Assembly (NCBI GenBank): GCA_049604715.1
Contig: JBMYTV010000001.1
Coordinates: 91,610 to 155,609, forward strand
Source of the DNA: Patescibacteria group bacterium
GTDB lineage: Bacteria; Patescibacteriota; Patescibacteriia; S139-126; S139-133
DNA length: 64,000 nucleotides
Reading direction: 5' to 3'
Under the pieces are notes generated by a model, which was not told where the DNA came from, made no database searches, and worked only from the letters and a program-made list of their open reading frames with translations. A program made the translations under genes and the position numbers. Positions 1 through 64,000 of the stretch are shown one piece after another (within the stretch, counting starts at the first letter, position 1; every line of letters begins with the position of its first letter).

Positions 1-449
1 GGGTCGCTTTGAGTTTGAGAAAAGTTGTGATCACTGTCGCGGTGGAACATGATCTTGATTTTATACGTTTTACTCTCTTTACCTTGCTCTATCTTGAACA
101 AGATATAGGCTTCGTTATAGTAATCAGTGTAACCTTGAACCGCTACCCAGCCGTCGTGAGTAAACTCTGCTTCTGAGACATACCTCCTTTGGTCAGATGT
201 GATTTCAAGCTCCATTGAAGATCCGGGGCCGAGTTTCTTGATGTAATCACTTACTCTGAATATAGGGTATGGCGTGAAGGAGTTTACTGCATCAAAAGTT
301 TTCTCTTCTGGTGATTTAATCTCGAAGCTCGGCGGTTGGCTACTGCATCTCAAGGTCAGCATGGTCATTAACGCTAATAGAAAGAAGAGAAGCATTGTTC
401 TGCTAAACCACCAATTCAGTGGACGGCGAAAGCTTGTTAGCTTGTGCAT
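1..449 (-). CDS. hypothetical secreted protein, N-terminal part only (C-terminus runs off the window)
   Basis: Minus-strand reading frame open from ATG (complement of 447-449) to the window edge. AGGAG lies 7 nt upstream of the ATG. N-terminus MHKLTSFRRPLNWWFSRTMLLFFLLALMTMLTL looks like a signal peptide. Absent from the ORF track because no stop falls inside the window. Confidence 0.5.
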   Translation of the reverse strand, partial: MHKLTSFRRPLNWWFSRTMLLFFLLALMTMLTLRCSSQPPSFEIKSPEEKTFDAVNSFTPYPIFRVSDYIKKLGPGSSMELEITSDQRRYVSEAEFTHDGWVAVQGYTDYYNEAYILFKIEQGKESKTYKIKIMFHRDSDHNFSQTQSD

Positions 450-523
450 AATGATCTCCTGTTTTTGAAAGGACTTATTGTAAGTCCTGATATTACTCTA
501 AATGTTGTAATAAATCAAGACAC

Positions 524-553
524 AAAAACCCCCGCCGTAAAAGGCGGGGGTTT
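524..553 (-). terminator. rho-independent terminator downstream of efp
   Basis: GC-rich hairpin cccccgcc(529-536) / ggcggggg(543-550) with an A-run at 524-528, which is a T-run on the minus strand directly after the stem. Confidence 0.7.
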
Positions 554-571
554 GAGTTTCTAGTAAGCGGT

Positions 572-1129
572 CTAAGCTCTTTCTACGTAATTGCCAGTTT
601 CAGTATTAACTACCACATCTTCACCGGTTTTAATAAACAAAGGCGCTTGAATAGTTAGGTCATTTTCAAGAGTAATTTGTTTAGTTACTGAGCCGGCTGA
701 GTCGCCCTTAACCCCTGGAGGGGCATCTTTTACAGTATAGGTAACTTTGGTAGGTAGGTTAATAGCTACTGGACTGCCGTCAAATTTAAGTACATCTACA
801 TCAAGACCTTCTTTAAGATATGGAATTTGTGCTTCCACAACTGATTTGTCTAGGAAGAACTGTTCATAACTGTCGCTTTCCATGAAATGGTACTCACTAC
901 CTTCAGCATACAAGAATGATGCTTTGCGTCTTTCAATTTCAGCAGGTTCAATAGATTCTGATGATTGAAAAGTGACAGGTAGTTGATCGCCTGATACTAG
1001 ATTTTTAATTTTGGTCTTAAGTACTGCGCCCCCGCGACCCATCTTGAGGTGTTCTGCTTTTACCACAACATAGGGCTGCTCACGGTAGGTGATAACAGTA
1101 CCAATTTTAATATCACTTATACTAAGCAT
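572..1129 (-). CDS. efp: elongation factor P
   Basis: Translation from the internal Met (MLSISDIKIGTVITYREQPYVVVKAEHLKMGRGGAVLKTKIKNLVSGD) matches the EF-P KOW-like N-terminus and the PGKG-like loop. The 186-aa length fits. The longer ORF running to 1222 would overlap rpsR and is rejected. Confidence 0.9.
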   Translation of the reverse strand: MLSISDIKIGTVITYREQPYVVVKAEHLKMGRGGAVLKTKIKNLVSGDQLPVTFQSSESIEPAEIERRKASFLYAEGSEYHFMESDSYEQFFLDKSVVEAQIPYLKEGLDVDVLKFDGSPVAINLPTKVTYTVKDAPPGVKGDSAGSVTKQITLENDLTIQAPLFIKTGEDVVVNTETGNYVERA

Positions 1130-1140
1130 AGAGAAACAAA

Positions 1141-1365
1141 TTAACGAGTTGTGTAAGGAATGAGCGCTAAGAAACGTGCGCGTTTGATTGCTTGTGATAG
1201 CTTGCGTTGATGCCATGCGCATACGCCTGTTCGACGACGAGGTCGAATTTTGCCGTATTGAGACATGAAACGAAGCATAAGCTGTGTATCCTTATAATCA
1301 ATCTCGTCAATCTGATTCACACAGAAGTGACAATATTTATCTTTTTGGAGGAGATTATGTTTCAT
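1141..1365 (-). CDS. rpsR: 30S ribosomal protein S18
   Basis: 74 aa. CHFC..IDYKDTQLMLRFMSQYGKIRPRRRTG..QRKLSQAIKRARFLALIPY is the S18 signature. Confidence 0.9.
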   Translation of the reverse strand: MKHNLLQKDKYCHFCVNQIDEIDYKDTQLMLRFMSQYGKIRPRRRTGVCAWHQRKLSQAIKRARFLALIPYTTR

Positions 1366-1373
1366 ATAATTTC

Positions 1374-1820
1374 TTAAAATGGTATTTCGTCTACGTTAAT
1401 TTCATCTTCATCAGCACCTGCATCTTGATTCTGTGTTTCTTGTGGCGCTGATTGCGCGTAGTCATTGCTATTGCTTGGACCTGAATTTGCGCCTGCACGA
1501 TCAAGCATGATCATGTTTTCAGCAATAATTTCAGTTTTATATTTTTTCTGACCACTTGGATCATCCCAGCTACGTGTCTGCAACCGACCTTCAAGATAGA
1601 CTTTGCTGCCTTTTTTGAGGTATTGTGCGCAGATCTCACCAAGCTTTCGCCAAGCGACAATGTTGTGAAATTCAGCACGTTCTTGTCGGTTGCCCTGTTG
1701 GTCAGTCCAAACAAGGTTGGTAGCTACAGAAAAACTAGTTACGTTGGTACCTTGGGGAGTGGTTCGGTTTTCTGGATCACGGGTAACGTTACCGATGATC
1801 ATGACTTTGTTTAAATCCAT
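1374..1820 (-). CDS. ssb: single-stranded DNA-binding protein
   Basis: OB-fold N-terminus (MIIGNVTRDPENRTTPQGTNVTSFSVATN...FHNIVAWRKLGE). Gly/Gln/Asp-rich tail ending in DEIPF, the canonical acidic SSB tip. Confidence 0.9.
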   Translation of the reverse strand: MDLNKVMIIGNVTRDPENRTTPQGTNVTSFSVATNLVWTDQQGNRQERAEFHNIVAWRKLGEICAQYLKKGSKVYLEGRLQTRSWDDPSGQKKYKTEIIAENMIMLDRAGANSGPSNSNDYAQSAPQETQNQDAGADEDEINVDEIPF

Positions 1821-1868
1821 ATGTAGTTTTCAACAATTAATGTGACCCTCCTAATAATGAGTCATGGA

Positions 1869-2402
1869 TTACTTGATTTCTTCTTCAAGGATTTCATCAA
1901 GTTTCTTTTCTAGTTGATCGAGATCAACTGGCTCTTTTGGTTCTTGAGCCTTTTCTTCTTTTTTGGTTTCAGGAGGAGTACTTGCTGGTTTTGTTTCTTG
2001 ACGTTCTGATCGTTTGTGACGTCGTCTTGGTTTTTCATCAGAAGATGCTGGTTCTGGTGAAATGTTAGCTTGACGTGCAAGACGTTCTTTTTCTTTTTTG
2101 ATATCCTCTTCGGTCTTTGGTCTATTTTTGGTAATCAAAAACCGAACAACGCTGTTTTGGAGTTTGAGTTTTTTTTCAATCTCAGCCAAAGCTGATTGTT
2201 CCATATCAGCGCCAATAAGGAAATAGTACCCGTGTCGCATGCCATCAATAGCATAGGCGAGTTTACGGCGGCCAATGAGCTCTTTGCGCTTAATGTCAGC
2301 GCCTTGAGCATCAAAAAAACCTGCTACTTCCTCAAGTACAGGTTGAACTTCATTCTCGGCTAAGTTACCAGGAATGAGCCCAACGCATTCATAATACTGC
2401 AT
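1869..2402 (-). CDS. rpsF: 30S ribosomal protein S6 with long Lys/Glu-rich C-terminal extension
   Basis: The first ~95 aa match S6 (IGRRKLAYAIDGMRHGYYFLI). Classic rpsF-ssb-rpsR order. The remaining ~80 aa are a low-complexity KE-rich tail. Confidence 0.85.
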   Translation of the reverse strand: MQYYECVGLIPGNLAENEVQPVLEEVAGFFDAQGADIKRKELIGRRKLAYAIDGMRHGYYFLIGADMEQSALAEIEKKLKLQNSVVRFLITKNRPKTEEDIKKEKERLARQANISPEPASSDEKPRRRHKRSERQETKPASTPPETKKEEKAQEPKEPVDLDQLEKKLDEILEEEIK

Positions 2403-2647
2403 AGACGTATATCCTTACTTTTAGCCAAAAAGCCACGTAAAAACCTAATATTAGGTTATTTACTGCACTTCTTGGCTCTCTTTAGATTTAGAGATCCCCT
2501 TCATACTCGCAGGAGGGAAGGAGAAAAGTGTGCTTAATAATTATCAAATTGTGTGCTTATTGTAGGGAAATTCAAGATATTTGTCAAGGATATATATTGC
2601 GCTTTATTCTGACTTTCTTTCCGCGCTAGCTTTGCTATAATAAACAT

Positions 2648-3175
2648 ATGTTTATCCTATATATTTTAGTAATAGTTATCTTGTTAACATTAGCCCTGAC
2701 TCTTTTTTCTGGGTATAGAAATGGTGCGCCATATGTGCCATCATCAATGGCCTCTGTAAAGCATATGCTTGAACTAGCTGATGTTAAACCAGATGAGGTG
2801 GTTCTTGATATGGGATCGGGTGATGGGCGTGTCTTGATCGAGGCAGTAAAAGACTTTAATGCTCGTGGTTTGGGTATTGAGATTACGCCGCTTTTATACA
2901 TTTATTCAAAGTTTAAGGTTGCGAGCAAAGGCATGTCTGACAAAATTGAACTTCGTAGAGAAAACATGTATAACTCCGATATCTCAAAGGCAGATGTTGT
3001 TACTATGTTCTTGATGCAAGATACCAATCAAAAACTCAAAGAGAAGTTACAAAACGAACTAAAACCTGGAACAAGGATTGTATCGCATTACTTTACTTTT
3101 GATGATTGGCAACCAGTAAAAACTGACGAAAAGTATCATAACAATTTGTATATTGTCCCAGATAATAATTCTTAA
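2648..3175 (+). CDS. small class I SAM-dependent methyltransferase with N-terminal membrane anchor
   Basis: N-terminal hydrophobic helix. Motif I VLDMGSGDGRVLIEA. Acidic post-I and motif II-like DVVTMFLM. 175 aa. Confidence 0.6.
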   Translation: MFILYILVIVILLTLALTLFSGYRNGAPYVPSSMASVKHMLELADVKPDEVVLDMGSGDGRVLIEAVKDFNARGLGIEITPLLYIYSKFKVASKGMSDKIELRRENMYNSDISKADVVTMFLMQDTNQKLKEKLQNELKPGTRIVSHYFTFDDWQPVKTDEKYHNNLYIVPDNNS

Positions 3176-3184
3176 AGTTTATTT

Positions 3185-4204
3185 ATGAAAGTACTTTTTT
3201 TACAAGCTAAGGAATGGGAAGTAGAGTACATACAAGAACAAATGCAAAGCCTCTCAAACATTGAGCAGGTTGATTTTATTGTTGAGCCAGTCGATGAGGT
3301 ACCTGTTGAAAAGCTTTTAGAATATGATGTCATCTCGCCATTTATTCATTCTCCATTTAGTAAAGAGCTTCTTGATAAGTTGCCTAATTTGAAATTGATT
3401 CCAACACGTTCAACAGGATTTGACCATGTGGATTTGGATGCAGCTGCTGCCAAGAATATTGTTGTTTGTAATGTACCAAGTTACGGTGTAAATACAGTGG
3501 CTGAGCAGGCATTTGCGTTGCTATTGTCATTATCACGTAAGATACCTGAGTCAATTGACCGCACCCGCGAGTCAGACTTTGATCGCGACGGATTGCAAGG
3601 ATTTGATTTGGCAGGGAAAACTATGGGAGTTGTGGGTACTGGTCGTATTGGTTATCACACAGTAAAGATTGCAAATGGTTTTGGTATGAAAGTTATCGCA
3701 TATGACCCATACCCAAATGACAAAGTAAAGGAGGAATTTGGCGTAGAATACATGGAACTTCATGATCTACTTGCAGAATCTGATGTAGTATCACTGCATG
3801 TGCCATATATGAAAGAAACACATCATCTACTTGATGCTCAAGCCTTTAGTAAAATGAAAAAAGGTTCAGTGCTGATTAACACAGCTCGTGGGCCGTTGGT
3901 TGATAATGATGCCCTTATTGATGCACTTAAAGACGGTACACTAGCTGGCGCTGGTCTTGATGTAATGGAAGGTGAGGAGCTACTTGAGGATGAGCTAGAA
4001 TTACTTGATAACAAGAAGGTAAGCAAAGAATCACTCGAGACTTTGCTTGAAGGGCATGTCATATTAACTTTTGACAATGTTATTGTCACGCCGCATAATG
4101 CATTCAATACACGCGAAGCTTTGATGCGTATTATTGATACAACTATTGGTAACATCAAAGGATTTGCAGATGGTGCTCCTGAGAATGTAGTAGAGAAAAA
4201 ATAA
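3185..4204 (+). CDS. D-isomer-specific 2-hydroxyacid dehydrogenase (D-lactate/phosphoglycerate dehydrogenase family)
   Basis: NAD-binding GKTMGVVGTGRIGYHTVKIANGFGMKV. Catalytic region ...VTPHNAFNTREA. 339 aa. Confidence 0.8.
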   Translation: MKVLFLQAKEWEVEYIQEQMQSLSNIEQVDFIVEPVDEVPVEKLLEYDVISPFIHSPFSKELLDKLPNLKLIPTRSTGFDHVDLDAAAAKNIVVCNVPSYGVNTVAEQAFALLLSLSRKIPESIDRTRESDFDRDGLQGFDLAGKTMGVVGTGRIGYHTVKIANGFGMKVIAYDPYPNDKVKEEFGVEYMELHDLLAESDVVSLHVPYMKETHHLLDAQAFSKMKKGSVLINTARGPLVDNDALIDALKDGTLAGAGLDVMEGEELLEDELELLDNKKVSKESLETLLEGHVILTFDNVIVTPHNAFNTREALMRIIDTTIGNIKGFADGAPENVVEKK

Positions 4205-4206
4205 AT

Positions 4207-4434
4207 ATGGCAGATAGAGTAGCAAAAGTAGAAATAGACAGAGAGCTTTGTATTGGTGTTGCATCATGTATTGCTATTGCGCCCGAGGCGTATGTACTTG
4301 ATGAAGAGAATATAGCCATTTTGACAAAAGAATGGCAACAATATGATGATGATGTACTTATACAATCCGCTGAAGTATGTCCAGTCAAAGCCATTTATCT
4401 TTATGATTCAGGTGGCGAACAGCTGTATCCATAG
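4207..4434 (+). CDS. small ferredoxin with three Cys ligands
   Basis: 75 aa. CIGVASC ... CP pattern typical of single-cluster ferredoxins, but the second Cys is replaced (Cys15, Cys21, Cys58 only). Starts 2 nt after the dehydrogenase stop. Confidence 0.65.
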   Translation: MADRVAKVEIDRELCIGVASCIAIAPEAYVLDEENIAILTKEWQQYDDDVLIQSAEVCPVKAIYLYDSGGEQLYP

Positions 4435-4516
4435 TAGTGATTTTATTTGCATAGATCCAAAAAGCAGTGTACGCTATTAGCACCACTGTTTTTTATAACC
4501 CTAATCAAAACATCGA

Positions 4517-4867
4517 TTGGAGTGGATAATGCAGAAGAAAATCCTAAGAGAGTTACCACAAGGGACTAAGGTAAGGGGACGTAATGGCCGAGTCGGATCA
4601 TATAGTAACGTTGTTCTTGTTGATCATGACTTCCATGTCCCTTATAGCGCTGCTCAAGAATTCAGAACTGTAGAAAAGTTCTTCGCAGCCCACATTAAAC
4701 CGCGCTTTAAGGGGCGCAAACGTGTACGAAAAAAGGATTTGCCGTATGGTACGTGGCACATCATGCAAAAAAAAGATAACACATCTACCACCTTTGTTAT
4801 TACGGTTTCTGTGCTTGATTATGAAAAAGGCTTTTCTGTCTTTTCGGTGACAATATCTGAAGCGTAA
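4517..4867 (+). CDS. hypothetical protein
   Basis: 116-aa ORF in an otherwise empty gap. No family recognised. Start could be the second Met (MQKK). Confidence 0.4.
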   Translation: MEWIMQKKILRELPQGTKVRGRNGRVGSYSNVVLVDHDFHVPYSAAQEFRTVEKFFAAHIKPRFKGRKRVRKKDLPYGTWHIMQKKDNTSTTFVITVSVLDYEKGFSVFSVTISEA

Positions 4868-4916
4868 TATAAAAAGCTATCCAAAATGGATAGCTTCATT
4901 TTTTGACGAAAGTTGG

Positions 4917-6551
4917 TTAGTCTACTTCTTCTTTTTTGTCTCGGACAAAAGATGTGATCTCTTCAAATGATGACACAATAAACTTATATGGTGCCTCAAT
5001 CACATAATCAAGGAAGAAGATGAAAAAGTTGATGCGTCGTGAGTTAAGTGAGATAAAGCGACCAGCTCTGATAATTGGTAGTGTAAACAAGTCAAAGATA
5101 AAGGTGAAAATGTTCTCTCTTTTACCAAGAACATTGAGTTCACGGGCACCAAGCCTCAAGCGAATACCAAAGAATGAAATCAATGTTAGGAATAAGATAA
5201 ATAGGAGACTAGAGACAATACTGAAGTTAAGACTTCGTAGTAGGTAGATGATTAGGCCAAATGTAATCAAGTAAATGATCAAATAAAATACATTGATAAA
5301 TATCCAACTGGCTGATCCAAACTGCGATGATTTGCGGAATTTTGCAACAATGGGCTTCATCTCTTCTCCATATACTAACTTTTTCACACCTTCCAAGATT
5401 TTCTTGGTATTTTTTTCTTTTGGAACACGTGTTGTTAATATTATAAGTGCCATCAAAAATGGAGGGAATAAGACATTGATCAAGACAGAGGGGTAGTGTA
5501 TTTCCTGTAGAATAAACATGTCATACGGTACTTCAACAGCTACCGCAACAATAACTTTAGTAAGGAAAATGTAAATCACAGATCTTATAGCGCCGCGGCG
5601 AAGTTTTTTGCGGGCGTTACCGTACCGTTTGTTTGCAGCCTTTTTTATCTCGTCTTCAAGTTGATTTGTGTAGCTAAGCGTGCGTTTCAGATGATCTCTA
5701 TTCTCTGCAAAGAGATCATTTAGGATCAAAAAGTAAACAGACAAGTTGTGTAGTCGTTTTTGTAGTATTTCACCAAGGGGGTGCTTGATCTGATGACTAA
5801 TAGCATGAACGAGCTTTGGGAAGTTGTCAGCAACTTTCATGATCACATCAGTCTGCGTGCCATCCCAGTTAGGGAAATAGAATTTGAACAAATAATATCG
5901 GAGTAGTGTTTCGTCTGATTTAATAATGTTTCTGTGAATAGCAATATAAATCTGGATATTTCGTTCCTTGTCGGTCGCAGGGAAGTTTCGGATATCTATC
6001 CTGGGTTTAACTATTCTGTAGAGTGTTTCAACTAGCGCGTCTTCACGAATAGGGGGTATGATTGATTCTTCAATTTCAGCTGCCATGATCTCCCAGATGA
6101 ACTGGTGGTACTCTTTAAGTTCATTACGTTTGTAGCGCATTCCGAGCTGGTCATAAAGCGTGATGTACTTATTGATAATGTTGGCTACGTCTTTGGCTTT
6201 GTCTTCAGGAATAGCATCATTTGGGAGGTATTGAGCGCGGATAAGTTCATGTAAAAGTGTTTCAGCAATGATCCCTGGATCTTTTCTGTTCATGCTCACT
6301 ACGCGCTTTGATATACGCTCAATAGCACTGCGTCTGAGAAGGTGGTCGTCTTTGTAATCAACGCTGTAGCGTAGCTTTTCATACAAGAGCGCCATTTTGC
6401 TTGTTATATAATTGAGCTTTATTTTGGGTTCTTTGTCTTTGTATAGCTCAATACCAAAAGGACCCTCATACACTTGTGCGAGGTTCTGGATGTCACTGTC
6501 TATGTCTTGTGTGCGGGATGGTTGACTCTGTGAAACTGCTTGCAGCGGCAT
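4917..6551 (-). CDS. hypothetical protein: large soluble N-terminal region with polytopic membrane C-terminal region
   Basis: 544 aa. About 330 aa of charged alpha-helical-looking sequence, then about 5 hydrophobic segments in the last 200 aa. No confident family assignment. Confidence 0.6.
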   Translation of the reverse strand: MPLQAVSQSQPSRTQDIDSDIQNLAQVYEGPFGIELYKDKEPKIKLNYITSKMALLYEKLRYSVDYKDDHLLRRSAIERISKRVVSMNRKDPGIIAETLLHELIRAQYLPNDAIPEDKAKDVANIINKYITLYDQLGMRYKRNELKEYHQFIWEIMAAEIEESIIPPIREDALVETLYRIVKPRIDIRNFPATDKERNIQIYIAIHRNIIKSDETLLRYYLFKFYFPNWDGTQTDVIMKVADNFPKLVHAISHQIKHPLGEILQKRLHNLSVYFLILNDLFAENRDHLKRTLSYTNQLEDEIKKAANKRYGNARKKLRRGAIRSVIYIFLTKVIVAVAVEVPYDMFILQEIHYPSVLINVLFPPFLMALIILTTRVPKEKNTKKILEGVKKLVYGEEMKPIVAKFRKSSQFGSASWIFINVFYLIIYLITFGLIIYLLRSLNFSIVSSLLFILFLTLISFFGIRLRLGARELNVLGKRENIFTFIFDLFTLPIIRAGRFISLNSRRINFFIFFLDYVIEAPYKFIVSSFEEITSFVRDKKEEVD

Positions 6552-6621
6552 ATATTTTATGCTAGGTTAACATAATTATAGTACCAAATAAGGCGATCAT
6601 TTACAACCAGGGGAGAAAGCC

Positions 6622-6957
6622 ATGAATGCAACATCGCGAGTGCATGTAGGGCTGTACTGTACCATTTATATGGACGCAACAGATGGTCTTACCACGCTTG
6701 GTGGGATTATTCAACTGTTAGACACAATGACGTATGATAATACCAAGATTTTTTTGGAGCGCAGTATTACTGTGGGCAAAAGTTTCGGTATTATTATTCA
6801 CATTATTACCCCTCTAGAAAATATTCATCATGAAGGCGGAAGTTTGATTCATGATATTGCAAGCCGGGTATTTGAAGTGAGTGATAGCGTTACAGAAATA
6901 TCTGGGATTTTTCTGGGTAGTGAAATATTCATCATAAAGCAAGAGGAGCCAAAATGA
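6622..6957 (+). CDS. hypothetical protein
   Basis: 111-aa ORF whose stop overlaps the pgsA-like start (ATGA), suggesting translational coupling. Confidence 0.45.
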   Translation: MNATSRVHVGLYCTIYMDATDGLTTLGGIIQLLDTMTYDNTKIFLERSITVGKSFGIIIHIITPLENIHHEGGSLIHDIASRVFEVSDSVTEISGIFLGSEIFIIKQEEPK

Positions 6958-7496
6958 ACAAAGTGAAAAATTTCGAATTTAGACATTTTTTGTTACTGCC
7001 AAATCTTCTATCATTCAGCCGGATACCGGTTGCGATTCTGTTTGTTATTTTCCTGGCTACAGAGCAGTGGATAGCAATGTGGTTGACAGCAGCATTCGGA
7101 GCATGGACTGATTGGGCTGACGGGCACTATGCTCGGCGAAATGACGAAGTCACTGAGCTTGGGGTTATTGCTGATCCGGTTGCTGACAAAATCGGCATCG
7201 CAATAATCGTTACCTCAATGTGGTTTCTTGGTTATTTACCAACATATCTTTTTGCATTAGTTGTCGGTCGCGATGTTTTGATTGTTTCTGCAGTTGCATG
7301 GTATCGATACCGATATCCAGGTGCTTCCACTCCCATGTCTGATATTTATGGCAAAGTAGCTATATGCGCAATTGCGCTTGGTATGCTTTTGCATCTGACG
7401 CCATATTGGTTAGCTAGAGAGTGGATGATTATGATTGCGGTTTTTGTATCACTTACTCGGTATGGCTATCGTATGTATCAGTTGTCCTCCAAATAA
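6954..7496 (+). CDS. pgsA: CDP-alcohol phosphatidyltransferase (phosphatidylglycerophosphate synthase-like)
   Basis: Signature D-x2-DG-x2-AR...G-x3-D-x3-D present as TDWADGHYARRNDEVTELGVIADPVADK. Several TM helices. 180 aa. Confidence 0.8.
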   Translation: MNKVKNFEFRHFLLLPNLLSFSRIPVAILFVIFLATEQWIAMWLTAAFGAWTDWADGHYARRNDEVTELGVIADPVADKIGIAIIVTSMWFLGYLPTYLFALVVGRDVLIVSAVAWYRYRYPGASTPMSDIYGKVAICAIALGMLLHLTPYWLAREWMIMIAVFVSLTRYGYRMYQLSSK

Positions 7497-7520
7497 TACT
7501 AAAGTGAACAATAATTTTTA

Positions 7521-7548
7521 AACCAAGCACATGTGCTTGGTTTTAAGT
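7521..7548 (+). terminator. rho-independent terminator after the pgsA-like gene
   Basis: Perfect 18-nt palindrome ccaagcacatgtgcttgg (7523-7540) followed by tttt. Confidence 0.7.
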
Positions 7549-7719
7549 TGCATTTTTATTTTTTCCAAGGTAAGGTAATCGCGCACGTTTACAATATGTT
7601 TAATGCGAAAGTTTTTGACACATACATTTAGAGGAGGTGTACATTTTATAATGTGTCACAGTACGTTTTCGCACGTTCCCAGAGGCTAAAAGAGAAACTA
7701 TTGTATAGGTGATGTCCAA

Positions 7720-8115
7720 ATGAAAAAGAACAACAGAAAAAAGACTAGGAAACGTCAAGCTCGTAGAAAAAAGGCAAAAATGCGTTTATTGGTCAGAATG
7801 CCAAACACATTTTCTGCTGAGGTTCGTAGTGATTTGAGGAAGTTAATTCGACAGGTGGTCAGCAGGGTGTTAGTGGCGGAACTTCAAAAGTCTGCGTCTG
7901 TTGGTAATACTATATCTGAAAAACACTGCGAAACATTGCTTCCTTTGAGCGAGAGATCATCTCTGTATCCTAGAATTTCTAAGTACTCGTTTGTTATTAC
8001 TGTAGATAGGCTAAGCGATGGTCAATTGCGTCAGTTCAAAGATGAAGTGCTGACAAATCAGACTTTTGGAAAGGGCCAGGCCTGCCAGTTGCTTATTACC
8101 CGCATTGAAGATTAG
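7720..8115 (+). CDS. hypothetical protein with highly basic N-terminus
   Basis: 131 aa. MKKNNRKKTRKRQARRKKAK... GGTGA-type RBS upstream. No family recognised. Confidence 0.5.
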   Translation: MKKNNRKKTRKRQARRKKAKMRLLVRMPNTFSAEVRSDLRKLIRQVVSRVLVAELQKSASVGNTISEKHCETLLPLSERSSLYPRISKYSFVITVDRLSDGQLRQFKDEVLTNQTFGKGQACQLLITRIED

Positions 8116-8129
8116 AATACCTTATTTTA

Positions 8130-8165
8130 TAAAAAAATCCGTTGAAACCAACGGATTTTAATATT
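8130..8165. terminator. bidirectional terminator between convergent genes
   Basis: Hairpin atccgttg-aaac-caacggat (8137-8158). A-run on the left and T-rich run on the right. Confidence 0.65.
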
Positions 8166-9229
8166 TATACATTGAATTTAAACAACATTACATCTCCATC
8201 TTGTACCACATAGTCTTTACCTTCTTGCCTGAGAGCGCCACTATCGCGGGCCCCGGCCCAGCCATTGCCTTGAGTAAATTTGTCAAAGGCAACAGTCTCA
8301 GCTCGAATAAAACCTTTTTCAAAGTCAGTATGAATTTGTCCAGCCGCATGCGGCGCCTTGCTGCCGCGTTTTACTGTCCAGGCTCTGGTTTCTTTTTCTC
8401 CAGAAGTGAAAAATGTAATTAGCTCAAGTAGTTCATATGATGCAGTGATAAGTTTATCAAGTCCAGTTTCAGTAACGCCACTGCTCTCTAAGTATTCTCT
8501 CATTTCAGTATCGTCTAGCTCAGAAAGCTCTGCTTCAATTTTCGCACAAACCTTTATGGTATTTGGCGGTAGATCATCAGACGAACCAAGTGCGTCTTCG
8601 TCTACATTGTATGCATACAAGAGTGGTTTGCTTGTGAGTAGGTTGAGTTGTTTTAACACAGTTTGTTCCTCGTCACTATACTCAGCAGTTGAAACCCATT
8701 TACCTTGTTCAAGTATAGGATGTATTTTTTCCAGTAGTGCAAGCTCTGCTTTAGCATCTGCATCGAGTCCACCCTTTGCATTGCGGCGTGCCTTATCAAG
8801 CCTCTTATCAACGCTAGCTAGATCGGCAAACACAAGTTCGAGATTTATGGTTTCCTTATCACTTTCTGGATCTACTTTGCCATCAACGTGGATAATGTTT
8901 GGATCATGAAAATTCCTAACAACTTCCAAAATGGCATCTACTTCACGGATGTGTGATAAGAATTGATTTCCCAAACCTTCACCTTGGTGTGCATTTTTAA
9001 CCAAACCTGCAATATCAACAAATTCAATACTTGTGGGGATGATTTTTTCTGATTTGCTTATCTGCGCGAGTTGAGCGAGTCTTTCATCAGGCACCTCAAC
9101 AACACCCACATTTGGATCAATAGTACAAAATGGAAAGTTAGCCGCATCGACTTCATTGCGGGTTAGGGCTTTAAATAGAGTTGATTTGCCAACATTGGGA
9201 AGGCCGACAATGCCAATCTGAAATGACAT
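8165..9229 (-). CDS. ychF: ribosome-binding ATPase YchF (Obg-like GTPase family)
   Basis: MSFQIGIVGLPNVGKSTLFKALT (G1). NFPFCTIDPNVGVV. Full-length 354 aa with C-terminal TGS-like MLFKFNV. Confidence 0.95.
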   Translation of the reverse strand: MSFQIGIVGLPNVGKSTLFKALTRNEVDAANFPFCTIDPNVGVVEVPDERLAQLAQISKSEKIIPTSIEFVDIAGLVKNAHQGEGLGNQFLSHIREVDAILEVVRNFHDPNIIHVDGKVDPESDKETINLELVFADLASVDKRLDKARRNAKGGLDADAKAELALLEKIHPILEQGKWVSTAEYSDEEQTVLKQLNLLTSKPLLYAYNVDEDALGSSDDLPPNTIKVCAKIEAELSELDDTEMREYLESSGVTETGLDKLITASYELLELITFFTSGEKETRAWTVKRGSKAPHAAGQIHTDFEKGFIRAETVAFDKFTQGNGWAGARDSGALRQEGKDYVVQDGDVMLFKFNV

Positions 9230-9541
9230 GTATAAATTTAAAATTGAAAATTAAAAAATGTAAAATCAAAAGTTATGTATCAAATTTTTTCCTACGTTTA
9301 GTACCAAGTCCGTTTAGTCTGCAATATTTATGTTACTAACTGCCCCTGACTTATACAGCTTTTAATCGCGTGTATTGTAGCTAAAATAGCATAAAAAGCA
9401 AGTTTTGTTTGTGCTAAATAGTTTTATAGACAAATACTTGTCATGGATGGTTGTTATTTGCTAAGATAAGGCATTGTATGGGTATACTGGATTATTTTAA
9501 CCTAACTTTAGCGAAAAGGTAGAGCAAGCGAATACATACAC

Positions 9542-9570
9542 TTGACAAAAGTTTATTTATGTGTTATTAT
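9542..9570 (+). promoter_or_regulatory. near-consensus sigma70-type promoter (TTGACA-N17-TATTAT)
   Basis: TTGACA at 9542-9547, 17-nt spacer, TATTAT at 9565-9570. A second TATAAT follows immediately at 9571-9576. Confidence 0.6.
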
Positions 9571-9604
9571 TATAATATAAGCTAGTACAGTAATTTAACA
9601 TAAC

Positions 9605-9653
9605 TGGTTGGTTATATAGGTAAATGAAGTTCGTTTGTCTATATAACCAACCA
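9605..9653 (+). promoter_or_regulatory. 15-bp perfect inverted repeat (leader hairpin or operator)
   Basis: tggttggttatatag (9605-9619) is the exact reverse complement of ctatataaccaacca (9639-9653), with a 19-nt loop. Lies between the promoter and the RBS of the small ORF. No adjacent U-tract, so it is not a canonical intrinsic terminator. Confidence 0.6.
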
Positions 9654-9668
9654 CAATAGGAGAGAATA

Positions 9669-9842
9669 ATGTATAAAGATCAATACGGCAATACAAGCAC
9701 GGGATTACTCTATAACCTATTAACATTAGAAGGCAATCCCAATGCACCACTTCCGGGCGGAAAAAAGGCTGCCAAGGTAATTAGCATCACACTCACCGCA
9801 TTTGGTGTCATTACTTCTATCGCATGCCTTATCTTTATGTAG
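9669..9842 (+). CDS. unannotated small ORF (57 aa) with predicted C-terminal TM helix
   Basis: ATG at 9669 preceded by AGGAGAG (9659-9665). MYKDQYGNTSTGLLYNLLTLEGNPNAPLPGGKKAAKVISITLTAFGVITSIACLIFM. Below the ORF-track length cutoff. Confidence 0.35.
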   Translation: MYKDQYGNTSTGLLYNLLTLEGNPNAPLPGGKKAAKVISITLTAFGVITSIACLIFM

Positions 9843-9998
9843 TTCTTCAATCTTCAAAAAATTGGGTCATTAATACAATCTTTAATGACCTACCCCCTGA
9901 AATTTTAAGCACAGTTTAAAGTTTCGGGAGGTTACAAAAGCTCTGCATCAGCAGGGCTTTTGTGTTATACTGTTATACCTATAGTAAAAATAGATAAT

Positions 9999-10586
9999 AT
10001 GGTGAACAAAAAAGCATTCATTTTTGACGCTGATGGTGTGGTTATAAATAGACCAATGGTTTTTAGTAGGGTTTTGGAAAAGGATCACGGAATAACCATA
10101 AAGCAAACAAAGGATTTTTTTACAGGACCTTTTCAAGAATGTTTAGTTGGTACTGGGGACTTAAAACAATTATTGCCAGAGTATTTAAATAAATGGAATT
10201 GGGAGGGGGGTGTAGATGAGTTTCTGAGATACTGGTTTAAGAGCGAACATTATATTGATTTAGATTTGATAAAAGGAATTGATACGCTGCGAAAGAGAGG
10301 GGGTCGGTTCTATATCGCAACTAACCAAGAGAAGTATCGTACAGAGTATATACGCAGTGATATGGGTTTGCATCAGCATTTTGATGATATTTTTTCATCA
10401 GCCTATTTGGGTGTTACAAAGCCACATAAAAGTTTTTATGATTCTATTTCATCAAAGCTTGAAAATCATGATATTTACTTTTGGGATGATGATGAGGATA
10501 ATGTGCGAGCGGCACGTGAAACCGGCTGGCGTGCCACACACTATAGCCGCCTGGATGATTTTACTAAAGTAATCAATAATTTATAA
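9999..10586 (+). CDS. HAD-superfamily hydrolase
   Basis: Motif I FIFDADGVV from the internal Met (MVNKKAFIFDADGVV). Motif III-like K...FWDDDEDNV. The ORF-track start at 9960 is probably too far upstream. Confidence 0.75.
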   Translation: MVNKKAFIFDADGVVINRPMVFSRVLEKDHGITIKQTKDFFTGPFQECLVGTGDLKQLLPEYLNKWNWEGGVDEFLRYWFKSEHYIDLDLIKGIDTLRKRGGRFYIATNQEKYRTEYIRSDMGLHQHFDDIFSSAYLGVTKPHKSFYDSISSKLENHDIYFWDDDEDNVRAARETGWRATHYSRLDDFTKVINNL

Positions 10587-10597
10587 CTTGTAGCTAT

Positions 10598-11836
10598 ATG
10601 AAAGATTTTGAAAAACACTTGGAAAAATATGCCAAACTTTTGGTAAGCACTGGTCTTAATATTCAACCAGGACAGCGCGTTCTTGTAAGTGCATCACTTG
10701 AACAAGCTGTTTGCGTGCGTGCGTTTGTAAAAGAAGCATACCGTGCTGGAGCAAAATACGTGGCAGTGTTTTGGGCTGATGAAGAAGTTACAAAGACGCG
10801 ATTTTTAGAAGCACCTGACGAATCATTTGACTATGCGCCGCAGTGGCGAGCAGATGCGTATAATGACATTGCGAAGAACGCTGACTGTATGGTCGGGTTT
10901 ACTGGTGGTGATCCTGATTTGCTTCGTGATATTGATCAAGAAAAATTGCAAAGATCTCGCATAGCAGGTGAGAGTAAAATTCGTGAGTTTAGGAAAATTC
11001 AAAAAAGTAACGGCATGAGCTGGTTGGTAGCATCTGCACCAACAGCGGCATGGGCAGCAAAGATTTTTGCCAGCGATCCTTCGGAGGATCAAATGGACAA
11101 GCTATGGGATGCTATTTTTACTACTTGCCGCGTATACGAGGATGATCCAATCGCAGCATGGCGTCAACACAATCAAGAACTACAAGCAAGGGCTTCGTAT
11201 ATGAATGAGAAGCAGTATGATGCCCTTCGCTATACCGGTGGTGGTACAGATTTTACGCTTGGTTTGCCTGAAGGACATATATGGGCATCAGGTGCGTCAG
11301 AGACAAAGCAAGGAATCGAGTATATCGCAAATATGCCCACAGAAGAGATTTTTACCCTGCCGCATCGTGATCAAGCTGATGGCGTGGTTAAAGCAACAAA
11401 GCCACTTAACTACGGTGGTACTGTGATTGAGGATATTGAGATTACTTTTAAAGACGGTAAGATCGTAAAGGCATCAGCATCAACCAATCAAGATTCGCTT
11501 GATAAGATTATTAGTATTGATGATGGAGCCAAAAAGCTTGGTGAAGTCGCGCTGGTGCCACACAGTTCAGCTATCTCACGTTCTGGTATTTTATTTTTCA
11601 ATACTTTATTTGATGAAAATGCTTCATGTCATTTAGCAATTGGTAGTGCATATAATTTTACACTTAAAGGCGGGGACGACATGGATGATAAAGCATTTAA
11701 CAAAGCTGGTGGAAATACTAGCCTTACACATGTCGACTTTATGATTGGTTCAGATAAACTTGATATTTTTGGTATAACAAAAGACGGAAACGAAGAGCCT
11801 GTTATGAAGCAGGGTGAATGGGCATTTGAAATTTAA
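10598..11836 (+). CDS. aminopeptidase, M29 family (AmpS/PepS-like)
   Basis: 412 aa. The KLLVSTGLNIQPGQRVLV... architecture and length are typical of thermophilic-metalloprotease M29 aminopeptidases. Confidence 0.8.
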   Translation: MKDFEKHLEKYAKLLVSTGLNIQPGQRVLVSASLEQAVCVRAFVKEAYRAGAKYVAVFWADEEVTKTRFLEAPDESFDYAPQWRADAYNDIAKNADCMVGFTGGDPDLLRDIDQEKLQRSRIAGESKIREFRKIQKSNGMSWLVASAPTAAWAAKIFASDPSEDQMDKLWDAIFTTCRVYEDDPIAAWRQHNQELQARASYMNEKQYDALRYTGGGTDFTLGLPEGHIWASGASETKQGIEYIANMPTEEIFTLPHRDQADGVVKATKPLNYGGTVIEDIEITFKDGKIVKASASTNQDSLDKIISIDDGAKKLGEVALVPHSSAISRSGILFFNTLFDENASCHLAIGSAYNFTLKGGDDMDDKAFNKAGGNTSLTHVDFMIGSDKLDIFGITKDGNEEPVMKQGEWAFEI

Positions 11837-11863
11837 AACGTACCATTATCTGGTACGTTTGGT
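11836..11863 (+). terminator. hairpin terminator after the aminopeptidase gene
   Basis: aaacgtacca-ttatc-tggtacgttt stem-loop. T-rich run a few nt further downstream (tgttttttgg). Confidence 0.5.
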
Positions 11864-12124
11864 AACTTTCTGTTTTTTGGATGTACGAGGTGCTCGGAGT
11901 TTTCTACTGCACATAGGGCAATGCTTTGTAAACGTTGTTTGAGTTCGACCTTTGCAGTGTTTACAAGGAGGTTTTGGCAGTTTGCCATTTACTCCAATTT
12001 GTTGGCCGCACCCTCGACAAAATACATCTCCTTCATAAATAGGGTAGCGGCACGGTGGTCCGTGTTGTGCTTTCGGATAAGCTCCGGCATTAATTTCAGG
12101 GAGCTTCTTTTTTCTTTGTCTCAT
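11846..12124 (-). CDS. small basic zinc-ribbon protein
   Basis: 92 aa with CRGC ... CKHC ... CPMC Cys pairs. GGGAG lies 7 nt upstream of the ATG. Convergent with the aminopeptidase gene. Confidence 0.5.
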   Translation of the reverse strand: MRQRKKKLPEINAGAYPKAQHGPPCRYPIYEGDVFCRGCGQQIGVNGKLPKPPCKHCKGRTQTTFTKHCPMCSRKLRAPRTSKKQKVTKRTR

Positions 12125-12215
12125 ATGTATCTCCCATAGGCTTATGTAAATATGCTATTATACTCATAGAGTATCTTAAAGGTAGAAACATTTTTTGTAA
12201 AATTAAATCAATCGT

Positions 12216-13103
12216 ATGATCACAACAATTATCGGTACTGGTCGCATAGGTAAGGCATTAGAGCACTTACTTGCGCAGGCTGGACAAACCCCACGAATGT
12301 GGGATGCAGTACCTGAGATGCCCCGCACTGTAGAGACTCTGGAGGAAGCTTGCAAAGATGCTGGTATTATTATCTTAGGTACTCCATCATGGGCAGTTAG
12401 GGAAGTTGTTTCAGAAGCAAGAGAATATGCAGCGCGTGATGCGTTGTTTGTTATTTTGTCCAAGGGCATAGAAGAAGATACACAGAAAACTATGGACTTG
12501 GTAATGGCTGAACTTATGCAAGATGCGCAGAGTTTTGCCTTATTGTCAGGACCAACAATGGCAGAAGAAATTATGCAAGATGCAAGAGCAGCTGCTGTAG
12601 TTGCAAGTCCAAATCCTGATAGCTTTGATCGTTTGCAGGAGGCATTTGCAGGCTCAAAGCTAACCCTTGAGTTCTCTGATGAGCTCAGGAGTGTAGCTCT
12701 GGCTGCAGTGTTAAAGAATATTTATGCTATGCTATTAGGCATCTCAAGTGCACTTGAGATTTCAGGAAATGCGCAAGGTTATTTGTTTGTACATATTATT
12801 AAGGAAATGAAGATTGTTATTGAGCGGCTTGGTGGTGATCCTGAGCAGGCACTATCATTAGCTGGTCTTGGGGATATGGTTTTGACTGGATTTAGCCCAC
12901 ATTCACGTAACCGAGCATCAGGCAAGGAGCTTGTTGCAGACGGAAAGCTTAGTAAAAAGAGCGAAGGCTTTACTGCATTGCCTTCACTAGTGTCGCTACT
13001 AGATAATGACCTTGAAGATTTGCCGCTTTTGCAAATGCTCCAATCTATTGTTGTTGATAATGTATCAGCCCAGGAGGTGATGGAGGCGTATTTGGACTCA
13101 TAA
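12216..13103 (+). CDS. gpsA: NAD(P)H-dependent glycerol-3-phosphate dehydrogenase
   Basis: N-terminal Rossmann IIGTGRIGKAL. Conserved GLGDMVLTGFSPHSRNRASG block. 295 aa. Noticeably GC-richer than its neighbours. Confidence 0.75.
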   Translation: MITTIIGTGRIGKALEHLLAQAGQTPRMWDAVPEMPRTVETLEEACKDAGIIILGTPSWAVREVVSEAREYAARDALFVILSKGIEEDTQKTMDLVMAELMQDAQSFALLSGPTMAEEIMQDARAAAVVASPNPDSFDRLQEAFAGSKLTLEFSDELRSVALAAVLKNIYAMLLGISSALEISGNAQGYLFVHIIKEMKIVIERLGGDPEQALSLAGLGDMVLTGFSPHSRNRASGKELVADGKLSKKSEGFTALPSLVSLLDNDLEDLPLLQMLQSIVVDNVSAQEVMEAYLDS

Positions 13104-13107
13104 ACCT

Positions 13108-14238
13108 ATGAACAAGATAAGTGTTCGGAACGCACTACTGCGTTTTGTCTATACAAAATTAGTTAAACCGATATTTTTTACTCAAGATCCTGAGAAGGTA
13201 CATGATCGTGCTGTCAGGACAGGTAGGGTTTTGGGTCGTTATCCGTTTGGTCGAAGTATAACCCGAGTTCTTTTTGGGTATAAGCATCCAATGCTTGAAC
13301 AGACCATCCATGATGTCCTGTTCCCAAATCCTATAGGATTAGCTGCGGGCTTTGATAAAAATGCTCAGTTGACTGACATTTTACCGAGCGTGGGATTTGG
13401 ATTTGCAGAAGTTGGATCAGTGACAGGGGAGGAGTGTTCCGGGAATGAAAAGCCCCGACTTTGGCGTTTGCCTAAGTCAAAATCTTTGGTTGTATACTAT
13501 GGGCTTATGAACGACGGGGCTGATGCGATTAGTAAACGATTGACTGACAAACATTTTCGATTTCCAGTTGGAATTAGTGTTGCTAAGACAAATTCTCCAG
13601 ATACATGCCAGCTTGATAGTGGTGTTGCTGATTATGCAAAGGCATTTAGTGCGTTTACAGAGATTGGTGACTACATAACCATTAACATAAGCTGTCCTAA
13701 TGTGTTTGGTGGTGAGCCGTTCACGCATCCTGAGCGCTTAGAAAAGTTACTTGAGAGGCTGGATACTATTTCGTATGAAAAGGCAGTGTTTATCAAGCTT
13801 GCAGCTGACCTTTCAGATGATGAGCTAAACGACATTTTGGACGTTGCTGCACGTCACCGTGTACATGGATTTGTTTGTACAAATTTGGCAAAGGATAGAA
13901 ACAATCAAATGACAATGCAAAAAGTAAAAGAAGAGAGAATTCCAGATAAAGGCGGTATGAGCGGAAAGGTAGTTGCTGGTCTCGCAACAGATACAATAAG
14001 ACGAGTGTATACGCGTACTCGCGGTGCTTATACAATCATTGGAGTTGGAGGTGTGTTTTCTGCAGAAGATGCGTATGAGAAAATAAAGGCAGGCGCGTCA
14101 TTGCTGCAGCTGATAACAGGTATGATTTATATGGGGCCGCAAGTCATCTCAGAGATAAATCAAGGCTTAGTTGAACTTCTTAAAAAAGATGGGTATAAAA
14201 ATATATCAGAAGCAGTAGGCGCAGATGTCACTTTTTGA
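13108..14238 (+). CDS. pyrD: dihydroorotate dehydrogenase (quinone), class 2
   Basis: N-terminal membrane-association extension. GLAAGFDKN. NISCPN active-site Cys/Ser region. C-terminal GVGGV FMN-binding block. 376 aa. Confidence 0.9.
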   Translation: MNKISVRNALLRFVYTKLVKPIFFTQDPEKVHDRAVRTGRVLGRYPFGRSITRVLFGYKHPMLEQTIHDVLFPNPIGLAAGFDKNAQLTDILPSVGFGFAEVGSVTGEECSGNEKPRLWRLPKSKSLVVYYGLMNDGADAISKRLTDKHFRFPVGISVAKTNSPDTCQLDSGVADYAKAFSAFTEIGDYITINISCPNVFGGEPFTHPERLEKLLERLDTISYEKAVFIKLAADLSDDELNDILDVAARHRVHGFVCTNLAKDRNNQMTMQKVKEERIPDKGGMSGKVVAGLATDTIRRVYTRTRGAYTIIGVGGVFSAEDAYEKIKAGASLLQLITGMIYMGPQVISEINQGLVELLKKDGYKNISEAVGADVTF

Positions 14239-14287
14239 TTTTTTATTTAAATAGCAGTATACTACTTATATACATAGTGTATCCCCC

Positions 14288-14527
14288 ATGTTATCAAAAG
14301 AATTTTTTCATTATCTAAATCGTACTATTAATTCCATTTTTTGGGCGTTATTTTTGCAAGGCGTGACACTTGTTGCACTTGCTGTTCTGATTTTCTTTTT
14401 TCCACAAGCGCTGGTTATCTTGGCGGTTGTTTTCTTTTTGTGGATCGGCATTATGTTTATTTTGCTGGCGCTTAAGATTTATGCCGCAAAGAAGCGTTAT
14501 CACAAATACTGGAAGTTAATGGAATAA
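14288..14527 (+). CDS. small two-TM membrane protein
   Basis: 79 aa with two hydrophobic helices. Confidence 0.45.
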   Translation: MLSKEFFHYLNRTINSIFWALFLQGVTLVALAVLIFFFPQALVILAVVFFLWIGIMFILLALKIYAAKKRYHKYWKLME

Positions 14528-14598
14528 TAGGAGGGAGTACCTAAACAAGAAAGGTGATTGGTAATCATTACCTTTTTTATTATTGTCACGTGAATTGT

Positions 14599-15393
14599 AT
14601 GGGTCATGTATTGGTCTATGACTTAGAAACAAAAAAAACTTTTGACGAAGTAGGCGGTCAGGGAAACCCGCATCTTCTTGAGGTTTCGCTTGCAGGTATT
14701 TATAACTACACTGATGATCAATATCATGCGTTGAAAGAGAATGAGCTTGATCGTTTTAAGGATATGCTCAAAGAGTGTGAGCTTTTGGTAGGATTCAACT
14801 CTCGTCATTTTGATAACAAAGTACTGCAGCCGTATTACAAGGATTTTGATGTTGATAGTGTACCTCATTTAGATATGCTTGAAGTTGTGTCAAACCACTT
14901 GGGTTTTCGTGTGAAGCTTGATAACCTTGCACAAACAACACTACTTGAAGGTAAGTCAGGCAGTGGCTTGGATGCTATTCGGTATTATCGCCTTGGTCAA
15001 TGGGATCAGCTGACACAGTACTGTCTTGACGATGTGCGTGTAACTCGCGATGTGTATGAATACGGAAAAACGCATGGCTATATTTGGTATATAGAGTCTG
15101 GAACACCTACAAAGATTCCAATCACATGGGGTGAGGGGGAGACAGTTGATGATATGGTTGATAAGGCGCTGGCTGAGCATCGTCAGCTTGAGATCGAGTA
15201 TATTGTTCCGGGTGCAACAAGCAAGGAAAAAACTATCCGGTACAAGACAAAGCTTGATGTAGAGTCAATTGATGGAGATGCGATTGTTGCATTTTCACAT
15301 AAAGATCAAAAGAAAAAAACATTTCAGAGACCAAGGATATTCACAGCACATCTCAATGGTAAATCGTCAGCCTATCAACAATCACTTATTTAA
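14599..15393 (+). CDS. 3'-5' exonuclease, PolB-exonuclease-like (RNase H fold) with extra C-terminal domain
   Basis: Exo I LVYDLETKK, Exo II VGFNSRHFDNKVL and Exo III YCLDDVRVTRDVY, from the internal Met (MGHVLVYD...). About 100 extra C-terminal residues of unknown function. Confidence 0.65.
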   Translation: MGHVLVYDLETKKTFDEVGGQGNPHLLEVSLAGIYNYTDDQYHALKENELDRFKDMLKECELLVGFNSRHFDNKVLQPYYKDFDVDSVPHLDMLEVVSNHLGFRVKLDNLAQTTLLEGKSGSGLDAIRYYRLGQWDQLTQYCLDDVRVTRDVYEYGKTHGYIWYIESGTPTKIPITWGEGETVDDMVDKALAEHRQLEIEYIVPGATSKEKTIRYKTKLDVESIDGDAIVAFSHKDQKKKTFQRPRIFTAHLNGKSSAYQQSLI

Positions 15394-15420
15394 AAACCCC
15401 ACCTTTGGCGGGGTTTTTTG
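15393..15420. terminator. bidirectional rho-independent terminator
   Basis: aaaaa-ccccacc-tttg-gcgggg-tttttt. A-run before, T-run after. Confidence 0.7.
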
Positions 15421-15691
15421 TTAGCGTGCTCGTTTTCGGATAAATGTGATGTCTGCTTTGCCAGCAGTTTTAATCTCAAAGATATAATTTGGTATGCTGG
15501 ACGACACATCAATTCCAAACTTTTCTGAATGGCCGGTATTCCATCGCCATCCAGTATTGATGGTGATTTTTTTTGTCCGGGCGGCATTTTCTTCAGAATA
15601 CGTATTATCTCTGGAATGCTATTGGCATGCTGGTTTGGCATGAATTTCCCCCATTGTTAAAGGTTCCGGTGACAGATTAATATAGCTTATA

Positions 15692-16546
15692 TTATTCTTT
15701 GTGTCCAGTATGTATACGATGTAGGGTTACGACATTTTGCAGAAGACAGGCAATGGTCATAGGTCCAACTCCACCTGGTACAGGTGAAAGTGCGCCGGCG
15801 ATATTTTGCACTGAGTCTACATCAACATCTCCGACTGTTTTGCCATTTTTTTTGTTTGTGCCTACGTCTATAACAATTGCATCTTCTTTAAGGTAGCTGC
15901 CAGTGATGAAGTTAGCTCTGCCAACTGCAACAACTACGATGTCAGCTTTGGTTAGGAGTTCATATAGATTTTCTTTTTCGTCAGGTCCAACAAAATGCGT
16001 GTCACAGTGGTATTCGTCAAGTGCATGTTTGATTGGTTTGTAGAAAATGTCATGATTCGCAATCACAACTGCTGTGCTGTTTGCTCGGAAAAGCTCAGAT
16101 GAGACAATAAGTCTCACAACTGCTTCGGCTGGTGCTGGCCTTAAGTCGGTACTGTTATCGTATAATTTTTCTAAATTTTTAGGATGAAAACCATCAGCGT
16201 CTTTTCCTGGATCAATTTTATCTATAACCTCATTTTCATCAATTCCATCAGGCAAGGGAAGTTGTACTAAGATTCCATCAATCTGATCATCCTGATTGAG
16301 CCAGTCAATGGTTTTTATAATCTCTTCTTGGCTTGATGTATTTGGTAGTTTGTATATTGATACATCTATACCGACTTTATGTGCTGCTTTTTGTTTTAGT
16401 GATACATATAAGTGTGAGGCAGGGTCATCGCCAACAAGCACCACTGCCAAAGATGGAGTGGCGTCATGTTCAACTATGTATTGACGCAGATCTTGTTGAA
16501 TTTCGCTTGCTAGTGTGCGCCCGTTTAATATTTGTGTTGTGTCCAT
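15692..16546 (-). CDS. folD: bifunctional methylenetetrahydrofolate dehydrogenase/cyclohydrolase
   Basis: 284 aa. ILNGRTLASEIQ...LAVVLVGDDPASHLYVSLKQKA...PVPGGVGPMT. Confidence 0.95.
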   Translation of the reverse strand: MDTTQILNGRTLASEIQQDLRQYIVEHDATPSLAVVLVGDDPASHLYVSLKQKAAHKVGIDVSIYKLPNTSSQEEIIKTIDWLNQDDQIDGILVQLPLPDGIDENEVIDKIDPGKDADGFHPKNLEKLYDNSTDLRPAPAEAVVRLIVSSELFRANSTAVVIANHDIFYKPIKHALDEYHCDTHFVGPDEKENLYELLTKADIVVVAVGRANFITGSYLKEDAIVIDVGTNKKNGKTVGDVDVDSVQNIAGALSPVPGGVGPMTIACLLQNVVTLHRIHTGHKE

Positions 16547-16670
16547 ATTTTTACTATACGATGAATATACATGCTAGCAAAGGGGGGAATAATTGACAAC
16601 ATAGTAGTATTTACCTAAGGTGTGGTATAAGTATCAATAACCGATCGTTTACATTTATAGGAGATTAGCC

Positions 16671-17174
16671 GTGAAAAAAGCTGCAATTGAAATCATGGAG
16701 TATATCCGTCGTAAAATTGAGGAAAAAGATCAACTCAAGATGTGGAATAGTGCGGCACTTTTGTTTGCCGTAATTTATCTTATGATGTCGTTTCAGGGTG
16801 GAGAAAAAGAGTACATTTACTACTTCGAGGATCCTGTTTATTTTATGACAGCAATTATTGCTTTAGTACTTTCGCTTTTTGGTTTTGTTGTTTCGATACT
16901 TTTTATTGGTATTATGTATACCAATTATCATTTTAAACCACTGCGGAACAATTGGTACCAAGCAAAAAAGTATGTCATTGTGTTTGGAATAGTGTATTAC
17001 TTGGTCGCACGTTTAGGTGTTGATATATACAACCAGATCGTTTGGTTTGTTGCTATATATGATCCGAGTATTATGCCGACTTTATACATCGATCCTTTAT
17101 TTGATGCGATAGTATTATTCGCTTCGATCGGCTATAGTCAGTTTTATTTTGATGTGGTAACAACTTCAAGATAA
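16671..17174 (+). CDS. hypothetical polytopic membrane protein
   Basis: 167 aa with 4-5 hydrophobic segments. RBS GGAGAT upstream. Confidence 0.5.
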   Translation: MKKAAIEIMEYIRRKIEEKDQLKMWNSAALLFAVIYLMMSFQGGEKEYIYYFEDPVYFMTAIIALVLSLFGFVVSILFIGIMYTNYHFKPLRNNWYQAKKYVIVFGIVYYLVARLGVDIYNQIVWFVAIYDPSIMPTLYIDPLFDAIVLFASIGYSQFYFDVVTTSR

Positions 17175-17277
17175 CAAAGATCCGTTGCATAAAGCAGCGG
17201 ATTTAAAATTGACAATGTTGATATATTCTAATACGCTTGGTTTGAGTCCTGAACATTACTAAACGGAAGGGGGATGT

Positions 17278-17670
17278 ATGAACTATGGAGCAGTAGTATA
17301 TCGTTACTTGCAAGTGTGGGGAATTGTGCATTTGGTTGGTGCGTTTATGGCCTTTGTGTGGATGATTGATCACTCGGAAGTGTTTTATGCAGGTTCTTGG
17401 TTTACAAGCTTTGGATATATTTGGCTAGTTGTATGTATGGTTCTTATCGCCTTGTTTTGTAGTCGTATTTTTTATAAAAGGCCATTTTGGCCTATGGTAT
17501 TTCAGATTCTGTTTCTGATATTTGTAATCGTCTGTGCTAATAGCACAAATGAGGTATTCAAGAATTTTTACTTATTATTGTGTTTTAGCGCTGGGCTTTG
17601 CACTTCGGTTATGGCCGTCAACAGATGGCGCGAAATTACCAGCACAAAAATGAAAGGCTGGAATAGTTAG
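17278..17670 (+). CDS. hypothetical membrane protein
   Basis: 130 aa, 4 hydrophobic segments. GGGGGATGT-type RBS. Confidence 0.5.
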   Translation: MNYGAVVYRYLQVWGIVHLVGAFMAFVWMIDHSEVFYAGSWFTSFGYIWLVVCMVLIALFCSRIFYKRPFWPMVFQILFLIFVIVCANSTNEVFKNFYLLLCFSAGLCTSVMAVNRWREITSTKMKGWNS

Positions 17671-17677
17671 ATATCAA

Positions 17678-17705
17678 AAAACCGTCACCAAAGGTGACGG
17701 TTTCG
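17678..17705. terminator. bidirectional terminator between convergent genes
   Basis: aaaaa-accgtcacc-aaa-ggtgacggt-ttcg. Confidence 0.7.
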
Positions 17706-18947
17706 TTATGTGTAGAGCGGGAAGCGACTTGTTAGTTCAATTACTTTTTGTCTTATTGAGGCAAGTCTGTCTTGATCAGTGTGATGTGTCAGTGCTTCGT
17801 TGATATATTCAGCAATAAGTTTCATTTCAGGTTCTTTCATACCTCGTGTAGTAACTGCTGGCGTTCCAAGTCTGATACCTGATGGATCAAGCGGCTTTCG
17901 GGGATCATCTGGTATCATGTTCATGTTGAGGGTGATGTAAGCTTGATCAAGCGCTTCCTGGGCTTGTTTGCCAGTTATACCAAGCGGAGCAACATCTATA
18001 AGCAGCAAATGGTTGTCTGTTTGGCCAAAACATATGGTCATTCCATAGTCTTTTAGTTCTTGCTCAAGGATTTTTGCGTTACTCAAAATTTGCTTTGCAT
18101 ATGTTTCAAATCCAGGCTCAAGAGCTTCTTTAAATGCAATTGCCTTAGCAGCAATATTATTTTCGTGTGGCCCGCCTTGTAGGCCAGGAAAAACTGCTTT
18201 GTCTATTGCTTTTGCATGTTCTTTTTTGCACATGATCATACCACCACGCGGCCCACGGAGTGTTTTGTGTGTTGTGGTACTCACCACATCAAAAAGCGGC
18301 ACAGGACTACTCATAACACCAGCTGCAATCAGTCCAGCAATATGAGCAATATCTGCCATAGTAAGCGCACCCACTTCATCGGCGATGTGTTTTATTTTTT
18401 CATAGTCAATTTCACGTGAATATGCTGAGTATCCAACCAAGATCATTTGAGGCTTGTGCTCGCGTGCCATGCTTGCAAGATTGTCATAGTCAATAAGGCC
18501 AGTCGTGGAATCAGTTGTGTATCTTACAAAGTTGTATATATGTGACATAAATGTAACTGGATGACCATGAGTCAGATGTCCGCCGTGTCCTAAGTCCATA
18601 CCAAGTACGGTGTCTCCTGGTTTGAGCAGTGCCGAGTATACTGCAATATTTGCTGGCGCACCTGACAGAGGTTGGACATTAACGTGCTCAGCATCAAAGA
18701 GTTGTTTTGCTCGTTCAATCGCCAGTTGTTCTAGAATATCTATGTGTTGATTGCCGCCATAGTAGCGTTTGCCAGGGTATCCTTCTGAGTATTTATTTGT
18801 TGCAACTGAACCAAGTGCTTCAAGTACAGCAGAGGAAACATAATTCTCTGATGGAATAAGCTCAAGACCTTCTTGCTGACGCTTTTTTTCTTTTTCTAGC
18901 GCATCATAGATGTCTGGATCGTATTGGTTTAGAGGTTGTGTGTTCAT
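17706..18947 (-). CDS. glyA: serine hydroxymethyltransferase
   Basis: 413 aa. LIPSENYVS...TTTHKTLRGPRGG PLP-lysine region. Confidence 0.95.
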   Translation of the reverse strand: MNTQPLNQYDPDIYDALEKEKKRQQEGLELIPSENYVSSAVLEALGSVATNKYSEGYPGKRYYGGNQHIDILEQLAIERAKQLFDAEHVNVQPLSGAPANIAVYSALLKPGDTVLGMDLGHGGHLTHGHPVTFMSHIYNFVRYTTDSTTGLIDYDNLASMAREHKPQMILVGYSAYSREIDYEKIKHIADEVGALTMADIAHIAGLIAAGVMSSPVPLFDVVSTTTHKTLRGPRGGMIMCKKEHAKAIDKAVFPGLQGGPHENNIAAKAIAFKEALEPGFETYAKQILSNAKILEQELKDYGMTICFGQTDNHLLLIDVAPLGITGKQAQEALDQAYITLNMNMIPDDPRKPLDPSGIRLGTPAVTTRGMKEPEMKLIAEYINEALTHHTDQDRLASIRQKVIELTSRFPLYT

Positions 18948-18988
18948 TGATTTTTGTTATATGCTATTTGTAGAATACACACTAATCA

Positions 18989-19753
18989 GTGCTTATGCAA
19001 TTGTTAGAAATTCCGTTTGATAATTCAGTTCTGCGAGCTCTCCATAGTCCTGCTGAAAGTGACTCAGCGGTTATTTTTATACATGGCTTAGAAGGTTCAA
19101 CTGTTTATACAAAGTTTCGGAGACTAGAAAGACAACTCCGGTCCCATATACATGTTGTTAGATTTGATTGCATTGGTCAGGGTATGAGTGACGGGGAGTT
19201 TGAACATTTTACCATCAAGTCTGGAGTTGATCAGATCTCTGCAATTATTGAACATATGAAATTTAAGTATGGGATTACTAAGTTCAGTTTTGCAGCACAT
19301 AGCCTTGGCGGTGTTATGGCAGTAGAGTACATGCATCTGTATGAACATATACAAAAGGCACTGCTTATTTCTCCAGCGCTTAACCAGCGAGGGTTGCTGC
19401 GATATTTGTTTGCAAAGCGATTGCACCCAAATAAGCATATTGAGTGGAATAATTACCAAGAGTTTGCGCCAGAAAAGTTATTTTTACTTGCTACAAATAG
19501 AAAAGTGCCGGTTAGCTTTGGTTTTTTGGATAAGAAATTTTTTAAGGAGAATAGAAACATTGATTATAACAAGCGAGCGATTGCCTTTAGGGATAAGTTG
19601 TTTCTTGTTCATGGCACTCATGATGATACGGTTCCTATTCAGAGCAACAGCATAAAGCCGAATATAATTGTGTCTGATGGTGACCATCACTTAGAGCGTC
19701 CAAAGATGATTCGTCAGTGGCTAAAACAGGGAGTGAAGTTTCTGTTGGGTTAG
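18989..19753 (+). CDS. alpha/beta-fold hydrolase
   Basis: Nucleophile elbow AHSLGG. HG oxyanion motif FIHGLEG. C-terminal His. Confidence 0.7.
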   Translation: MLMQLLEIPFDNSVLRALHSPAESDSAVIFIHGLEGSTVYTKFRRLERQLRSHIHVVRFDCIGQGMSDGEFEHFTIKSGVDQISAIIEHMKFKYGITKFSFAAHSLGGVMAVEYMHLYEHIQKALLISPALNQRGLLRYLFAKRLHPNKHIEWNNYQEFAPEKLFLLATNRKVPVSFGFLDKKFFKENRNIDYNKRAIAFRDKLFLVHGTHDDTVPIQSNSIKPNIIVSDGDHHLERPKMIRQWLKQGVKFLLG

Positions 19754-19754
19754 G

Positions 19755-20153
19755 TTATATAGAAGCGAGAACAGGCGCAATGTTTGGTGCGCAGTTATCA
19801 GGTAAGTTATGTATAGGAATCCAGTCCCAGTCATCGATATCATCGCCAGGATTAATGTCGCCAATACGCTTAGCTAAAAAGTGTATGAGAATAACATACT
19901 CATCTTTATGATTTGGCCGCGGTGTTATGAGCGGCTTTAGCGGTTTGATAATTTTTATATCAATACTCATCTCTTCTCGAACTTTACGTTTGGCTGTTTC
20001 CTCAAGGGCTGTATTCCAGTCATCAAATTTAAAGTTTTCAAGCTGACCACCAGGGAACTTCCACATTTTTTTGTCGCCATGTTGAACGAGTAATACTTTG
20101 TCATCTTCTATAATAATCGGACCTGAAGCTATAATAATTTGTTTTGCCATCAA
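19755..20153 (-). CDS. NUDIX hydrolase
   Basis: Nudix box GGQLE-x7-ALEETAKRKVREEMSI. 132 aa. Confidence 0.8.
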   Translation of the reverse strand: MMAKQIIIASGPIIIEDDKVLLVQHGDKKMWKFPGGQLENFKFDDWNTALEETAKRKVREEMSIDIKIIKPLKPLITPRPNHKDEYVILIHFLAKRIGDINPGDDIDDWDWIPIHNLPDNCAPNIAPVLASI

Positions 20154-20199
20154 TTTATTTTAATACTCTAAACTTAATATATCGAATATTTGGAGGATA

Positions 20200-21834
20200 T
20201 TATAGGTCTTTTGTCATATACGTTCCTTCAAGTTCGTAGCCAAGGCGGTCTTTATAGTATTGACGCACTCCAATTCCTGAGATAACAGCCATTTTTGTAA
20301 GGCCGTGCTTTTTAGCAATGTCTTCAGCATGCCTCATGAGCTTACTACCAAGTCCTTTGTGTTGGACTCGTTTGTTTTCCTTGTCATCATGTCTAACAAC
20401 CTGTCCGTATACATGTAGTTCGCGAGTTAGTGCAGCACCTTCTAGTTCTGGAAATAGAACTTTTGTTTTTGGATCATTGAGTCTTACGCGAACAAATCCA
20501 TAGAGTATAGTACGGTCAGTATTTTCATATGATACAAAAAATTCTTTTCCTCCGGCGGCCTCAAATTCGTCAATATAAAGTTGAATATCATTGTGTGTTT
20601 CGATTTTGCGTGCTTCGCGACAACGAATACAATGACAGCGCATGCCGCGTTTTTTCATTTCTTTTTCAAGCATTTCTCTTAAATTGGTGATTTTGTTACC
20701 AGCTTGTATGCTTGTTTCTGGGAAGTCGCGGATAACTCGGTTAATGCGACAGTAGTAGGGAACTATTTGCTTGAGATCGATAAGTAGCTCAAATAGTTTG
20801 TCATGACCATACGGTTTATACACACCACTTTTCCACCAGTGGTAGAGTGGTGCAAATTTGTTAACAATTGTTGGATATATTTTTACTTGGTCTGGCTTAA
20901 ATCCAGGATCATCAAAAATTCGGTGTAGTGTATCATGGTCAATCTCTGGAGTTGCGCCAGGGAGATTTTGCATAATGTGATGGTCTATCTTAAAACCGTT
21001 TTGGCGAAGTAGCGATGTTGCTCGGATTGAGTCCTCAACAGTATGTCCTCGTTCTATTTTTTCTAAAATTGCATCATCAAGAACTTGAATACCAAGTTGT
21101 ACGCGTGTACATCCAAGTTTACGTAGGTGACGAATCTCGTTTTCGTCAACCCAGTCGGGCCTGGTTTCAAGAGTAATGCCAATTATTCGGTAATGCGCAG
21201 TCTCGTTAATTTTTTGTGCTTGTTGGAGTGTATATGAGCGAACTTTTTTGGGGATAGGTTTTTTTTCAAGTTTGAATTTAAAATAATTTGCTCCTTCAAA
21301 ACAACGCTTGATGAACCACTCACGGTAGTCCCTTGGATAGGCTGACCAGGTTCCACCAAGTACAAGAAGTTCAATTTTATCAGGCTCATGACCATTTATA
21401 TAAAGCGCGCGAAGACGGTTGTATACTTGCATGAAAGGATCAAACTTGTTGGCTTTGGCCCGCATTGCGCCAGGTTCATTGGAAAGGTAGCTTTTCGGCA
21501 TACCAGGTTCAAGTGGGCAGTAAATACATTTACCAGGACAGGCAAATGGTTTGGTGAGAACAGTTACTGGAGTTACACCAGAAAGCGTTCTAATGGGTCT
21601 AATTTTCAAGAATTTGTTTAGATGAACACTTGGGCTAATCTCTCCATTTTTGAGCATGGTTTGATATACTGTACGTAGATCATTTTTAGGCTGAGGGGGT
21701 AGATTATGTTTGGCAGCTATAGTACGATTTAAGCGCATAAACGCATCGTCATCTTGCGGTTTTGATGCGATTGTTTCTGATAATATTAAATGTAATACTT
21801 TTTCACGTTCCATATGTTGAAGCGAGTACAGCAA
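20200..21834 (-). CDS. elp3: Elp3-like tRNA uridine(34) modification enzyme (radical SAM plus GNAT acetyltransferase domains)
   Basis: N-terminal region aligns with eukaryotic/archaeal Elp3 (IRPIRTLSGVTPVTVLTKPFACPGKCIYCP radical-SAM Cys cluster). Central TIM-barrel region. C-terminal GNAT with acetyl-CoA motif QHKGLGSKLM. 544 aa (537 if the second Met is the start). Confidence 0.85.
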   Translation of the reverse strand: MLYSLQHMEREKVLHLILSETIASKPQDDDAFMRLNRTIAAKHNLPPQPKNDLRTVYQTMLKNGEISPSVHLNKFLKIRPIRTLSGVTPVTVLTKPFACPGKCIYCPLEPGMPKSYLSNEPGAMRAKANKFDPFMQVYNRLRALYINGHEPDKIELLVLGGTWSAYPRDYREWFIKRCFEGANYFKFKLEKKPIPKKVRSYTLQQAQKINETAHYRIIGITLETRPDWVDENEIRHLRKLGCTRVQLGIQVLDDAILEKIERGHTVEDSIRATSLLRQNGFKIDHHIMQNLPGATPEIDHDTLHRIFDDPGFKPDQVKIYPTIVNKFAPLYHWWKSGVYKPYGHDKLFELLIDLKQIVPYYCRINRVIRDFPETSIQAGNKITNLREMLEKEMKKRGMRCHCIRCREARKIETHNDIQLYIDEFEAAGGKEFFVSYENTDRTILYGFVRVRLNDPKTKVLFPELEGAALTRELHVYGQVVRHDDKENKRVQHKGLGSKLMRHAEDIAKKHGLTKMAVISGIGVRQYYKDRLGYELEGTYMTKDL

Positions 21835-22563
21835 AAGATTTTGAGAAAAACTAAAGAAAATTATGATATTGTAGCTGCTGATTATGCAGGTACACGCGAT
21901 CGTTCCTGGCCATCAGGGAAAAGCATTTTACCTGAATTGAAAGAAAAGCTGAAGGCTCAGGATAATATTTTAGACCTGGGTGCTGGAAGTGGCATTTTAG
22001 TTCAAGAATTGGCAGAATTTGGGATGCCACTTAACTATACAGGATATGATGTTTCAGAAAAGCTTGTAGCTATAGCTAAAAATAAATTTGGATCTAAGTA
22101 TAGCCAAATACAGTGCACGTGGCAAGTCGGAAGTGCACTCAAATTACCATTTGCAGACAACACATTTGATCACTGCGCTGCAGTGGCTGTTTTGCATCAT
22201 ATTCCTTCAGTAACTTTGCGGCGCGAGGTATTGAGGGAGATTTACCGTGTGTGTAAGCCAGGAGCGTTTGTGTATATAACAAACTGGTACTTGTGGACTT
22301 CTGTAGCGTTTAAAAAATACAATTTGTATAGACAACTACTGAGAATATTTGAAGGTTATGACATAGGTGATTTTTATATCCCATGGCGTGATAACAAAGG
22401 CAAAATAAAGGCGCGTCGTTATGTGCACTCATTTTGGTCATTTGAGGTAGATTTGTTATGTAGAACTACAGGGTTTTCAGTGCTCACACCCACTCATTTA
22501 GAGAAGGCGCCAGGACAAACCCTGGCTCAACGGATTGTGACAATTGCACAAAAACCAAATTGA
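21814..22563 (+). CDS. Trm9/ALKBH8-type tRNA methyltransferase (class I SAM-MTase)
   Basis: N-terminal AADYAGTRDRSWP resembles the Trm9 HFSxTRYKPWP block. Motif I LDLGAGSG. C-terminal RRYVHSFWSFEV resembles RYYHVF(R)EGE of Trm9/ALKBH8. Start may be the in-frame TTG at 21844. Confidence 0.65.
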   Translation: MLKRVQQKILRKTKENYDIVAADYAGTRDRSWPSGKSILPELKEKLKAQDNILDLGAGSGILVQELAEFGMPLNYTGYDVSEKLVAIAKNKFGSKYSQIQCTWQVGSALKLPFADNTFDHCAAVAVLHHIPSVTLRREVLREIYRVCKPGAFVYITNWYLWTSVAFKKYNLYRQLLRIFEGYDIGDFYIPWRDNKGKIKARRYVHSFWSFEVDLLCRTTGFSVLTPTHLEKAPGQTLAQRIVTIAQKPN

Positions 22564-22608
22564 AAATCTACATGATTAGTGGTAGATTGAGTATACTATT
22601 TTGTACAT

Positions 22609-23115
22609 ATGGGCTTTGATATTACTCCTCCGAAAAAAAGACGACCAGTAAAGCAGCCGCAGGCAAAACCTGCGTCTCGTCCTGCTGCGCCAAAGGCTAC
22701 CACACCACCAAAATCAAATACTCCAAAGAGACAAGCGCCAAAGCAAACAAAGCCTAAGCGCAAAAAGAAGGTTTTTGGAAAAGTTATATCTATGTTGATC
22801 ATTTTAGCCTTGGTCGCAGGAGTTGTGTATGCGTTTAGGGAAGGGTATATTGTGTTACCTGAAACAGCTGACAATACTATTACGGATACAGTAGATGACA
22901 ATACGATCGTAGCGACGTTTGGAGATGAGCCAGCAGAAGATGATTTGGAAGAGGAGGAGACAGAGGATGAGGGTGTGGATGTTATAAATGATCCACTCAT
23001 GAGTGCACACCTTGATTTTGTACAAATGGTTGAGTCTTTGCCAGAGGAGCCGCAGCTGGCTGGTTATGATTTACGTGAGGTTCAATTGTTAAATACATAT
23101 GTTAATGACTTTTAG
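22609..23115 (+). CDS. hypothetical membrane-anchored protein (Pro/Lys-rich N-terminus, one TM, acidic C-terminal region)
   Basis: 168 aa. PPKKRRPVKQPQAKPASRPAAPK...TM...EDDLEEEETEDEG. Confidence 0.5.
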   Translation: MGFDITPPKKRRPVKQPQAKPASRPAAPKATTPPKSNTPKRQAPKQTKPKRKKKVFGKVISMLIILALVAGVVYAFREGYIVLPETADNTITDTVDDNTIVATFGDEPAEDDLEEEETEDEGVDVINDPLMSAHLDFVQMVESLPEEPQLAGYDLREVQLLNTYVNDF

Positions 23116-23920
23116 ATCAGTTACAACTTTTTTTGTGTTACTCACTATGGTGTTTTCCATAGGGTATGTTGCAGTGGCACAAGAATTGGATAGTGATCCT
23201 GGTGATCTGCGAGAAGTATTTTTGGATGCTCGTGATACTTTTTTTGAAAGTCAGACCACTGCTAATCAGGAGATTTATATAGAACAAGCTCGTCAGTATG
23301 CGCTGGCAATAACTGAAGCTCAAGAAACATTTATCATAGCTACTGAGAAATCAATGTATGATAGTCTTCGTATTAAGGATACTGTTCCACAAAATTGGCT
23401 TGAACAGGAGAAAGTTGACATTGATACATTTCGAGTGAGCCTAGATGATGCAACCAACTATGCACGGATACAAGCGATTATGCGTGATAATGCCGAGTAT
23501 TGGCAAAGAGTACAAAACAAGATTCAGGAAATGCGAGCATGGTATGCGTTTGATCAATATGCAGTACTATTAACTAACTCGCGCCTTATCCGCGACGCGT
23601 TATTGTCAGCACAAATAGATGTTGAGCAGCAGCTACAGGTTACGGGAGTTGCTGATGTTGACTTTGATTCTTGGCGCAGTGTGTTTGATGCTTACTCTGA
23701 GAAGTTGGTTGTTCTTGAGGATGAACTAGATCAACAGCGCGGTGTATTTTCTGAAACCGACTATACCACACTTGATGAAGAGGATGCTGAATGGCAGAAG
23801 GACCTTGAATACCTAAGAACACTAAAAGTAGAGATGTTGGCACTTAGTCAATTACAAGAAGCTTCTATCAACCAATTTCTAGCAACAGTATCAGCTTATG
23901 TCGTTCCAGTAACAGAATAG
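23099..23920 (+). CDS. hypothetical secreted protein
   Basis: Signal peptide MLMTFRSVTTFFVLLTMVFSIGYVAVAQ. Helical/coiled-coil-like remainder. Overlaps the previous gene by 17 nt. Confidence 0.5.
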   Translation: MLMTFRSVTTFFVLLTMVFSIGYVAVAQELDSDPGDLREVFLDARDTFFESQTTANQEIYIEQARQYALAITEAQETFIIATEKSMYDSLRIKDTVPQNWLEQEKVDIDTFRVSLDDATNYARIQAIMRDNAEYWQRVQNKIQEMRAWYAFDQYAVLLTNSRLIRDALLSAQIDVEQQLQVTGVADVDFDSWRSVFDAYSEKLVVLEDELDQQRGVFSETDYTTLDEEDAEWQKDLEYLRTLKVEMLALSQLQEASINQFLATVSAYVVPVTE

Positions 23921-23921
23921 T

Positions 23922-25361
23922 ATGACCAAAGACAAGACAATTGTTGAATCATTTTCAGGGGTAAGAGGGGTTTTTGGTGAAGGAATTACAACTGAACTTG
24001 CACGCGCGTATGCGCGTGCTTTTGTTGATATTTTACTTGAGCGTAATGATTCAGTTATATTCGTTGTTGCATCTGATACAAGAGACTCATCAAAAGAACT
24101 GCGTAGTATATGGGTTGAAGAAGCGCAGAAAGCTGGCGCCCTAGTATATGATATAGGTGCTACTACTACACCGGTTGCATTTCACTATGTACGAGAAGTC
24201 AAAGCGCATGGCGGTGTGATGATAACTGCATCACATAACCCACCAGAGTATAATGGCTGGAAGTGCATTAGCGCTTTGGGTACTATGCTTGAGCCAGATG
24301 ATATGGATGAGTTGATTGATAAAGCGCACAGTAATAGCAACCCTAAAGGAAGTGGTAAGGGAGAAGTAAAAGAACATAAAGCAGTGGCTGTTGATGCGTA
24401 TATACAGTATCTGAAGTCGCACTTCTCTGAGCAAGAAGTTGAGATGATTAAATCTTTTTCAGGTAATGTTGTTCTAGATCCAAACGGAAGTGCTGTCTGG
24501 AGTGTTTTGCAAAAGGTGTGTGATAACTTTGGTATTGCACATCATGGTATAAGAACAAGAGAAGGTATATTTGAGAGGCTTATTGAGCCAAACAATGAAT
24601 CACTCCAAGACGTAGCTGAGATTGTATCGGAGCAAGGTGCTTTATTTGGCTGCGGGTTTGATTGTGATGCAGATCGGGTTGAGTTAGTGTTGCCTCACGA
24701 TTGTGAGCGAGCAAAAAGTTATGGCCCAGTTGTATCTGGACAGTACGTGCTAGCCCTTGGGGTTGATGCAGTATTATCATCAGCACAGGGTAAGGTGCCA
24801 AAGTCTCCACCAGTTGTAGTGAACTATGCAACATCTTCTTTGGTTCGTGATATCGCCAAGAAATATAAAACAGAAACAATTGAAGTGGATGTAGGTGAGA
24901 TTGTAGTCATTATGGCTATGCGTAAATATGGGTCACTTGTCGGAGGGGAAGGTAGTAGCAGTGGTATGATTGCAAAAGATGGGGTTTGTAGAGATGGTGT
25001 TTTAGTTTTTTTACTTACCATTTTGCTGTTATCCAGTAGAGGCAAGACTTTAGTTGAGCAACTAGATTCATATCCCCAGTACTATGATTTACGAAGCAAG
25101 GAGACTGTTGATCCAGATAAGATGTTGGCTATTCGAGAGGGTCTTTTGAGTTACTACGGTAAATTGGGGTATACTATTGTTACTAATGAAGATGATCCTA
25201 GCTCAGGGATAAAGATAAATATTGATAATCAGGCTTGGGTTTTTTATAGGGCTTCAAGAACTGAACCTGGTCAATATAGAATTATTGTAAATGGACCTGA
25301 TAAACAGCAGCTTGATATACTACTTGCTCAGGCTCAAGAGTTATTTAAATCATTAACGTAA
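23922..25361 (+). CDS. phosphoglucomutase/phosphomannomutase family protein (paralog 1)
   Basis: Active-site serine loop TASHNPPEYNGWK. Metal-binding GFDCDADR. 479 aa. Confidence 0.85.
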   Translation: MTKDKTIVESFSGVRGVFGEGITTELARAYARAFVDILLERNDSVIFVVASDTRDSSKELRSIWVEEAQKAGALVYDIGATTTPVAFHYVREVKAHGGVMITASHNPPEYNGWKCISALGTMLEPDDMDELIDKAHSNSNPKGSGKGEVKEHKAVAVDAYIQYLKSHFSEQEVEMIKSFSGNVVLDPNGSAVWSVLQKVCDNFGIAHHGIRTREGIFERLIEPNNESLQDVAEIVSEQGALFGCGFDCDADRVELVLPHDCERAKSYGPVVSGQYVLALGVDAVLSSAQGKVPKSPPVVVNYATSSLVRDIAKKYKTETIEVDVGEIVVIMAMRKYGSLVGGEGSSSGMIAKDGVCRDGVLVFLLTILLLSSRGKTLVEQLDSYPQYYDLRSKETVDPDKMLAIREGLLSYYGKLGYTIVTNEDDPSSGIKINIDNQAWVFYRASRTEPGQYRIIVNGPDKQQLDILLAQAQELFKSLT

Positions 25362-25368
25362 AGAATAT

Positions 25369-26805
25369 ATGCAGATTAATCCACTTGTGTATCGCGGATA
25401 TGACATCCGTGGCGTGGCAGGAGAAGATTTTACTCCAGAAAAAGTTGAGGCACTTGGCCGTGGTTTTGGTACTATGCTTCGCAAAAGAAAGATTCGTCAA
25501 ATGGTTTTGGGGTATGATGCTCGTTTAACAGGGCCCGAATACTCAGAAGCTTTTGCAAAAGGTGTTATATCAACAGGTGTTGATGTAATTGATATCGGCA
25601 TGGTCATGATTCAGACTATTTATTTTGCTCAGTATTATTTTCAAGTAAATGGAGCTGTGATGATTACTGCATCTCATAATCCAGCAAGTGATAACGGGTT
25701 CAAAATGGGCATGCGTTTTTCACAGACGATTGTAGAGGAGATTCAAGAGCTCAAAGATATTGTGGCAAGCGACGCTTACTGGGATAAGGACGACTTAGTC
25801 GGTACAATTAGAAAGGATGATGTAAATGAAGCTTACTACCAAGACATCATTAAGCGGAGTAACATTACCAAGAAGTTTAAGGTGGTTGTTGATACAGGTC
25901 ACGGAGTTGCGGGAAAATTCATACCTGAGCTTCTTGAGAAAGTAGGTTGTGAGGTTGTTGGGCAGATGCTTGAGCCAGATGGCTCATTCCCAGCAGGTAC
26001 ACCTGACCCAACTGATAATGAAATGATTAAACGTGTTCAAGAGCGTGTCAAAAAAGAAAACGCTGATCTTGGTTTTGCATTTGATGGTGACGGCGACAGA
26101 ATTGGTATAGTTGATGATCAGGGTGAGGTCATTTGGAATGATGAGTTGTTGGCTATTTTTGCGCGAGAAATTCTTACACGTTTTCCAGGAGCAAAGATCA
26201 TTTATAACACTCTTTGTTCACAAGCAGTAAAGAAAGTTATTGAACAGTACAAAGGAGAGCCAATTATGTGGCGGGTAGGGCACTCATACTTAAAGGAGAA
26301 ATTAGTTGCAGAAAAAGCCTTTTTCGCTGGTGAGCTTTCAGGGCACATGTTCTTTGCAGATAACTTTTATGGTCATGATGATGGTAGTTTTGTTGCATGT
26401 CGGTTACTCGACTTTTTGAGTGAAGTAGATAAGCCCCTGAGCGAGGTTAGAAAAGAGATGCCGCAGTATATCTCTTCACCTCAAATTAAGATTGGTTGTG
26501 ATGATAAAAAGAAGATAGAAGTAATAAAAAGATTAGCTCAAGAGTTTCGTGATGACTTCAAAGGCGCTGAAATTACTGACGATACAGTAATTCCAGGAGA
26601 TGACGGGGTAAGAGCTGACTTTGATGATGGTATGATAGTGCTTCGATATAGTCAAAATGGTCCTTATGTTACATTCAAATTTGAAGCTAGCAACGAAGAT
26701 GTATATGAAGAACGTCGTTTGTATTTAAAAGAAAAGCTACAGGCTGTAGAAGAGCTCGAGTGGGAGAGTAATCACAGTACAAATGCAGATTTTATTTTAA
26801 AATAA
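25369..26805 (+). CDS. phosphomannomutase/phosphoglucomutase (paralog 2)
   Basis: YDIRGVAGEDFT N-terminus. TASHNPASDNGFK. GFAFDGDGDR. 478 aa. Confidence 0.85.
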   Translation: MQINPLVYRGYDIRGVAGEDFTPEKVEALGRGFGTMLRKRKIRQMVLGYDARLTGPEYSEAFAKGVISTGVDVIDIGMVMIQTIYFAQYYFQVNGAVMITASHNPASDNGFKMGMRFSQTIVEEIQELKDIVASDAYWDKDDLVGTIRKDDVNEAYYQDIIKRSNITKKFKVVVDTGHGVAGKFIPELLEKVGCEVVGQMLEPDGSFPAGTPDPTDNEMIKRVQERVKKENADLGFAFDGDGDRIGIVDDQGEVIWNDELLAIFAREILTRFPGAKIIYNTLCSQAVKKVIEQYKGEPIMWRVGHSYLKEKLVAEKAFFAGELSGHMFFADNFYGHDDGSFVACRLLDFLSEVDKPLSEVRKEMPQYISSPQIKIGCDDKKKIEVIKRLAQEFRDDFKGAEITDDTVIPGDDGVRADFDDGMIVLRYSQNGPYVTFKFEASNEDVYEERRLYLKEKLQAVEELEWESNHSTNADFILK

Positions 26806-26831
26806 AGTATTTTTGTCATTAATACATACAT

Positions 26832-28235
26832 ATGATATCAAGAGTATTTTTTTCCTTTTTAGCAGCCGTTATGCTGGTGACAGCTCTCCCAGTAGTTGCT
26901 GAAAGTGATCTCAATTCTGAGATTAGTGCCGAAGAAGTCGGTGAATCATCGGCAGAGGTTAATGAGGCTGATGATGAAGAAGCAATTACCGTTGATAGGC
27001 GCGGTATGCTTATTGAAATTGGTAATACAACTGCTGAGCAAACAACTATCATTGTCCGCGTAGGTGAGGGTGAAGAAGAGGAGGATGTTACATTGGAGAT
27101 TACATCTGACACTGTTTTGAATACTCAGTCAGGCACAACAGCTGACCTCTCAGATTGGATAGCTGGCGACCAAATTCGTTTTGTTGCGGAGGAATTTCAA
27201 AATAGTGAACAGTTAGTTGCTACCAAGGTGTGGAATCTATCGTTTGAGCGGAGACACAAAGGTAGAAATGGATGGATTGCTGCGATTCGTTTGGATGAAA
27301 ATGAAATGGATGTTGAGTGGGCTGACCAGATTTACACACTTGATGTTTCTGATGCTCGTATGGTTGCTGGTAATGTTAATCCAGCATCACTTGAAGACTT
27401 TGAGGTTGGCGATCGTATTCGTGCTCGTGTGACCGAGGATGGTGATGGTAATAACTTAACTTGGGATGCTGAGATTGTAGTTGTGCTTCGTAGGGGCAAT
27501 GACTTGTTTATGCGCGTGACACGTTGGGTAGTCCCTGGTGTTATTGTCGCCATGCCAAGTGATAACACAGTGCCAACAACAATAGATGTTGAAGTTCTAG
27601 ATAGTAAGTTCTATGAAGAAGGGGATGTGAACAACTTGGTTGGCGCTCCAGGAAGTATTATTCAGGTTGATATTACTGAAGATACAAAACTTGTCCGTCG
27701 TTTTCTTGGTAGAACTAATTTGGATGAGTTTAGTGAAGGTGATGTAGTTAGGGTTATTGGTAGGCGCGATGAAAACACAGGCCACCTTGTAGCAAAGGTA
27801 GTTAAGAATAACAATATACAGAGACTAGGAGTAGGTAATAAGATTGGTTCGGTTGTAGAAGTAAATGAAGAAGATGGCACTATTGTTGCTGAGCTCACAC
27901 ACGCAGATGTTGATGGTACATATACAGTAACGGTCAATGGCGATACACTGGTTATGAAACTCGGACAGGAGATTAACTTGAGTGATATTTCTGAAGGTGA
28001 TCTAATCCGCGTACGTGGTACATACCATCGTTCTGATCGCAATGTGGTCAGTAATAAAGTCAGTGTAGTTGTGAGAAGTGATGAGATAGGTGATGATGTT
28101 GTTGATGTAGATGAACTTCGTGAGCGTTTTGAAATTAGATTAGAAGAGCAAAGAGCGCGTATGCGAGATTTTCTTGATAATCGATTTGAAGCACTACGAA
28201 CTCGTATGCAAGAGCGTTTTGAATCTCGTTTTTAG
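26832..28235 (+). CDS. secreted acidic protein with four internal beta-type repeats and C-terminal coiled coil
   Basis: Signal peptide. Four ~35-aa repeats sharing the core [DE]-x-S/F-x-GD-x-[IV]R[VFA] (DWIAGDQIRFVAEE, DFEVGDRIRARVTED, EFSEGDVVRVIGRRD, DISEGDLIRVRGTYH). C-terminal ELRERFEIRLEEQRARMRDF. Confidence 0.6.
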   Translation: MISRVFFSFLAAVMLVTALPVVAESDLNSEISAEEVGESSAEVNEADDEEAITVDRRGMLIEIGNTTAEQTTIIVRVGEGEEEEDVTLEITSDTVLNTQSGTTADLSDWIAGDQIRFVAEEFQNSEQLVATKVWNLSFERRHKGRNGWIAAIRLDENEMDVEWADQIYTLDVSDARMVAGNVNPASLEDFEVGDRIRARVTEDGDGNNLTWDAEIVVVLRRGNDLFMRVTRWVVPGVIVAMPSDNTVPTTIDVEVLDSKFYEEGDVNNLVGAPGSIIQVDITEDTKLVRRFLGRTNLDEFSEGDVVRVIGRRDENTGHLVAKVVKNNNIQRLGVGNKIGSVVEVNEEDGTIVAELTHADVDGTYTVTVNGDTLVMKLGQEINLSDISEGDLIRVRGTYHRSDRNVVSNKVSVVVRSDEIGDDVVDVDELRERFEIRLEEQRARMRDFLDNRFEALRTRMQERFESRF

Positions 28236-28254
28236 GCTAATATAAACGACATAG

Positions 28255-28286
28255 TAAACCCTCGCTTTGTGAAGCGGGGGTTTTGG
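28255..28286 (+). terminator. rho-independent terminator
   Basis: ccctcgctt-tgtga-agcggggg followed by ttttggttt. Confidence 0.7.
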
Positions 28287-28318
28287 TTTATGATGAAGCT
28301 ATATGATAAAACGAAAAA

Positions 28319-29116
28319 ATGATAGGTATTTTTGATTCAGGAATAGGCGGTCTAACAGTCGCTAGCGAAATACAATACCATATGCCAGAGCACGATATAG
28401 TGTACTTAGGTGATACACTGCGTGCACCCTATGGAGATGCCTCAGTTAATGAAATTAGGCAGTACGCAAAGCAGCAGGCTAGTTGGCTCAAAGAACGTGG
28501 TGCACATGTTATTGTGACAGCTTGCCATACATTATCGACACTTGCATATGATGATATTAGTAGCGCAGCTGGTGTTCCTGTACTTGGTATGGTGAATCCG
28601 GTTATTATTTCAGCTTTGAAACATTCACGAAAAGGGAATATAGGGATTATTGCAACACAAGGAACTATCAATTCTGGTGTGTATCAGAAAAGAATTACAG
28701 CATATGCAGCAAACAGAAACCAAAATGTTGAGGTTCATCCATTAGCAACGCCAGAGCTAGTTCCTTTGATAGAAGGAAATACATTAGTAGAGACTCTTGA
28801 GGAGACGCTCGAACGTATTTTGGCGCCACTTATAAAACGAAAAATAGACACTCTAATTTTAGGGTGCACCCATTACCCGCTTATCAGGCAACATATTGAG
28901 AGGGTGGTTGGTCATAAAGTAGTAGTCATTGATCCTAGCGTGGAAATGACCAAGCAGTTGATCGACTATCTTGCCAAGCACGAGAGTTTTTCTGAAAATC
29001 TTAGTACAACTCAAAAACGCCAGTATTACTTTACTGACGTTTCGGATCATTTGAAATCTGCGTTAGCGTTTATGTTTGATGAGAGAATAAATCCACAAAA
29101 GACCGTATTACCGTAG
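28319..29116 (+). CDS. murI: glutamate racemase
   Basis: IGIFDSGIGGLTVASEI. Second active-site Cys region LGCTHYPL. 265 aa. Confidence 0.9.
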   Translation: MIGIFDSGIGGLTVASEIQYHMPEHDIVYLGDTLRAPYGDASVNEIRQYAKQQASWLKERGAHVIVTACHTLSTLAYDDISSAAGVPVLGMVNPVIISALKHSRKGNIGIIATQGTINSGVYQKRITAYAANRNQNVEVHPLATPELVPLIEGNTLVETLEETLERILAPLIKRKIDTLILGCTHYPLIRQHIERVVGHKVVVIDPSVEMTKQLIDYLAKHESFSENLSTTQKRQYYFTDVSDHLKSALAFMFDERINPQKTVLP

Positions 29117-30088
29117 TCCAATTAGTTCATGTACCTCCATAAGAGTTTTGTGCGCCCTCTCTTTAGCTGTTGCGTCACCTTCAGCTATTATGCGTTTTAC
29201 ATCAGCATCAGAAATGGTGCTTCTTTTTTCTTGTATAGGAGAAAGCATAGCATTGATTGCTTCTGCGGCAGCATCTTTGAGAGTACTGTATTGGAGTGAC
29301 CCTTCAGAATATAATTCATGTAGCTTTGTGTGTACATCATCTGCACCGCAATAGTGTAGTAGGTCAAATAAGTTCTGGACACCTTCCGACATGCCACCAT
29401 CTTTTTTATCACCTGCGTCAGTGACTGCTTTGCGTATTTTTTTGACTACAGTATCAGGGTCATCAGTAAGTGCTATGTAATTTGCCTCACCGTGACTCTT
29501 GCTCATTTTTTTACTTGGTTCAGACAAAGACATTATACGTTTTGCTTCAGTAAGGTGGCCTTCAGGTTCAACAAAAAAACCTTCTTTGTACTTGTTATTA
29601 AATTTGCGTGCAACAATTCGTGCTAGTTCAATGTGTTGTAGTTGATCATCTCCCACTGGCACAACACCTGCTTGATAAAGAAGAATGTCAGCTGCCATTA
29701 GAAGTGGGTATGTAAGTAGGCCAGCGTTGCTGCTTTTCTGCGTTGTTGATTTGTCTTTGTACTGAGTCATGCGCTCGAGCTCACTCACAGGAGTTAGTGT
29801 GTTGAAGATCCATGCAAGTTCAGCATGTTCAGATACATGTGACTGAACAAAAATAGGAGCCTTATCTGGATCAAGGCCAATAGCCAGCAAATCTTTAACT
29901 GAGTTAGTAATGTTGTTTCTTAGTTCATCAGGGTCGCGGTCTATGGTTAGCGCATGCAGGTCAACAATGCAGTACAGTGCATCGTAGTCATTTTGCGTGG
30001 CAACCCAGTTTTTGAGCGCTCCGAGATAATTACCAATATGAGGTGTTCCTGTTGGTTGGATACCAGAAAGAAGTACTTGTTTAGACAT
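29108..30088 (-). CDS. trpS: tryptophan--tRNA ligase
   Basis: SGIQPTGTPHIGNYLGA (HIGH-type). KMSKS present. 326 aa. The 3' end overlaps the murI 3' end by 9 nt (convergent). Confidence 0.95.
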   Translation of the reverse strand: MSKQVLLSGIQPTGTPHIGNYLGALKNWVATQNDYDALYCIVDLHALTIDRDPDELRNNITNSVKDLLAIGLDPDKAPIFVQSHVSEHAELAWIFNTLTPVSELERMTQYKDKSTTQKSSNAGLLTYPLLMAADILLYQAGVVPVGDDQLQHIELARIVARKFNNKYKEGFFVEPEGHLTEAKRIMSLSEPSKKMSKSHGEANYIALTDDPDTVVKKIRKAVTDAGDKKDGGMSEGVQNLFDLLHYCGADDVHTKLHELYSEGSLQYSTLKDAAAEAINAMLSPIQEKRSTISDADVKRIIAEGDATAKERAHKTLMEVHELIGLR

Positions 30089-30184
30089 ACATATTATTCA
30101 TCATTATGCTTATATAGTAGCAAAAAGCAAAGATATATGACAACTTGGCCGAAAAGTATGATGTGTTATACTAGTTATACATTT

Positions 30185-30547
30185 ATGAAGCTATTCTTAT
30201 CCATTACTATTCTAATAGCAATGTTGTTGTGCTCTTTTGGGTATCATCTCGCCGAGCATTGTATTTCAGTTACATCTGATCAGTCGGTCCTTCTCAATCA
30301 ATGTAGGGTAGATACAGTTTCTTCTTCAGTTGGATTTTTATTAGACTATCTGGCGGCTGTAAGTGTGTTACCGATTGTGTTGGGATTGGGTGCTATTGCA
30401 ACAATATTTGTAGCAATTCGAGTTCGGATCACGAATCGACTTGGGTTTAGTATACGGTTACGAAATGCATTAGAACGTTTTTATACATCCTGGCTTCGTC
30501 TTTTTGGTACTGGGGTGTACACGGCATACTACCGTATCAGTAGGTAG
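30185..30547 (+). CDS. hypothetical small membrane protein
   Basis: Internal Met MKLFLSITILIAMLL... chosen as start because the longer ORF overlaps trpS. Two or three hydrophobic segments. Confidence 0.35.
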   Translation: MKLFLSITILIAMLLCSFGYHLAEHCISVTSDQSVLLNQCRVDTVSSSVGFLLDYLAAVSVLPIVLGLGAIATIFVAIRVRITNRLGFSIRLRNALERFYTSWLRLFGTGVYTAYYRISR

Positions 30548-30581
30548 TGCTTAGGAGGATTTATTGAATTAACTTAAAAAT

Positions 30582-31361
30582 ATGTCAGAAAACAAACAGT
30601 CATTATTGGACTTTTTAGGACCAAAGAAAAGTTTTGGTTTTGGATTTTTAACAGCCATCGTGCTTGTTATTGTCGTCGGATTCTTTATGCAAGCTGGTGG
30701 CAATTTCCCAGGGTTTGGTGGTGAAAAGGTAACTACATTTGGCACCCCAACAGGTTCAACCGGAACAACCAACGATGGTGGTAGTGATACTACAGGCACA
30801 GCTGGCCAAGCAGCAGTTGAGCTGAATGATATTACTTCAGATGATCATATTCGTGGAGACCTAGAAGCAGCTCAGGTGGTATTAGTAGAATTTTCAGATT
30901 TGGACTGCCCATTTTGTACCCGTTTTCACTCAACCGTACAGCAAGTACAGGCTGAGTATGGTGATCAAGTTGCGTGGGTGTATAGACATTTTCCTTTAGA
31001 CTCACTACACCCAGAAGCACGTAGTAAAGCAGAAGCAACAGAATGTATTGCTGAGCTTGGTGGTAACGAAGTATTTTGGGCAGCAATTGACGCATTGTTT
31101 GATGATAGCCGTACCATTGCTCTAGCTCAAATGGGTGATTTGGCAGAGGAAGTTGGTGTGAGTCGTGCAGCATTTGATACGTGTATGGCAGAAGATCGTT
31201 ACGCAGACGAAGTGCAGAAAGACTACAATGATGCTGTTGCAAGCACAGGACGTGGTACGCCGCATACTATTGTTGTAACAAGAGATGGACAACGCATCCC
31301 ATTATCAGGTGCATTGCCAGTTGATCAAATTAAGAGTGTGATTGATCCGCTTTTACAATAA
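30582..31361 (+). CDS. membrane-anchored DsbA-family thiol:disulfide oxidoreductase
   Basis: N-terminal TM. Gly/Thr-rich linker. Thioredoxin-fold active site FSDLDCPFCTRFH (CPFC). 259 aa. Confidence 0.8.
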   Translation: MSENKQSLLDFLGPKKSFGFGFLTAIVLVIVVGFFMQAGGNFPGFGGEKVTTFGTPTGSTGTTNDGGSDTTGTAGQAAVELNDITSDDHIRGDLEAAQVVLVEFSDLDCPFCTRFHSTVQQVQAEYGDQVAWVYRHFPLDSLHPEARSKAEATECIAELGGNEVFWAAIDALFDDSRTIALAQMGDLAEEVGVSRAAFDTCMAEDRYADEVQKDYNDAVASTGRGTPHTIVVTRDGQRIPLSGALPVDQIKSVIDPLLQ

Positions 31362-31371
31362 GACTTTTTTA

Positions 31372-31394
31372 CAGGCCGCCTTTCAGGCGGCCTG
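31372..31394 (+). terminator. GC-rich hairpin between the dsbA-like and pilin-like genes (no clear U-tract)
   Basis: caggccgcc-tttca-ggcggcctg perfect 9-bp stem. T-run lies upstream rather than downstream. Confidence 0.35.
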
Positions 31395-31402
31395 CTAACC
31401 CT

Positions 31403-31762
31403 TTGCTTATGAAAAAAATATACACATGGATAATTGTATATCTATTTCTCCCAGGCATGGCACTCGCGCAACAGGCTGACTTTGGTACTGGTTATCTAAC
31501 CGGTGTAGGTCTTGGCACGTCGGATATTCGGCTTACTGTTGTGAATCTTATACGTGTAGGCCTTGGTATTTTGGGGGTGCTACTTTTGGTGCTTATTATT
31601 TATGGTGTTGTTGCATCAGCAGGTGGTGGGCGCGATGGTGGGGCAGAGCGGGGAAGAAAGATAATCTCAGGGGCTGTTATTGGACTTATTATTATAGTTG
31701 TAGCCTATGCGCTTACAACCTGGGTGTTTAATTCTATTTTGGAGGCTACTTTGACTGCATAA
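31403..31762 (+). CDS. candidate VirB2/TrbC-like pilin (signal peptide plus two hydrophobic helices)
   Basis: 119 aa. Signal peptide ending ALAQQ. Mature part has two ~22-aa hydrophobic helices separated by the charged Gly-rich loop GGGRDGGAERGRK. This topology is characteristic of type IV secretion/conjugative pilins. Confidence 0.4.
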   Translation: MLMKKIYTWIIVYLFLPGMALAQQADFGTGYLTGVGLGTSDIRLTVVNLIRVGLGILGVLLLVLIIYGVVASAGGGRDGGAERGRKIISGAVIGLIIIVVAYALTTWVFNSILEATLTA

Positions 31763-32081
31763 TATATTACTTTCCACAATGCACGTTTGTCACGTTTTGA
31801 TGTGGTTGGTACAGTATATACACAAAGTTCATTTGCAACCGAATAAACAATAATCCAATATAAGGATTTGGCACACTGTAGGTGAAGCACGTGATGATCA
31901 TTGACTGGTCACTACATGTTTCACCTACATCAAAAACTTCTTTCACGCGACCATACCTTCACAGCACCTTTTTCTCAGTTTTTACCACACCCGACCAAAT
32001 ACACAATGTCGCAAAACCTACCCCCCCACAAACGCCAAATCCTTTTTTTAATGGCTAAAAAATTTGCTATACTATATACAT

Positions 32082-32336
32082 ATGAAATCACCCTTTACTA
32101 TAGCAACAGCTGCTATACTCGCCTTCACGCCCGTGTTGGTGGTTGCGCAGTTATTTGAGACTAGTACACATACGTACTATATATCAGTGAGTAATGTTTC
32201 TTTACTTCAACGTGTATTTGGTATTTCTACATCACCTGAGGTGCTTATGTTTATGGCAATATTGTCTTTGATGGCATTTATTGGCTTCACATACATAGCT
32301 TTTGGTGTCATTGTTTTTTATTTATTTAGAGATTAA
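32082..32336 (+). CDS. small secreted/membrane protein
   Basis: MKSPFTIATAAILAFTPVLVVAQ signal peptide then a C-terminal hydrophobic helix. 84 aa. Confidence 0.4.
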   Translation: MKSPFTIATAAILAFTPVLVVAQLFETSTHTYYISVSNVSLLQRVFGISTSPEVLMFMAILSLMAFIGFTYIAFGVIVFYLFRD

Positions 32337-32341
32337 CTCAT

Positions 32342-33052
32342 ATGAAAGAAGCGCCGTTTACTATCAAGAAAGTGTTTTCCTATAGCTGGACAATGTATAA
32401 ACATCATATTGGCTTTTTGGTTTTGTTGATGCTCGCACTGTTTGGGGTATCAATGTTCTTTGGGTGGGTACAAGGTTTAGCAGAGGATTCACAGATGCTA
32501 TTGATGTTGATTACTGGTATTAGCTGGCTCGTTCAGATAATCATAGGTATGATTTTAATACATGTTGTTTTGCAACTGCTTGATACTCACAAGGCCAGCT
32601 TGCAGACAGCAACAGAAAGCTTTGTATCATTTTGGCGGTATTTAGGAGGTGTTTTGTTGACGTCGCTTATTGTGACTGCTGGCTTCTTTTTGCTTATTAT
32701 TCCTGGTGTATATCTAGCTATACGTCTACAGTTTGTTCAGTATTTGATTATAGATAAAAATTACAGCCCACTGGATGCGATTCAGAAAAGTTTTGAGCTC
32801 ACTCGTGGGGTTGTATTTGAACTGTTTTTGCTGGCAATTGTTTTCTTCGTGATCAACGTGGTCGGAGCAGCGCTCTTTGGTCTGGGCTTATTTGTGTCTG
32901 TCCCTCTTACACTTCTTGCAACCGCTTATGTATATCGTTTGCTTCTAGGTATGTCACCTGAACTTCCGGTCGTAGCAGAGGCTAGTATAGGGCCAGCTGT
33001 GCAGAGTCAAACCCCACCAGGGCAATTGTCTGACCATTCAGAAAATCAGTAA
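32342..33052 (+). CDS. hypothetical polytopic membrane protein
   Basis: 236 aa. About 5 TM segments, with a Pro/Gln-rich C-terminal tail. Confidence 0.55.
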   Translation: MKEAPFTIKKVFSYSWTMYKHHIGFLVLLMLALFGVSMFFGWVQGLAEDSQMLLMLITGISWLVQIIIGMILIHVVLQLLDTHKASLQTATESFVSFWRYLGGVLLTSLIVTAGFFLLIIPGVYLAIRLQFVQYLIIDKNYSPLDAIQKSFELTRGVVFELFLLAIVFFVINVVGAALFGLGLFVSVPLTLLATAYVYRLLLGMSPELPVVAEASIGPAVQSQTPPGQLSDHSENQ

Positions 33053-33066
33053 AAGGTTGTCTTGTC

Positions 33067-33702
33067 ATGGCAAATAAACTTTTTTCATTTTTGATAGTTA
33101 GTGCCACCGTAGTTTTGTTACTCGGTGGTTCTGTGTTTTTAGTTATATATGATTATCAGATTTACGAACCGCTTTACTCAGATTCTTTCAAGACAGGTAA
33201 GGGTGATCAGCAGTTTTTAACTGAGCTTGCTGTTGATTATATTAGTGGTATTGATGTGTCGCTGTTTCCGTTTGAACGAGAGGAAAAAGATCATTTAGAT
33301 GATGTTCGAGCTTTGGTTAGTACAACTGAAGTTGTTACAGTAGTTTCGTTAGTGTTGCTCATATTACTTATTCCTTATGCCTGGTTTTATAAAAAGGAAA
33401 AGAGGCGTGTACTTTGGGCAGTGTGGTATGGTAGCTTATCAGTTACAGTCCTCGCGCTTGTGGTTGTATTTGGGGCGCTTGTACAGTTTGATAATTTCTT
33501 TACTAATATTCATTATGTCTTATTTCCACAAGGTGGATGGGCATTTGGAGAAAATAGTTTACTTTTGCTCTTGTTCCCGCAAGAGTTCTTCTTCTACATG
33601 TTTGAGCGTATTGTCATGTTTATGCTAATGGGAGGTGCGCTTGTGTGGTTGGTTGTGTCTACGGTTCTTGGGCTTAATCCAGAAAAATTTCGATTGAATT
33701 GA
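33067..33702 (+). CDS. integral membrane protein, DUF1461/TIGR01906-like
   Basis: N-terminal TM. FPFEREEKDHLDDVRALV resembles the conserved hM-DV block of that family. C-terminal TM helices. 211 aa. Confidence 0.5.
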   Translation: MANKLFSFLIVSATVVLLLGGSVFLVIYDYQIYEPLYSDSFKTGKGDQQFLTELAVDYISGIDVSLFPFEREEKDHLDDVRALVSTTEVVTVVSLVLLILLIPYAWFYKKEKRRVLWAVWYGSLSVTVLALVVVFGALVQFDNFFTNIHYVLFPQGGWAFGENSLLLLLFPQEFFFYMFERIVMFMLMGGALVWLVVSTVLGLNPEKFRLN

Positions 33703-34934
33703 TTTTTATGCGTGAAAAACCTTCGCTTTGGCTTATTTTTTTTATTTCATTCCTTGACCTTCTAGGTATCAGTATAATCATACCGATATTGGCACCCATG
33801 TTTTTAGGTGACAATTCGTTTTTGCCAGCAGATGCTTCATTTGGTACTCGTACGGTTATATTGGGATTTTTATTAGCAATTTACCCGCTAGCTCAGTTTT
33901 TTAGTGCTCCACTGCTTGGGGCGTGGTCAGATAAGATAGGTAGGAAGCCAGTGCTCGCACTAGCTTTTACTGGCACTATGTGTGCGCATATTATGGTGGC
34001 GCTGGGTATTGTACTGGGTAATTTGCCCCTTTTGTTTTTCGCGCGGTTGCTTGATGGATTCACAGGAGGAAACATTTCGGTTGTGCATGCAATTACAGCT
34101 GATATTTCAAAGCAGAAACAAAGAGCAAAGAATTTTGGGTTAGTTGGTATGGCATTTGGTGCAAGTTATGTAATAGGACCCTTTTTTGGTGGAAAATTAT
34201 CTGACCCAGGTGTAGTTGAGTGGTTCACATATGCTACTCCGTTTTGGGTTGCGTCAGCTTTGTCAGCTTTGACAGTTGTGCTTACACTTACTCAACTTAG
34301 AGAAACACTACTCGAGAAAAAGAAGCAATCTGACTTTTCTTTGTTGTCAGGGCTGAAGAGTATTTATAGAGTGATGAGCAGTGCAAAAACTAAGCTTATT
34401 ATGTGGATTTTGTTCCTGCATGCAGTTGGATTTACTTTTTTTACTCTTTTTTATCAGGTTATTTTGGTGGAAAGCTTTGACTTCACCCCAAATGATATTG
34501 GTCAGTTTTTTGCTTATATTGGCGTATGGATAGTAATAACACAGGGTCTTGTTAATCCATGGGTCAGCAAGAGGCTATTGCCAAGGAATATACTGCCTTA
34601 TTCAATCATTGCTCTGGTGGTCCTGTATATACTATTATTATTTATAGAGGAAGCGTGGTTGATTTATGTGCTTGGGCCGTTTATAGCGCTGGCGCAGGGC
34701 ATGACTATACCGAGTCTGCTCGCTACTGTATCAAATAGCGTGAGTGGCGCTGAGCAGGGTGAGGTGCTAGGTGTACAGCAGTCGCTGACATCAATTGCAG
34801 TTGCACTTCCACCAGTGATAGCAGGTTTTCTAGCAATTATACACATATCACTTCCGCTTATAGCTGCGGCGATGATAACAGCGATTGGCTGGACATTATA
34901 CACATTTATTTATCGTACAAAAACTCATTTTTAA
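33699..34934 (+). CDS. MFS transporter
   Basis: 12 predicted TM segments. Motif-A-like GAWSDKIGRKPVL between TM2 and TM3. 411 aa. Confidence 0.85.
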   Translation: MIFMREKPSLWLIFFISFLDLLGISIIIPILAPMFLGDNSFLPADASFGTRTVILGFLLAIYPLAQFFSAPLLGAWSDKIGRKPVLALAFTGTMCAHIMVALGIVLGNLPLLFFARLLDGFTGGNISVVHAITADISKQKQRAKNFGLVGMAFGASYVIGPFFGGKLSDPGVVEWFTYATPFWVASALSALTVVLTLTQLRETLLEKKKQSDFSLLSGLKSIYRVMSSAKTKLIMWILFLHAVGFTFFTLFYQVILVESFDFTPNDIGQFFAYIGVWIVITQGLVNPWVSKRLLPRNILPYSIIALVVLYILLLFIEEAWLIYVLGPFIALAQGMTIPSLLATVSNSVSGAEQGEVLGVQQSLTSIAVALPPVIAGFLAIIHISLPLIAAAMITAIGWTLYTFIYRTKTHF

Positions 34935-34945
34935 CTTATTATTAT

Positions 34946-35605
34946 ATGTCTATGAAAAAAGAAAGGCTCGATGGGTTGGCTGATGGTATATTTGCCATTG
35001 TTATTACGTTACTTGTAATTGAGATTCGAGTACCTGAGCTTACTGGTATTGTTACCAACAAAGAACTTTGGCATGAGCTTGTTGAACTTTACCCATTGTT
35101 CTTAAGTTATTTACTTAGTTTCGCACTGCTATTTACTTATTGGCGAGCTCACAACTACTTAATGTCATTTTTTGCAAAAAATATTGATACACCCCTTTCA
35201 AATTTAAATGCCATTTTTTTCTTCTTTGTGGCGTTAGTCCCGTTTTCTTCTCACATGCTTGGTCGTTACAGTGATACACAGGTTGGTGTACTTATACTTG
35301 GTGGTAATACGATTTTGATTGGTCTGTCACTTATCTTGATGCGTCGTTATATCATAAAGGCAAAAACAATCGAGAATGTAGAGTTTACATCACGAAGCTT
35401 GCGTCATGGGACTATTCGTACAGTTTTTCCAACACTGTGTGCTGTTGTTGCAATAGCGCTTAGTTTTGCAAACATACAGGTAGCGCTCTTTATATTTACC
35501 ATTGCAGTATTATTCAACTTAATCCCGTACTCAGCTGATTTAGTTGATAAAATATTTTTCCGCAAAGCAATAGTTGCTGAGCAGTCAGATAATTCACCTA
35601 CATAG
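34946..35605 (+). CDS. TMEM175/DUF1211-family potassium channel-like membrane protein
   Basis: N-terminal signature RLDGLADGIFAIVITLLVIEIRVP (RxxxFSDGVFAIAITLLVLE consensus). 6 TM segments. 219 aa. Confidence 0.75.
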   Translation: MSMKKERLDGLADGIFAIVITLLVIEIRVPELTGIVTNKELWHELVELYPLFLSYLLSFALLFTYWRAHNYLMSFFAKNIDTPLSNLNAIFFFFVALVPFSSHMLGRYSDTQVGVLILGGNTILIGLSLILMRRYIIKAKTIENVEFTSRSLRHGTIRTVFPTLCAVVAIALSFANIQVALFIFTIAVLFNLIPYSADLVDKIFFRKAIVAEQSDNSPT

Positions 35606-35611
35606 TTTTTT

Positions 35612-36484
35612 ATGGCTCTTGATCCATACACAGCAGTTTGGGTTTCACACACTTCTATAAGTGATTTTTTGGCCTGTCCAAGAAGTTATTTTTTAAAAAA
35701 CGTGTATAAGGATCCAAAGACAGGGAATAAGATTCAGGTTATGTCACCACCACTGGCGCTTGGTCAGGCTGTGCATGAGGTTTTAGAGAACTTGTCAGTT
35801 GTACCAACAGATAAGCGTTTTGACACTCCGTTGATTGAGAAATTTGAGGAATCCTGGAAAAGAGTTGCCGGCAAAAAGGGTGGTTTTTGGGATAAGGACA
35901 CTGAGCATAGGTATAAGCAACGTGGCATTGATATGATCAAAAGGGTTCAGGCACATCCGGGTGTTTTGGCAAAAAAGGCAGTAAAGATTAACATGGATTT
36001 GCCGCATTTTTGGCTTTCAGAAGAAGAGGAGATTATTTTGTGCGGCAAGATTGATTGGCTCGAATACAATGAAGAAAATGATTCAGTGCATATTGTAGAC
36101 TTCAAAACAGGGAAATCAAGACAAACTCAAGAGTCACTGCAGCTTCCAATATATATGCTACTAGTAAATGAGTGTCAAAAAAGAGAAGTTGAAGCTATTA
36201 GTTATTGGTATCTTGAGTCAGCTGACGAGCCAGAAACACAGCCTTTGCCAGATCCGGATCAGTCACGCAAGAAAGTTCTTGATATTGCACGGCGCGTGAA
36301 AGTCGCCAGAAAGCTAGAAAAGTTTGATTGTCCGCATAATGGATGCTCAAACTGTGCGCAGTACGAGGCTGTATTGAGAGGAGAAGGGGAGCATGTTGGG
36401 GTGAATGCATTTCGCCAGGACGTATACATTGTGAAGCCAAAAGCAAAATTATCAGACAGTGAGGAGGATAGTCGGATATTATAA
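35612..36484 (+). CDS. PD-(D/E)XK nuclease with Cas4/AddB-like Cys cluster
   Basis: Motifs GKIDWLE, IVDFKTGK (D..E-K core) and QLPIYM (Q-h-x-x-Y). Cys22 plus C-terminal CPHNGCSNC gives the 1+3 Cys arrangement of Fe-S nuclease domains. 290 aa. Confidence 0.7.
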   Translation: MALDPYTAVWVSHTSISDFLACPRSYFLKNVYKDPKTGNKIQVMSPPLALGQAVHEVLENLSVVPTDKRFDTPLIEKFEESWKRVAGKKGGFWDKDTEHRYKQRGIDMIKRVQAHPGVLAKKAVKINMDLPHFWLSEEEEIILCGKIDWLEYNEENDSVHIVDFKTGKSRQTQESLQLPIYMLLVNECQKREVEAISYWYLESADEPETQPLPDPDQSRKKVLDIARRVKVARKLEKFDCPHNGCSNCAQYEAVLRGEGEHVGVNAFRQDVYIVKPKAKLSDSEEDSRIL

Positions 36485-36485
36485 C

Positions 36486-37151
36486 ATGCATCAAGAGTAC
36501 GACATTAGGCGGAGTAAACGCAAAACATTAGCACTGGAGATTGATGCCAGTGCTCGTTTAATAGTACGCGCGCCTATGCGTCTTGCGCTTCGTGATATAG
36601 AGGCTTTTATTCGACAAAAAAGAACATGGATACGAAAAGGTCTTCAAGAAATGGAAAAGGTAAAGCAAGTCCGAGAACGAGAGCGTTTTTTTGAAGGAGA
36701 CACAGTGTTGTATTTAGGAAAAGAGCATACAGTTCGTTTTGATGATGTGAAAAGATGTACCATAGTAGATGGTATTTTTATTCTGCCGATCGCCGTACAA
36801 GGTCAGGCACAAAAGTATGTTCACATGTGGTATGCCAAACAAGCTCGTTTGTATATAGCGCCGCGGATTCGTGAGCTGGCAAGTGTTTTGGGGTATAGGA
36901 TTACAGGTATTAGGATAACATCAGCAAAAACGCGCTGGGGTTCATGTAGTGCTAAGGATACGATCAGTATCTCGTGGAGATTGCTGCAAGCACCGTCTAA
37001 AGTTATAGAGTATGTGATAATACATGAACTCGTTCATACTATACATAAAAATCACAAAACTAGATTTTGGCAACGAGTAGCAAAGCACTGCCCTGAATAT
37101 AAAAAGCATGTGAAGTGGCTAAGGGATAATAGTCATGTTTTGGGAATGTAA
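36486..37151 (+). CDS. DUF45/YgjP-family zinc metallopeptidase-like protein (M48-like)
   Basis: HELVHTIHKNHKTRFW (HExxH...NH..FW) signature. Start at the internal Met 1 nt after the nuclease stop. 221 aa. Confidence 0.75.
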   Translation: MHQEYDIRRSKRKTLALEIDASARLIVRAPMRLALRDIEAFIRQKRTWIRKGLQEMEKVKQVRERERFFEGDTVLYLGKEHTVRFDDVKRCTIVDGIFILPIAVQGQAQKYVHMWYAKQARLYIAPRIRELASVLGYRITGIRITSAKTRWGSCSAKDTISISWRLLQAPSKVIEYVIIHELVHTIHKNHKTRFWQRVAKHCPEYKKHVKWLRDNSHVLGM

Positions 37152-37181
37152 AAACCCTACTCATTTTGAGCAGGGACGTTG

Positions 37182-37717
37182 TTATCTTTTGTAGCAAATA
37201 TTACCTTCACCAGTACCTCTTTTGGCAGAGGTTTTATACCATTGGTGTGAGAGTTTCTGTACATTGATTCTTAATCTTCCGGCGATGGTGGACAGGTCCG
37301 TGCTGGTGAGACAGACTCCAGAATATTGTGTGGACGGTTTTTGTCTGAGTTCACTGACCAGGCGGTCGATCAGTTTGGAGCTCGCGTTTCGTTTGAGTGA
37401 TCTCCCTCGTTTTTTTTGGCGCCGGCGAAGCAGAGAGTATCCGATTGCGCTAAGTAGCAGCGTCAGTTTTGAGTCCGGTTTCAGTTGAAGCATAATCTAC
37501 TCCTTTACAGGTTTGCCATTTTAACTTTTACAGTTTGTTCACTTCTGGAGTGAGACAGCTTTACTCTTCTGATGCCAAGTAGCTGTGCGAGGCGTTCCAG
37601 CTCTGGGTTGGTTAATTTTTTACCACTGTACTTGTGGTCATTGCCTGGGTAAGTTTCCAACCTTTCAGCTAGAAGCAAGATTCTATCTCTTCCTTTCATC
37701 TTGGTAAATCCTTTCAT
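37182..37717 (-). pseudogene. GC-rich degenerate gene remnant (two adjacent short ORFs in different frames), possibly mobile-element derived
   Basis: 70-aa and 103-aa minus-strand ORFs separated by 11 nt. Basic HTH-like N-terminus (KGRDRILLLAERLE...LTNPELERLAQLLGI). Local GC is clearly higher than the flanks. No intact family recognised. Confidence 0.3.
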
Positions 37718-37866
37718 TGCTTAGTTTAACTTGTGAAGTTGCATTTACGAGAAAATTATCTCGACATGCTTTACTATACTGATATTTTATTAAACTGTCA
37801 ATATAAAGTTCACAATCTGTATTTGTTTCCGTTTTTGTGCTATAGTTAGCTTAAATAAGCTATTTT

Positions 37867-38202
37867 ATGGTAGAGGCATTGCAACCATTTTTAATATTCG
37901 TTTATTTACTGGGTATGGCAGCGCTACTTGGCGGCTTAATCGCTCAGTGGGGTGAGCGAACATATCATGTAGAACGAGCGCTATTGTATGGCGTTTTTTT
38001 GCAGCTTATCGCAAGTGTTGTTTATGTGTTCACAAGTAGTGTGGCAACAGAGCTGTTATCTCATATGCTCAGAGTGATAGTGCTATGTGCTATTATAGTT
38101 ATTTTGCTTGTGGCAAAACAAAGAAAATTTTCATGGAACGCATACCATAGCGTACTTGTGTTGGTAATAGCAGAGCTTGCTATAGGGGTATTTTGGTTTT
38201 GA
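37867..38202 (+). CDS. small membrane protein
   Basis: 111 aa, three hydrophobic helices. Confidence 0.45.
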   Translation: MVEALQPFLIFVYLLGMAALLGGLIAQWGERTYHVERALLYGVFLQLIASVVYVFTSSVATELLSHMLRVIVLCAIIVILLVAKQRKFSWNAYHSVLVLVIAELAIGVFWF

Positions 38203-38276
38203 TAGGTTAATTGACACTACAGTTGAAGAGTAATATACTACCTCTCTTAAGTCTAAAGGGGAGTTATTTATTTGCT

Positions 38277-39746
38277 ATGAAGGTATTAGTAGTAAAAAAC
38301 TATAAAGAGCTGTCGCAACGTGCGGCAACTTTTTTATTAAATCATGTTGCGCTTGAGCCACGCAGTGTATTTGGTTTGGCCACAGGTTCAACTCCAGAAG
38401 GAATGTATAAAGAGATTATAAATGCTACAAAAAATTTGTCTTATGACTTTTTTCATTGTAAAACTTTTAATCTTGATGAGTATGTGGGGTTAAACCCCGA
38501 GCATGAGCAAAGCTATCATGCGTACATGAACAGAGAGCTCTTTGATCATATACAGATTCAGAAAGAAAATATTCATATTCCAGAAGGACACAAGAATAAT
38601 CTTGAAAAACAGTGCGAGGCTTACGAGAGACATTTAGAACGACACCAGGTAGATGTTCAGGTATTGGGTTTGGGGGCTAATGGGCATATTGGTTTCAACG
38701 AGCCAGGTAGCGCGTTTACATCTCGCACACGTGTTGTTGATTTAACTCCTGCAACCATCAAGGCAAATTCTCGGTTTTTTGATACCAAAGCTTCTGTACC
38801 AAAAAAAGCTATAACAATGGGCATAGCGACCATTATGCAGGCAAAGAAGATAGTGATCATTGCAAATGGTGAGCATAAAGCGCGAGCAGTAAGACAAATG
38901 GTAGAAGGAAAGGTGAGTACAGCATGCCCTGCAAGTATTTTGCAGAACCATCCAGATGTGACCGTTATAGTTGATAGAGCGGCAGCTAAGCTTTTGAAAA
39001 ATGATTATTCAGATCATAAAAACGGTTGGACTGACGTGCGTATTCTAAACAAAAACGTGTTACCGCAATACAAAAATGTGTTAGTGGTATCACCGCATCC
39101 AGATGACTCAGCAGTTAGCAGTGGTGCAACTATTAGGGCTCTATTTGAGCAAAACAATGTCACTATCATGGCGATGACGTCAGGGTATCGTGCTGCTATA
39201 CCCGGAGCTGACAAAAAGAAACGTATTGCTGCCCGAAAAAAAGAAGCTTTGGCTGAGGCAAAAAAGCTGCAAGCAGATTTGTTGTTCCCAGAGTTTCATT
39301 TTTATGACCAAGGAAGAAAAAAATGGAAGCAAGATCTTAAGAAATTCGGTAAACTCTGGAAGTCAATCAATCCGTCTGTGGTTATACTTCCGCATCAGTA
39401 TGATGAGCACCCAACTCATAGATATAGCACAGCGCTTGTAGAGGACTATATCAAGCAAGAAAAGGTTAAGCAGTTAGAGCTTTGGTATTATGAGAGTGTC
39501 TGGTCGCAGCATTTGCTTACAAGTATTTCACAAGTCTTTTGTTACAACGAAGAATTGCATGATGTTAAGAATGCTGCAATTAACAGCCATACTAGTCAGG
39601 TAAAGCGAATACCGCTTGTAGAGATTACTGAGAATTTATCTCGTTTTAGGGCTCTTACTATACCTGAGCAGAAGTTTGTAACCTATGGACAAGAGCCTAT
39701 TAACCTAAGTAGTTTTGTAGAGGCGTATCATATAGAGAAAAGGTAA
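38277..39746 (+). CDS. nagB: fusion protein: glucosamine-6-phosphate deaminase (NagB) domain plus PIG-L/LmbE-family N-acetylglucosaminyl deacetylase domain
   Basis: N-terminal ~265 aa: GLATGSTPEGMY, FNLDEYVGL, LGLGANGHIGFNEPGS (NagB/6-phosphogluconolactonase fold). C-terminal ~210 aa: VLVVSPHPDDSAVSSGATI (PIG-L HPDD motif) and further His/Asp metal ligands. Start at the internal Met MKVLVVKNY. Confidence 0.75.
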   Translation: MKVLVVKNYKELSQRAATFLLNHVALEPRSVFGLATGSTPEGMYKEIINATKNLSYDFFHCKTFNLDEYVGLNPEHEQSYHAYMNRELFDHIQIQKENIHIPEGHKNNLEKQCEAYERHLERHQVDVQVLGLGANGHIGFNEPGSAFTSRTRVVDLTPATIKANSRFFDTKASVPKKAITMGIATIMQAKKIVIIANGEHKARAVRQMVEGKVSTACPASILQNHPDVTVIVDRAAAKLLKNDYSDHKNGWTDVRILNKNVLPQYKNVLVVSPHPDDSAVSSGATIRALFEQNNVTIMAMTSGYRAAIPGADKKKRIAARKKEALAEAKKLQADLLFPEFHFYDQGRKKWKQDLKKFGKLWKSINPSVVILPHQYDEHPTHRYSTALVEDYIKQEKVKQLELWYYESVWSQHLLTSISQVFCYNEELHDVKNAAINSHTSQVKRIPLVEITENLSRFRALTIPEQKFVTYGQEPINLSSFVEAYHIEKR

Positions 39747-39784
39747 GTGGTTGATTATTTTTACATTCTCATTCATAATCGCTA

Positions 39785-40960
39785 GTGAAATATATGCAAA
39801 CATCACTAGTTGAACAAATATTTTACTCAAGCAAAGAACTGTTGAATTCTGTCCGAACTGAACATGGTTTTATTGCGGCTGCAGAAAGCGCTGCTTCTCA
39901 AAAAAGAGGATATACAAGTATATTTGGTAGGGACGCTAGCATGTGCGCACTTGCAGGCCTTGTTTCTGAGGACGAGGGGCTAATTGAGGCAGGAAAGCAA
40001 TCTCTTATTACTCTTGCTGAACATGCTTCTGATATTGGTCAGATACCATTTTCTGTAAATACAGAGCGCAAGCTTGTGAAGTACCGAATGCCACAAAGTA
40101 TTGATAGTACTATTTGGTGGCTTTTAACTTTTTGGTTATATACTCAAAAATTATCTGACACATCATTAAAGGCACAGTATTATGCTGCGTTTCAGGAAGG
40201 TATTACTTGGCTTCAAAACCGCATGCAATATGGCTTGCTGGAGGAGGGAGAGGGAGCGGGTTGGGCTGATGAATTACCTCGTAGTGGTATGGTTTTGTAT
40301 ACGAACGCATTGTGGCTTCTCTTTTTAGAGCATATTAAAAGTGCAGAACGTAAAGCTATTTATCATAATTTTCTATACTTTTTTGATTATCATACTGATA
40401 CTGTAAGGGGTTACCCAGAGCTGCAACGTCAGTTCCCAAACTTTAGGAATAATCTCAAGAAGACAAAGCGGAAAAGTCAGACATTTTATGCAAGTGTGTC
40501 ACGGTTTAATTTGAATGAAAGTATAGATGTATTTGGCAACACACTCGCTTGTATATCAGGAGCGCTACCACGTACACGAGAGCGTGCGATTTTAAAAGAA
40601 CTACAGGATGTTGCAGACGAGAGCCCGTTTTTGATTCGAAGTATGCCTGAGCCAGAACGACTTCACCAGGGAATCTTTGAGGCAACATTTCAAAATCGTG
40701 CTTGGCAATACCATAACGCTGGGGTGTGGCCGATGATTGGTGGTTGGTATGTGTATGCGCATGCTAAGGCTGGTAATATGCGAGTTGCTCATGAAGCACT
40801 TGAGAGGCTCGCAGAGGTTAATAGTCTCGAAAAGCATCCATTTCCAGAGTGGATACATGGAAGGACAGGTAAAACTATGGGACTTGATAGGCAAGCATGG
40901 AATGCAGCTGTCTATATACTAGCTTATAAGGCTGTAACCGAGGGTACCTTCTTGGTGTAG
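39785..40960 (+). CDS. (alpha/alpha)6-barrel glycoside hydrolase (GDE_C / GH100 invertase-like)
   Basis: 391 aa. Pattern of Trp/Gly-rich helices (IWWLLTFWLY, GAGWADE, NAGVWPMIGGWYVYA) typical of six-hairpin glycosidases. Assignment by fold resemblance only. Confidence 0.55.
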   Translation: MKYMQTSLVEQIFYSSKELLNSVRTEHGFIAAAESAASQKRGYTSIFGRDASMCALAGLVSEDEGLIEAGKQSLITLAEHASDIGQIPFSVNTERKLVKYRMPQSIDSTIWWLLTFWLYTQKLSDTSLKAQYYAAFQEGITWLQNRMQYGLLEEGEGAGWADELPRSGMVLYTNALWLLFLEHIKSAERKAIYHNFLYFFDYHTDTVRGYPELQRQFPNFRNNLKKTKRKSQTFYASVSRFNLNESIDVFGNTLACISGALPRTRERAILKELQDVADESPFLIRSMPEPERLHQGIFEATFQNRAWQYHNAGVWPMIGGWYVYAHAKAGNMRVAHEALERLAEVNSLEKHPFPEWIHGRTGKTMGLDRQAWNAAVYILAYKAVTEGTFLV

Positions 40961-41010
40961 CGGCAACACAACAAAATGTAGTACACTACATGTATAGATA
41001 ATATTACATT

Positions 41011-42069
41011 ATGAAATTTCAATCATTTCAAAGAGGACTGTTTATCAGCATGCTATTTGTGGTTACAGCCCTTTTTCTATGGCTTATTCAGCCATTTTTG
41101 TTAGCTCTTTTTTGGGCTATTGTTTTAACAATACTATTTTATCCTTTGCGAAGTTGGTTTGTTGAGATACTACAAGGAAGAGAAGTTGCTGGAGTCATTC
41201 TGACCATTTTTGTTGTGTTTGCAGCTGTGTTTTTGCCTTTGTACGGATTAACAGTCGCAATGGTACATGAGCTTACTAGCATGTATCAGATTGCTGTTCA
41301 GCAAGATTATTCAGTTGTTGAGACAGTAAGTGTTGTAGAAGATTATATTCCAGTTTTTGAGTGGCTTGAAACATTTAACATTTCTCGTGATGATGTTCAG
41401 ACTAAGATCACTAGTAGTCTGGGATCAATTAGTTCATATATCGCACAGTCACTCGCAAATTTGGGTCAACAAACATTTAGATTTTTCTTACAGTTTTTCA
41501 TAATGATGTACGCGCTGTTTTTCTTTCTCAAAGATGGCGCTCGAATACTTCATGTTTTACAGCACATGTTACCCCTTGGTGATAAGCGAGAGAAAAGACT
41601 ATATGATAGATTTTCTTCAACAGTACGCGCAACCATAAAGGGAACTATTATTATTGGCATTATACAAGGTGCTCTCGGCGGCATTATGTTTTGGGTAGCT
41701 GGTATTCCTGGTGCAATTATGTGGGCAGCGATTATGACAGTCCTGTCCATTATCCCAGCAGTTGGTAGTGGTTTGATCTGGGGGCCTGCTGGTCTGATTC
41801 TTATATTATCAGGAAATGTAGTTACTGGCGTTAGTATCTTGGTTGTTGGTGTTCTGCTGATAAGTTTTGTTGATAATATACTTCGCCCACCATTGGTAGG
41901 AAAAGACACGGAGATGCCAGATATTTTAGTGTTACTTTCTACACTTGGTGGTTTGGCTACATTTGGTATTAGTGGGTTTGTTATTGGTCCGGTAATAGCT
42001 GCATTTTTCCTAACATTTTGGAGGATGTTTGGTGAAGACTACGCAAAGGACTTGTCATTGTTTGGATAA
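41011..42069 (+). CDS. AI-2E family transporter (PerM/UPF0118)
   Basis: 8 TM segments and a central cytoplasmic loop. 352 aa. N-terminal LFWAIVLTILFYPL topology. Confidence 0.8.
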   Translation: MKFQSFQRGLFISMLFVVTALFLWLIQPFLLALFWAIVLTILFYPLRSWFVEILQGREVAGVILTIFVVFAAVFLPLYGLTVAMVHELTSMYQIAVQQDYSVVETVSVVEDYIPVFEWLETFNISRDDVQTKITSSLGSISSYIAQSLANLGQQTFRFFLQFFIMMYALFFFLKDGARILHVLQHMLPLGDKREKRLYDRFSSTVRATIKGTIIIGIIQGALGGIMFWVAGIPGAIMWAAIMTVLSIIPAVGSGLIWGPAGLILILSGNVVTGVSILVVGVLLISFVDNILRPPLVGKDTEMPDILVLLSTLGGLATFGISGFVIGPVIAAFFLTFWRMFGEDYAKDLSLFG

Positions 42070-42071
42070 GT

Positions 42072-42821
42072 ATGCACACACTCCGTACTCGTTTTGCAAA
42101 TGAAATTGTAACTGAATTTCTACCGCCGCGAAAAAAGTCGCGGCGTGTAGTGATTTTGTGTGGCGGTATGCCTTCAATACCTGCCAAAAAGGCAGTGATT
42201 GAATATTTTGCAAAAAATAATTTCTGGGTATTTTTTCCAAGGTATCGAGGTACATGGGAGAGTGACGGAAAATTTCTGAAACGATCACCTCACGAAGACG
42301 TCATAGATATTATCAATGGTTTGTCTGATGGTTTTGTGAGTTACTGGGATCATGAGTCTTACCGAGTGCAGCCGGAAGAGATATACATAATAGGAGCAAG
42401 TTTTGGTGGACCGGCTGCAATTCTTGCAAGTAAGGATGAACGAGTAACAGCTGCTGTTGCAGTGTCGCCTGTTATTGACTGGCAGCATGAGAGTGAGGAT
42501 GAGCCGCTAGATTTTCTTAAAACTTTTGTACGTGAGGGTTTTGGAAATGGTTACCGTTTTGAAGATGCAGAGTGGAATAAGTTAGCTGAAGGAAATTTTT
42601 ATAACCCAGCCGCGCAAGTCAGTAGTATTGATGGTTCTAAGATTTTTATTATGCATTCACTTGATGATCGCGCTGCTCCATATGAAGCAAGTCATGACTT
42701 CTCGCTAAAGACAGGGGCAAAACTTTGGACTTTGAAGAAATATGGCCATTTAGGTTTGTCTTTTGCCACACGGTTTGTGCCATTTATGCGAATCAAACAT
42801 TTTTTTAGAAGCGTAAGATAG
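42072..42821 (+). CDS. alpha/beta hydrolase (S9 peptidase/dienelactone hydrolase-like)
   Basis: Nucleophile elbow GASFGG. HSLDD plus C-terminal His. 249 aa. Confidence 0.7.
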   Translation: MHTLRTRFANEIVTEFLPPRKKSRRVVILCGGMPSIPAKKAVIEYFAKNNFWVFFPRYRGTWESDGKFLKRSPHEDVIDIINGLSDGFVSYWDHESYRVQPEEIYIIGASFGGPAAILASKDERVTAAVAVSPVIDWQHESEDEPLDFLKTFVREGFGNGYRFEDAEWNKLAEGNFYNPAAQVSSIDGSKIFIMHSLDDRAAPYEASHDFSLKTGAKLWTLKKYGHLGLSFATRFVPFMRIKHFFRSVR

Positions 42822-42822
42822 T

Positions 42823-44124
42823 ATGGGTAGAAAAACACCTCCACAGTTTCCACTTACCATTGAGCATATAGTATTTGGAGGGGAAGGAATGGGGTATTTT
42901 GAAAATAGGCCCGTTTTTGTTTATGGAGTTTTTCCAGGAGAAGAGGTAGTGGTTGCTCCTATTAAAGTTAATAGCAGGTTTGTGAAGGCACGGCTTGTGT
43001 CAGTTACCAAGTCTTCACCAAAACGTATACCAGCACTCGAGGAGCATCATTTAACCTGTAGTCCATGGCAAACTATTTCATATGATGAGCAGGTGGTGTA
43101 TAAGACAAGCATGGTGAAATCTATGTGGGAACATATGACTAAAGACGTGAGCAAAGAGACGCTCACCATTTTGCCTAGTGATGAGCAGTGGAATTATCGT
43201 AATAAGCTAGAGTTTTCAGTTATAGAGGGTGATGGAGGTGGTATGCAGTTAGCATTTCATAAACGTTACCGTCACAGTCAGTATTATGGTCTAGATAAGT
43301 GTGTACTTGGTATGCCGCAGATGAATACAGCAGCAACAGCTTTGCTCGGTCAGCTACAAGATTTGGGAGTAACTGCAGATATGATAAAGAACATTTTAGT
43401 ACGAGGTACAAATACAGGAGATGTAGTTGCTGTGGTATACGCAATGACAAAAAAGTTTCCAGATGTAGATTTTTCAAAATTATCAATACAAGGAGGTGCG
43501 GTCGTTTACTCTGATCCAAAATCGCCAGTCGCAAAAACAGATGAAGTTCTTCTGAGTTTTGGGATTCTTGATCTTACAGAAAGTGTAAATGAAAAAAAGT
43601 TAACTTACGGGTATGAAAGTTTTTTCCAAGTACATACACCGATGTTTACAAAGCTTATACAAGAACTGAAGAAGCACTTGCCCAAGTCTATTCCAAGATT
43701 GCTAGACTTATACTCAGGTGTTGGAACTATTGGGATTGCTCTCTCAGATATTGTAGGTCATATTACTGCAATAGAGAATCATAGTAAGTCTAAGTACTAT
43801 GCAGAGATTAATTTCTCACAAAATGGTATTAACAATTTTGATTTTATGCAGATTGAGGTAGAGAAAAGTGAAATGCATGATTTGTTTACATCACATGATG
43901 TGATATGCGTTGATCCTCCTAGAGCTGGCTTACATCCGAAGGTATCTGAGATGTTGAGTGAAAGTGGTTCAGATATTATTGTATACGTATCATGTAACCC
44001 AGCAACACAGGCAAGAGATTGGAACATTTTGAAGAAAAATTATATCATAAAGACATGGTATCTTGTGGATATGTATCCGCAAACACCACATGTAGAAAGT
44101 GTACTAGTTTTAAAACGTACGTAA
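42823..44124 (+). CDS. RNA (uracil-C5)-methyltransferase, TrmA/RlmD family with TRAM domain
   Basis: N-terminal TRAM-like beta barrel. Motif I DLYSGVGTIG. Motif IV DPPRAG. C-terminal catalytic Cys region VSCNP. 433 aa. Confidence 0.85.
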   Translation: MGRKTPPQFPLTIEHIVFGGEGMGYFENRPVFVYGVFPGEEVVVAPIKVNSRFVKARLVSVTKSSPKRIPALEEHHLTCSPWQTISYDEQVVYKTSMVKSMWEHMTKDVSKETLTILPSDEQWNYRNKLEFSVIEGDGGGMQLAFHKRYRHSQYYGLDKCVLGMPQMNTAATALLGQLQDLGVTADMIKNILVRGTNTGDVVAVVYAMTKKFPDVDFSKLSIQGGAVVYSDPKSPVAKTDEVLLSFGILDLTESVNEKKLTYGYESFFQVHTPMFTKLIQELKKHLPKSIPRLLDLYSGVGTIGIALSDIVGHITAIENHSKSKYYAEINFSQNGINNFDFMQIEVEKSEMHDLFTSHDVICVDPPRAGLHPKVSEMLSESGSDIIVYVSCNPATQARDWNILKKNYIIKTWYLVDMYPQTPHVESVLVLKRT

Positions 44125-44125
44125 T

Positions 44126-44548
44126 ATGCTTTTCACAGTTTTAGTTTCATTTTTCTTCGCAGGACTTTGTACTATACTTTGGCAGCGAATTATAACCGCG
44201 ACTGACGGCGGGAGATTGTCATGGCTCTTTATACCAATAGAGTCACTCATTGGCGATGAATACAATGTCAATGTTCGGACAGTGGTTGGAATCATCGTGT
44301 GGTTTTTCTTGTCCATAGTATTTGGGCTTTTGTACTGGTACTTGGTTGAGTCAAATGTTTTGACGTATTATGATGGTTTGTCAGTAGGTATTTTTACATT
44401 TGTATTGTACAGTATTAGTCAGATAGGTGTGTTGCCGTTTTTTTCACAAGGAGTTGGTGGCTGGAAGATAAGTACATGGCTGTGGCTTGAGTCTATTGTT
44501 TCTTGGGTCTTATTTGGAGTGGTACTGTGGGTATTTGTTCACGTGTAA
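44126..44548 (+). CDS. hypothetical membrane protein
   Basis: 140 aa, 4 hydrophobic helices. Confidence 0.5.
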   Translation: MLFTVLVSFFFAGLCTILWQRIITATDGGRLSWLFIPIESLIGDEYNVNVRTVVGIIVWFFLSIVFGLLYWYLVESNVLTYYDGLSVGIFTFVLYSISQIGVLPFFSQGVGGWKISTWLWLESIVSWVLFGVVLWVFVHV

Positions 44549-44549
44549 T

Positions 44550-45239
44550 ATGGAAAATAAGTTACAACATATAGGTATTATAATGGACGGAAATAGACGT
44601 TGGGCGCGCAAGCGCGGTATGCCTACTTTTGCTGGCCACAAAGCAGGTGTTGATTCTCTTAAAAAGGTCGCAAAAGCTGCCATAAATAACAACATACCAT
44701 ATATAACAATATATGCTTTTTCAACTGAGAATTGGAAGCGTGCACAAGATGAAGTTAAGTACTTGATGAAGTTGATAAAAAATTCGATAGCAAAGGGGAC
44801 GGAATTTTTTAATACAAACAATATTAAAATCCGCATCTTTGGTGATTTAGATAACATGGTCGAGCCATCGTTAGCTGACGCGCTGCGCGCAGTAGAGAAG
44901 GGTACTGCTTCCAATACAGCTGTGCAGTGTAATGTGTGTTTTAATTATGGAGGGCGTGATGAAATAGTAAACGCTGTGCGGAAGCTAGTTGATAAAAAAA
45001 TACCTGCAGATGAGGTAACAGCAGATGCTATATCAAAAGAATTATATTCAGTTGGTGTGCCAGATCCTGATATTATAGTTCGCACTAGTGGGGAGCAGCG
45101 ACTATCTAATTTCTTACTATGGCAATCAGCTTACAGTGAGCTTTATTTTGTCGATACATTGTGGCCTGACTTTGACGAAGAGGCGCTAGTTGATGTTATT
45201 GAGGAGTATGGTCGCAGACAGAGGAGATTTGGGCAATAA
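44550..45239 (+). CDS. uppS: undecaprenyl diphosphate synthase
   Basis: HIGIIMDGNRRWA. AFSTENWKR. C-terminal RFG. Start at the internal Met after the previous stop. Confidence 0.9.
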   Translation: MENKLQHIGIIMDGNRRWARKRGMPTFAGHKAGVDSLKKVAKAAINNNIPYITIYAFSTENWKRAQDEVKYLMKLIKNSIAKGTEFFNTNNIKIRIFGDLDNMVEPSLADALRAVEKGTASNTAVQCNVCFNYGGRDEIVNAVRKLVDKKIPADEVTADAISKELYSVGVPDPDIIVRTSGEQRLSNFLLWQSAYSELYFVDTLWPDFDEEALVDVIEEYGRRQRRFGQ

Positions 45240-45241
45240 CA

Positions 45242-45703
45242 TTACCAAAGTGTAATCATCAAACCTAAGAACACTATCTGAACGAGAATGCCGTATTTGA
45301 ACGGTATTTCTTTTTTGAAAAAACCGTGCAAATAAGTGTGCATTTTTTGATGGGTATGAATAAGTTTGAACCTTCCTTTGGTTTTTATTTCTATGAATTG
45401 AAGGCCGTCAGGGAGGCATGCTAAAAAGGCAGCAATTATTCCTCTCCAAAGTGGAGTTGATGGGTGAGTATAAAAGTATGCCCCTAAAATGAGTAGAATA
45501 ATTAAGCCATCAATACCTGCTATTAGTAGCATGCGTTTTTCTTTCTGCTTTTCAGTAAATGAATCTGGTATAAGGTGTTCATCACCGTGAGGTATGCTAT
45601 CTACTATGTAGTGCGATATAAACGATATTGGAAAGAGAAGAGCAGCATGCAGTGGCATTGTTGCGAGTACAAGCGCAGCTGAAGAGTGGACAGATAAAAA
45701 CAT
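45242..45703 (-). CDS. hypothetical membrane protein (possible YdjM-like membrane-bound metal-dependent hydrolase)
   Basis: 153 aa. His/Asp-rich segments (HYIVDSIPHGDEH) between TM helices. Confidence 0.45.
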   Translation of the reverse strand: MFLSVHSSAALVLATMPLHAALLFPISFISHYIVDSIPHGDEHLIPDSFTEKQKEKRMLLIAGIDGLIILLILGAYFYTHPSTPLWRGIIAAFLACLPDGLQFIEIKTKGRFKLIHTHQKMHTYLHGFFKKEIPFKYGILVQIVFLGLMITLW

Positions 45704-45792
45704 AAAAAAATTATAATAACTTTATACAGTATAGCATGCTGGATTACATTGTGCTGGTACTAAAAAACAACCTCTAAAACGAGATTGTTTTT

Positions 45793-45813
45793 TGGTGGCG
45801 GGGGTGGGATTTT
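45793..45813 (-). repeat. partial duplicate of the 3' end of tRNA-Met (20-nt identity), att-site-like
   Basis: tggtggcgggggtgggattt at 45793-45812 is identical to 45907-45926, which is the tRNA 3' acceptor/T-arm region. Flanking bases are also similar. Confidence 0.6.
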
Positions 45814-45869
45814 CCGCCCAAGGCGGACCAGCCTTGGGCTGGGAACCCACTTAGTTTATATTCTAGACC

Positions 45870-45900
45870 CATAACACAACAACCTCACTAAAAAGTGAGG
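45870..45900 (-). terminator. hairpin terminator downstream of tRNA-Met (minus strand)
   Basis: cctcact-aaaaa-gtgagg (45883-45900). On the minus strand it is followed by ttgttgtgtt. Confidence 0.55.
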
Positions 45901-45906
45901 TGTTTG

Positions 45907-45983
45907 TGGTGGCGGGGGTGGGATTTGAACCCACGACCTCCAGGTTATGGGCCTGGCGAGCTGCCGGACTGCTCTACCCCGCG
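45907..45983 (-). tRNA. tRNA-Met (anticodon CAT)
   Basis: Manual fold: D-arm GAGC/GCTC. Anticodon stem CCAGG/CCTGG with loop CCCATAA. T-arm GTGGG-TTCAAAT-CCCAC. Encoded CCA. 77 nt. First acceptor pair appears to be C:C in my fold. Confidence 0.8.
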
Positions 45984-46023
45984 TCGATCGTAGTATCCAC
46001 TATAGCTTGATTTTTAGCATATG

Positions 46024-47034
46024 TCAAGCTGTCTTAGCGTAAAATTGGTCAGATTCTTCTTTGAGTGGTTTCCACCATGATTCATTTTCTTTGTACCAGA
46101 TAATAGTTTTTTCAAGCCAGTCAGCTGTATTATGTAGTGGTTCCCAGCCTAAGTCCTTTTTGATAAGACTCCAATCAACAGCATAGCGTCTGTCATGACC
46201 AGCGCGATCTCGTACAGTCTCAAGCCAAGATTCGTCGTACCCAAAGTGTTCAAGCACCATAAGCGCTAAGTCCTTGTTAGACGTGTCTTCAGTTGACCCT
46301 CCGACGCAGTATGTTTTTCCTAAAGTGTCTTGATTTTGCACAATGAGATCAATAGCACGGCAGTGATCATCAACATATAGCCAATCTCTGACATAGAGAC
46401 CATCTCCATAGATTGGAATTTTTTCACCATGCATAACATTTGTAATCATGCGGGGTAGGAATTTCTCAGGGTATTGGTAAGGGCCATAGTTGTTTGAGCA
46501 GTTAGTTATAGAGAAGGGTAGGTCAAATGATTCACCAAACGCTCTTACAAGATGATCAGCAGCAGCCTTGCTGGCTGAGTACGGGCTACGTGGATCATAG
46601 GGGGTGTTTTCTGAAAACTTTTCTTGATCACCAAGTTTTAGTGAGCCAAATACTTCATCAGTGGAGATATGGTGAAATCGTTGTATACCGTGATCACGCG
46701 CAGCTTCAAGTAGGTTGTGTGTTCCTAGTATGTTTGTCTCCAAAAAAACATGGGAGTTATCAAGAGAGCGATCAACATGTGTCTCGGCTGCAAAATGAAC
46801 AAGCATATCAGGTTTTACTTTTTCAAAAATGGCATACACTCCCGTTTTGTCATTTATTGATTGCTCAATGAAGGTCACATTTCCAGCATCAATTTCATTT
46901 TGAATATTGGCCTTATTACCTGCGTAGGTGAGTGAGTCGATGACTGTAAGATTATCATCTGGATGATTTGCGCGCCAATAGTGGACGAAGTTTGATCCTA
47001 TAAAGCCCGCCCCTCCGGTAATAAGAATATTCAT
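46024..47034 (-). CDS. rfbB: dTDP-glucose 4,6-dehydratase
   Basis: MNILITGGAGFIGSNF. Catalytic YSASKAAAD (YxxxK). 336 aa. Confidence 0.9.
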   Translation of the reverse strand: MNILITGGAGFIGSNFVHYWRANHPDDNLTVIDSLTYAGNKANIQNEIDAGNVTFIEQSINDKTGVYAIFEKVKPDMLVHFAAETHVDRSLDNSHVFLETNILGTHNLLEAARDHGIQRFHHISTDEVFGSLKLGDQEKFSENTPYDPRSPYSASKAAADHLVRAFGESFDLPFSITNCSNNYGPYQYPEKFLPRMITNVMHGEKIPIYGDGLYVRDWLYVDDHCRAIDLIVQNQDTLGKTYCVGGSTEDTSNKDLALMVLEHFGYDESWLETVRDRAGHDRRYAVDWSLIKKDLGWEPLHNTADWLEKTIIWYKENESWWKPLKEESDQFYAKTA

Positions 47035-47525
47035 AGTAGTTGTTTTAAATAATGAGTGATGAAGTCTGCATGCATTGTACCAAAAAATAGAAAATCATTC
47101 AGCTCTATAAAAACTCGTCTTGTTGCTGGATAAAAATGTAGTGTAGTCGAGGAGTTTTGTTGTGAGATGTGAGATTCTTGTATTGTATTTGAAACAAATG
47201 TTTCTTTAAGATCATGACCATGCAATATAATAACAGAGTCTTGTAGCGATGCAGTTGCTTCATAGCACATGAGTTTTTGTTTGTGACATAGGTTGCCGAC
47301 AATAGGAATGTTTACTTGTAGGCTACATATATTATCTTTTTTGATTTTGGTAAAAGCATCACCACAACCAGAGTTCTTGTATGTATACAGAATTTGCTTG
47401 GTAGTGTCTGATATGCATGTTTCGCGAACTATGGTTGGTGTGCATACTCTTGCTAGGGTTGTATTTGGTAATAGTAAAAAAATGCCGTACACGACGACAT
47501 ACAAGTAAATATTCTCCCTCCTCAT
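47031..47525 (-). CDS. hypothetical Cys-rich secreted protein
   Basis: Signal peptide. 8 Cys. Stop overlaps the rfbB start (ATGA). 164 aa. Confidence 0.5.
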   Translation of the reverse strand: MRRENIYLYVVVYGIFLLLPNTTLARVCTPTIVRETCISDTTKQILYTYKNSGCGDAFTKIKKDNICSLQVNIPIVGNLCHKQKLMCYEATASLQDSVIILHGHDLKETFVSNTIQESHISQQNSSTTLHFYPATRRVFIELNDFLFFGTMHADFITHYLKQLL

Positions 47526-47646
47526 ATGTGTTTGATTAATGTTAAAAATACATTACCACATGACGTATATTTAGCAAGATTGCATTGACACTCCAAGGGT
47601 GGTATAGTATGGTAATAATTGCTATTTTAAGCAAATATACATTTTT

Positions 47647-47734
47647 GCCGCGGTGGCGGAACTGGTAGACGCGCGGGACTCAAAATCCCGTATGCTTTTC
47701 GCATGTGAGAGTTCGATTCTCTCCCGCGGCACCA
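47647..47734 (+). tRNA. tRNA-Leu (anticodon CAA)
   Basis: Acceptor GCCGCGG/CCGCGGC. Anticodon stem CGGGA/TCCCG with loop CTCAAAA. Long variable arm TATGCTTTTCGCATGTG. T-arm GAGAG-TTCGATT-CTCTC. CCA encoded. 88 nt. Confidence 0.85.
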
Positions 47735-47737
47735 TAC

Positions 47738-47814
47738 GGCAGGGTAGCTCAGGTGGTTAGAGCGAGGGAATCATAACCCCTAGGTCGTGGGTTCAAGTCC
47801 CACCCCTGTCACCA
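47738..47814 (+). tRNA. tRNA with CAT anticodon (Met or lysidine-modified Ile2)
   Basis: GGCAGGG acceptor. D-arm GCTC/GAGC. Anticodon loop ATCATAA. T-arm GTGGG-TTCAAGT-CCCAC. CCA encoded. 77 nt. G1:C72 is paired, so not an initiator by that criterion. Confidence 0.8.
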
Positions 47815-47843
47815 AAAACTCACTTTTTTAAAGTGAGTTTTTG
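47814..47843 (+). terminator. rho-independent terminator after the tRNA pair
   Basis: aaactcacttt-ttt-aaagtgagttt followed by tt. Confidence 0.75.
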
Positions 47844-47912
47844 ATTGGATTTGGCTAATTATAGCAGTAAAATATTCAAAAAGTAGGTATCCAGGTTTAT
47901 TGTAAAAAATCC

Positions 47913-47940
47913 TTGACAAATTTTGATATACTTGTATAAT
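47913..47940 (+). promoter_or_regulatory. consensus sigma70-type promoter (TTGACA-N16-TATAAT) with no downstream long ORF
   Basis: TTGACA at 47913-47918 and TATAAT at 47935-47940. Confidence 0.55.
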
Positions 47941-48156
47941 ATATGTACAAGTTTAGACAACGCGTATCCCTGTGTTATTAATTAGAAAAAGAGTAATATA
48001 TGTTACTTTGTTTACCACATTCAATTAAAAACAACCAACGCGTTGTGAACAAAGCGGTTAGCCGACAGGCTATAGGTTGTTTTGCTTTTTCAGGAAATAA
48101 CGGTTGATTTCACACTCCGATATTTGTTCACGCAATCTAGTATCCCTCCATGCATT

Positions 48157-48188
48157 AGCACGTTAGTACGTGCTATTTATTTTTTTTC
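48157..48188 (+). terminator. plus-strand rho-independent terminator
   Basis: agcacgt-tagt-acgtgct followed by atttattttttttc. The U-tract exists only on the plus strand, although the stem overlaps the stop of the minus-strand trmB-like gene. Confidence 0.6.
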
Positions 48189-48940
48189 AGTTCCTCTTTT
48201 AAATTTGAAATTAGAGTTCGAATTGAGTTAGCAATATGTTGGTTCTTGATGATAAAAGACTTCACATCATCGTCGATAAATGAAAAACATACCTTATCAT
48301 CATAAACGTCTATTTCAGCAGTAGGGAGGGCTACTTGATCTTTACTTAGCTTAACCTCATTTGTTTCAATAGTTGACTTACTACCTTCTTCCTTGGCTGT
48401 ATAGATGACCTCAAAGTTAATATTATTCTTTTCAAATAGTTTTTTGTGGTCTATCTTATCTTTACTTTTGTTATATACAAGTAGATCACGGTCATAAAAT
48501 TCATAGACTGTTTTGTTTTGTGCTGCTGCAATTTGTTGAGCAATGATGTTTGAACCTTCTTTGCCTTTATAAAATTCTAAACCAATTTCACTGTCTGTAC
48601 TAATGTTGGTTTTTGTCTCCAAGATTTGATCAATAGACTTTGCTAAGTCAATCTTTTTGTTGTTCTCTTTGACACTTTTTTCAGCAAGGTTCTTAACATA
48701 CTCTACAAGATTGTCACTGTCTTCTGGAAAATAAAATGTTGATTTGCCATATGTGCCAATACGAATAAGTGCTTTGTGAACAAGACTATCAAGAATTTTT
48801 TTTGCAGCTGGATGAGTAACATCAAGATGACGTGCAATTTCTGATGCTTTAGCCTTATAATTCTCAGTTAAGTAAATATATGTCTCAGCTTCATTGTTAG
48901 TTAGACCGAGTTGTACCAAATTATCCTTTAACATAGCCAA
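48173..48940 (-). CDS. TrmB-family transcriptional regulator
   Basis: N-terminal winged HTH LVQLGLTNNEAETYIYLTENYKAKASEIARHLDVTHPAAKKILDSLVHKALI. C-terminal TrmB-like effector domain. 255 aa. Very AT-rich. Confidence 0.7.
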   Translation of the reverse strand: MAMLKDNLVQLGLTNNEAETYIYLTENYKAKASEIARHLDVTHPAAKKILDSLVHKALIRIGTYGKSTFYFPEDSDNLVEYVKNLAEKSVKENNKKIDLAKSIDQILETKTNISTDSEIGLEFYKGKEGSNIIAQQIAAAQNKTVYEFYDRDLLVYNKSKDKIDHKKLFEKNNINFEVIYTAKEEGSKSTIETNEVKLSKDQVALPTAEIDVYDDKVCFSFIDDDVKSFIIKNQHIANSIRTLISNLKEELKKNK

Positions 48941-49148
48941 ATAAAATTAAACCTCATTAAACAACTATACTTAATTAATTTAATCGAGTTAAGTATAGCA
49001 TATATTTATCATAGCTGTTTAGGGAAGTCAAATGACATTTTCTCTTTCTGTGGATAAGTTTGTGGCACTTTGGTTCATTTTACTATTTTAGTTACATACG
49101 TAATAACTTTCTATTATTTTTTCCTTAAAATAAGGTAAAAAAAGGTAA

Positions 49149-49176
49149 CTTGACGAATTTAATAATAGGAATATAA
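49149..49176 (+). promoter_or_regulatory. near-consensus sigma70-type promoter (TTGACG-N16-TATAAT)
   Basis: TTGACG at 49149-49154 and TATAAT at 49171-49176. Confidence 0.55.
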
Positions 49177-49293
49177 TAGTAAGTGAAGATAATCTACGAT
49201 TTATGCAGAAAGCAACCGTTACAAAACATTTCGCAACAAACATGTTGTTTTGCTGCACAAATCCAGGGCCAGTATTAATCAGTTAGCACATAA

Positions 49294-49320
49294 AACCAGA
49301 GAGTCTCTCTGGATTTTTTG
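49294..49320 (+). terminator. rho-independent terminator/attenuator in the leader upstream of the GreA_C-like ORF
   Basis: ccagagag-t-ctctctgg followed by attttttg. Ends 20 nt before the ATG at 49341. Confidence 0.65.
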
Positions 49321-49340
49321 TGCCTTAAACAAGCGTACAT

Positions 49341-49562
49341 ATGCAGTATGCAAATGCAGGGTCAAAAGTCACAGTCAAGCTCAATGGTATTGAGCAGGAT
49401 TTGACGATTGTTGACCCTGAGTCAATTGACCCAAATAGCGGCTGCATTTCTTTTAATTCACCAATTGCGCAAGCTCTTATTGGGACAGAGCCTGGTGATA
49501 CTCGAGAAATTGATTTGCCAAACGGCAATCATGTGAGTCTCGAGATAGTTTCTGTCATATAG
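49341..49562 (+). CDS. GreA/GreB C-terminal (FKBP-like) domain-only protein
   Basis: 73 aa. DPNSGCISFNSPIAQALIGTEPGDTREIDLPNGNHVSLEIVSV parallels the GreA C-terminal domain ...DPSNGKISISSPLARALIGK.VGD.VEV..P.G...EILEV. No N-terminal coiled-coil domain is encoded upstream. Confidence 0.6.
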   Translation: MQYANAGSKVTVKLNGIEQDLTIVDPESIDPNSGCISFNSPIAQALIGTEPGDTREIDLPNGNHVSLEIVSVI

Positions 49563-49661
49563 TCTTGAGAAAGTTCTTTATGTGAAGACCCTTCGTTTTG
49601 AGAATGGGTTTTTTATTTTTGTGAGTACTTTTGTCATTTGGTATAATACAGGTATAAATAT

Positions 49662-50423
49662 ATGGGTACTATAATAGCACTAGTTAATCAAAAGGGTGGT
49701 GTAGGCAAGACCACAACAGCTGTGAACTTAGCAGCTTTTTTGGCGCGGTCTGATAAGCGAGTGCTTATTGTTGACCTTGATCCACAAGCAAATGCATCAT
49801 CGGGTCTAGGTGTAAAGTTATCTGATGACGATCCGCACATTTATCATGCCATGCTCGAGCCAGGGCAGTCATCAAGTAGTGTGAAGTCAACTGCTGTGGA
49901 TAGTTTGCATGCTATGCCGTCACACCGTGATTTAGCAGGTGCTGCGGTTGAGTTGGTGAGTGTTGAAGAGCGTGAGTATCGTTTGCGTAAGGCACTTGAT
50001 GCTCTGCGTCCAATGTATGATTACATTATTATTGATTGTCCGCCTTCACTTGGTTTATTGACGATCAACGGGCTTGTAGCTGCAGATCACATTATCATCC
50101 CAGTACAGGCAGAGTATTATGCTCTTGAAGGGCTAGGGCAGCTACTTCACACAATTCAGTTAATACAAACACACCTGCATCCGGAGTTAAATATTCTTGG
50201 CGCTGTTATCACTATGTATGATCAGCGCAACAAACTATCTCAGTCAGTCATGCAAGAGCTATACGGTTACTTTCCAAATAGGATTTTCCGTAGTGTAATT
50301 CCGCGTAATGTCAGACTTGCTGAAGCGCCGTCATATGGACAGGCTATTGCAGATTATGATCCGGGTAGCAAAGGAGCTAAAGCATATGAGCGTTTAGCTC
50401 GAGAGTTGTTAACGCGTTTTTAG
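49662..50423 (+). CDS. parA: chromosome partitioning ATPase ParA/Soj
   Basis: Deviant Walker A NQKGGVGKTTTAVNLAAFLA. 253 aa. Confidence 0.9.
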   Translation: MGTIIALVNQKGGVGKTTTAVNLAAFLARSDKRVLIVDLDPQANASSGLGVKLSDDDPHIYHAMLEPGQSSSSVKSTAVDSLHAMPSHRDLAGAAVELVSVEEREYRLRKALDALRPMYDYIIIDCPPSLGLLTINGLVAADHIIIPVQAEYYALEGLGQLLHTIQLIQTHLHPELNILGAVITMYDQRNKLSQSVMQELYGYFPNRIFRSVIPRNVRLAEAPSYGQAIADYDPGSKGAKAYERLARELLTRF

Positions 50424-50464
50424 CAGTGTATACTAAGATATAACAAGTAAAAGCATATCCCTAC

Positions 50465-51442
50465 ATGCCACAAACAGGACTTGGTCGAGGCCTTGCGTCA
50501 CTTATCCCTGATGCGCCTAAGCCAGAAAAAAAAGAACAAAAGATTGCAGACCGCGCGAGTAAGGCGTGGGGCGGTGTTAATGTGCCAGTAAGTACAGGAG
50601 ATAGTGACACGGCAACTACAAAAGCAGAGAGTAAAGAGGTTCAGGCACCGAGTAAAAATCAAGTTGTTGACATTCCTGTTGAGTTGATTGACGCAAATCC
50701 GTACCAGCCGCGTAAAACATTTGAAGAGCAAGCACTTGATGACTTGGTGGCATCTATTAGTACACATGGAATTCTTCAGCCACTTGTTGTTGTTACGCGA
50801 GGTGATCGCTTTGAGCTTATTGCTGGTGAGCGGCGTTTTCGTGCAGCGCAAAAGGCAGAACTTACACATGTCCCGGTCATTACTCGCGATGTGCCTGAGC
50901 AAGAGCAACTCGAGCTTTCATTGATTGAAAATATTCAGCGACAGAATCTTAATCCAATAGAAGAAGCAGAGAGTTTCACTCAGCTTGGTGACGAGTTTTC
51001 ACTGTCGCAAGAAGAAATAGCAAAAAGAGTAGGCAAGTCACGATCTAGTGTTGCTAACACAATGAGGCTTTTACAATTACCACAAGAGGTAAAGCAATAC
51101 GTAAGGGATGGTAAGCTAACAGAAGGTCATGCAAAGGTTTTGCTTGAGCTAGATTCAGAAGCAAAACAAGTGGCGCTAGCAAAGAAGATCATCAGGCAGC
51201 AATTAACAGTCCGTGATACCACCGCAACAGTGAAGGAGGTTACAGGTAAGTCATCACCACAAAAAAAGAGCGCGACTGATGGTCGGCTCCATGCATGGGA
51301 GCAAAAGTTACAAGCACTTTACGGAACAAAGGCTCATATCAAGGATACAAAAGGAAAGGGTAGGGTTGAACTTGAGTATTTTTCAAATGAAGAGCTAATG
51401 GCGCTTCTTGATAAGCTTACGAGTGTTGATGATTTGAGTTAG
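50465..51442 (+). CDS. parB: chromosome partitioning protein ParB/Spo0J
   Basis: GLGRGLASLIP N-terminus. ParB box LELIAGERRFRAAQKAELTHVPV. HTH SQEEIAKRVGKSRSSVANTMRLL. 325 aa. Confidence 0.9.
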   Translation: MPQTGLGRGLASLIPDAPKPEKKEQKIADRASKAWGGVNVPVSTGDSDTATTKAESKEVQAPSKNQVVDIPVELIDANPYQPRKTFEEQALDDLVASISTHGILQPLVVVTRGDRFELIAGERRFRAAQKAELTHVPVITRDVPEQEQLELSLIENIQRQNLNPIEEAESFTQLGDEFSLSQEEIAKRVGKSRSSVANTMRLLQLPQEVKQYVRDGKLTEGHAKVLLELDSEAKQVALAKKIIRQQLTVRDTTATVKEVTGKSSPQKKSATDGRLHAWEQKLQALYGTKAHIKDTKGKGRVELEYFSNEELMALLDKLTSVDDLS

Positions 51443-52941
51443 CTTTTATTAAACCCAGGAAAGTTAAATATTCCGCGTGAAGATTTTCTGATCGCGGTTT
51501 TTATGTGATCGCGAGCAGAGCGAGTTTTCACAAAATCAAGCCAGTCTTTTGAGGGGCTTTTTCTATTTTTATCAACTATAATTTCTACAACATCACCACT
51601 TTGTAGGTGTGTATCAAGGCCTGCGATATTGTCATTTATTTTTGCGCCACCGCAGTGGTTGCCAAGGTATGTATGCACATGATAAGCAAAGTCGACAGGG
51701 GTGGCTTCTTCAGGTAGCTCAATAACGTCACCTCGAGGTGTAAAGATAAAAATTCGGTCAGTAAAGAAATCAAGCTTAATCTCTTTTAGATACTCTTCTG
51801 TTGCGCCAGTTCTTTTTTGTATATGCGCAAGCTCTTCGATCCATTTCTTTTGTTCTGGAGGGAGCTGGATAGATCCTGAGCGCTTATAGTGCCAATGAGC
51901 CGCTACACCATACTCAGCCTGTTCATGCATTTCTTGAGTTCTGATTTGGATTTCAACTATTTGTCCGTTGTCAGCGAATACAGTTGTATGAAGTGACTTA
52001 TAACCATTTGGTTTTGGCACTGAAATATAGTCTTTGATTCGTCCAGGCATAGGACGCCAAATACTATGCAGCACTCCCATTGATTTATAACAATCAGCAA
52101 TTGAAGGTACAATAATCCGAAGCGCAATAACATCATAGATGTTATTGATATCTCTATTTTTCCGAAGTAGTTTTTTGTACAGACTGTAAACCATTTTCTG
52201 TCTACCAACCACAACAAATGTTTCAATGTCATGTAGGTGTAGTTCTTTGAGAATGCGTTTCTTGATATTTTCTAGGTTCTTGAGCAAGATTCTTTCTGGT
52301 TCTTTACGGAGTGATATAACCCAGTCGTATTCTTTTGGGGACAGCACACGAAATGATGCGTCTTCCAGCTGATGTCTAATTTCATTCATACCAAGTCTGT
52401 TTGCAATAGCAGCGTAAATTTCCAAACTTTCCAGTGCAATACGTCTTTGTTTTTCTGGTGGTAGGAATTGGAGCGTCTGTAGATTATGAAGGCGATCAGC
52501 AAATTTGATAAAAATTACACGAATATCATCAGCCATCGCTAAGAACATTTTACGAAGATTTTCTGCATAGCGTTCAAGTCCACGATATTTCAGTGTACCT
52601 AGTTTTGTTACTCCTTGTACAAGATGTGTAATTTCGCGACCAAAGTTTTTTTCTACGTCTTCAAATGTTCGTTCTGTATCTTCTGGAACATCATGTAGAA
52701 TACCTGCAATAACCATGGTGACGTCCATTTTTAGCCTAGCGAGATTATACGCAGTGTGAAGTGAGTGAATGATATATGGATCACCTGAAGCCCTTTTTTG
52801 GCCGCGGTGAGCTTCCTCAGCAAATTCATACGCAAGCATCAATAAATCAGTGTCAGCATCTGGCTCATACTCCTGAACTTTTTCGATCACATCGTCAATT
52901 GTGATTTGGCTGATTTGGATTTTCTTAATCAATGGCTTCAT
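51439..52941 (-). CDS. rel: (p)ppGpp synthetase/hydrolase, RelA/SpoT family (short form ending after the TGS region)
   Basis: HD domain (HSLHTAYNLA...ILHDVPEDT). Synthetase domain (..YKSLHTTV..). TGS-like IFIFTPRGDVIELPEEATPVDFAYHVHTYLG. 500 aa. No ACT/RRM C-terminal part. Confidence 0.9.
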   Translation of the reverse strand: MKPLIKKIQISQITIDDVIEKVQEYEPDADTDLLMLAYEFAEEAHRGQKRASGDPYIIHSLHTAYNLARLKMDVTMVIAGILHDVPEDTERTFEDVEKNFGREITHLVQGVTKLGTLKYRGLERYAENLRKMFLAMADDIRVIFIKFADRLHNLQTLQFLPPEKQRRIALESLEIYAAIANRLGMNEIRHQLEDASFRVLSPKEYDWVISLRKEPERILLKNLENIKKRILKELHLHDIETFVVVGRQKMVYSLYKKLLRKNRDINNIYDVIALRIIVPSIADCYKSMGVLHSIWRPMPGRIKDYISVPKPNGYKSLHTTVFADNGQIVEIQIRTQEMHEQAEYGVAAHWHYKRSGSIQLPPEQKKWIEELAHIQKRTGATEEYLKEIKLDFFTDRIFIFTPRGDVIELPEEATPVDFAYHVHTYLGNHCGGAKINDNIAGLDTHLQSGDVVEIIVDKNRKSPSKDWLDFVKTRSARDHIKTAIRKSSRGIFNFPGFNKS

Positions 52942-53027
52942 ATACTATAGTGTAGTCATAAATAGTCTCATAATGCAATAAACCCCCGAATATGTCGGAG
53001 GTTTAGTGTGTGGGGTAAAAATGAGAG

Positions 53028-53261
53028 TTATTTTGTAACAAGTTCTCTGAGGTCATACTGCTTGCCTTCAGCTTGCCATTTTTGCAGGGTCTTGAGCGCT
53101 TTTGCAGAAAGTGTAACTTTCATAATTTCTCCTGTAGCAGGATTAAGCAATCGTTTGGTTTGCAAATTTGGCTTGAACTTACGTTTAGTTTTGTTCTGTG
53201 CGTGACTGACGTTATGACCGCTCTGTGCTTTTTTACCTGTGATTTCGCATTTCTTTGCCAT
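53028..53261 (-). CDS. rpmB: 50S ribosomal protein L28
   Basis: MAKKCEITGKKAQSGHNVSHAQNKTKRKFKPNLQ matches the L28 N-terminus. 77 aa. Confidence 0.9.
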   Translation of the reverse strand: MAKKCEITGKKAQSGHNVSHAQNKTKRKFKPNLQTKRLLNPATGEIMKVTLSAKALKTLQKWQAEGKQYDLRELVTK

Positions 53262-53318
53262 ATGTGTGTGATTAATACGTACGATAAACTTTACTATACA
53301 TACTGTGCTTTGTCAAGG

Positions 53319-55577
53319 CTATTTTTTACGCCCTCGACCTCTTTTTGGCTTTTTTGCAGCTTCTTCTAGAAGCTCCTCACATTGTGCTTGTGTTAGACTT
53401 TCAGGCTCTGTATCTTTTGGAATCTTAGCATTTGTTTTACCATCGGTAATATATGGACCATATCTGCCATGTTGTACAATGATGTCTGTGCCTTCAAATG
53501 TTTTGATGATTTTTTCAGCTTCTTTTTTCTTGTATTCAGCTACAAGCTCTCGGGCACGCGCTTCTTCAATTTCGTATGGGTCATCTTCTTTTAGTGAAAT
53601 ATATTTTTTGCCAAGTTGTAGATATGGACCATATCGACCAATATTTACAATAATGTCACCATCATCAGTATCAGAGTAGACAACGCGGGGAAGTTTTAGT
53701 AGATGAAGCGCTTGATCGAGTGTAATGGTTTCAATAGAGAGCTCTTTTGGAATTGATGCAAAAACTGGCTTTTCTTCATCATCCTTTGAGCCATGTTGTA
53801 CAAATGGTCCAAAGCGGCCAATACGCACGTAAATAGGCTTATCCGTTTCAGGATGTTTGCCAAGTTCTTTCATTTCTGTTGCTTCTTCCTTAGTAATGCT
53901 CTCTTCTTTTTCTTCAATTGTGGCGTGAAATGGTTTGTAAAATTTTTGTAGCATAGTGACACGTTCTAAGTTTCCATTTGATATTTCGTCAAATTCATTT
54001 TCGACCTCTGCGGTAAAATCAAAGTCAACAATATTTGGGAAATGCTCTACAAGGAGGTCAGTTACAAGCTTTGCAACATCAGTTGGTTTCAATGCATTGC
54101 CTTCTTTGTATACGTAGTTGCGAGCTTGTACTGTACTGATCGTAGGTGCATACGTAGATGGACGACCAATGCCAAGCTCTTCTAGTTTCTTAACCAAACT
54201 TGCCTCAGTGTATCGCCCTGGCGGCTGAGTAAAGTGTTGTTCTGGTCGGATTTTTTCAAGCTTTAGTGTTTGTCCTTTTTCTACCTGAGGAAGTTCGTTT
54301 TCTTGAATCTTATCTGGATATACTTTGAGCCAACCTGGGAAATCAATAACTGAGCCACTTACTCTAAATGTATATACATTAGCAGCGATAGCAATGGTTG
54401 TTTGTTTGGTCTTGGCTGGTTTCATTTGACTTGCGACCGCGCGCTGCCAGATAAGTTGATACAACTTAAACTGTTTGCTATCAAGATGAGTTTTTATACT
54501 CTCTGGTGTACGACTGGCACTTGTAGGTCTGACTGCTTCGTGGGCTTCTTGGGCATTTTTAGTTTTGCCAGCAAATTGTTTTACCTCTACGTATTCTTTA
54601 CCGTATTCAGACTCAACATGTGATGCTGCCTCTGCCTGAAAGCGTTTTGCTAGGGTTGTTGAGTCAGTACGCATGTATGTGATCAAACCAACAGCACCTT
54701 CGCTACCAAGGTCAATGCCTTCGTATAATTGTTGTGCTAGTACCATTGTTTGTTTTGCTGAATATCCAAGTATAGTATTAGCAGCTTGCTGTAGGGTTGA
54801 TGTAGTAAATGGCGGGTATGGTTTTTTATTGACTGTCTTTTGTGTAATGTCGTCTACAGTAAATGGCTCTTTTTCAAGTTTTTTTACAATCTCTGTAGCA
54901 TCCTTTTCGTTGTTAATTGCAAACTTGTCTAGAGTTTTACCATCTTTTTTTGCAAGTACCGCTTCAAAGTTGTCTTTGTCATTATTCAACAGAGCATGGA
55001 TTGACCAGTATTCTTGTGGGTCAAATGCTTCAATTTCGCGTTCACGTTCTACGATAAGTCTGACGGCAACAGATTGTACGCGACCAGCAGATAATCCGCG
55101 GGCAATTTTCTTCCAAAGAAGAGGAGATAGTTCGTATCCTACAAGTCTATCAAGAATACGGCGAGCTTGCTGCGCTTCTACAAGGTTGAAATCAATAGTT
55201 CGAGGGCTTTCAAGTGATTCAAGAATGGCTTCTTTAGTAATTTCATGAAATACTATTCGCTTGATTTTGTCCTCTGGGGCCTCAAAGATCTGTTGTAAGT
55301 GCCATGAAATAGCCTCACCTTCGCGATCTTCATCAGTAGCATAATAAATTTCACTAGCTTTATTGGCTAGCTTTTTTAGTTCTGTGACCTTTTTTTGTTT
55401 GTCTTTAGGGATTACATAGTCAGGTGAAAAGTCACCATCGACATCAACGCCCATTTTGCTTTTTGGTAAGTCTCTGATGTGACCAAAAGAAGACATAACA
55501 GTAAATTCTTTGCCTAAGAACTTACTTATAGTCTTTGCTTTGGTTGGAGACTCTACAATTACTAGTTTGTCTGCCAT
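53319..55577 (-). CDS. topA: DNA topoisomerase I
   Basis: TOPRIM N-terminus MADKLVIVESPTKAKTISKFLG. Active-site Tyr region. 752 aa with a Lys/Arg-rich tail instead of multiple Zn ribbons. Confidence 0.95.
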   Translation of the reverse strand: MADKLVIVESPTKAKTISKFLGKEFTVMSSFGHIRDLPKSKMGVDVDGDFSPDYVIPKDKQKKVTELKKLANKASEIYYATDEDREGEAISWHLQQIFEAPEDKIKRIVFHEITKEAILESLESPRTIDFNLVEAQQARRILDRLVGYELSPLLWKKIARGLSAGRVQSVAVRLIVEREREIEAFDPQEYWSIHALLNNDKDNFEAVLAKKDGKTLDKFAINNEKDATEIVKKLEKEPFTVDDITQKTVNKKPYPPFTTSTLQQAANTILGYSAKQTMVLAQQLYEGIDLGSEGAVGLITYMRTDSTTLAKRFQAEAASHVESEYGKEYVEVKQFAGKTKNAQEAHEAVRPTSASRTPESIKTHLDSKQFKLYQLIWQRAVASQMKPAKTKQTTIAIAANVYTFRVSGSVIDFPGWLKVYPDKIQENELPQVEKGQTLKLEKIRPEQHFTQPPGRYTEASLVKKLEELGIGRPSTYAPTISTVQARNYVYKEGNALKPTDVAKLVTDLLVEHFPNIVDFDFTAEVENEFDEISNGNLERVTMLQKFYKPFHATIEEKEESITKEEATEMKELGKHPETDKPIYVRIGRFGPFVQHGSKDDEEKPVFASIPKELSIETITLDQALHLLKLPRVVYSDTDDGDIIVNIGRYGPYLQLGKKYISLKEDDPYEIEEARARELVAEYKKKEAEKIIKTFEGTDIIVQHGRYGPYITDGKTNAKIPKDTEPESLTQAQCEELLEEAAKKPKRGRGRKK

Positions 55578-55637
55578 AAAGTGCGTAAAAAATAAACTAG
55601 TATGTGTTATAACGAAAAACTTTTATTCTGTCAAAAA

Positions 55638-56729
55638 TTATACAATTTTGACGTACTGCCGTCCGCCAGTATCAGTGATGTACCCTTTCATTTCTAGGTG
55701 GGTAATAAGGCGTGCTGTACTTGCTGCATCAAGGCCTGTTTTTTGTACAATAGAGTCAAATGAGGTAGGTTCAAATGATATAAATGCATAAAGAGCCTCC
55801 TCTTGTTCAGTAAGTAGATCGCGGGGTATTGCTTTGTCTTTCATGCTATGATCAGAGATTCCTAAAAGAGAAAGCACATCATCAGCAGAGGATACGACAG
55901 CCGCGCCTTTTTGAAGTAGTGCATGGCATCCAGTAGACAGTGGTGAGAACATAGAGCCAGGCACTGCTCCAACTGATCGGTTGTATTCTAGTGCTTGGTA
56001 GGCAGTGATATTTGCTCCTGACTTTTGTGCTGCTTCAATAACCAAGGTTGCCTGAGAAAGTCCAGCTATGATTCGGTTTCGTTGCGGAAAATGAGTTTTT
56101 AGAGGGGTTGCGCCTATAGGTCTCTCTGATACAAGCAGTCCACCCTCACTTATAATCTTTTTAGCTATGAATCTATTGTGAGATGGGTATATGCTGTTGG
56201 TATCAAGGCCAGATGCAAGTACAGCTATAGTACGTCCATTTCTGGTAAGGCATGTTGTATGTGCATGCGCATCAACTCCAAGAGCCAGTCCAGATACAAT
56301 AGTTGCCCCAGCACGTATAGCAGATGGTACAAGTGTTTCGACAACTTGTTTGCCATATGGTGACATTTTTCGTGTACCAACTACTGACAAAAGCAGCTCA
56401 TCGTCCCCAAGGTCGCCTTTGTAATATAGCACTGGGGGAGCGTCAGGAATTTCTTTAAGTAGTTTTGGATAGGCTTCATCTTCAAGTGTGACAGCAAGTA
56501 CTTTATTTTGTACAAGTTCTGCAATAAGGCTGTCAGGATTTACTTCACTGCGCCTGAGTGTAATCTCTTGGGCTATGTTAGATGGAATGCCGGCAGTTAT
56601 AAAGTCACCATGCGGGGCATGCCAGGCTTCTTCAAGTGAATTAAAGTGTTTACGTATTTTTTGAAAACGCACTGGGCCAATGTTTGGAATTTTTGTAAAC
56701 GCTAGCCAATACGATAGTTCTGAGTTCAT
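55638..56729 (-). CDS. dprA: DNA-processing protein DprA (Smf)
   Basis: N-terminal SAM-like LSYWLAFTKIPNIGPVRFQKI. Rossmann-like core. Classic dprA-topA arrangement. 363 aa. Confidence 0.9.
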   Translation of the reverse strand: MNSELSYWLAFTKIPNIGPVRFQKIRKHFNSLEEAWHAPHGDFITAGIPSNIAQEITLRRSEVNPDSLIAELVQNKVLAVTLEDEAYPKLLKEIPDAPPVLYYKGDLGDDELLLSVVGTRKMSPYGKQVVETLVPSAIRAGATIVSGLALGVDAHAHTTCLTRNGRTIAVLASGLDTNSIYPSHNRFIAKKIISEGGLLVSERPIGATPLKTHFPQRNRIIAGLSQATLVIEAAQKSGANITAYQALEYNRSVGAVPGSMFSPLSTGCHALLQKGAAVVSSADDVLSLLGISDHSMKDKAIPRDLLTEQEEALYAFISFEPTSFDSIVQKTGLDAASTARLITHLEMKGYITDTGGRQYVKIV

Positions 56730-56873
56730 ATGGTTCCCTCCTTCTTAATTAAGGTCATATTGTACCATTATATATAAGTGTGTGAATACCTTGACTATAT
56801 GCTTATTTTATGGTTTAAGGAAGATAGGTAGTATACCGTTCACATAAACGGCACTTAAGCCGGGAGGTATATA

Positions 56874-57125
56874 ATGAAAACTAAAAAAAAGAGAAGACGC
56901 AAACGCGAAAGTAGGAGGAAGGTAGTAAAGAGAAAAAGAGCAGTGAAGCGTAAGTCAGGAAATGAGTTTCGGGCACATTACAAACATGGAAGGCAACCGG
57001 GTGAAGTTCAATGCCCAGAGTGTAGCGGTACTATAAGTCATGACTCACCGCTTAATGCAGCGGGTGAGTGCCCACATTGCCGAGTTCGCGTACGCGATCG
57101 CCTTAACTTTCGTTGCTCAGCGTAG
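56874..57125 (+). CDS. small highly basic zinc-ribbon protein
   Basis: 83 aa. KKKRRRKRESRRKVVKRKRAVKRK N-terminus, then CPEC...CPHC. Stop overlaps the mfd 3' end by 9 nt (convergent). Confidence 0.45.
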   Translation: MKTKKKRRRKRESRRKVVKRKRAVKRKSGNEFRAHYKHGRQPGEVQCPECSGTISHDSPLNAAGECPHCRVRVRDRLNFRCSA

Positions 57126-60113
57126 TAGTTGAGCTAATTTTGTCAGCCAGTCGTCACCAAGATGACTGGTTTTAATTTTTAGTTCAGTGCCATCATAGAT
57201 AAAGTTGTCATTTTTATCTAGCAGAGATCGTATGTGTTTTTTATTTACATCAGGAACAAACTGCATTTTAATAAGCGCCTCAAAGGGGTCTTTTTTTTGT
57301 ACAAGCCCATGCATGGAGTAAATACCGAGCCGTTGGCAAGATATACGCAAGGTATGAATAGCTAAAATATTTTGTGCGTACTGCGACCGCGGGACAGGGA
57401 GTAGCCTGTCAGCTGCTTCTTTTAATTCATCAGTGTTTTTTGTATAAGCAAGTTCCTGATAAACGCGTAGTCGCTCGCCAATAGGCATGGCTGATTCATG
57501 TTCAAGCGTTGCTGGAATAGGTAGGTCAATGGTTGGGTCGATTGCATACACTTTTTCGTCTGTATTTTTTTCTTGAGTAATTGCTTCTTCTATTAGTTCA
57601 GTATAAAGCGCAAGTCCAACAGCTGCGATCTGACCATGTTGTTCTTTGCCAAGGAGATTGCCAGCACCACGGATTTCTAGATCACGGACTGCTATATCAA
57701 AGCCAGCGCCAAGCTCGTATGCTGACTGTAGGGCTTGGAGGCGTTTAGCTGCAATGCCTGATAGCTTTTGTTTTTGAAATAAGAAAAATGCATACCCTTG
57801 CGTTTCAGAGCGACCAATACGACCGCGCAATTGATAAAGTTGTGACAAACCAAAGTGGGCCGCATTATCTACGATCAGAGTATTTGCATTAGCAACATCA
57901 AGACCATTTTCGATGATGGTTGATGCAACAAGTACATCAAGCTTTCCTTGATCAAAGGCGCCCATAACGTGCGCTAGTTCTTTTGGAGGAAGTGAACCAT
58001 GAGCTACACCAATCCGTGCAGTTGGTACAAGTTTTTCTAATTGTTTCACAATACCAGGTATTTCTTTTACTTTTCGTACCAGGTAGTAGCACTGACCGTT
58101 TCGTTTCATTTCGCGTTCAATAGCGTCGCGGATAAGTTCTTTGTTGTGTGGGGTTATGCTCGTGGTTACAGGTAAGCGCCCAGGTGGCGGAGTTTGAATA
58201 ATAGAAATATCACGAATACCTGCTAGTGAATAGTTAAGTGTACGTGGGATTGGAGTTGCGGACAGAGAAAGTGTATGCAAGCGTGGCTTTGCTTTTTTAA
58301 GTTTTTCTTTGTCTTTCACGCCAAATTTCTGTTCTTCATCGACTATTAGCAGTTCAAGATTTTTAAATGATACATCTCGAGAAAGTAGTCGGTGAGTACC
58401 AATGATGATATCAACTTCTCCTGATTTTACTTTTTCAACTATTTCTTTTTGTTCTTTGCTTGTTTGCCAGCGTGATAGCAAGGAAACAGTAATTCCTCGT
58501 CCTGAAAGACGTTTGGCAAATGTATCAAAGTGTTGCTGTACAAGAATTGTTGTTGGCGCAAGTAGCGCAACCTGGCCACCGTGGAGTGCGATGCGATATG
58601 CAGAGCGTAAGGCAAGTTCAGTTTTGCCAAAGGCGACATCACCGCATAGTAGACGATCCATCGGATGACCAGACGCCAGGTCTGTATTGATATCAGAGAG
58701 CGCCTGTGATTGGTCGGGCGTGAGTTCATATGGAAAATCATCAGCTAAAGATTCTTCTTCAGGGAGTACTGCTAACGGACGGACACGTGCTAGTTGGCGC
58801 TTTGCTGAAAGCGCGATAATGTCATGGGCTATGAGTATAGTTTCTTCTCTGATTTTTTTAACAATTGATGGCCAGGTAGATCCTGAGAGTCTGTTAACTT
58901 TCGGGTGTGCCTCTCCGATGTACTTGGTTATTTTGTGTATTTGGTAGGGCGGTACATATAGCTTGTCTCCTTGAGCATAGGTGAGCATCAGGTATTCAAA
59001 TTCTATGTCATCAATGATTTGCGTCACCATACCGCTAAATCGTCCAACGCCATGATCTTGATGTACAACATACTCACCAACATTAAGAGAGCTGAGTAGT
59101 AGTTTGGTTTTTTTCGTATTTGTTTTTTTAATTTTTTGTTTTGCTTCAATAAAGCACGCAGTTTTAAAAAAGTGCGAATACCACGGAGTCATGTAGGGGA
59201 ATGGATCAACTATTGTTTTAGCACATGGAAACTTCGTTTTATTCGAAGTGATGGTTGTTTCAATATCAAGTGATTCTAACTTTTTCGACAAAAGACTCGC
59301 AGGAATTTTTGTAGGCAATTCAGTAAAGCCAAATGAGATAGCATGCTCGTGAGATCCCAAGGAAATTATTATTTGCTTTTTTGGCAGTTCCTTTTTGAGG
59401 AATGGTTGTATGAGTGTTTGTTCAGATAAAACTACTATACCTGCTGTTTTGAGCCACGATCCAAAAGAGAACACTGCTTCTTTTTCTTGCTGCGGGATGG
59501 TGAGTGATGTGATAGCCTCTTTCTTGTCATCAGTAATTTTTGCAATACTCTCTATAGTCTTATTATCTAGTGTTATCCGAATGTATGTATCAAATCCAAA
59601 TGGCCATATATCTATAACTGAGCCTCGAATAGAAAACATACCCTCTTCATGTATTGAGGAAACCTCAAAGAAGCCAAGTTTTAGTAGTAGTGATCGTATA
59701 GCTCGCGTACTTATCTGACTCTTTTTTGTCAGAGTGGTATATGTATCAGGGTCTGGTATATACGCTGTTTTTGCTTGTAGTTCTTGCGTTGTAGTTAGGA
59801 TTATCTCAGGCTGCTGGTTAAGTAGCGGCATAAGCCAAGGCGTAGATTCATCCTTGGTGTTAGTAATGGCATACGGATGGTTGTGGTATTGTTTCCAATA
59901 CTCAAGTAATAGTAGTGCTTTTTCGCGTTCTTGCTGCGTATGTAAACACCACAAAATGGCTGTTGGTGATTTCGGATGGGGGTCCGACAACAGCTTAGTT
60001 ATGACAAATGTTTGACTGGATAGATTGGGTACATCTGAGACAGTTGTTTGCTTCTGATTATGTATTGTCTGCCAAACATCTGCAATTTTAGCTTGTAGAT
60101 GTGTTTTTGTCAT
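57117..60113 (-). CDS. mfd: transcription-repair coupling factor
   Basis: 998 aa. Superfamily-2 helicase motifs (LLCGDVAFGKTELA, LLIVDEEQKFGV). RNA-polymerase-interacting and TRG-type C-terminal region. Confidence 0.9.
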   Translation of the reverse strand: MTKTHLQAKIADVWQTIHNQKQTTVSDVPNLSSQTFVITKLLSDPHPKSPTAILWCLHTQQEREKALLLLEYWKQYHNHPYAITNTKDESTPWLMPLLNQQPEIILTTTQELQAKTAYIPDPDTYTTLTKKSQISTRAIRSLLLKLGFFEVSSIHEEGMFSIRGSVIDIWPFGFDTYIRITLDNKTIESIAKITDDKKEAITSLTIPQQEKEAVFSFGSWLKTAGIVVLSEQTLIQPFLKKELPKKQIIISLGSHEHAISFGFTELPTKIPASLLSKKLESLDIETTITSNKTKFPCAKTIVDPFPYMTPWYSHFFKTACFIEAKQKIKKTNTKKTKLLLSSLNVGEYVVHQDHGVGRFSGMVTQIIDDIEFEYLMLTYAQGDKLYVPPYQIHKITKYIGEAHPKVNRLSGSTWPSIVKKIREETILIAHDIIALSAKRQLARVRPLAVLPEEESLADDFPYELTPDQSQALSDINTDLASGHPMDRLLCGDVAFGKTELALRSAYRIALHGGQVALLAPTTILVQQHFDTFAKRLSGRGITVSLLSRWQTSKEQKEIVEKVKSGEVDIIIGTHRLLSRDVSFKNLELLIVDEEQKFGVKDKEKLKKAKPRLHTLSLSATPIPRTLNYSLAGIRDISIIQTPPPGRLPVTTSITPHNKELIRDAIEREMKRNGQCYYLVRKVKEIPGIVKQLEKLVPTARIGVAHGSLPPKELAHVMGAFDQGKLDVLVASTIIENGLDVANANTLIVDNAAHFGLSQLYQLRGRIGRSETQGYAFFLFQKQKLSGIAAKRLQALQSAYELGAGFDIAVRDLEIRGAGNLLGKEQHGQIAAVGLALYTELIEEAITQEKNTDEKVYAIDPTIDLPIPATLEHESAMPIGERLRVYQELAYTKNTDELKEAADRLLPVPRSQYAQNILAIHTLRISCQRLGIYSMHGLVQKKDPFEALIKMQFVPDVNKKHIRSLLDKNDNFIYDGTELKIKTSHLGDDWLTKLAQLLR

Positions 60114-60157
60114 CAGTATTGAAAGTGTACCAATGAAGAATTATCAATGCAAATAAA

Positions 60158-60181
60158 ATACCGCCTATAAGCGGTTTTTTG
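60158..60181. terminator. bidirectional hairpin terminator between pth and mfd
   Basis: aaataaaat-accgc-ctataa-gcggt-tttttg. A-run and T-run on the two sides. Confidence 0.6.
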
Positions 60182-60358
60182 ATTATACACATCATGCTCG
60201 CTATCAGCGCAAGGGAAGTAGAGCATAAGCTTCACGTCCCTAGCTATAGGCTACTTGATGAGGGAGGAGGGGGCCCTTACCGTTCACCACTGATAGTGAG
60301 CATGATAGGTACAATCTTCTGGTACCTAATCTTAGGAAAGACCCGTAATTTTGTCAAC

Positions 60359-60958
60359 CTATGTTTTTGTGAGTATTGTGTGGAGTACTTTTGGAAGATC
60401 AGCAAAGACATGAGCAAATATAGTGTTCAGCTCATGTAGTTCATCACTAGAGAACGATTGCAGTACATATGCGTCAGTTGGAATGGTGTCTGATTTGCCA
60501 ACTCCGATGCGGATTCGAGTGATTTCTTTTGTCTTAAGTAGTCGTTGAATTGATCCTACTCCGCGGTGACCTGCGTCTCCTGAGTTTGTAGCCACTTTGT
60601 ATTCGCCAAATGGTATATCAACATCATCATGAATAACGACAACATGGTTCTTTGTGGTTTTATAAAAAGAGAGTAGCTTTTGTACTGTTTCGCCTGATTT
60701 ATTCATAAATGTACCAGGTTTAACAAGCATGAATTGCTGATTTTGCGCATTCACAGATGTAACAGTTGCTGTTAGTTTTTTCTGATCATGCCAGTCAGTT
60801 TGATCAAGCTTTCTTGCTATATAGTCGAGAAAAAGAAAGCCTACATTATGCCTTGTGTCTTCGTATTTAAGTCCTGGATTGCCAAGTCCCACTAGATAGA
60901 TTGTATCTTCATGCGCTTGAACGCTGTTTTCTTGAGATTTTGAAAAAAATGAGAACAT
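60359..60958 (-). CDS. pth: peptidyl-tRNA hydrolase
   Basis: IYLVGLGNPGLKYEDTRHNVGF. Start set at the internal Met so as not to overlap der. About 199 aa. Confidence 0.85.
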   Translation of the reverse strand: MFSFFSKSQENSVQAHEDTIYLVGLGNPGLKYEDTRHNVGFLFLDYIARKLDQTDWHDQKKLTATVTSVNAQNQQFMLVKPGTFMNKSGETVQKLLSFYKTTKNHVVVIHDDVDIPFGEYKVATNSGDAGHRGVGSIQRLLKTKEITRIRIGVGKSDTIPTDAYVLQSFSSDELHELNTIFAHVFADLPKVLHTILTKT

Positions 60959-60959
60959 G

Positions 60960-62303
60960 TTATTTGAGTGCTGTAATGTATATTTTGATCGGTACACCGT
61001 GGAAGCCAAATTGTTCACGTAGTTGATTTTCTAAAAAGCGAACATATGATCCATGAAGGGATCTTTGGTATTTTATCGTAAGTTCAAACACAGGCGGGTT
61101 TACTGATACTTGTCGCATACGGTAGATATATGGATGTGCCACGCCTTTATCGCGTGAGGGTTTGTGTCTTTTTATAACTTTCTTGATAAATTTATCGAGT
61201 GCATTGTCATCAATCTTTCGGAAACGTTCTTCCCAAACATCTAGTGTTACATCTAATATGTTTGATACGCGTTGGTTTTCCATAGCTGATGTAAATATAA
61301 TTGGTGCAAAGTCTAGGAACGGCAAGTTAGCGCGTATGTACTTTTCGTATTCGTTGATAGTATTAGTTTCTTTGTCCTGAATAAGATCCCACTTGTTGGC
61401 AATCAATATAACGCTATTGCCGGTTTCGATAACTCTCTCTGCTAAGTGCTTGTCCTGGTGACTAAGTCTCTTTGTAATATCAAGTACAAGTAGCGCAACA
61501 TGAGAGTGGCGTAGGTTTTTGAGAGAAAGATCAATGCTGTATTTTTCAATGAGATCTCCTTTTGTTTTTTTGCGTCTAATTCCTGCAGTGTCAATGATTT
61601 GGATGCGATGCTGTTTATAATCAATGTGAATGTCGTGCGCATCGCGGGTTGTGTGGGCAATGGGAGAGACGATAGCGCGCTTTTTTCCAGCTAGAGAATT
61701 TAATATAGAAGATTTGCCAACATTAGGCTGTCCGATGATGGCTAGTTTGATATCAGGATTTAGGATAGATTGGCCAGCTTCATCAGCTTCTTTGATATGA
61801 GGTATATACTTCAAAATTGCATCAAGCAGCTCATCAGTACCTTCGCCAGTAACAGCAGAAACAGGATAAAGGTCGTTGGTGCCGAGTGGTGATGCCTCAA
61901 GAAGGGCTTGGTCTCTCTCTTTAGTCTTATCAACTTTATTGATAGCTATGACTATCGGTTTGTTATATTTTTTACAAACAGAATAAAGTTCAGCATCAAA
62001 AGGCGTGAGTCCATCACGATGATCTATGACAATTACGATCATGTCAGCCTGATCAGCCTGTGTTTCAGCCTGCATGATTGTTTCTTCTTTTATATCCTCA
62101 TCTGACTCCTCTGATAGATAACCAGCTGTATCAATGAGTGAAAATGTTGCATCGCGCCACATAACAATACCTTGGTTATAGTCACGTGTGGTGCCGGCCA
62201 CTGGGCTTTCGAGTGCTTTGCGTTGTCCTACTAGGGTATTGAATAGTGTTGACTTTCCAACATTTACACGTCCAATAAGCGCAACTTGTGGTAGTTTTTT
62301 CAT
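60960..62303 (-). CDS. der: ribosome-associated GTPase Der (EngA), tandem GTPase domains plus KH-like domain
   Basis: Two G-domains, each with a G1 loop: ALIGRVNVGKSTLFN and AIIGQPNVGKSSILN. 447 aa. Confidence 0.95.
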   Translation of the reverse strand: MKKLPQVALIGRVNVGKSTLFNTLVGQRKALESPVAGTTRDYNQGIVMWRDATFSLIDTAGYLSEESDEDIKEETIMQAETQADQADMIVIVIDHRDGLTPFDAELYSVCKKYNKPIVIAINKVDKTKERDQALLEASPLGTNDLYPVSAVTGEGTDELLDAILKYIPHIKEADEAGQSILNPDIKLAIIGQPNVGKSSILNSLAGKKRAIVSPIAHTTRDAHDIHIDYKQHRIQIIDTAGIRRKKTKGDLIEKYSIDLSLKNLRHSHVALLVLDITKRLSHQDKHLAERVIETGNSVILIANKWDLIQDKETNTINEYEKYIRANLPFLDFAPIIFTSAMENQRVSNILDVTLDVWEERFRKIDDNALDKFIKKVIKRHKPSRDKGVAHPYIYRMRQVSVNPPVFELTIKYQRSLHGSYVRFLENQLREQFGFHGVPIKIYITALK

Positions 62304-62617
62304 ACTTGTATATTAGCAAAAATCAGGAAAAAAAATAGTCTTGTGCTGCCGAACTGTAACTTTTTTTATACTTGTTCGTCAACTGCTATGTAGGATACTA
62401 ATTTATACATTATGATTATTATGCACACAACCAAGCAGTATATCGCGCCAGTGCCAGTTGGCCTTGTTCAGGCTGGGCGAGATACTACTAGCGTAAGGTG
62501 TGCTTATGATATAACTTAAAAATAGTGACTAAAGTTGAGTTGTTTCAGAAGCCTGCCTTATTTTAGAGGGAGGTTTAATCGTTAACAACCACATAATAAC
62601 CTAAAAAGAGGAAAGTT

Positions 62618-64000
62618 ATGGACGCACGAGTAAACAGAAAAGCGCCAAAATCCATCAAGGAATATTTGGCCGATATTAAGGAAACCATCGATGTATTTCG
62701 TTGGGTTGCTAGTGTGCTGATGGTTGATGAGACAAAACAATGGGTTAAACGCATGCTTATTTGGATGGTTATATCTGTTTCATCATCAATCGCACTACCA
62801 CTTCTTATTCGCTTGGTAATTGATGGACTCACTGAGCGAGACCAGCAGTACATTATGATTGGTATTGTTGGTTATGCAATAATTTTTACCATCAACGCAT
62901 TTGCAGCACACCGGCAGTCAGTTGCGCGAGAGTGGATACTAGGGCTCAACTGGGGACGACTTGATGATATGATTACACGGAAGTTTTTTGAGAAAAGTAT
63001 GAATCAGCATATTTTGCATGGCAGCATGCTCAGTATCTCAAATATTGATAAGGGTCGCTGGAAAGTTCTTGATTTGCAGGGCTTAGTATTGTTTGAAGGT
63101 CTCCCAGTTATTCTTACTACTTTGGTTTCATTTATTGCGCTGGCCATTATTAGTCCAATTGCAGGACTTATCATGGGGATTATTTTGCTGGTTCATTTTA
63201 GTTGGATGTTATTTTTGAACAGCAAAACTGTTCAGGAGTGTTTGCCAATTGAACGCGAGCTTAGAAGTCTCAACCGATACCGTATTGGACGTTGGGAGGC
63301 GATGGAAAGAGTAAAGACAAGCGGCAAGGAAGCTCATGAAAGTGAGCACATGGCAAAGCGTTTTGATGAATCAATCCGAAAGGATAGAAAATTCTGGGTA
63401 TGGTTTATTGGGCAAAGTTCTATCAGGGGGTACATTAACATTATCGCTCAGTTGGCTATTATGTTATATGGTGTATATCTTGTATGGAATGGTGCGTGGA
63501 CTGTAGGCCTGCTTTATCCGCTCATGAGTTGGACTATGCAACTAACAAGTAACATTTGGCGTTTTGGACATCTTGAGTATCAACTTAATTGGAATATGCC
63601 AGCAGTAAAATCAATGAAAGAAGCGCTTGAGATAGTTCCTGAGTTTGAACGCCGTCCTGATGCTTTGAAATTATCAGATACCGGAAGTGAGAAGGTTAGT
63701 GTATCTTTTGAAAACGTTTCTTATGCATATCCGATTGTGACAGATCCAGAAAGCCATGAATTATCTGAAAATAGTCAATTGCACACACTTAAAGGAATCA
63801 CTTTCAAAATTGATGAGGGAGAAAAAGTCGCTTTGATTGGTGAGAGTGGAGCTGGCAAAACAACTGTCATGAGACTTTTGTTACGCTTCACTGACCCAAC
63901 AAGCGGTATCATCCGAGTAAACGGACATGACCTAAGAGATATTGACTTAGAAGACTGGATGCACATGATCGGATATATTCCGCAGGAGTCTCAGGTCTTT
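62618..64000 (+). CDS. ABC transporter, fused permease/ATP-binding protein (exporter type), 3' end beyond the window
   Basis: ATG at 62618 preceded by AAGAGGAAAG. 6-TM N-terminal region. Walker A GESGAGKTT near the window end. Open to the last base, so absent from the ORF track. Confidence 0.8.
   Translation, partial: MDARVNRKAPKSIKEYLADIKETIDVFRWVASVLMVDETKQWVKRMLIWMVISVSSSIALPLLIRLVIDGLTERDQQYIMIGIVGYAIIFTINAFAAHRQSVAREWILGLNWGRLDDMITRKFFEKSMNQHILHGSMLSISNIDKGRWKVLDLQGLVLFEGLPVILTTLVSFIALAIISPIAGLIMGIILLVHFSWMLFLNSKTVQECLPIERELRSLNRYRIGRWEAMERVKTSGKEAHESEHMAKRFDESIRKDRKFWVWFIGQSSIRGYINIIAQLAIMLYGVYLVWNGAWTVGLLYPLMSWTMQLTSNIWRFGHLEYQLNWNMPAVKSMKEALEIVPEFERRPDALKLSDTGSEKVSVSFENVSYAYPIVTDPESHELSENSQLHTLKGITFKIDEGEKVALIGESGAGKTTVMRLLLRFTDPTSGIIRVNGHDLRDIDLEDWMHMIGYIPQESQVF

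Follow-up and report, generated by a model that had tools for sequence, protein, structure and literature searches.

A predicted read-through leader with a conserved short open frame precedes a gene for a stand-alone Gre C-terminal domain in Patescibacteria

Leader terminators of greA and rnk genes are already documented (PMC2836576, PMC6829880, PMC2965389). In E. coli two-thirds of greA transcripts stop at the leader terminator (PMC2836576), and GreA autoregulation requires both the greA leader in cis and a catalytically active GreA, the GreA/GraL loop being still called hard to classify (PMC6829880). On a broader scale, greA/rnk was ranked seventh among the families having 5' terminators (Naville and Gautheret 2010, PMC2965389).

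The products of such genes belong to the secondary-channel factors, described as combining a docking domain with a coiled coil extending to the active site of the polymerase, the globular domain being the polymerase-binding part (PMC4598747). In E. coli specific binding to the polymerase seems to depend on both Gre domains, and overexpression of the globular domain alone does no harm (PMC7527559). We found no description of a docking-domain-only Gre protein in the literature searched.

Exactly such a protein is encoded in the window analysed here (the whole 64-kb stretch of DNA, from Patescibacteria), at positions 49341..49562 of the forward strand. Its 73 aa, preceded by an ATG-proximal in-frame TAA at 49326-49328, are identical to NCBI MGB0756975.1, a 'GreA/GreB family elongation factor' of a Patescibacteria MAG. 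The original prediction described this ORF as the Gre C-terminal domain and nothing else, smaller than Rnk, and both points stand. PF01272 (GreA_GreB C-term) matches with 67.1 bits and E 1.4e-18 over profile positions 8-75 of 77, well above the curated cut-off of 26.9 bits, and the protein aligns to residues 86-155 of E. coli GreA and 49-122 of Rnk, its start being equivalent to GreA residue ~82-86. PF03449, the N-terminal coiled coil with the acidic tip, has no match in the mini-protein. The whole-protein models stay below their cut-offs: greA TIGR01462 of NCBIfam reaches 50.9 bits against 139, and the Rnk models NF004396 and NF004548 fall far short with 34.3 against 109 and 23.7 against 126. 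The AlphaFold model (pLDDT 83) has the order of elements E-E-E-H-E-E, a beta-barrel with one helix. All 14 PDB chains matched by Foldseek at E <= 1e-3 are GreA, Gfh1, Rnk or GreB, with TMq of 0.73-0.90 and rmsd mostly of 1.3-3.1 A. What is matched is their C-terminal part, and TMq is 0.76-0.90 for solved chains of these four factors and for 9a7t, a modelled GreA, taken together.

The conserved helix motif I-S-x-x-S-P-(I/L)-(A/G)-x-A-L-x-G, with which Gre factors dock on RNA polymerase, is present in the mini-protein as ISFNSPIAQALIG and corresponds to GreA 120-132, I36-S37 being the counterpart of I120-S121 and the S-P pair that of S124-P125. Across 25 mini-proteins there is no variation at I36, S37 and G52 and hardly any at G34, S40, P41, A45 and G48. 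The GreA S121P substitution is known to weaken RNA polymerase binding (PMC7527559). Judging by the codon changes that separate the window from its close relative L018 (26 synonymous, 6 non-synonymous), the mini-gene is under purifying selection and is not a pseudogene.

According to our analysis, the mini-Gre subfamily has seven members of 73-75 aa in 5.8 billion clusters, with 31 invariant residues among the six that were aligned, and the arrangement TrmB / leader / mini-gene / parAB is specific to it. Scans of genomes and metagenomes for further loci added only full-length greA genes. Beyond the subfamily, metagenomes commonly contain stand-alone Gre C-terminal proteins: ~40 of the best 150 cluster representatives are complete domains of 69-90 aa. 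At two loci of such wider mini-proteins (L012 and L013) the leader terminator is absent. A phage search gave five weak and uninformative matches, all to unannotated records. The neighbourhood of the mini-gene also includes the adjacent parAB genes and, 100 nt upstream, a DnaA box that is perfect and conserved. An oriC at the locus was considered and rejected, the GC skew showing no change of sign in spite of this box.

Upstream of the mini-gene a sigma-70-type promoter is predicted at 49150..49177 of the forward strand, with the -35 TTGACG at 49150-49155, a 16-nt spacer and the -10 TATAAT at 49172-49177. With 11 of 12 consensus matches it is the best one within 48000-51000, where promoter-like sites as a class are at the chance level (10 observed vs 8.4 expected), and it would start transcription at ~49184-49187. 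The alignment of family loci shows no variation in the -35 CTTGAC/T, and at an equal distance six loci have a -10 (TATAAT, TAATCT, TATACT, TATTAT, CATACT or GATAAT). The order of promoter, leader and terminator recurs in L005/L006, L007, L009, L001 and L010, that is in all five other loci with enough upstream sequence, the mini-proteins of which are 53-76% identical to that of the window. Each has the CTTGAC/T -35, the -10, a transcribed stretch of 125-140 nt and a GC hairpin with a T-run, and the distance from the end of the stem to the ATG is 25-43 nt. L018, an eighth and partial locus on a contig that begins shortly after the promoter site, still has both leader frame and terminator.

The leader, predicted at 49184..49319 of the forward strand (~135 nt), ends with the U-tract of an intrinsic terminator, T1, predicted at 49296..49319 of the same strand. 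Its stem-loop CCAGAGAG-U-CUCUCUGG (49296-49312) has 7 bp, 4 of them GC, with a hairpin energy of -9.6 kcal/mol, and is followed by AUUUUUU (49313-49319); from there 21 nt remain to the ATG of the mini-gene. There are 7 terminator-like sites vs 2.1 expected. Equivalent hairpins of -8.9 to -12.8 kcal/mol, with T-runs, are found in all relatives having upstream sequence.

No other part of the locus is as poorly conserved as the stretch from terminator to ATG. When the window is compared with L018 this spacer is 63% identical, against 88% for the short frame in the leader and 71% for the intergenic region downstream; because of this low identity, a 5-nt indel and the lack of a -10 box, we see no conserved separate promoter in it. 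A TAnnnT box is missing from the spacer in the window and in both close relatives, L017 and L018. For the window's own lineage terminator read-through would thus be the simplest route of expression. Behind the mini-gene, at 49584..49620 of the forward strand, a second terminator, T2, is predicted as a bulged stem GAAGACCCUUC...GAA-UGGGUUUU with a T-run, and similar hairpins with T-runs stand at this place in L018, L005, L007, L009 and L008. The mini-gene is hence bracketed by T1 and T2, the latter making it a unit separate from parA, which has a promoter-like site of its own (TTGTGA-17-TATAAT, 49619-49647) conserved in L018. The original prediction had proposed this TTGACG-N16-TATAAT promoter, a leader and a terminator shortly before the ATG with no separate promoter in between, and expression by read-through. 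The unit proved to be real and conserved in six loci; the promoter is where it was placed, the terminator persists in the relatives, where its loss would have spoken against the proposal, and read-through is upheld as the simplest route for the window's lineage.

Besides the published precedent for greA/rnk leader terminators and the frequency of stand-alone domains in metagenomes, the first reading missed that the leader contains a short open frame which is conserved and whose translation is predicted from its position and conservation. In the window it runs from 49203 to 49286 on the forward strand (ATG, 27 codons, MQKATVTKHFATNMLFCCTNPGPVLIS, TAG) and opens with the AUG that comes first in the predicted transcript, as it does in six of seven loci. 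All six loci covering the leader have such an ATG-initiated frame of 27-37 codons, and in five of them the ATG lies 53-55 nt from the start of CTTGAC. Over all loci this frame is free of stops, the other two frames having 13 and 6. From the window to L018 neither its length nor its stop has changed, and 10 substitutions are distributed as 5/0/5 over codon positions 1/2/3. The stop falls between 10 nt before and 28 nt after the first base of the terminator stem; in the window and L018 it is 8-10 nt upstream of the stem, which a terminating ribosome would barely touch.

The peptide itself is not conserved, distant loci sharing 28% identity vs 26-27% in wrong frames, and scans of the six leader peptides against Pfam and NCBIfam returned no family. 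A shuffle test of the frame gave P of 0.02-0.17 per locus; these values overstate the significance, since the A/C-rich and U/G-rich arms of the leader hairpin deplete stops and a second frame is open too, both in the window (49183-49278) and in L005. Shine-Dalgarno sites precede 4 of 52 ORFs in the window, equal to the background, so in a genome that does not use them an absent ribosome-binding site is no objection to translation of the leader frame. Among its codons we note TGC-TGC (Cys-Cys) in the window and L018 and three ACA (Thr) in L005. Cys occurs in all six leader peptides (10 of 204 residues), with no consistent run of regulatory codons and no physiological rationale.

Upstream of T1 the leader may fold into a long imperfect hairpin, H1, predicted at 49193..49268 of the forward strand (core 49198-49263), where UGCAG-AAAGCAAC pairs with GUUGUUUU-G-CUGCA, and the leader AUG sits paired in the base of its stem. 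An equivalent CA(A/G)ACAAC / GUUGUUUG hairpin is present in L018, L005, L007 and L001. The z-scores of H1 are -2.6 in L018, -4.0 in L007 and -3.8 in L001, compared with -0.96 in the window and +0.3 in L010, the stability being not significant in the window, L005 and L010. Where the arms differ by two substitutions between the window and L018, the pairing is retained (G-U to A-U).

The identity of the domain, the purifying selection and the conserved promoter, open frame and terminator with their spacing are established. Taking these elements together, we suggest that leader and mini-gene form one transcription unit, whose expression would be set by read-through of T1 and probably modulated by translation of the leader frame; we give this reading, drawn from sequence comparison, a probability of about 0.45. 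The strong sigma-70-type promoter would produce a ~135-nt leader ending in an efficient-looking terminator before the mini-gene, the majority of transcripts would be expected to end at T1 as a structured short RNA, and the mini-protein would come only from polymerases that read through. A ribosome following closely behind the polymerase on the leader frame would block the T1 hairpin and let transcription go on, and with no ribosome loaded H1 would bury the AUG and T1 would form. In pyrBI-type attenuation a closely following ribosome likewise keeps the terminator hairpin from forming, and this mechanism does without mutually exclusive antiterminator and terminator hairpins. The mini-protein would then dock on the beta' rim helices at the entrance of the secondary channel without reaching the active site, and, as its domain content suggests, would occupy or block the docking site of Gre and DksA and not stimulate RNA cleavage. 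Several points speak against this model: the leader AUG is paired in H1, the promoter and T1 are consensus and conservation calls, and autoregulation of E. coli GreA requires a catalytically active GreA, which the mini-protein cannot be. So do the marginal reach of a terminating ribosome in the window and L018, the non-conserved peptide and the second open frame noted above, the -10-like hexamers of the five more distant loci, where the mini-gene may have a promoter of its own, and, as regards docking, the E. coli findings on the isolated globular domain.

It may be argued, on a possible and somewhat unlikely account, that translation is irrelevant and that the leader is of the GraL type, where a fixed partial stop sets a low and constant ratio of mRNA to short RNA. 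The short RNA (H1 and the terminator) may then act in trans, and the frame would be a by-product of hairpin composition. This would agree with the E. coli greA leader, which is alike in that termination there is constant at two-thirds and GraL works both in cis and in trans, with the significant stability of H1 in L007, L001 and L018 and its retained pairing at the two changed arm positions, and with a buried AUG, a non-conserved peptide and partly open other frames. It does not agree, however, with a leader ATG whose position varies by no more than 3 nt in five of six loci and which is the first AUG in six of seven, with a frame free of stops at every locus and unchanged at codon position 2 (0 of 10 changes), with an H1 that is not significant in three loci, the window included, or with the lack of a consensus structure.

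Two adjoining genes, namely a small gene for a micropeptide mRNA or a small RNA, with a promoter and terminator to itself, and a mini-Gre gene with its own weak or leaderless-type promoter overlapping the terminator tail, would be an unlikely arrangement. Stop codons often overlap terminators in compact genomes, and many genes of the window have a -10-like box right before the ATG and no Shine-Dalgarno site. As read from the sequence, the five more distant loci have -10-like hexamers between terminator and ATG, 6-14 nt before the latter (L005 TAATAT, L010 TAATAT, L007 TAAGAT, L001 TATTAA, L009 TAAAAT), and in L005 TTGTGC-17-TAATAT fits a promoter; in a spacer that is AT-rich and 25-43 nt long, however, chance is expected to produce such hexamers. 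The box-free spacers of the window, L017 and L018 and the tight conserved linkage and spacing of both parts at every locus argue against two genes.

Riboswitch-like control, which the original prediction had proposed alongside an attenuator, found no support and seems to us very improbable, as does any ligand- or protein-sensing leader with an antiterminator/terminator switch. The window leader including the terminator does fold better than its shuffles (z -2.7), antiterminators are reported in greA/rnk leaders of other phyla (PMC2965389), and, as read from the sequence, the window and L005 each contain two segments, A and B, that are both complementary to the 3' arm of H1. Against this, Rfam 15 has no match to the leader, either in the whole-window gathering scan or at E<=10 in 47-51 kb, and the six related loci gave at E<=5 only chance-level matches to RsmY (26 bits, L009) and Trp_leader. 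RNAalifold found no consensus structure or covariation in seven leaders, only a 7-pair artefact on a poor MAFFT alignment. Nascent transcripts folded without the 3' arm of the terminator show no consistent pairing of its 5' arm, which is unpaired in four of six loci (window, L007, L001 and L010), so that no conserved antiterminator was found, and the leader sequences diverge strongly among loci with no conserved unpaired core.

Finally, a decayed greA, with the mini-ORF as the 3' half of a pseudogene and the leader as remains of the N-terminal domain, would suit an ORF that starts exactly at the domain boundary and the lack of a full-length greA in the 64-kb window (tblastn) and in the next 10 kb beyond its end, but is effectively refuted by the selection pattern, by the uniform length and the invariant residues of the subfamily, by the many complete stand-alone domains among the best cluster representatives, by the absence of the upstream frameshifted N-terminal domain that the original prediction named as its own refutation (a PF03449 search of all frames of 48941-49340 with E up to 10 was negative, as was the three-frame translation of the entire intergenic region against Pfam), and by the distance of only 138 nt from leader ATG to gene ATG, which includes the terminator and could not accommodate a domain of 75 aa.

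The preferred reading, that of read-through modulated by leader translation, leads to a further suggestion, which is doubtful at present. The leader might be a sensor of the distance between ribosome and polymerase, feeding back via the mini-protein: when the polymerase pauses or backtracks, the leader-frame ribosome would catch up and melt the terminator, turning the mini-protein on, which would cap the beta' rim of the secondary channel, and the DnaA box and parAB may link this to the replication cycle. If true, it would mean a feedback on transcription-translation coupling with a new, coiled-coil-less class of secondary-channel factors in ultra-small Patescibacteria. Irrespective of the sensor, a docking-domain-only protein kept by selection would be a minimal 'cap' of the docking site and a natural tool separating docking from catalysis. 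A frame abutting the terminator provides a concrete, mutable hypothesis of ribosome-dependent read-through in a lineage without Shine-Dalgarno sites, and attenuation in the Gre family would be extended to Patescibacteria.

Among the described systems, GraL and the greA/rnk leaders resemble our locus in that a Gre-family gene has an intrinsic terminator directly ahead of its ATG, behind a strong promoter and a short leader. In both, termination within the leader is the expected fate of most transcripts, the stem has been conserved in evolution, and the terminated leader may double as a small RNA. The GraL leader is of 40-60 nt vs ~135 nt in the window, with no sequence similarity, and the window leader is further set apart by its conserved open frame together with a long hairpin upstream. 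The leaders of Naville and Gautheret are each reported to have an antiterminator (PMC2965389), unlike the window leader, in which none was found. The described greA/rnk leaders show no Rfam similarity to that of the window, with the reservation that Rfam may lack models of those leaders. The mini-gene is without the catalytic coiled coil that GreA autoregulation needs in E. coli, and its host belongs to Patescibacteria, outside those surveys of greA/rnk leaders.

In ribosome-mediated attenuators (pyrBI; trp, his and leu) a short leader frame ends at or inside the terminator upstream of the regulated gene. The window leader, with its predicted translation, is alike in the position of the frame relative to the terminator, which is conserved rather than the peptide, and in the tandem identical codons of the window, L018 and L005. 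It differs from the trp type in that no alternative antiterminator hairpin is found, and from these attenuators in general in showing no obvious regulatory amino acid or U-rich pause region and in serving a predicted polymerase-binding-type factor and not a biosynthetic operon.

The stand-alone Gre C-terminal proteins from metagenomes (for example P0017, P0067, P0141 and P0173, of which P0067 and P0173 carry a Patescibacteria label) are likewise 69-90 aa long, consist of the complete domain only and have the G-x-I-S-x-x-S-P...G motif in common with the mini-protein. They differ from it in an identity of merely 35-43% and in their neighbours, which are SSB, thymidylate-synthase-like or small ORFs. 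Rnk (E. coli, Pseudomonas; PDB 3bmb), Gfh1 and Rv3788 have the same globular C-terminal fold (TMq 0.78-0.85), and when bound to RNA polymerase they do not stimulate cleavage but are competitors of Gre and DksA (PMC4598747). The coiled coil is short in Rnk (~45 aa of 136 aa in total), full in Gfh1 and Rv3788 (proteins of ~156-161 aa) and absent from the mini-protein (73 aa), for which we propose, as a candidate function, the same role as that of Rnk, Gfh1 and Rv3788.

Each element of the original prediction, a GreA C-terminal-only mini protein behind a promoter-leader-terminator unit, was found at its place in the window. The plus-strand promoter TTGACG-16-TATAAT (49150-49177) is followed by a predicted transcribed leader of about 135 nt, which ends in a terminator (GC hairpin 49296-49312, then AUUUUUU to 49319), and a 21-nt spacer separates the latter from the mini-gene (ATG 49341 to TAG 49562, plus strand). 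On one side a 400-nt intergenic region extends to a divergent TrmB-like winged-helix gene (48173-48940, minus strand), and on the other a second terminator (about 49584-49620) and the promoter TTGTGA-17-TATAAT (49619-49647) precede parA (49662-50423) and parB (50465-51442), all on the plus strand.

The promoter-leader-terminator unit is confirmed, and its conservation goes well beyond what chance would give. Besides the window, five related loci (L005/L006, L007, L009, L001 and L010) offer enough upstream sequence, and in all of them the order TrmB-like gene, intergenic region, mini-gene, parA, parB is kept as far as the contigs reach, the -35 element CTTGA(C/T) is invariant, the -10 stands at equal distance from it, and the terminator is present. 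Leaders there measure 125-140 nt, and every one carries a GC-rich hairpin with a T-run (-8.9 to -12.8 kcal/mol), whose stem ends 25-43 nt before the ATG. Between the window and the partial contig of a close relative, L018, the leader keeps 88% identity over 84 nt, against 63% with a 5-nt indel in the terminator-ATG spacer, 71% in the downstream intergenic region and 80-83% in coding regions, and the leader is therefore under constraint. Leader-terminator gating of a Gre-family gene is the best-supported model, and we put the probability of read-through gating of the mini-gene at about 0.6.

The leader also holds a short frame of 27 codons (ATG 49203 to TAG 49286, plus strand). An ATG-initiated frame of 27-37 codons is present in every locus; in five of six loci its ATG lies 53-55 nt from where the -35 begins, and in six of seven no other AUG precedes it in the predicted transcript. 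Relative to the base that opens the terminator stem, the stop of the frame falls between 10 nt upstream and 28 nt downstream. The probability of such a frame in shuffled sequence is 0.02-0.17 per locus. Across loci it has no stops, while the two alternative frames have 13 and 6; the A/C-rich and U/G-rich hairpin arms of the leader do, however, deplete stop codons on their own. Between the window and L018 its length and stop are unchanged, the ten substitutions fall 5/0/5 at codon positions 1/2/3, and the last 14 codons have two changes only, both synonymous. Among distant loci the peptides are no more identical than translations of wrong frames, and they matched no family. With a position that is conserved and a sequence that is not, the frame resembles a cis-acting leader peptide and not a functional micropeptide. 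A missing Shine-Dalgarno sequence is no objection, because such sites precede 4 of 52 window ORFs of at least 150 aa, which is the background (7.9% of random sites). Hexamers resembling a -10 stand 5-14 nt upstream of the ATG in many window genes, and this pattern suggests that 5' leaders are very short or absent in this lineage.

The first AUG is placed inside the base of a long imperfect hairpin, in which a 5' arm of CA(A/G)ACAAC type pairs with an arm of GUUGUUUG type. Its stability clearly exceeds that of shuffles in L007 (z -4.0), L001 (z -3.8) and L018 (z -2.6), and lacks significance in the window, L005 and L010; at two arm positions the window and L018 differ by a G-U to A-U exchange, which preserves pairing. 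In attenuation of the pyrBI type a ribosome trailing the polymerase closely blocks the terminator hairpin. By the geometry of this leader, a ribosome close behind the polymerase on the short frame would likewise prevent the terminator, and when no ribosome is present the long hairpin would conceal the AUG and the terminator would form. We regard this ribosome-dependent version of the gating as tentative. Its closest rival is a GraL-like terminator of fixed, partial strength, beside which the leader frame would be incidental; a second open frame does occur in the window and L005 leaders.

Two independent genes, with the mini-gene transcribed from its own promoter, would be another explanation, and -10-like hexamers are seen in the spacer of the five more distant loci. 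The absence of a conserved promoter from the spacer in the window/L018 lineage favours expression by read-through, and the claim of terminator-gated expression holds. The riboswitch-like control that had been considered with it is not supported, since the leaders matched no known RNA family, gave no alignable consensus fold and contain no conserved antiterminator, given that four of six loci leave the 5' arm of the terminator unpaired in the nascent transcript. The most divergent leader, L009 636-752, matched the CsrA-sponge RNA RsmY below threshold (26.2 bits, E 0.0066, gathering score 57), probably on account of its terminator and GGA motifs. A pseudogene is excluded by 26 synonymous versus 6 non-synonymous codon changes relative to L018 (83% nucleotide identity), an in-frame stop five codons upstream of the ATG, and a three-frame Pfam scan of 48941-49340 with zero matches, including to a frameshifted Gre N-terminal domain.

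The contig is a low-GC (40%) one from Patescibacteria, and the locus has several other features. The sole perfect DnaA box in the 64 kb, TTATCCACA (49049-49057, minus strand), precedes the leader promoter by about 100 nt, and TGTGGA[TA]A[AG] occurs at the equivalent place in L005, L007, L009, L001 and L010; DnaA may regulate the divergent promoters beside parAB. GC skew is positive throughout the window and gives no support for an origin. A conserved inverted repeat, ACTA-TTT-TAGT (49082-49092; TTAACTATTTTAGTTAA in L007), precedes the -35 by about 60 nt and overlaps a promoter-like site on the minus strand (49113..49085). The divergent TrmB-like regulator (48173-48940) probably has its operator in this repeat; in L007 and L010, three TrmB-family paralogues are found consecutively. 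Downstream, a minus-strand nucleic-acid housekeeping cluster, seen at 51439-62303 of the window and in L019, encodes a RelA/SpoT-like protein (51439-52941), ribosomal protein L28, topoisomerase I (53319-55577), DprA (55638-56729), Mfd (57117-60113), peptidyl-tRNA hydrolase and a Der/EngA-like GTPase (60960-62303). The window also contains three tRNA genes (45910-45983, 47647-47731 and 47738-47811).

The mini-gene encodes 73 aa, and the same protein is recorded at NCBI as MGB0756975.1 ('GreA/GreB family elongation factor [Patescibacteria group bacterium]'), from a contig of 208,711 nt. Its domain-only nature is borne out by Pfam, where PF01272, the Gre C-terminal domain, is the only match (67.1 bits, E 1.4e-18, profile positions 8-75 of 77), and by the NCBIfam GreA, GreB and Rnk equivalog models, matched at their C-terminal ends only and far under cut-off. 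A family profile places it against residues 86-155 in E. coli GreA and residues 49-122 in Rnk. The AlphaFold model (pLDDT 83) shows strands and one helix, as expected, and matches PDB chains of GreA (including modelled chain 9a7t), Gfh1, Rnk and GreB; TMq is 0.76-0.90 for the chains cited, and a further GreA/GreB chain gives 0.73. Its most conserved part is the helix motif ISFNSPIAQALIG, and I36 and S37, invariant among 25 mini-proteins compared, are equivalent to GreA I120-S121; the S121P change makes GreA defective in binding RNA polymerase (PMC7527559).

Among 5.8 billion clusters the close subfamily has seven members only, of 73-75 aa and with 53-76% identity. When 1.84 billion representatives were searched exhaustively with a profile, 5354 matched. 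Within the best 150 of these, about 40 are complete 69-90-aa proteins with the Gre C-terminal domain alone, two of them labelled Patescibacteria; stand-alone Gre C-terminal domains are thus widespread, and the window protein is a member of this larger set. Our full-text literature searches found no description of them. Neighbourhoods differ among the wider genes, and the leader terminator is absent from L012 and L013. In L015 (3640-3991), two small ORFs of 69 and 49 aa, overlapping each other and without Pfam matches, stand in front of the gene for another stand-alone Gre C-terminal domain, P0141 (74 aa). The leader frame, the published greA/rnk-leader precedent and this abundance go beyond the original prediction.

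Secondary-channel factors dock on the beta' rim helices via their globular domain (PMC4598747; PMC7527559). From its domain content, the mini-protein would dock at the secondary-channel rim with no coiled coil reaching the active site, and would thereby occlude the Gre/DksA site or compete for it. A strong competitor role is opposed by the apparent need of E. coli GreA for both domains in specific binding, and by the harmlessness of the isolated globular domain overexpressed in E. coli. We found no full-length greA in the 64-kb window or the next 10 kb; GreA proteins of 153-164 aa exist in other Patescibacteria. The proposed role is like that of Rnk, Gfh1 and Rv3788, the mini-protein being more minimal. 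As for control, two-thirds of E. coli greA transcripts terminate in the leader as GraL (PMC2836576), GreA autoregulation needs the leader in cis (PMC6829880), and the greA/rnk family takes seventh place in a ranking of gene families that have 5' terminators, which extends from Proteobacteria to Clostridia (PMC2965389). Terminator-gated greA/rnk leaders are already known, and we see here a variant on an uncharacterised yet widespread protein architecture, alike to greA/GraL in leader-terminator gating, with the short frame abutting the terminator as an addition.
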